Source: Dimargaris cristalligena
Taxonomy: Eukaryota
DNA: 35,085 nucleotides
Direction of reading: 5' to 3'
NCBI GenBank assembly: GCA_003614675.1
Contig: ML002383.1
Span: 1-35,085 of the forward strand
Shown: positions 1 to 35,085 of the stretch, piece by piece
Position numbering within the stretch: the first letter of the stretch is position 1
Layout: every line of letters begins with the position of its first letter
Translations under genes and position numbers: made by a program
Notes under the pieces: model-generated
What the model was told of the DNA's origin: nothing
Seen by the model: the letters and a program-made list of their open reading frames with translations, nothing else
Databases searched by the model: none

Positions 1-3000
1 TTCGTAACGGGAGCTCTGGATGCGAGGCAGGTGGCACACAATAGCTAGCCACTCGTGAAGCTGGCTGTACCAGCGGGTGCGGGCGTGCTCCAGGGGGGGA
101 TCCAGGAACATGACCTGGTTACGGATGCGAATCTCGTGTACAGAGGAGGACAGTTTGGGACGCTGCACCTCAACTGCCGCGGGGGCACCATCCTCACCAT
201 CGTCGGAATCCGGGTCCACGGGCTCGCCGTAGTGGGAGCCCATCTTACGCTTGCGCCGGGACTTGGTATCGTAGCTTGACAGCCCAGAGGAGTTCCCGCG
301 ACCAGTGGCCGAATCCGACAGGTCAGCCGTGAAGGTACTCGTCCAAATCTGCGCAGCCGTACGGAGTCGACTAACCAGTACGTCTTCCAGACGACTGTCC
401 AACTGCTGAACCCAGGCCGGCAAATTGGCGAAACTCTCCAAGTTCAGTCGATCAATGAGTTTCTGGACGCGTAGTAAAATGGTCTCTAAGGTTGAGCGGT
501 CGTAGGAACAAGTGGCAATCTCCTGCAGGGCCGTCGCAATGTCGGCGTAAATAGTGATCAATGCCTCGGTCTTTTCTTGGAAGCGGCCCACTACTTGGGC
601 AAACTCGCGCACGAACACTACGTGTTCGTTTTCACTCACATCCAAGGTGCCTAGGGAGAGGCGGCTGTAGGCGGCGGGATAGTTCCCGCCGGTAAGGTGG
701 GAGGCGTGGGCCTGGGGGTCAAAGGAGTTGACAAAGTAGTCCCAGCGCAGATTGATGGCCCGAGTAATTAGCTGGTGGACATCGTTAATGTAGCCCGAGG
801 CCAATGACGCAATCTCGGGGTGGCGCTGGATCTTGTGGATGGTCTGGCGGTAGGTGCGGGTAGTTTCGATTAACGATACTGCGAAAGGGTAGACCCGCTT
901 AGCGTCCTTGGCGATGTTGGTAATGGTATGGGGGACCTGGAACCCTAGCCAGAGCAGGTTTCGAACCTCCTTGAATAGGGTAATCACCTGTGCGTCAAAA
1001 TTGATGCTCAGTTGGAGGGAATTACCCTGGGCGCGGTTACGAGTGATGTTAAAGATACGTCCCGAAACGGAAAGCTCCTTCTTGGACACGTCGTGGAACC
1101 AGGCGTCAAAGATTTGACGCGTATCTAACTTTTTGCGGAAACTCACGCTATCGGATTGTAATTTCTGGCCCTCTGCGTACATCTCCCACCCACGGCCCAG
1201 GACATCCTCGACGCGACGCATGTAGGTGGCCAGTTGGCGTTCAATTTGACGGGCCCAGATAATAGCCCCAGACACCGGGGGGATGTCCCGCAATTGACTC
1301 ATGTGGTAGGCCTCGGAGTGGCGGTACTGCTGCTTGAACTTGTCATGGAGCTTCCGAATATCGTCCTTGACATTCTCAATAAGTTGGGCCTGATACTCCT
1401 GGATGGCGCCACGGATCTTGGGGCGCACAAAAAGGGCGTTGAATTTGGAAAACACCCGGAACATCTCGTTGGCATTACGGGCCATGGCCAATCGATCACG
1501 AAGACGGGAGATGATCTGGTTTTCCACTCGGGCGACGCGCTCGTTGTACTTGGTCTCGGCACTCACCCATAGATCAGTGCCCTCTGGACTTACGTCAAGC
1601 ACGTCGATGTTCTTGACGCTCTCGTAGGCCAGGCGAACCTCTTCGATGGAGTCGATTTCGGTAGCTACGGCGGCAGCGTCAGTGGGGGTTTCTTCAACAC
1701 CTTCCACCACCATCGGGGCGTAGTCGAGGGCGGACGACTGCATGACCTTGACAATGGTTGTGTGAAGCTGCTCGTGCTGCAGACGGAACTGGCGGATGAA
1801 GGTGAAGCGCTCCTGGAGGGATGCGTGGGCGGGATGGATTTTAATGGGCAGGAACCGCTCCTGACGCTTACGCGTTACTTCACGGGCCACATTGGTGAAT
1901 TCCTTGATCTGGTCGTCCCAGGTCAAGAACACCTGTTCCGTACCAGCGGCTACTCGCTCAAATTCACCATACTCAACGGACATGAGGCGCCGGCTTCCCA
2001 GCACCTTGAGAAGTTGGTCGTTCAGGTCCCGGGAAATCGCCTCCACCAGGGGTAGAGCACGGCGCACGGGATAGGGGGACAGCTTCAATTTCTTGTTAAG
2101 GTGGTTGAAGATAAGGTGCAGTGCGTCCCGGATCTTCTCCACGTCGGTGGCGGCCAGCAGCTCATCGAGGGGGAAGTCCTTCATCAGCTGGTTGTACTTG
2201 GCCACCTTATCCATGCCTTCATTAAGACCGGTGTCGGCAATGAAACTGACGGTGGCGTGGAACCGTTTGGCATGCTTGAGAATGTCCAGGGTTAGGACAA
2301 TCTCGTCACTCTTGAGCTGCTCGTCAATCTTCTCCAGGGCACGCTCCATGCTGAGCCAGAAGTTAATTTCCTGACTGGCCGTCCCGCTGGCGGGGTCGCG
2401 GGACAGTTTGGTAACCTTCTGGATCTCCTTGATCCAGCCGTTGACATCACCCTGCAGGCGGTTCAGAAACTGGGAGTCGCCGAGAAGACCGGAATCAACG
2501 TCGTCGACGGACACGCGCTGGTGCAGCTCGCGGGCCTTCTCCACGGCGCGGGCCACCACGGGGTGGATTGTGAGGGACACTTCGGGGATCTCCACGTTTT
2601 GCTGCAGGTGGAGAAGGGACAGCTCCAATTCAGCAATCTTCTTCTTGGCCATGGGGATACCGGTTTTGGCATCCTTCTCGTCACGCTTAGCCACGTAGCT
2701 GGTCTGGCCCTGGGTCTCGGCACTCTTTTGCTTGGCCGCGACGAAAGCGTTGAAATAGGGGCCCACGGCATGGTGGATATAGGCGTGCAACGCCTCGTAG
2801 GGGTTCGCAAGAACACTGGTGGCCCCGTTGGCGACCCCGGCCGTTTCGCGGTGGGACGCAGGACCAGGCAAATTCATGACCTGGATTTGATGGGATATGG
2901 GCTGGCCAGCATCAAGCACCGAAGCACGTTTGATTAGGGCCAACGACCCCACGTGATTGGGGCGGTAGGTCAGGTCGTGCGAGATGTTGTAGGCGATGCA

Positions 3001-3339
3001 GGGGCCGGCCACTTCGGGGGCCACGGCCGAGTCATCCAGGCCCGAATCACCGTCGGGAAACGCATCGGCAATTTCCTTAAGAACGTAGAGCACGGGAGTC
3101 TGAGGATCATTGGCGAAGCGGCGGCATTTCTCACCTACATCGGGGAATTGGAACAGTTCTTGGATAGCACTGACTTCTTGGGGGTCGGTGGATCCAAGAA
3201 GAAGCGGTAAAATGTTCAGGATATACTCCTTCACAAGGTTATGATCGTAGAGGGGCAGGCCGGAGGTGGCCGAACCCGGGGCAAGGGGGTCAGTACTGGC
3301 GAGTGTAGCCAGACCGCCCGAGGCTGAGTCTTCACCCAT
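1..3339 (-). CDS. DYN1: Cytoplasmic dynein 1 heavy chain, N-terminal tail region; 3' truncated by the window edge
   Basis: Manual translation from ATG at 3339 gives MGEDSASGG...LPLYDHNLVKEYILNILPLLLG...CRRFANDPQTPVLYVLKE. The same frame contains SGTASQEINFWLSMERALEKIDEQLKSDEIVLTLDILKHAKRFHATVSFIADTGL, and further on ANEMFRVFSKFNALFVRPKIRGAIQEYQ and YMRRVEDVLGRGWE, all hallmark dynein heavy chain tail motifs. It is absent from the ORF track, consistent with no stop inside the window. No intron was evident in the coding part. Confidence 0.97.
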   Translation of the reverse strand, partial: MGEDSASGGLATLASTDPLAPGSATSGLPLYDHNLVKEYILNILPLLLGSTDPQEVSAIQELFQFPDVGEKCRRFANDPQTPVLYVLKEIADAFPDGDSGLDDSAVAPEVAGPCIAYNISHDLTYRPNHVGSLALIKRASVLDAGQPISHQIQVMNLPGPASHRETAGVANGATSVLANPYEALHAYIHHAVGPYFNAFVAAKQKSAETQGQTSYVAKRDEKDAKTGIPMAKKKIAELELSLLHLQQNVEIPEVSLTIHPVVARAVEKARELHQRVSVDDVDSGLLGDSQFLNRLQGDVNGWIKEIQKVTKLSRDPASGTASQEINFWLSMERALEKIDEQLKSDEIVLTLDILKHAKRFHATVSFIADTGLNEGMDKVAKYNQLMKDFPLDELLAATDVEKIRDALHLIFNHLNKKLKLSPYPVRRALPLVEAISRDLNDQLLKVLGSRRLMSVEYGEFERVAAGTEQVFLTWDDQIKEFTNVAREVTRKRQERFLPIKIHPAHASLQERFTFIRQFRLQHEQLHTTIVKVMQSSALDYAPMVVEGVEETPTDAAAVATEIDSIEEVRLAYESVKNIDVLDVSPEGTDLWVSAETKYNERVARVENQIISRLRDRLAMARNANEMFRVFSKFNALFVRPKIRGAIQEYQAQLIENVKDDIRKLHDKFKQQYRHSEAYHMSQLRDIPPVSGAIIWARQIERQLATYMRRVEDVLGRGWEMYAEGQKLQSDSVSFRKKLDTRQIFDAWFHDVSKKELSVSGRIFNITRNRAQGNSLQLSINFDAQVITLFKEVRNLLWLGFQVPHTITNIAKDAKRVYPFAVSLIETTRTYRQTIHKIQRHPEIASLASGYINDVHQLITRAINLRWDYFVNSFDPQAHASHLTGGNYPAAYSRLSLGTLDVSENEHVVFVREFAQVVGRFQEKTEALITIYADIATALQEIATCSYDRSTLETILLRVQKLIDRLNLESFANLPAWVQQLDSRLEDVLVSRLRTAAQIWTSTFTADLSDSATGRGNSSGLSSYDTKSRRKRKMGSHYGEPVDPDSDDGEDGAPAAVEVQRPKLSSSVHEIRIRNQVMFLDPPLEHARTRWYSQLHEWLAIVCHLPRIQSSRYE

Positions 3340-3378
3340 GGTGGAATACTTGAAATAGAGTGAGGCGGGGAAACAGCA

Positions 3379-3591
3379 CTAGGATGGGGGAATATATATA
3401 CTAGAAGTAAGGGGCAGACAAATTGATAGAATACGAGCAATGTAATTAGTAGGTGGATAGATAGAGATAGGGGTTACTGGGTGGGCGTTTATAGGGGTGA
3501 GCTGCGAATGAGCCGATTGGGAATTTCGAGGGTCGGCCGGGGGTTGGAATCGCAGGTCCAATAAGGTCGCTGAGCAGATAAATAGTCGTAC
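3379..3591 (-). other. Putative 5'-UTR intron of the dynein heavy chain gene (213 nt)
   Basis: Minus strand has donor CAG|GTACGA at 3591, a CTAAT branch-like site near 3445-3449, and a pyrimidine-rich CCCCCATCCTAG acceptor ending at 3379, 40 nt before the ATG. The length matches other introns in the window. Confidence 0.45.
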
Positions 3592-4508
3592 CTGAGTAAA
3601 ATAAACAGTCGGCTAAAATTAAGGTATATAAAAAAGGAGGGAAAACTCGAGGGGTCGGGTAGGACAGCCAGCCGGCCGACTTGAGCGGAGATGAAGCAAT
3701 GGGCCTTCGAAGGAAAGAAAAACGGGAAATGCAATAGACGCTGGATTGACTTGAATGCAGTCAGCTAGAGACAAAATAGGTCCGAGTCGGGAGATGAAAG
3801 AGAAAGAGAGGGAATTTACTTTCGGGATGAGCCAGCGGTGAAGACAAGGTTGTATCGTGGCCTGAGAGTGGCAGGTAGTCTAGGTGAATTATGGACAATC
3901 CTCGAGAACCGACCAGGAGTGTGAGTATATGCTTATGCGTATGTGTATGTAGGTGTGGTTGGCATATAGCCTATAACCATCACCAATGTGAATATAGGAA
4001 CGGGGAGAGAAAGGACAGGCGGCCGCCTGTATGAAATAACCAGGGTGCCCTGCAGACCAATCAGCCCGCTCACTGAGTTTCAAACCAGGGCCTGGCTGCA
4101 GGCATGTTCACTGTCCGTATCACTCGAATAGCCCAGCCAGGATGGCTCGAAAGGGGTTGTCGGAATCGAACTCGTACTCGATCCAGTGTCAGGCCCACGG
4201 GATACCGGGCCCGGCCAGCAAAAAGCCCCCGCCGGCTATTCCGCATATCGAACCCAACGGGTAAATCGGGTATTCCTGCACATCGGGGGGTTGGCTAACT
4301 CGACTCAATCATCACCCCCCAAACAGACTCATGCAGTTTGGGAATAACGGAGTCACTCTCTCGTCACGAATTGGTTCATTGTTCAATGATTTGATTATAA
4401 AGCCTGGAGATATCTCCCCCCTTTACCCTTCGAAACCTACCCAAGGTTCACGAACCCATTGCCCACTTTCTACTATTAGTATTATTATTATCATACTTAT
4501 TATTTACT

Positions 4509-5519
4509 ATGCCCTCTTTCTGGCCCACCGCTTTCATAGGAACCGGGATAAACCCATGGACCTTGGGGAGCCAGGACAACCCTCTCCACGCCCTCCTTTG
4601 GAGCTGTGCCGTGAGTACCTTGGGTCTCTGTTGGCTTCCCTCAGTCCTATTCCGCAACTACTCCTTTGTGGACCGTCTCTGGTCTATTCTGCCTGCCTAC
4701 TATGCTGTTCTAATCCTTTTGGGTTTTGGCGAGTCGTCCGCTGGCCTGCCATCTCCCCGCCTGAGCCTCCTGGCCATGCTCATTACCATGTGGACCCTCC
4801 GGCTTACCTACAATTTCTACCGTAAGGGCGGTTACGAATGGTCGGGCGAAGACTACCGCTGGGCCTACGTTCAGGAGACCTTCCGCTGCATTCCCAGTCG
4901 TGGGCTACAACTCCTGGCCTGGGAGCTGTTCAATTTGGGGTTCATCGCCCTTATTCAGAATGTGCTGCTTCTTGCCCTTACCCTACCCGTTTACTTGGTG
5001 TGGTTAATCGAGACTCAGACCGGAACGGGTGTAGCAACCCTGAACCGTTGGGACGCCCTGGGGACTGGTCTGTGGCTACTCCTGTTGTTGGGAGAGACGA
5101 TCGCTGACCAACAACAGTGGGACTTTCATCAGGCCAAGCACCACTGGACCGTCCGCAAGTCTCTACCCCCGCATTCCCCCCAAGGCCTGGTTACTGACCT
5201 CGAAAATGGGTTTCTTACCCGGGGCCTCTTCAGGTTATCCCGCCATCCCAATTTTATGTGCGAAATGAGCCTCTGGTGGGTCCTAACCCTCTTTGTGAAG
5301 GGTGCTAGCCAAGGTTTGGATAGCACCGCTATCCCCCCTTTTGTCAAGCCCTGGGTCTATGCTCCCGCTTTAGCCCTAACGCTGCTGTTTCAGGGCTCAA
5401 CCACTCTCACGGAGAATATAACTGCCTCCAAATACCCGCTCTATAGAGAATATCAGCGGACCACCGCCCGCTTCGTACCCTGGTCCTTCCCACCGGCCGA
5501 CCGGGTAAAGCAGAATTAA
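4509..5519 (+). CDS. DUF1295 family multi-pass membrane protein (steroid 5-alpha-reductase-like C-terminus)
   Basis: Intronless 336 aa ORF with family motifs NYSFVDRLWSILP, WTLRLTYNFYRKGGY, GEDYRW, ETIADQQQWDF, GFLTRGLFRLSRHPNF and LFQGSTTLTENITASKYPLYREYQ, plus several hydrophobic segments. Confidence 0.93.
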   Translation: MPSFWPTAFIGTGINPWTLGSQDNPLHALLWSCAVSTLGLCWLPSVLFRNYSFVDRLWSILPAYYAVLILLGFGESSAGLPSPRLSLLAMLITMWTLRLTYNFYRKGGYEWSGEDYRWAYVQETFRCIPSRGLQLLAWELFNLGFIALIQNVLLLALTLPVYLVWLIETQTGTGVATLNRWDALGTGLWLLLLLGETIADQQQWDFHQAKHHWTVRKSLPPHSPQGLVTDLENGFLTRGLFRLSRHPNFMCEMSLWWVLTLFVKGASQGLDSTAIPPFVKPWVYAPALALTLLFQGSTTLTENITASKYPLYREYQRTTARFVPWSFPPADRVKQN

Positions 5520-6056
5520 AGGCGATTTGTTCGGCATATAATAGGTGACCGAGATTAGGAATATATACACATTTTGGCCGTGGAGAGGGGGAACTACCAT
5601 TTGAGTTTGATCGGAATTGGCAGCCGAATGGTCCAATTACGCCCTGTCAGAAAGGGGACTGAGCCACAATCATAAATACATAGTTATAATTAAGGCTAAC
5701 CACTTATTCCAAATGAGTGAGCGTATTATTTATTGCATTGATCAGAACTGGCTAGATGGTCCTAATCACACTGGTACATATAATAGCCGAGAGATTGAGT
5801 AAATAGTAATGTTGCAAGTCTATTTTTGGGTTGAATAATGAGGGTTCGATAAAAGCTAGGCCATGTATTGTATAAGATAGGTTCATCCAAGTAATAGATT
5901 GGGCGGAAGGGGTAGAGGAAAAGCAGGTTCGCAAAAGAAAGGCCTAGATTGGTGATGGTGCAAGTGGGGGTAATACTGCATGCTATGAAAAGGCCGAGGG
6001 CATTCTCCCTCTTGGGCGCTATCACCACTATTCGCATGAAAACCCTCGGCGTACTA

Positions 6057-8603
6057 CTAAACATTAGGAGAATCAGAAGTAGCATCGGGTCCAGGCTCGT
6101 CGTTGGCCGCCCCCGGCTTACAGTTGAACTTGCAGAGCGGGCAATGTGCAGATTTACGAGTTAACCAAGAATCAATGCACGCGCTATGGAAATAATGCCG
6201 GCAGGGGAGCACACGCACTTGGGCACCTACGACGAAATCGTCTAAACATATGGAACAGTCACATAAAAAAAACCCAAACTTTTCCGTAGGGTTAATGGGT
6301 TCCGAATCCGGCATGCAAATGGCTCCGATTTCCGGGGGTAGCAGCAAGGAAGGGGACCGCGGGGAGGGGGAGATCATGGGTAGCGTAGGGCACGACGAAT
6401 GAGCAGAATACTCTTTGAGAGGTACGGCGGGTGCGGCATCATACAAGGCGTCAGGGATGGCAGAGGATTTATATTTAGATAGGCGTGGTCCGTCTAAATA
6501 TTCGCTCCGCTTACCAACTCCCCTATCCATGCTGGTCGTCGAAGGGGGACGATGTTTGGTGGGCAGGTCGGCCGGTTGAAAAGTGGTTGGACTATACACC
6601 TCTTGGGGCGGATCAAGGCAAGTGGGCAAGGCACCCATCGATGTGCTGGTTTTCGACACTTCAGTCTGACTGGTGTTCCAACTGGAGGTCTGGCCTGATG
6701 TCGCCAACAACGAGCGAGCCGAGCCGAGCGATGATGGGCGGTAGTTGGGAGTACCTAGACCGACGGAATAGTCTGTGCTAATGTCGCTGGTAGCTCCATC
6801 TAGCAGTGGATGATTACCTAGGCGGGGTCTTGGGAATTCGTCCGGCCCGAGGGTTCGGCGGGACGTGGTCAGCGATGTCGAAAACCGTTTCAGAAGCTGC
6901 TGGTAAGTACCCACCCGCGAAGGATCCCGTTTCTCACCCCCAAACCCTTCCACAGGCGGCGCATCGCTGGAAGTATCCGAGTCATCAGCACCCTCTCCTT
7001 CATCCTTGTAATAGAGGCATTTTTCCCAAAGTTGGGAGGGTGTGTGTTCCCGGCCCAGCAGGGGCTTGGACCCATGTTTGAACATTTTGATGTCGTAGTT
7101 AGTCAGAGTGTAGACCGGGTACAGGGCTAGATATTGCGATGAGAGGGGCTTCTGGCCGCCCCGGTCGGCTACTGTTCCTCCAGATCCGGCCCCGCCTGGC
7201 GGGGGAGAACGGCGATGGGATTGATTAATTCCGATGGCTTGGTAAATCGCATCCTCTAAATTACGGGCGGCGGACTCGGATTCGTCCACCATATACCGGC
7301 GTCGGTACCATGCGTAACCCCCAAGCCAGCGATCAACGTGCCGCTTAAAGTAGCGGATATACACTCGCTTGGCGTGGCCTACGTCGAGGGGATATTCAAA
7401 TATGGATAATGCGAGTTAGTTAACGTAGTCGACGGCTTTTTTTTTAAAAAAAAAATGCTAGTTAAAAAGGGGGCAAGACGTATTACAATCTAAATTAGAA
7501 ATAGCCATGTTTCATATAATCGACCCCAGTTAGTATTCACCATCAAAGCCATAAACTAAGCCGTACTTACCGCTCACAATAAAGGCCACCAAGCCAATCG
7601 CCGCACACCCCAACACCGCCAGCCCCCATAGTCGACTCCCTGGTTGAACCCTCGACACACCCATCACCATAAACACCTTAATCACCGGTTCACGTCGGGA
7701 GCGATAAGTGCCAGGGGCTATCATCTGATGAGTTACCTCCGAATAATGGTCTATACCCATATTGGCGTTATGCACCCGATTCACCAATTCCCGGGCCGTT
7801 TCGGTCCCGATTGCCACTGCGGGAATGTGCGGCTGAATGGCGGCCAATTGGGCGTACTCTTCGGTTTCAGGACCCAGTTCACTCATGACCCATCCGGTGT
7901 CTTCGGTGATGTTGACATTATTATGGGGCTCGTGGTACGTAATGATGCCCACCGTTCGATGGGGTAGCTGGTTGGTGAGCGTCGCGAAGAAGGTGCAGTT
8001 ATGGTCATAGGGAATGATGGCAATCTTGGGCTGATTGATGATGGCGTCTAAGTTACTATCCTGGAGGTAGTGGTTAGTTGTGCCGCACGTAGACTCGTGG
8101 ATATACAACATACCCTATAACGGACCGCACGAGTCATTATTAGTAATACACAATATATAGCAGGGTAGGAAAAATATGACAAGGCAAGGGGGTAAGGAGA
8201 TGACTAAATCGAGTAGATTAAATCCAAAGCTTATATTGGGTTTCCGGCAGCCCAGAGCTTCGAATTCGCTCGGTCCCCTAATTCCGCCCCAAAATAAAAC
8301 TGTTGGGGCGTATACGAGGTGAGCAATGAGCCGACTGTTGGTTGTGAATACGCGCATTGAATGGAATGAATCGCAATATCCTACCTCAACAGTATGATCG
8401 TTGCCTAGTTGTGGGGTTGTCGGAATACCGATAACGCTAGGGGCTTCTAAAGGGGAAAAGTCGGTCTTGAATTGCCAAATACCGTTGACCACCCGGACGA
8501 GCCGTTGACTGAGATTTATTTCAAAGTCATCCGAGCGGACAAATGCCAGCTGGCTCACTAGGACCAAGTAGAGAGTGAAGAGGGACAAAAATCCCGACCT
8601 CAT
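6057..8603 (-). CDS. PA-TM-RING-H2 E3 ubiquitin ligase (Goliath/RNF13/RMR-like), 3 exons: 8603-8385, 8114-7571, 7378-6057; ~694 aa
   Basis: Signal peptide MRSGFLSLFTLYLVLVSQLAFVRS; PA-like lumenal segment (KIAIIPYDHNCTF...HIPAVAIGTETARELV); TM helix LWGLAVLGCAAIGLVAFIVSG; C-terminal RING-H2 CSICLDDF...LPCRHYFHSACIDSWL...CPLCK. Introns 8384-8115 (GTAGGA..TAG, phase 0) and 7570-7379 (GTAAGT..ACTAAC..TAG, phase 1) join three track ORFs in frame. Confidence 0.88.
7437..7455. repeat. T9A10 self-complementary homopolymer junction in intron 2 of the RING gene
   Basis: Directly visible as tttttttttaaaaaaaaaa followed by tgct. Confidence 0.9.
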
Positions 8604-11161
8604 GTTGGTTAGAAGGTCCGAAGTTAGCCTAGGATGGTATCGGGCGAGGATTGGTTTTGCCGGGGGGAGGAGTAATAAAGTATAATATAGTTTCAGCAGT
8701 ATAACAGCACGGCCTAGCCGATAACCTGATAGTCAAATGGTCTAGGCGCAGGATAGCTGGTGTGGTCAGAGTGATTATATCGGAAATAGCTGTAGTAGAT
8801 ATAGAGCAATTGGGCGAAACAATAAATACCCGAAAAAACGCCACCGAATTAACCTTCTCAATATCCAATCATTGACAAAATGGTTTGAGGCTCCGTGTTT
8901 AGAAAATAGCCGAAAAAATCCGATGATAAAACCACAACCACGCTCAGCAATGTAGTTGGATAGAAGGGTACGCGTTTTGGATAGACAGTTCAATGGATAG
9001 TAAAAAATGGAGTAGTAATATGTTGAATAGTAGAGAAGAAAAGAGGGGAAGCCAAACTGTGCCGGAAAGCGAGAGATACTGATCATGTAGAAATGGCCAA
9101 CCCTGGGATGCAACCCAGCTGGTTTTCTTAAGCCGGCAACCTTCGCTCAACCAGGGGCACCATTCCCGCCTTGCCTACATGTAAGCCAATACAGTGCTGG
9201 GAACCCCTTGATGTGACCCGTAACAGGCTCTGGCACGGCAACTCGGTCGGTGCCTGTGGCCCGGCGGCACAATTGACCAGCATTGGCGGTAGTTGGAGAA
9301 GGTTTCGTACGGGGGTGATGCCGAGCCAAATATGGGGTGTATTCATTATGAGTAATATAAGTATTCGATATGGAGATAAGGAGGCGTGGTGGTGCGACTG
9401 AAAGGTATGGAATGAATCCATGCGAGGTTGACTATACTGACTTACTCAATTCAGTACCGACGTGTCCCCTCTCCAGAGAACGAGGGGGGGAGAGAGACGG
9501 AGGGAAAGTGACTTGGCTATGGTTATTGTAGAGCCACATGACTTAGCAGATATACTAAAAATGACTGGTTACCAAATGCCTTAATGATACGCCAACTGAG
9601 CAGAACAGTCGAACAAGTGTCTGGTTTAAAACTCCTGTATCAATTTGAGGATTAGTTTAGTCGATATTAATCAATATATTGAATTGATGCAATTATGTAA
9701 AAATCCATTATTGGAGTTCAAAGCCGTGGTTCCCCGCTACATCATGGAAGGAAGCGTGGAAAGATAATCGTGATGGGAATACTGCGAGAGTGACTAAATA
9801 GCTAAGTGGGAGAGAAAGAGAGTGCGTCAGCGGCGCCGTGTACTATAATAAGATAAAATCGACTTATCGGTAGTGCCAACGCCTGAGATCTGACGATTAC
9901 CCAACCACGAGAAGTAGAATAAAACCTATATAAATAATATCCCTGTGGGGAGGGCCGGAGGCCGAGCTACGGAAAATGACATGCAAAAAATAGTCAAATG
10001 GCCAGGAGAGCGAGGGGGTCGATGTTGGGTGCAGCCATGCGTGTGGCTGCTTACTTGCGCTGAGTAAAATCTACTGCAGAGTTCGGCATTGTTTGACCTG
10101 AGATTCCTACTCCCCGTGCGTTCCCGAGCTTAGACTGCCCCCCCCCATCCAAGCTGCCCCTGGAATACCATACACCGTGTGCCGCGGGGCAAGAATCACC
10201 AGTCCACCATCAACCTTGCCAATTATATAGGGAGCGAAACAATACCACCGACTAGGCCAGTCGAGTCTGGTTGGAGTTGCTAAAGTGTAGCTTCTTCGTA
10301 ATAATACACGGCTATTCTTCAATGGCACGGCCTCCTGTACTTATATACATTATTCAATCCCACTGAGCTTGATTACGTTGCATCTCTAATAAGGCTCCCC
10401 AAGATTGACCGCCCATGGCTTATGTGCCTTTAAGTATCGGATTGGATTGGGAGTATACATCAGGGGCAAACACTAGTCTAGACTAATGTGCTTAACTCTT
10501 TGAGTATCTTCGCCCAATGGTACGCCTGAGTTACCGACACCACAGGTTTTAGGCTAGCTTTGGCTTAGGTCCGTGTCCCAACCCAATCTCGTTTTCAGCC
10601 ACTATTTCTCAAGACCCACATACATTATTTTTAAATCCAATGGAACCGATCATTTGTTTTGGTTGATCTGTATGTAGAAACCTCTTCAATATGGGTGTAC
10701 AGTGGGTTTTGCATGTGGGGGTGGGAATCCGATAATTGTATTTGACGATACTATGTTACTACTCCTTATGCGGTGTGCCTATCTAGACTGCACTACCAGT
10801 TTAGCACCATTCCATCCCCCATTACTAAGAGCGCGGCCTATAAGAAAATAGGCCGCTTCGAATAGATTTTGGAGTAAAATTACTCATTAGCTTCTATTAA
10901 TTGGCGTTGGATAGATGAATGATCAAATATATCAACTATTACCAGACCAATAACTCAGACCAACATACTACCGATTTGGGTAACTTACAGAGTAAAATAG
11001 TAGATCACGGTAGTCGAAAAAATGTGCAATATAGCCAAAATCGACTACTATAGGTGTTGAGGTCAGGACAGGATAGTACCTAATTGACCTGATTTAAACA
11101 ATATGTGCATTCTAGATGGGCATGAATAGGTCTTAAAGGATTCCCTTATATGCCTTGCCTG

Positions 11162-11181
11162 TTTTTTTTTTAAAAAAAAAA
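11162..11181. repeat. T10A10 perfect palindrome, intergenic
   Basis: Directly visible, and also followed by tgct like the copy at 7437. Confidence 0.9.
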
Positions 11182-12443
11182 TGCTGGATCCCTGCATCCA
11201 ATCCCATTTTATATATTCATATTAGAAATCTCACCCGACTGCTGATCCTACAGTGAATATTAAACAAATCAGATATATAGGATACATAAAAAACGACTGC
11301 CCTACTCTGAAGGTATGGCTATATAATATCTGCATTGCGGACTAGAGCGTAACACTGCGTATATATTTTAGTGATTAACTGCTGCTAAATAATTATAATA
11401 TAGGTATTTCACACTTTGTGTGCCAGTTTTGCTATTGGTGCAAATACCAGCCAGGGATTCTACCTTATTAGCTAAATAGTGCAATGGTTTAAGGCTATAT
11501 TTCAAACTAAGAGAGAGTAAGATGTCATCATGGTTGATTGTGATTATGGCCTAGCGCAGACCACCCCATTCGACAGTCGTTGTATGCATTGGCAATTGTT
11601 AGAATAGGCAGAAGTGCCAGGAAAGCTTAGTCAGGCATAACGAGTAGGCGGTAGGATGGGGTAAAGAGGTATTTGATAATTGGGAGTGTTCGATATGTAG
11701 TATCGTCGAACGGCCTATGGTCTGGTTCAGGGGCTCGACTATAAGGCGAGCTAGTGGACAGTACTATGTAATCGATGGTTGTTGAGAATTTGGATGCCGA
11801 CGACCTACTTACCCTGGGATATTCCGAAAAATTTAATTAGTATACTTCATATTTAGGTAACATCTGTACTGTCTAATAGCGATTCATTATCCTGTTCTAA
11901 GGGAGTGTGCGCTAAGCCGGATCAAAATCGATTATATTAGATCACATAGTGCAATTCAAATAAAACAAGATTTGCTTTGCGCCCCTCATTTTAAAGAGTT
12001 TTTTTATATAAAAAAATAGTTGACTGTGCTCATTTAAATAATTTACTAAAACTACTTTATAATATAAAATCTTGACTGTAATATTCGTTTATTAATCCCC
12101 AATTTTCGAAAAAAAAATATATGGTGCATTCTCCCGCTACGTATTGTCAGATATTACCAATAAACTCACTAACATGCCCGTTTTTGGCTCTATCTCTTCG
12201 TATCCGGCCAGCGTTTCCATTCCAGCCAGTCGGGAGCCGACCCTACCGGCGCCAGGCAGATATAAATAGGTAGCTACAGACCCCACCAGCTATTCTATAC
12301 TCGCTACCGTCAAGCCGGAACTGGGTGCTCATAATTATTCACAGTTGAACATAAAGGCTGGATAGAAATACATGTATATTGGCGCTAAAAACTAGGCACA
12401 ACAAATGTAAGCCAGCCCCGATAACAAATAGAGACCAGGACAA

Positions 12444-14023
12444 TTACATCTGACGAGGGATAATACGCGGAGGTGGAAAACCGGTTCGGAATTTAATCGC
12501 ATGTAGCCGGTCTAAAAGAATATTATTATTCAGCCAAAGAGAATCGTCCACCTCCTGGTCGTTTGCTTCGAGGAGTTTGATAGCGGTTGAGCGACGGACT
12601 CGAATAGCCAGTTTGGGGTTGCCTTGAGGGTCCCTGTGAGGGTACACGAATCCACCAGCAGTTACATCAACTAGGACAAACTGATCCATACTCCTATTCC
12701 TATCATGGCGCATACACTTTGCCTGGGCGATTGTAAAGCCCAGTACATTGGCATAGCCGCAATTAAGATTGACGTGGCTGGCTAATTTGGCATCTTCTTC
12801 AGGGCCGAAGTCGCCATACTCCAAAAGAAACAGAGCTATGGATCTACTAGTGCCAGGCTGGAGAATACCGGTGAACCCGGTGTCCTTATAGAGCTTCAAT
12901 AACTCGGCGATTCGGCCGGTGGTGGCGAGGACGGTACTGACGCTGGCCACAAATTGGATAAGGTGGGTTGTGATGAGATCATTATCCCACCATTGTTGGA
13001 AACTCGAGGGAAATGTCGCGAGGATTGGCTCATCTTTGTACGCCTCTTCCACCTCTTCAACCGATAGATTATTAGTGCACAATGAATCGACCAGTGTAAA
13101 TAGTTTGATAATCTCGGCCGTGGTTAAGTTTGGGAGGAGATATAGCATGGGGAAAAGCACCCGTTTATGCGTGTCACTCAGTCGAGTGTAATCCAGGTAC
13201 GCCCACTGCTCCTCAATAGGCACCAGTTTTATATAGTTGGATATATCACTCGGCTCTACTTTACCGTTGGTATACGCCTCTTTACTCGGATACTCCCACC
13301 ATCCTGGGTAATGACCACCTAATTTCTTCCAGAAGTAGGCCATGATTGCATCCATCGGTTGCATGGGAAATAGCACTCGGAATCGACTCAGGCTGATCTG
13401 ACCACGTTCCAGCACAAGCCCGCTTAGGTATCTAATAAGTTTCTCGCTCTGTAAAAATAGGACAATAAATAGACACCAATGTGTTGAGGCACTTGTAGTG
13501 GTCCATTAGTTAATAATCAAGAAAACGGTGGTGTTATATATCATTGACACACCAAGGCGTTGGCCACCTACCTACAATTAAATGTCGAATTATTACTATA
13601 AGAGAGTCGCTAAGCAAAATAAACAGCTGGGTGCCACTATGGACAGCGAGTATTTAAGAATGGGGCCAGTGCACTTACCTCGATAAAAGCCAGGCTTTCA
13701 GGGTGGTACTTGACAATCTTGTTCAAATTTTGGTTAACCCCGGACATTTGTACCCGGTCTTTATATGGCAAGTAAGTCAGGGTATTCTCGATAAGTTCAG
13801 GGGGGAGGGGCATCAATATAGACATTTTGTTAGGATAATTCTTTACTTCAATGTCGTAGGTTGAAGCACTGTCAACTAGCTTGTCATTGGGTTGGCTATC
13901 CTCCACGCCGTTGAAGACTCCACTCCCAGATTCTTTGCTGTCGTTGACGGGTTGGGGCCGACTGGAAACATGGTGGACCACGGCCAGGCCAAGCAGGGTG
14001 ACGGATAAGAGGTACGGCTTCAT
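12444..14023 (-). CDS. Signal-peptide + F-box protein with unrecognised C-terminal domain; 2 exons: 14023-13679, 13448-12444; ~449 aa
   Basis: ATG at 14023 gives MKPYLLSVTLLGLAVVHHVSS|RP (basic n-region, hydrophobic core, V-x-S cleavage site). Residues ~70-106, LMPLPPELIENTLTYLPYKDRVQMSGVNQNLNKIVKY, fit the F-box consensus LPxEl(l)xxIlsyL.xxDlxxxsxVxkxw. A phase-0 intron at 13678-13449 (GAG|GTAAGT...TTTTACAG|AGC) joins track ORFs 13637..14104 and 12444..13415. Confidence 0.78.
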
Positions 14024-14192
14024 GGTTAGCAGGCGACAATAAGCAAGAGATAGTGGCTGGTAGGGAAGTAGAGGAAGAGCTGGGTAATTATTGACTGATT
14101 GCAAATGTCAGAATATTACTGTAAAAATCAAAGACACCGAAGCCCAGGTGAAGTGAAGTAACGCTAAAATGAGGTGAAGGAAAAGCGGCAAG

Positions 14193-14200
14193 TTTATATA
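14193..14200 (-). promoter_or_regulatory. Candidate TATA box (TATATAAA) ~170 nt upstream of the secreted F-box gene
   Basis: Matches TATAWAWR on the gene's strand. Sequence match only. Confidence 0.35.
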
Positions 14201-15755
14201 TTCGGAATGGTAGCTAAATGGGAACTGCGGGTCGATGAGGGTATGTCTAGTGATGCCTATAGTTGGGTGGTCTATCTGCATCAGCGAGAAAGCACGGGCG
14301 AATTTCATAACCATACCCGAACCAGTGAATATGTATTACACCGGCGGACAAGTAGCACAATCATATTACTTGCAACAAAGGGAAGGGGTGAAAGAATTTC
14401 AAATGTAACAGGCACTCCCTATCCATGCCACTGAGTTGATTGTACAGTTTTCCCTATTTTTAGATTCATCTGCCGAAAGCAGGTGCCGTCGAACAGGTAA
14501 TGTTGGGATCCAACTGCTCGGCAGCCATGTAGCAATCTGCCGTATTCGGACATATACCTATGTTGCTCATTCGACTAAGTCGCCGATATGGCGGAGGTCC
14601 CGTTCCTCTGGGAATGGTAATTAAACGAAGGCCTCGGGCCACGTACCCGCATTTATAAATTAAAAGGGGATTCGAGTGAAATGGAGATGCCAGTCGGATT
14701 AGGGTGGGACAGTTAGGCAATGTGTTGGCGATGTACGGCCCTCAGCAGAAACACATGAACCTGCTTAGCCGGTTATTTTTTTCTCGAATCAATGGGAATG
14801 TTAAACAAAGAATTTATTTATTATCTTTTGGTGAAACTAGACCTTGTTCTTTCGTTTGAATCCCCTGTTTTCCGTAGTGCCATGAGAACATCAGCTATCA
14901 GCCTTCATTATCCGGTTATCCATTCACCTGGCGATTCCATTAAGAACCTGGTGATTATTTACGATTTCGACCTTTACAACTGATTTCTACTGATATGACG
15001 AATTGTTTGAGAATATTTACACGCCTTTCGGGAGGTTGCTGCCCGAATAATGATTTTGGTTATTTGATAACGACCATGTGTTATGACGGTTTAATGATGG
15101 CATTTTTGAAATGAATAATGGTATATCTAATATTTAAAACAATTTCTACACGACCTTAATTCGGGGAGCCCTCTTCCAACTAGGAAAACGATAATAAAAT
15201 TGCTCATAACTCCTTTTCTTTACCGAAACAATCATTTTAATAAAATCTTTATATCAAAAACATCATATTTTTCTATATACTTTAACACTCGACCATCTCT
15301 ATTAACAATGTTTCGCCCGCACCCAAATTCCTCCAGGCCTAGCATTACATCTTCTACCGGACTGGAGACGACCCCCGGCCATGCCCCTACACTCTGCACC
15401 GGAGCAAGAGATGCCCAGCCGCATTCCGCAACCCAGCGGCAGATTGGTGGATTGGCAAATCCCGACTCAAGTACAATTCCACCTGGCAGGATAGATAATA
15501 CTCAGGGTAGTTAAGAACAATACATAGTCCATTTTCTCCGTTACTGCTGGACAGATATCCAGCACCATCCCTCCCAAACCCATACACTCTTTGTGGCTCT
15601 CTTGACAGTTCAAATACGGCTCAGCGGGGCTTCTGTATAATGTGGCCCATACTATCTCCAGCCGATGTCATTAAATGAGTCTGGCCATTTCATCTTCCAT
15701 ATTATGTATGAGTTCACTACAGCCAATTACTCCTGGTCATATGTCATAACAAGCG

Positions 15756-16926
15756 ACTTGTAAGGGGTACTTATGGTATAGGGGGGGGGGGCTAAATTAG
15801 TGCATCTCATTTTCCCTAAAGATAGGATACTGGGACCCACCCAACACTATCAAACCTCCACTATACTGACATGGCACATCCAAACTGCCATCATATTATG
15901 GCCTTTTAAAATAATTAATGGGCATCACAGGTAGAGGAGTGGTGATGACTGGTCACCATTTTAGCCCAAGGAGGGTAATGGAAAGGTGTATATTAAGGGG
16001 CTGACCATATACTATAAGACCAGACTATTAATAAACTTAGATGGAATATATCCTGAGAGCAGCAATATCTCCAGGGAGAGAATTAGAGTAATATAGTCAT
16101 AGGAAGCATATTCTAGTGAAACTACATCAAGAGGGAAAGGCCAAAGGGAAATAGTACCATCAGTTTTCGGTTAATACATCATGTTATTATTTGGATGGTG
16201 AAAGCAGAGTGTCAATATTTCAAGCAGGAAATATGGGCCATTCCTATAGCACTGGATTCCTTCATACTACTGAAGGGACATTCTACCATGGGCTCAGTAG
16301 TCACTTGTTGCCCAGGTTTGCCACCCTTAGTCTATCAAGAATCCTGAGGATAGGCTTCTAATGGTGGATGGGGCTTAGGCTCAGCTAAGTGGGTCCTAGT
16401 ACTAGGTAAGGGCATAGTACTAACTAATAAAGGTTTACTGGATATAGGTATATATAAGGGTTGTGTAGTAGGCATACTTACTAGTCAGTATAAAGGGAGT
16501 ACACATATATAATGTTTATTGGGATAAACTAAGGGGTCAGAATAAGCTAAGGAACCAAACTGATCCCAATGGGGGCTGGTTATATATATATGGGGGATGA
16601 CTCCAAAGGGAGGTCCCCAGGGAAAGGTACTACTAAGACTAAATAGTATAATAAATAAGCTGGCTGGATGGCTGTGAGGACTTGGAAGACTCTGTGGGGA
16701 ACTGGAAGAGTTATTAAATCAGCACTTAAGTGATTAGTATAAAGGGCCAGAGTCCAGAAAGGGAATAGTTATATAATATAGGATGATCCTATAGTACTAG
16801 GGGTGACTATAGGAAGGTTAATATAGCACTATAAGGCCTAATAAGGGTGGATAATTGTTATATCCAGATTAAGTTGGATTAGGGGGGCCAATAAACTTCA
16901 ACTAAGCTGTATACAATTCTAAATTC
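15756..16926. other. CpG-depleted, TpA-enriched island; probable relic of a mutationally inactivated repeat, TE or duplicated gene
   Basis: Manual scan finds one CpG (16168) in ~1170 nt despite plenty of G and C. It is dense in TAG/TAA/TATA, has no track ORF, and has a G11 run at 15781-15791. The ancestral element is not identifiable. Confidence 0.6.
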
Positions 16927-17194
16927 CGGATGCTATATGTATGGGATAATGTGTGTTATTGTATATTTTTTTTTCAGTACTACCTGTCCCACCAAACGGA
17001 GTTTGCAAAATCTAGCCAGATTGAAGCTCTTCCATGTGCACATTCAAGTACTGAGATTATATATCCAATAAAACAAAACGAATTTTTCACTTGCTATTGA
17101 TATAACTGTGCGTGATAGAATAAGCCGACCTGCAGGCTAGAGTTGATGTCGATTTTTAAAAACAATGGAAAGTTTCCGAGTGGTATTATGGGGC

Positions 17195-20100
17195 TTAGGA
17201 AAGATTCGTAGCCTCGAGGCTTTGAATCTCCCAGCCCACAGGGGTCGAGTCGCCCAACTTCTCCCCAATAATCACACTACTGGTCTTACTGGCGCTGGGT
17301 ACCAAGTATTGCTTGGCCACCCTCTGGACATCCCTGCTGGTGAGACTTAGAAAATGATCGCGGCGTCTACATGGATTGGCAGGGTACAAAATGGCAATTG
17401 TAAAATTTCGGAAAGTTAAGCCAAATAGAATATGAAGGGACCCATTAAGTTACCGATTGGGCCAATAATTGGAGTAGATTATGCACATAAAAGTCGACTG
17501 CAAGTATGAGACCGAAAATCATATATGCCGAGTAACCATTGTGTGGCAAACTGGCACTTACTGTTGGCGCAGTTCGTCGGTAATGCCATAGGTGAATAGC
17601 GACATTCCCTCTTCGAAAACAGACAGAGGGGAATCGATACCAGAGAAAAGGGACAATTTGGCCTCCGTCATTTCCTAGATTGATGGCATAGCGTAAAATT
17701 TCAATAAATAAGGAATACTTAGGGCCAGCGGAAAGATTCCTATATAAAGAGTTATTGTATTCCCTATACGCCAGTCCATATATGGCCCCATGCAAGGGAC
17801 ATGTTAGACAGCTGTCATGAATGAACAATAGTATCGAATATATTGAACTTACCCGGTCCGTAAACTCCCGCTGTTCAGCCCATTCACAGGCCCGACGGAA
17901 CGTTTCTACCGACTTAAATGGGTTAGGATCGCGGTAGGAGAAGAAGGAGAAGAGACCATTTTGGCTACCTAGGCCAGCCCCACCACCGTAGGCGCCATTC
18001 TTCTCGCGGATTTCTCGGTGCAGGAAATGAGTGGTCATCAATTTCGACAGAAGCTGGCATAGTATATCCCAGAGATGCATTTCAAACAACCAAATATAAG
18101 GTGAATTAAGTATTTAGGGTACAAGAAAAAACAATCCAGTATACGGGGAGTGGTCCAGTATTTCTATTGGATGGTATTTAGATCAAGTCGTAAGCGACCC
18201 ATTATGCCCGTTTCATTAGGTTATTTGGTGTGCCATTGGCTAGATGCTTACCTGGAGAGCCGGACTGTCGGGGTGGCTAAATGGCACCGTGTAGAATGAC
18301 TGGGCACTAAAGTTTGAGGCGAAAGGCATTGGGAAGTAGCGCTGGGAGTAAGATGGGGTAAAGGATGAAGTCCCGCCATTATCAGAATTTAATCCACCTG
18401 CTGAGGCCGATTGGTGAGCCATAAAGGCCTCGAGCGCAGTTTGGTTGGCCTTCTCGCTCGATGGGCTGGCAGTAATGGCCACCCGCATTTGGGTCTTGTC
18501 AAGGAAAAGGTCCCTCAATTGCTAAGACGACAATGTGCATACAGGGGATCCCCAAAAGAAAAGTAATATACAGGATTAATTTCATAAATGAAGTAGATCC
18601 TAGCAACCCTAGTTTTACGAATGTCGAATCGCCCAATCAGGTAACAGGTGGGGGAGGTACTCACAACCCCCCCCACCTCTTTCAGTATATAATTCAATTA
18701 CTACTAAGCTAACGGCCCAATTCCAATGATATTTATATATAGGCTTACCTCAAGACGCTGACTGACTTCCGTCAAATCGGACTTGGCCGTAAGTCGATTC
18801 AAGAACTGCAATTGATCGAACCCATTGTAGGTTTCATTGAGCTGGGACGTAGGCAACAGCGTTGATGCAGCCAACATCCGTGCAAAACTATGCCCGGATT
18901 CAGCAATACTATTCCATAGCCCCGAAGCCTGGCCTACAATTAAAGTTTGCAGTCGATCCACCTTATGAAAATCGGTTTGATCGGTAATTTCCCGGATCAG
19001 GTCGTACATGCGCGGTAAGTTGGCGTCTAGGCAGTGACCGCCGACCGAAAAGCCCAGTTCGTAGTTGTTGGTAGGATCCCGGAGACTAGGGCTCAGATGG
19101 TAGTTGAAGGAAACGCCGCCGGTGTACATCCGGATATCCTGGGTTAGTTCGGCCATGGTGCGTCGGGTGGTCCCGCAAGTGGTGAGGGCACTGCAGAGGA
19201 GGGGCACGAAACTTTGCCAGTCGGCGGGAAGGTCGGTCGCGGGGTGGGGTAAAGTGGCGATCGTCTTGAGATACGAAATACCGTTGGTGGGGGCCAAGTT
19301 CCATTGCACGGGGAACTGTTTCGGAGTGATTTGGGTGTGTTTTAAGTTTTCCGTCGACGACGTGTTTTGAGTAGGAATATCGGCCAGGGTGAGGGTAGGC
19401 AAACAGCCCAGGTCTTGCTCGGCGTCTTGGGCAGCCAGGAGCGTTTCGCCGCGTTTCTGGATATTGGCTTCCTGGGCGGGGGTCAAAGACGCCACCACGG
19501 CGGCCAGCCGTTCGCTCTCCCCGCGGTTCCAACTCGCTTGGAAGTCTGCGTCCGGCTCCATCGTGTACACCAATTTCCGGGGATTCTCCAGCAGATGTTT
19601 CGTCACCAAAGACTGGAAAAACTGGCCGTCCTGTAATTCGTTCCGTAGACGAGCGACGCGATTATCAATTTCCATCAAATCAATAGGGTTCGAGCCGTGG
19701 AACCAGCCGGTGGATATGCTCTGCATTAATGACATGCCGAAATCCGCCGTGCGGTGCTTATGCCCCATTTCAATCTGGTGGATAAGGGCCTCAATCCGGG
19801 GGGTGGAGAATCCCTCCTGGGCCACCTTGTCGAGAACCTGCGTAATACGCTCCTCCAAAGGACCGGCGGCATCCGCGGCCCGGACTCCTTGGAGACCCAC
19901 CGAAAAGGATGACTGGTAGGTATAGGGATTGAACCCCGTATTCGCGGAGTATTCGGCACCCATGTTGGTATCGATGAGGGCCTGATAGAGGGGGGCGTCA
20001 GCACCCGAAAGGAGTAGCTTGGAGAGGAAGCCCATGGCAAAGCAGGGGAAAATCTCGGTGGTGGGGTGGGTGAGGAAGCTGACGGACTGTTTCACCTGGC

Positions 20101-21136
20101 GATCAGCGGGAGTGGCCGCGTCTACCGGGCCGGTTTCGGTGACCCGGGTGGCGGGACCAGCGGCGGATAGCTGGCTCAAGAGAGGGACAGTGGGGGTGTC
20201 CGCCCGTTCGTAAGAGTCGATCTTGGCATTGATGGCCTCAAGCTGGGGACCCAGAGGCAGATTGCCGTAGGAGAAGAAGCGGGCATTAGAAGGGTGGTAA
20301 TGGCGACGGTGGAAGTTCACCAACCCTTCGTAGGTCAATTCGGGAATGTGGGTGGGATCGCCACCACTCACATAGCTGTAGGTACAGCCGGGGTATAGGG
20401 CCTGTTGACTACGGGTGGCGAATAGACTTTCCGTATCCGAGAAGGCGCCCTTCATCTCGTTGTACACGACCCCTTTAAACGTCCACGGGGAAGTAGGATC
20501 CCGGGCATTTTCCCGCTCGATACGCCAACCCTCCTGGTAGAAGTCCAAGTCTCGCAACAGCGGGCGAAACACGGCATCCAGGTACACGTCGCGTAAATTA
20601 GCGTAATCCTGGCCATTTTGGGTCGCAAACGGATACTGCGTGTAATCGTGGGCCGTCCAGGCATTCATAAACGTCGACATGGAACGATTCAACATCTTAA
20701 AGAACGGATCGCGTACGGGATAGCGTTCGGAACCACAGAGCGCCGTGTGTTCCAGAATATGGGAGACTCCGGAGCTGTCTTTGGGGGCCGTATTGAACCC
20801 CACGCTAAACACGTTGTTGGCGTCGTCGCGGGCTACGTGCAGGTACTGTGCACCCGTTCGGAGGTGTTCGAGGCGGACGGCGGTGAGGGAGATTTCGGGA
20901 ACTTCCCGGATCTCGTCCACGCGGAACCCATGCAGCACATGGCCGGGGGTGAATTCGGAACCGGGGTGCAGGGGCTTCCCGCTGGCGGTGGCCAGAGAAC
21001 GGACGGTAGAGGTGAGAGGGTAACGTAGGGTCGGTTGGGCCCGGAAGAGCGTGGCGGTCGGAGCACGCTGCCAGAGGCGGTTCGCCTGGCCTCCTCCGCG
21101 GCTAGACCGGGTGGCCCAGAAACTCAATTGTTGCAT
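17195..21136 (-). CDS. CYM1: Mitochondrial presequence protease (pitrilysin family M16C, Cym1/PreP/PITRM1); 5 exons: 21136-18749, 18521-18252, 18053-17853, 17674-17562, 17366-17195; ~1047 aa
   Basis: Inverted zinc motif HILEH (GVSHILEHTALCGS), RDPFFKMLNRSMSTFMNA, KGVVYNEMKG, SGGDP and C-terminal LHREIREKNGAYGGGA...SYRDPN. The R/S-rich, acid-free N-terminus resembles a mitochondrial presequence. All four introns start GTAAG and end YAG with consistent phases (0,0,0,2). Confidence 0.95.
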
Positions 21137-23032
21137 AACGGAGGCTTGATTAGGGTGGAGTGCGGGATATGGAACGAGGCAAATGGGGTAAGGAAGGGAA
21201 TGAGTAGTATTATAGCAGGAAGAAACTGGGATTAGGTGGGGAGGCCTGGAAACAAATTAGCGTAAGACAGGCCTAGAAACGTAAATCGAACAGACGCTCC
21301 CAATCGACTACGCAAAAGACCTGCTGGATATTCGAATGCCTAAGAGCCCATTTTAGAACTACGAGGCACGTTCCTCCGAGTGGGAAGTGCTGCGCAAATG
21401 CTGTCCCCCAATAAAATGGTCTGATTGAAGTAGGGCTTGTATGGAGTTTGAGGGGTTAAGTCAGTTTTCGTATCCCCCATTACGTACCACGCCAAATCAC
21501 GGCTCAATTGAAAGATAATATGGGAGTAGTTCAGCAAGGTTGTATAACGAAAAATCCATTTGATGAGGCAAGTACTACTGGTTGAAAATAAACATCCCAC
21601 CGATTTTCCCATACACATATCAGTTAAACTCTTATACAGCCAAGCTGAACTTCACCCATATATATTCGATAGTAGAAATAGCCAAGGACACTATTACCAG
21701 AGCGAGACCCTGTCTAACCGACGCTTCCCGTATGTTGGAGACACAGATAATCAATTCTACCCCTTTGGAATGTTATATTGTGGTGTTTCTATTTTAGTAT
21801 ACTTAGGAACCCTTCCACCAGAAAGATATCTCATTTATTGAAAACTCATACTTAAAGGCCGAAATGTAAGCCATTTGATTCGCATCCTATAGGAACTATA
21901 TATTTCGTGACTAACTGGACAATATAGGCATTAACACCCAAATATTCAACCATTTTTTAGGGCTATTTAAGGGAGGGCTGTGATCCGAGCCATACCCTGC
22001 CCAAACTATTTTTGGTTTTGGAAAAGGTGAAGAATATCATCGAAGGCCGGTCCTCACCTTTTTCTACCCAGATGGGTACTCTGGTGGCCTGGGCCTCTTT
22101 CTAACATTCGGTATTCAGTATTCATGATTGCTATTAGGATGGCTTATTAGTTATAGCAGGCTGGGGCGTATCCCCAAACCGCCAGCATCAGCAGTCTTCA
22201 GTATTCCATTTATCCTTCTAGTTAGCTATAGTTATTATTTACAGTCGCTCATTGGGTATTCTAGCACCGTAGCAGCACCTGTAGGTCGCCATGTTTATAT
22301 TCATTTCTACTAACCAGGTTTTATATAAATACCTACTGAGTATTCTCTCAATAAAGGCAAACAGTGTTACACCATTCAGTCTTTTATGTTAGTTTGCCGA
22401 CCCCCGGTGTTATCATGGCCGCGCCTTCCTTTGGCCCAAGCCCATGGATTGTGCCCCGTCCACCGCATACGAGAAGGATCCCTGAGTGATTCCCGGTTGC
22501 TTAGTTGTCACTGTATCATGTCCAGATAAGAATCATCCCCGCCGAGTGCAAATTTCCCTCAATATATATGTCTACCACCAAGCTATCACTGTCCCAGCCG
22601 ATATTGATATGGTTATCAGGTCCTATTATATTGTGGCATTAAGTTCGGCCACAACACTACCCATACATTCACACGTGTATATATACCCACCATTCGAACG
22701 TTAAACAGTCATAACCTGGAAAACCATTGCGTTTTTTTTTAATTCAATGTTAAAATCGACTTACTCAAGGGCTGGTGTTATATGTGGTGTCGGCCTCAGC
22801 TGATTGCCGAGAATCGATTGAAACAATATAGTTAACAATAATAAAATGTAATCTACCAATATACCAGATTGGAAGAGCCCTGACTGTTTGACGCGGACAA
22901 CTGACGGGCACATCGGGTTGCTCTACACTTGCTACAGATCATGCGGCAGGCTAATTTATCTTTTTGGGAAAATTTGGGGCAGGTGTCCCTTGGTGACAAA
23001 TCAGCTGGCCGATTTACTCACAACGTTTAAGT

Positions 23033-33792: not shown

Positions 33793-35085
33793 TTAGTCCT
33801 CAACCATATCCTCGCCGTCGTATTCATCCAACTCAGACTCCGCCAACGCCGCGAGGGAGAAGCCCTTAAATGGAGCGGCTACCCCTGGACGAGCAAATGA
33901 CGCACCGGGTAGAGGCGTCACGGTGGCTGAATCTACATCCGTACTGACCTCGGGGGAATCCTGGCCCGTGGTCACATTGGGCACAAGGGAAAAGGCCACT
34001 GGTGTAGACGCGGTTAGCGAGAGAGTCGGAGGTGGGCCCGATAAGAGGGTCGAGGAGCTACTGGAAGCGGTGAAAGCCGGGGGCGGCATAAACTGAGGTC
34101 GCGCGATAGGCGGTGCACCCGCACTAATTCGAGTAAGTGGGGTTATCGCGGTAGACGGTGTTTCGTCATGGGCCGAGAACACTCGATGGCTGCCACCCGC
34201 AAGCGTACGGTCGCTGGCCAAGGTGCAGGAGTCATTCAGTAAAGACATTGCGCCATGATCATCGGTATCATCATTATTACTACCAGCGGCGGAGGAAGAA
34301 GCCGAGGCATTATTGGGGGTCACGAATTGGTTTCCCACACGGAAATTCAATCGGGTAGGGAGGGCGGGTACGGCAAAAGGTCTTCCGCCGCCGGGGACGG
34401 CCGGAAGCCCCAGGGATCCATTATGGCCGATTCGCCCATACATGGGGGCCATTGCATTATCGGACTGGTCAAAGGGATCGCGGGGGGGTCCAGTTACGGT
34501 GGGGGTGACAAACTGGGACGACGCTCCGGATGAAGTAGCGGAAATGGTAAGGGGGCCCATACCCCTACCGCTTTCCCCCGACGAGTCAACGGGCGTAGCG
34601 GTCAGCATACTGAAGTCGTTGGTTAACCCAGTCGGCAGACCCAGCGGTTGGATTCGCGATAGCTCTGCCTCGGATGGGGTAATATACCGCTGGTGTTGGG
34701 GTGGTCCACGCAGGGGTCGTCCTCCGGGGGCCGGTGGACTGATCATATGGAAAGAAAGGGATGATGCACCCAAACGGACCACGGGCGTGGCTTCGTCACT
34801 CATGAATGAATCCATAGAAGTAATGGGTGCCTGGGGGGATAGATGTGCGGTTTGATCCGCATCGTCATCCTCTTCCGTGCCTACATGCTGGCTAGATTCG
34901 GCATACTCGTACTCGATCTCATCGGTGGCCCGCTCAATGTCGGCGTCTAGGTCCCTTTCCTCCAGTTCGAACTGGGAGTTCATCTCATCCTCCTCCTCCT
35001 CCTCCTCCGCCTCCCCGTCTTCGTATTCCGGTTCGGCGGAATTGTATCCGTCTTCGTGTTCTTCCTTCATAAGCTCATCCACCCG
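33793..35085 (-). CDS. 3' part (>=430 aa) of a gene truncated by the window edge; acidic then S/T/P-rich disordered protein; tentative resemblance to fungal APC/C subunit Apc15/Mnd2
   Basis: The frame is open from the right edge (RVDELMKEE...) to TAA at 33793 with coding-like GC content. A poly-Glu tract followed by EERDLDADIE recalls the C-terminal acidic motif of fungal Apc15p proteins, from memory only. Confidence refers to it being coding; the family call is weak. Confidence 0.75.
   Translation of the reverse strand, partial: RVDELMKEEHEDGYNSAEPEYEDGEAEEEEEEDEMNSQFELEERDLDADIERATDEIEYEYAESSQHVGTEEDDDADQTAHLSPQAPITSMDSFMSDEATPVVRLGASSLSFHMISPPAPGGRPLRGPPQHQRYITPSEAELSRIQPLGLPTGLTNDFSMLTATPVDSSGESGRGMGPLTISATSSGASSQFVTPTVTGPPRDPFDQSDNAMAPMYGRIGHNGSLGLPAVPGGGRPFAVPALPTRLNFRVGNQFVTPNNASASSSAAGSNNDDTDDHGAMSLLNDSCTLASDRTLAGGSHRVFSAHDETPSTAITPLTRISAGAPPIARPQFMPPPAFTASSSSSTLLSGPPPTLSLTASTPVAFSLVPNVTTGQDSPEVSTDVDSATVTPLPGASFARPGVAAPFKGFSLAALAESELDEYDGEDMVED

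Follow-up and report, generated by a model that had tools for sequence, protein, structure and literature searches.

What could an F-box, the element by which a protein is built into an SCF ubiquitin ligase, be doing behind a predicted secretion signal? This question is raised by a gene on the minus strand of a contig of the mycoparasitic fungus Dimargaris cristalligena (assembly GCA_003614675.1, contig ML002383.1). The window, i.e. the whole stretch of DNA that was analyzed, comprises 35,085 nt, of which the gene occupies positions 14023 to 12444. In a first, sequence-only reading, the gene had been proposed to encode an exported effector that redirects a host SCF ligase. Here, the gene model, the family to which the gene belongs and each part of the predicted protein are considered in turn, together with the explanations that compete with this proposal.

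Gene model and genomic setting

The predicted gene consists of two exons. Exon 1 (14023-13679, minus strand) contains 115 codons and is directly followed by the donor GTAAGT at 13678, while exon 2 (13448-12444, minus strand) contains 334 codons (13448-12447) and the stop codon (12446-12444). The predicted intron in between (13678-13449, minus strand) is 230 nt long, lies in phase 0 and runs GTAAGT..TTTTTACAG (GT..AG). Its GC content is 40%, and a branch-like CTAAT lies 57 nt ahead of its 3' end. If it were retained, 13 further codons and a stop would follow, giving a product of 128 aa. The same intron is used by two public annotations, and the paralogues are collinear over the junction of exons 1 and 2 as well as upstream of an internal ATG at 13364. 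Contigs from four sequencing runs fall in the region 12300-14300: in three of them a single contig extends over all of it with the intron present, and the fourth yields just a 150-nt contig (these runs are recorded as 'DNA?' and are silent on splicing and expression).

The spliced 449-aa model of the sequence-only reading is identical, letter for letter, to the public D. cristalligena protein P0003. Its architecture was said to be hidden by the open reading frame track; the spliced model is, however, already present in public annotations. UniProt lists the public model of the window itself (P0164, 462 aa) as 'F-box domain-containing protein'; this model equals the 449-aa one with 13 additional N-terminal residues. 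In P0164 an alternative first coding exon of 6 nt (14652-14647, minus strand; ATGCGG, donor GTACGT) is spliced across a 590-nt intron to an acceptor at 14057, and the exon resumes at 14056. This 6-nt exon is not backed by any paralogue, as the other 14 signal-bearing N-termini begin either at a conserved M[KRQT] or at the preceding M. The ATG at 14023 has an A at -3 (Kozak context). A TATA-like element (14195-14200, minus strand), called by its match to the consensus alone, lies 177 nt upstream, and no other ATG occurs between the two.

The gene stands alone in a stretch of lower GC content (about 0.42), without another ORF of at least 130 aa between about 9.2 and 17.4 kb, and is bordered on both sides by housekeeping genes with a GC content of 0.55-0.59. 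A tblastn search with all family members matched this gene only, so that the window holds no further copy, and no repeats or transposons were found in the flanks (9000-17500). Contamination with host DNA was considered and rejected: the neighboring PreP gene is closest to those of other Dimargaritales (65-55% identity), with Cokeromyces at only 48%.

A family restricted to D. cristalligena

The gene is not a singleton but one of 25 related loci, a family that is restricted to D. cristalligena. When 1.84 billion representatives were searched exhaustively with HMMER, 25 proteins were returned at E <= 1e-3, all of them named D. cristalligena. The searched library includes Tieghemiomyces, Dispira, D. 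verticillata, D. xerosporica and the host Cokeromyces, as is shown by the matches of the neighboring PreP. When a profile was used to look for relatives beyond this species, the matches listed likewise comprised only D. cristalligena (three proteins).

The sequence-only reading had suggested looking for paralogues that combine a signal peptide with an F-box, and such paralogues were found. The same signal-like N-terminus is present in 15 of the 25 loci, in the model of at least one assembly. The other 10 models begin within the F-box or the C-terminal domain, which is the pattern expected if the 5' exon was missed. For further comparison, 12 N-terminally complete paralogues were aligned that had been picked for retaining the P-x-E motif of the F-box, and all 12 combine this motif with the signal-like N-terminus. 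The signal-bearing loci outside this alignment, which do not have the motif, are P0019, P0020 and P0163.

Conservation differs strongly between the regions of the protein. Among nine full-length paralogues (36 pairs), the mean pairwise identity is highest in the signal peptide (42%), followed by the C-terminal domain (25%) and the F-box (23%), and it is lowest in the linker (residues 26-66, 15%). Since the signal region is the most conserved, the first 22 codons are taken to be coding and constrained, rather than 5'-UTR.

Linker and F-box

The polar and acidic linker described in the sequence-only reading (codons 22-72; 13808-13960, minus strand) is indeed seen. It opens with an X-P-X-P motif (RPQP) and is predicted to be disordered, the AF2 pLDDT of residues 27-68 being below 50. 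It is followed by the F-box (codons 73-107, LPPELIENTLTYLPYKDRVQMSGVNQNLNKIV; 13703-13807, minus strand), which matches Pfam PF00646 over profile positions 4-38 of 43. The score is 27.3 bits for exon 1 and 25.0 bits for the 449-aa protein (gathering cut-off: 20.5), in agreement with the F-box first placed at nt ~13816-13706. Of the two Pfam profiles considered, this is the one that recognizes the box; with PF12937 (F-box-like), the score of 12.3 bits falls under the cut-off of 24.3.

The residues L73-P74-P75-E76 are in register with the F-box of yeast Cdc4 (phmmer E only 0.8), and the profile of the family's F-box region is in register with the F-box of Skp2, at an E of only about 1. In the 12 aligned paralogues, a set chosen for keeping the motif, P74 and E76 (the P and E of L-P-x-E) are invariant. 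The canonical tryptophan of the third helix (H3), present as W in the Cdc4 alignment, is L100 here. The full-length AF2 model has three helices in this region, at residues 75-84, 87-94 and 98-106, with a pLDDT of about 82. When exon 1 was modeled on its own (pLDDT 59.9), two of the three helices were merged, and fold searches with this model yielded nothing above noise (best Foldseek E 6.8, best VIA Z 3.7), no F-box protein being prominent.

It could be argued that the box is a relic, i.e. that the family is secreted and acts outside any SCF (extracellularly, at the host interface or by simple binding inside the host), the box helices having become a structural cap. Of the 12 members that bear an F-box, the present one alone passes the PF00646 cut-off; five others reach 12-18 bits at the same place and the remaining ones have no Pfam F-box match. 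The box is wholly or mostly lost in P0019, P0020, P0163 and P0037, the leucine at the H3 position points in the same direction, and in the AF2 model helix 108-128, which belongs to the C-terminal domain, follows the box without a break. Genuine F-boxes, however, usually score weakly in Pfam, and the two motif residues have remained invariant although the region around them is only 23% identical. Members without a box are moreover described for SSGP-71, the F-box family of the Hessian fly. Altogether, a relic is regarded as unlikely, although it is the alternative that survives best.

The C-terminal domain

Residues of about 108 to 436 form a confidently predicted domain, which is mostly alpha-helical with a small beta-sheet (AF2). 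Several motifs encoded by exon 2 are conserved in the family: W.Y.DYT.L, S..AVLA.TGQF.KL, LLLEYG, LGF..A, TA.GFVY..RD..G.P.LAIRV.RS and a C-terminal PPPR..Q tail. It was stated earlier that no WD40, LRR, Kelch or ankyrin pattern could be recognized here, and the C-terminal 334 aa are indeed without any Pfam match, those four included; the search of the domain against NCBIfam was equally empty. When the PDB was searched by sequence, the single protein found no match and the family profile a best E of 0.12 (a designed repeat protein).

Comparisons by structure fit this picture of an unrecognized domain. Foldseek gave no PDB match at E <= 1e-3 (best 0.31), and the best ESM Atlas score (0.79) lies below the level that shuffled proteins attain one third of the time. 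The wide VIA search reached a best Z of 6.2; seven chains had Z >= 5, all of them generic alpha-solenoids or designed repeats, and Z >= 8 was not reached by any. As the fold was judged within the full-length AF2 model, a 'new fold' is not claimed. Ankyrin-like repeats, suspected from A..G....LL, found no support: there is no Pfam Ank match, and a large duplication in two parts is not apparent, as the profile of residues 116-280 is unmatched by that of residues 281-449 (hhalign E 0.66).

The signal-like N-terminus

Codons 1-21 (MKPYLLSVTLLGLAVVHHVSS; 13961-14023, minus strand) are predicted to form a cleavable signal peptide, on the basis of hydropathy and the -3/-1 rule, with the cut before R22-P23. 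K2 provides a basic n-region and is followed by 13 uncharged residues (4-16). The mean Kyte-Doolittle hydropathy is 2.62 for residues 5-16, as compared with 1.31 for the best 19-residue stretch. The cleavage rule is satisfied by V19 at -3 and S21 at -1, ahead of R22. By these criteria, the features of the clean signal peptide that had been proposed are present (MKPYLLSVTLLGLAVVHHVSS followed by RP). The 13 extra residues of P0164 would stretch the n-region to 16 residues.

As a screen, a crude rule of our own was applied, with the ORFs of the window and mitochondrial PreP homologues as controls. It was passed by 14 of the 15 paralogue N-termini, by 2 of the 66 ORFs in the window that start with ATG and reach at least 60 aa (one being this gene) and by none of the 120 PreP homologues. 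Neither an ER-retention motif nor a further hydrophobic segment nor a GPI-like tail is present in the 449-aa protein. Sequons occur at N27, N222, N242 and N366. A Kex2/furin site at RVRR was considered and discarded, the dibasic pair not being kept in the paralogues (RVCR, RVSH, RVHR).

A segment that is left uncleaved would lead to another function: it could anchor an endogenous SCF adaptor in the ER or Golgi of the parasite, with the F-box and the C-terminal domain facing the parasite's own cytosol. The F-box would then find its normal partner without any uptake by a host, and the hydrophobic core is followed by a basic, proline-rich R-P-Q-P, which we take to resemble the hinge behind microsomal P450 anchors. 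However, the uncharged core of just 13 residues is short for a span and, because the 19-residue hydropathy is only 1.31, a transmembrane segment is unlikely. Furthermore, 14 of the 15 signal-bearing paralogues carry a K or R ahead of the core; this favors an orientation with the N-terminus inside and the C-terminus translocated. All 15 have kept small residues at -1 (S, G or C) and -3, as would be seen at a cleavage site. Such a membrane tether is therefore judged improbable.

That the signal peptide is an error of the gene model, with M67 or M71 as the true start of an ordinary cytosolic F-box protein, has very little probability: M67 also has an A at -3, F-boxes often lie near the N-terminus and the 5' end differs between the two public models, but the ATG at 14023 is the first one past the TATA-like element and in good context, the first 22 codons are the best conserved of the family with M1, L10, L13 and P23 invariant in all 12 aligned paralogues, residue 1 of the paralogues aligns to nt 14023 (tblastn), and the models of two independently annotated assemblies start there in paralogue after paralogue.

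A possible mechanism at the haustorium

That both an export signal and a Skp1-type motif have been kept is understandable only if the protein arrives in a cytosol different from that of its source. Dimargaritales are described as penetrating Mucoromycota and Ascomycota hosts by means of an appressorium and a haustorium (PMC9866270). The host is likely to be another fungus (Mucorales or some Ascomycota) and not a plant or an animal. As to the exported effector that was proposed at the outset, the architecture stands, backed by the 15 paralogues that share the signal and by the haustorial parasitism, while the action on the host and its SCF is what we infer. The reading preferred here, with a probability a little under one half (about 0.48), is that the gene encodes a secreted F-box effector, aimed at the SCF ligases of the host and belonging to a group of about 25 genes that is confined to D. 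cristalligena.

In this effector mechanism, the signal peptide of 21 residues would direct the protein to the secretory pathway and be cut off before R22, as is suggested by the sequence features and their conservation in the family. The protein would subsequently be released, probably at the haustorium, in keeping with the lack of a retention motif, a second hydrophobic segment or a GPI-like tail. It might then enter the host hypha by some route, which is the speculative step. Inside the host, the F-box is predicted from its sequence match to bind Skp1 and would thus be built into the SCF ubiquitin ligase of the host. Finally, the C-terminal domain, which is helical and lineage-specific, may select the host proteins for ubiquitination in analogy to other F-box proteins, and the divergence of the paralogues would mirror different or changing host targets.

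The weak F-box scores of the other members, the Skp2 match at an E of about 1, the leucine at the H3 position and the longer n-region of P0164 count against the effector reading. Furthermore, we know of no translocation motif for the Dimargaris lineage. In addition, fungal F-box families commonly expand without any link to secretion, an example being the orphan family of 31 members in Choanephora (PMC5238444). A more far-reaching version, in which about 25 diversified F-box proteins are injected from haustoria into host hyphae and each marks a different host protein, via a helical recognition fold not seen before, for degradation by the SCF ligase of that host, is put forward tentatively, as something that may well not hold.

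Comparison with known systems

The closest analogue is the SSGP-71 family of the Hessian fly (Mayetiola destructor), which is similar in its way of working at most; the Dimargaris proteins are not members of it. SSGP-71 is likewise described as a family of a eukaryotic parasite in which an F-box follows a classical signal peptide and precedes a variable target-binding domain. It also went through a large lineage-specific expansion in which some members have no F-box, and its members bind a Skp1-like protein of the host (PMC10317074, PMC4617103). The differences are as clear. Skp binding was shown for SSGP-71 and is predicted from sequence for the Dimargaris protein. The C-terminus of SSGP-71 is described to contain about 13 LRRs, in contrast to the non-repeat helical domain without LRR match found here. 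SSGP-71 acts from insect to plant and is reported to count 426 genes, whereas the Dimargaris case would be one of fungus to fungus with about 25. Homology to SSGP-71 was not detected, all 25 family matches of the HMMER search being D. cristalligena.

RipG/GALA of Ralstonia, AnkB/LegU1 of Legionella and VirF of Agrobacterium are likewise described as F-box proteins that are exported, become part of SCF ligases of the host and contribute a substrate-binding domain of the pathogen's choice (PMC4617103). Unlike the Dimargaris protein with its predicted ER signal peptide, they are reported to reach the host through type III or IV secretion and to contain LRR or ankyrin substrate domains. They are bacterial mimics of eukaryotic proteins, acquired or evolved as such, whereas here a eukaryotic F-box is found in a eukaryote.

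Among fungi, NLS_30765 from Rhizophagus clarus is a protein of the predicted secretome that carries a signal peptide as well as an F-box-like Pfam domain, for which its authors proposed an interference with SCF signaling of the host (PMC4746824). Compared by its description only, it differs in being a single computational candidate from a plant symbiont, with no family described in that report. The canonical fungal F-box proteins share the position of the F-box, N-terminal to the substrate domain: Cdc4 aligns in register and Dia2 is a weak profile match (E 0.46). In contrast to the Dimargaris family, which occurs in one species in the databases searched, they are conserved across fungi, have no signal peptide and contain WD40 or LRR substrate domains.

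In the literature, nothing was found that joins Dimargaris with F-boxes, and searches for secreted F-box proteins or F-box effectors returned bacterial effectors or reviews among the matches listed. According to a comparative study of Ascomycota, it is unclear what part F-box proteins play in eukaryotic pathogenicity.

Implications for mycoparasitism

To our knowledge, almost nothing is known about the molecular control of fungal hosts by early-diverging mycoparasites. A family with an export signal and an F-box provides a concrete and testable hypothesis of SCF hijacking in the host. Skp1 is highly conserved among fungi and, as this includes the host protein, binding tests can easily be set up. 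The C-terminal domain, which has no recognizable relative, would add a new fold to the substrate receptors, and if specific proteins of Mucorales are selected by it, the paralogues would flag host processes that are important to parasitism. Should the effector reading prove true, the strategy of SSGP-71, RipG and AnkB would be extended to the interaction between fungi, with at least one more independent origin. In its more far-reaching version, it would be the first hijack of a ubiquitin ligase by one fungus against another, and the family would be the first among the effectors of Zoopagomycota to be experimentally tractable.

Gene model and translation start

The F-box gene lies on the minus strand at 12444..14023. 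Exon 1 (14023-13679) begins with the ATG at 14023 and encodes 115 aa, while exon 2 (13448 to the stop codon at 12446-12444) encodes 334 aa. The 230-nt phase 0 intron between them (13678-13449, 40% GC) runs from GTAAGT to TTTTTACAG and carries a CTAAT branch-like site 57 nt before its 3' end. If this intron were retained, the frame would be closed after 13 further codons. The joined product of 449 aa is a 100% match to P0003, a public protein and H4R33 model ('hypothetical protein H4R33_000909 [Dimargaris cristalligena]'). Furthermore, paralogous proteins align collinearly with the stretch of exon 2 located 5' of its first ATG (13364); this stretch is therefore coding and requires an upstream exon. 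On both counts, the spliced two-exon gene proposed in the sequence-only reading is right as a model, and it agrees with two public annotations.

The public model of the contig's own assembly, P0164 (462 aa), equals P0003 with 13 additional N-terminal residues. Here, a first coding exon of only 6 nt (14652-14647, minus strand, ATGCGG, donor GTACGT) is followed by a 590-nt intron with its 3' end at 14057, which places MRPLSLAYCRLLT ahead of the conserved start (14057-14652, minus strand). The start at 14023 is favored over that of P0164, since the other 14 signal-bearing paralogues all lack such an extension, a TATA-like element (14200-14195, minus strand) falls within the putative intron, and the 14023 ATG has an A at -3 with no ATG between it and the TATA-like element. 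Even in P0164, the hydrophobic core would fall inside the first 30 residues, with a longer basic n-region ahead of it.

F-box and C-terminal domain

The F-box suspected from the sequence was recovered by Pfam: PF00646 matches residues 73-107 above its gathering score of 20.5, scoring 27.3 bits (E 3.1e-6) for exon 1 by itself and 25.0 bits for the full 449 aa. A phmmer comparison to PDB sequences puts the stretch in register with the F-box of yeast Cdc4 (LP-E, YL, D, GV-QN-NKI), at an E of only 0.8. In the third F-box helix, the tryptophan is replaced by a leucine. P0003 is the only family member that passes the Pfam cut-off; P0028, P0008, P0039, P0031 and P0025 give 12-18 bits for an F-box or F-box-like domain at the homologous place. 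UniProt applies its own label 'F-box domain-containing protein' to eight family entries. In P0019, P0020, P0037 and P0163 the box is mostly or wholly lost. A secreted family in which the F-box persists as a structural relic is an unlikely alternative, though one to be kept in mind.

The remainder of the protein (residues 116-449) has no match in Pfam, NCBIfam or PDB sequences, as had been anticipated for a region without a recognizable domain. The 449-aa protein was modeled by AlphaFold2 from the family alignment of 25 sequences (mean pLDDT 76.5, pTM 0.72). In this model the linker (residues 27-68, pLDDT <50) is predicted to be disordered and the F-box is built from three short helices (75-84, 87-94 and 98-106, pLDDT ~82). 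Residues 108 to ~436 are predicted as a single confident domain, mostly alpha-helical with ~20 helices and a small sheet (197-201, 383-387 and 393-400). Foldseek of the full-length model against the PDB gave no match at E <= 1e-3 (best E 0.31, TM <= 0.17). VIA-align against 48,161 representatives reached a best Z of 6.2, with Z >= 5 in seven chains, all of them generic solenoids or designed repeats, and Z >= 8 in none; such scores are within the noise for a helical protein. The predicted C-terminal domain, searched within the full-length model, is thus one for which no relative is recognizable, and no new fold is claimed. The model of exon 1 alone was poor (pLDDT 59.9), and the fold searches run with it were uninformative.

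The subfamilies differ at their very ends. One closes with a conserved proline-rich tail, R.G[FL]PPPR..xQ[EQ]-COOH in the family alignment (residues 437-449 of P0003, pLDDT <50, predicted disordered), and another with ..[IV]PDWL...

Predicted N-terminal signal

The N-terminus, MKPYLLSVTLLGLAVVHHVSS followed by RPQP, carries a basic second residue with a run of 13 uncharged ones behind it. Hydropathy averages 2.62 across residues 5-16 but only 1.31 across the best 19-residue stretch, and V and S stand at -3 and -1 ahead of R22. The features of a signal peptide noted earlier are thus present, and the pattern points to a signal peptide that is cleaved, not to a membrane anchor. An uncleaved anchor would turn the protein into an endogenous SCF adaptor held on the parasite's own membranes. 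This is rather improbable given the core of 13 residues, the basic residue ahead of it and the conservation of the -3/-1 residues.

By a crude signal-peptide rule of our own (not SignalP), two of the window's 66 ATG ORFs (>= 60 aa) pass, one being the F-box gene, as do 14 of 15 paralogue N-termini and none of 120 homologues of the mitochondrial presequence protease PreP. No further hydrophobic segment of the protein exceeds the span threshold (best internal 19-residue hydropathy 1.49), and its C-terminus shows neither an HDEL-type ending nor a hydrophobic tail; its default fate would therefore be secretion. Cleavage is predicted between residues 21 and 22, upon entry into the secretory pathway.

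Directly behind the predicted cleavage site (residues 22-25 of P0003), the paralogues carry an X-P-X-P motif: RPQP, HPHP, RPYP, RPKP or HPKP. Ste13/DPP-IV-type aminopeptidases trim X-Pro dipeptides off secreted precursors. Equally, the motif could be constrained by the cleavage region or serve in uptake.

A family restricted to D. cristalligena

When the 449-aa query was searched exhaustively with HMMER against 1.84 billion representatives (E <= 1e-3), 25 proteins were returned; E is <= 1e-10 for 18 of them and <= 1e-30 for seven. Their sources name D. cristalligena for every one of the 25, and as the representatives are <50% identical to one another, they correspond to separate loci. HMMER found no match in other Dimargaritales or in Mucorales, though their proteomes are in the searched collection, and a profile search of a word-indexed database added no further members among the matches listed.

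When the longer of both assemblies' models is taken per locus, 15 of the 25 share the same signal-like N-terminus, with the consensus M-[KR]-x-Y-x-V-x-[VI]-T-L-L-x-L-A-L-x-H-S-x-x-[GS] and, behind the predicted cut, [RH]-P-x-P. The other 10 models begin within the F-box or the C-terminal domain, several of them at a methionine that is internal in P0003 (P0007: MQPMDAIMA), as would be expected of a missed 5' exon. As to the paralogues with signal peptide and F-box that had been sought: among 12 N-terminally complete paralogues, picked for keeping the P-x-E motif, all 12 combine it with the signal-like N-terminus, and M1, L10, L13, P23, P74 and E76 are invariant. Over nine full-length paralogues (36 pairs), mean pairwise identity is 42% in the signal region, 15% in the linker, 23% in the F-box region and 25% in the C-terminal domain. 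Judged from these alignments, constraint on the protein is greatest over the first 22 codons, a strong argument against an untranslated leader. A mis-called start (true start at M67 or M71) is disfavored by this pattern and very improbable. The 25-locus, species-restricted family conserves its signal.

In DNA runs that contain this gene, other contigs show short matches (85-91% identity) only to 12588-12623, 13149-13209 and 13338-13374. It is here that the best-conserved motifs of the family are encoded: NPKLAIRVRRST, FPMQPMDAIMAY and a portion of the W.Y.DYT region. These matches are DNA-level evidence of paralogues elsewhere in the same genome. For the paralogue P0022 / P0034 / P0035 the assemblies differ: one has a 528-aa model with a different, signal-bearing 126-aa protein fused N-terminally, and the other splits it into two genes, each of which has its own signal-like N-terminus. 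The split models point to a second small gene for a predicted secreted protein directly upstream of this paralogue.

Genomic setting

The PreP gene of the window (18707-21256) is 100% identical to that of D. cristalligena, compared to 65% for Tieghemiomyces, 60% for Dispira simplex, 57% for D. verticillata, 55% for D. xerosporica and 48% for the usual host, Cokeromyces recurvatus. The contig is therefore the parasite's, and contamination by the host is ruled out. The window covers all 35,085 nt of this contig, which belongs to one of two public assemblies. The other genes of the window are likewise housekeeping genes: dynein heavy chain, DUF1295, a RING finger protein, M3 peptidase, an F-BAR/RhoGAP protein and a proteasome alpha subunit.

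The F-box gene occupies a compositionally distinct, gene-poor pocket. GC is 0.42 in its flanks (~3 kb on each side: 9200-12443 and 14024-17400), 0.48 in its exons and 0.55-0.59 in the neighbors, and third-position GC is 0.54 compared to 0.67 in PreP. Between about 9.2 and 17.4 kb there are no repeats and no other ORFs of at least 130 aa. The only other ORF of the window to pass the crude signal rule is 8117-8603 (minus strand), which starts with MRSGFLSLFTLYLVLVSQLAFVRS ahead of DD. The ORFs of its gene (7530-9146) have no Pfam match; from its sequence, this gene may encode a second secreted or membrane protein adjoining the low-GC stretch.

In run X6, labeled with a different organism (organism B), one 150-nt contig of depth 2 is identical to 14078-14227 (promoter/5' region), with no other part of the 2-kb stretch covered. 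It may represent trace carry-over or co-culture material.

Comparison to known systems and proposed role

In design, the nearest analogue is the Hessian-fly SSGP-71 effector family, for which 426 genes are reported (PMC10317074, PMC4617103). The D. cristalligena proteins lack LRRs and detectable homology and are thus not members of it; they differ in the substrate domain and in having a fungal host, and are best described as an independent variant of an SSGP-71-like system, known here from sequence. Bacterial RipG/GALA, AnkB/LegU1 and VirF are described as sharing this strategy, with type III or IV secretion as the export route. The one computational candidate found in the fungal literature is NLS_30765 of Rhizophagus clarus, which has an F-box-like domain and is predicted to be secreted (PMC4746824). 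The role of F-box proteins in eukaryotic pathogenicity has been called unclear (PMC8146833). Lineage-specific F-box expansions in zygomycetes, e.g. a 31-member Choanephora family, are presented without mention of secretion in the relevant sections of PMC5238444. The main text of a zygomycete secretome paper (PMC9391592) contains neither F-box, ubiquitin nor Dimargaris, and no literature naming both Dimargaris and F-box was found.

Dimargaritales are described as parasitizing Mucoromycota, for example Cokeromyces, as well as Ascomycota, for example Chaetomium, by means of an appressorium and a biotrophic haustorium (PMC9866270). The family proteins, exported via their signal, would be delivered into another cell, namely the host hypha around the haustorium, where the C-terminal domain would select substrates. 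F-box partners exist only in the cytosol or nucleus. As the family has retained its export signal alongside the P-x-E core, delivery to another cell is the simplest explanation, and a secreted F-box family acting in host hyphae is given a probability of just under one half. Of the effector proposed in the sequence-only reading, the architecture and its conservation are established, and its function is as yet a proposal. To find an export signal joined to an F-box throughout a family of a haustorial mycoparasite is unusual, and the functional steps are all inferred.
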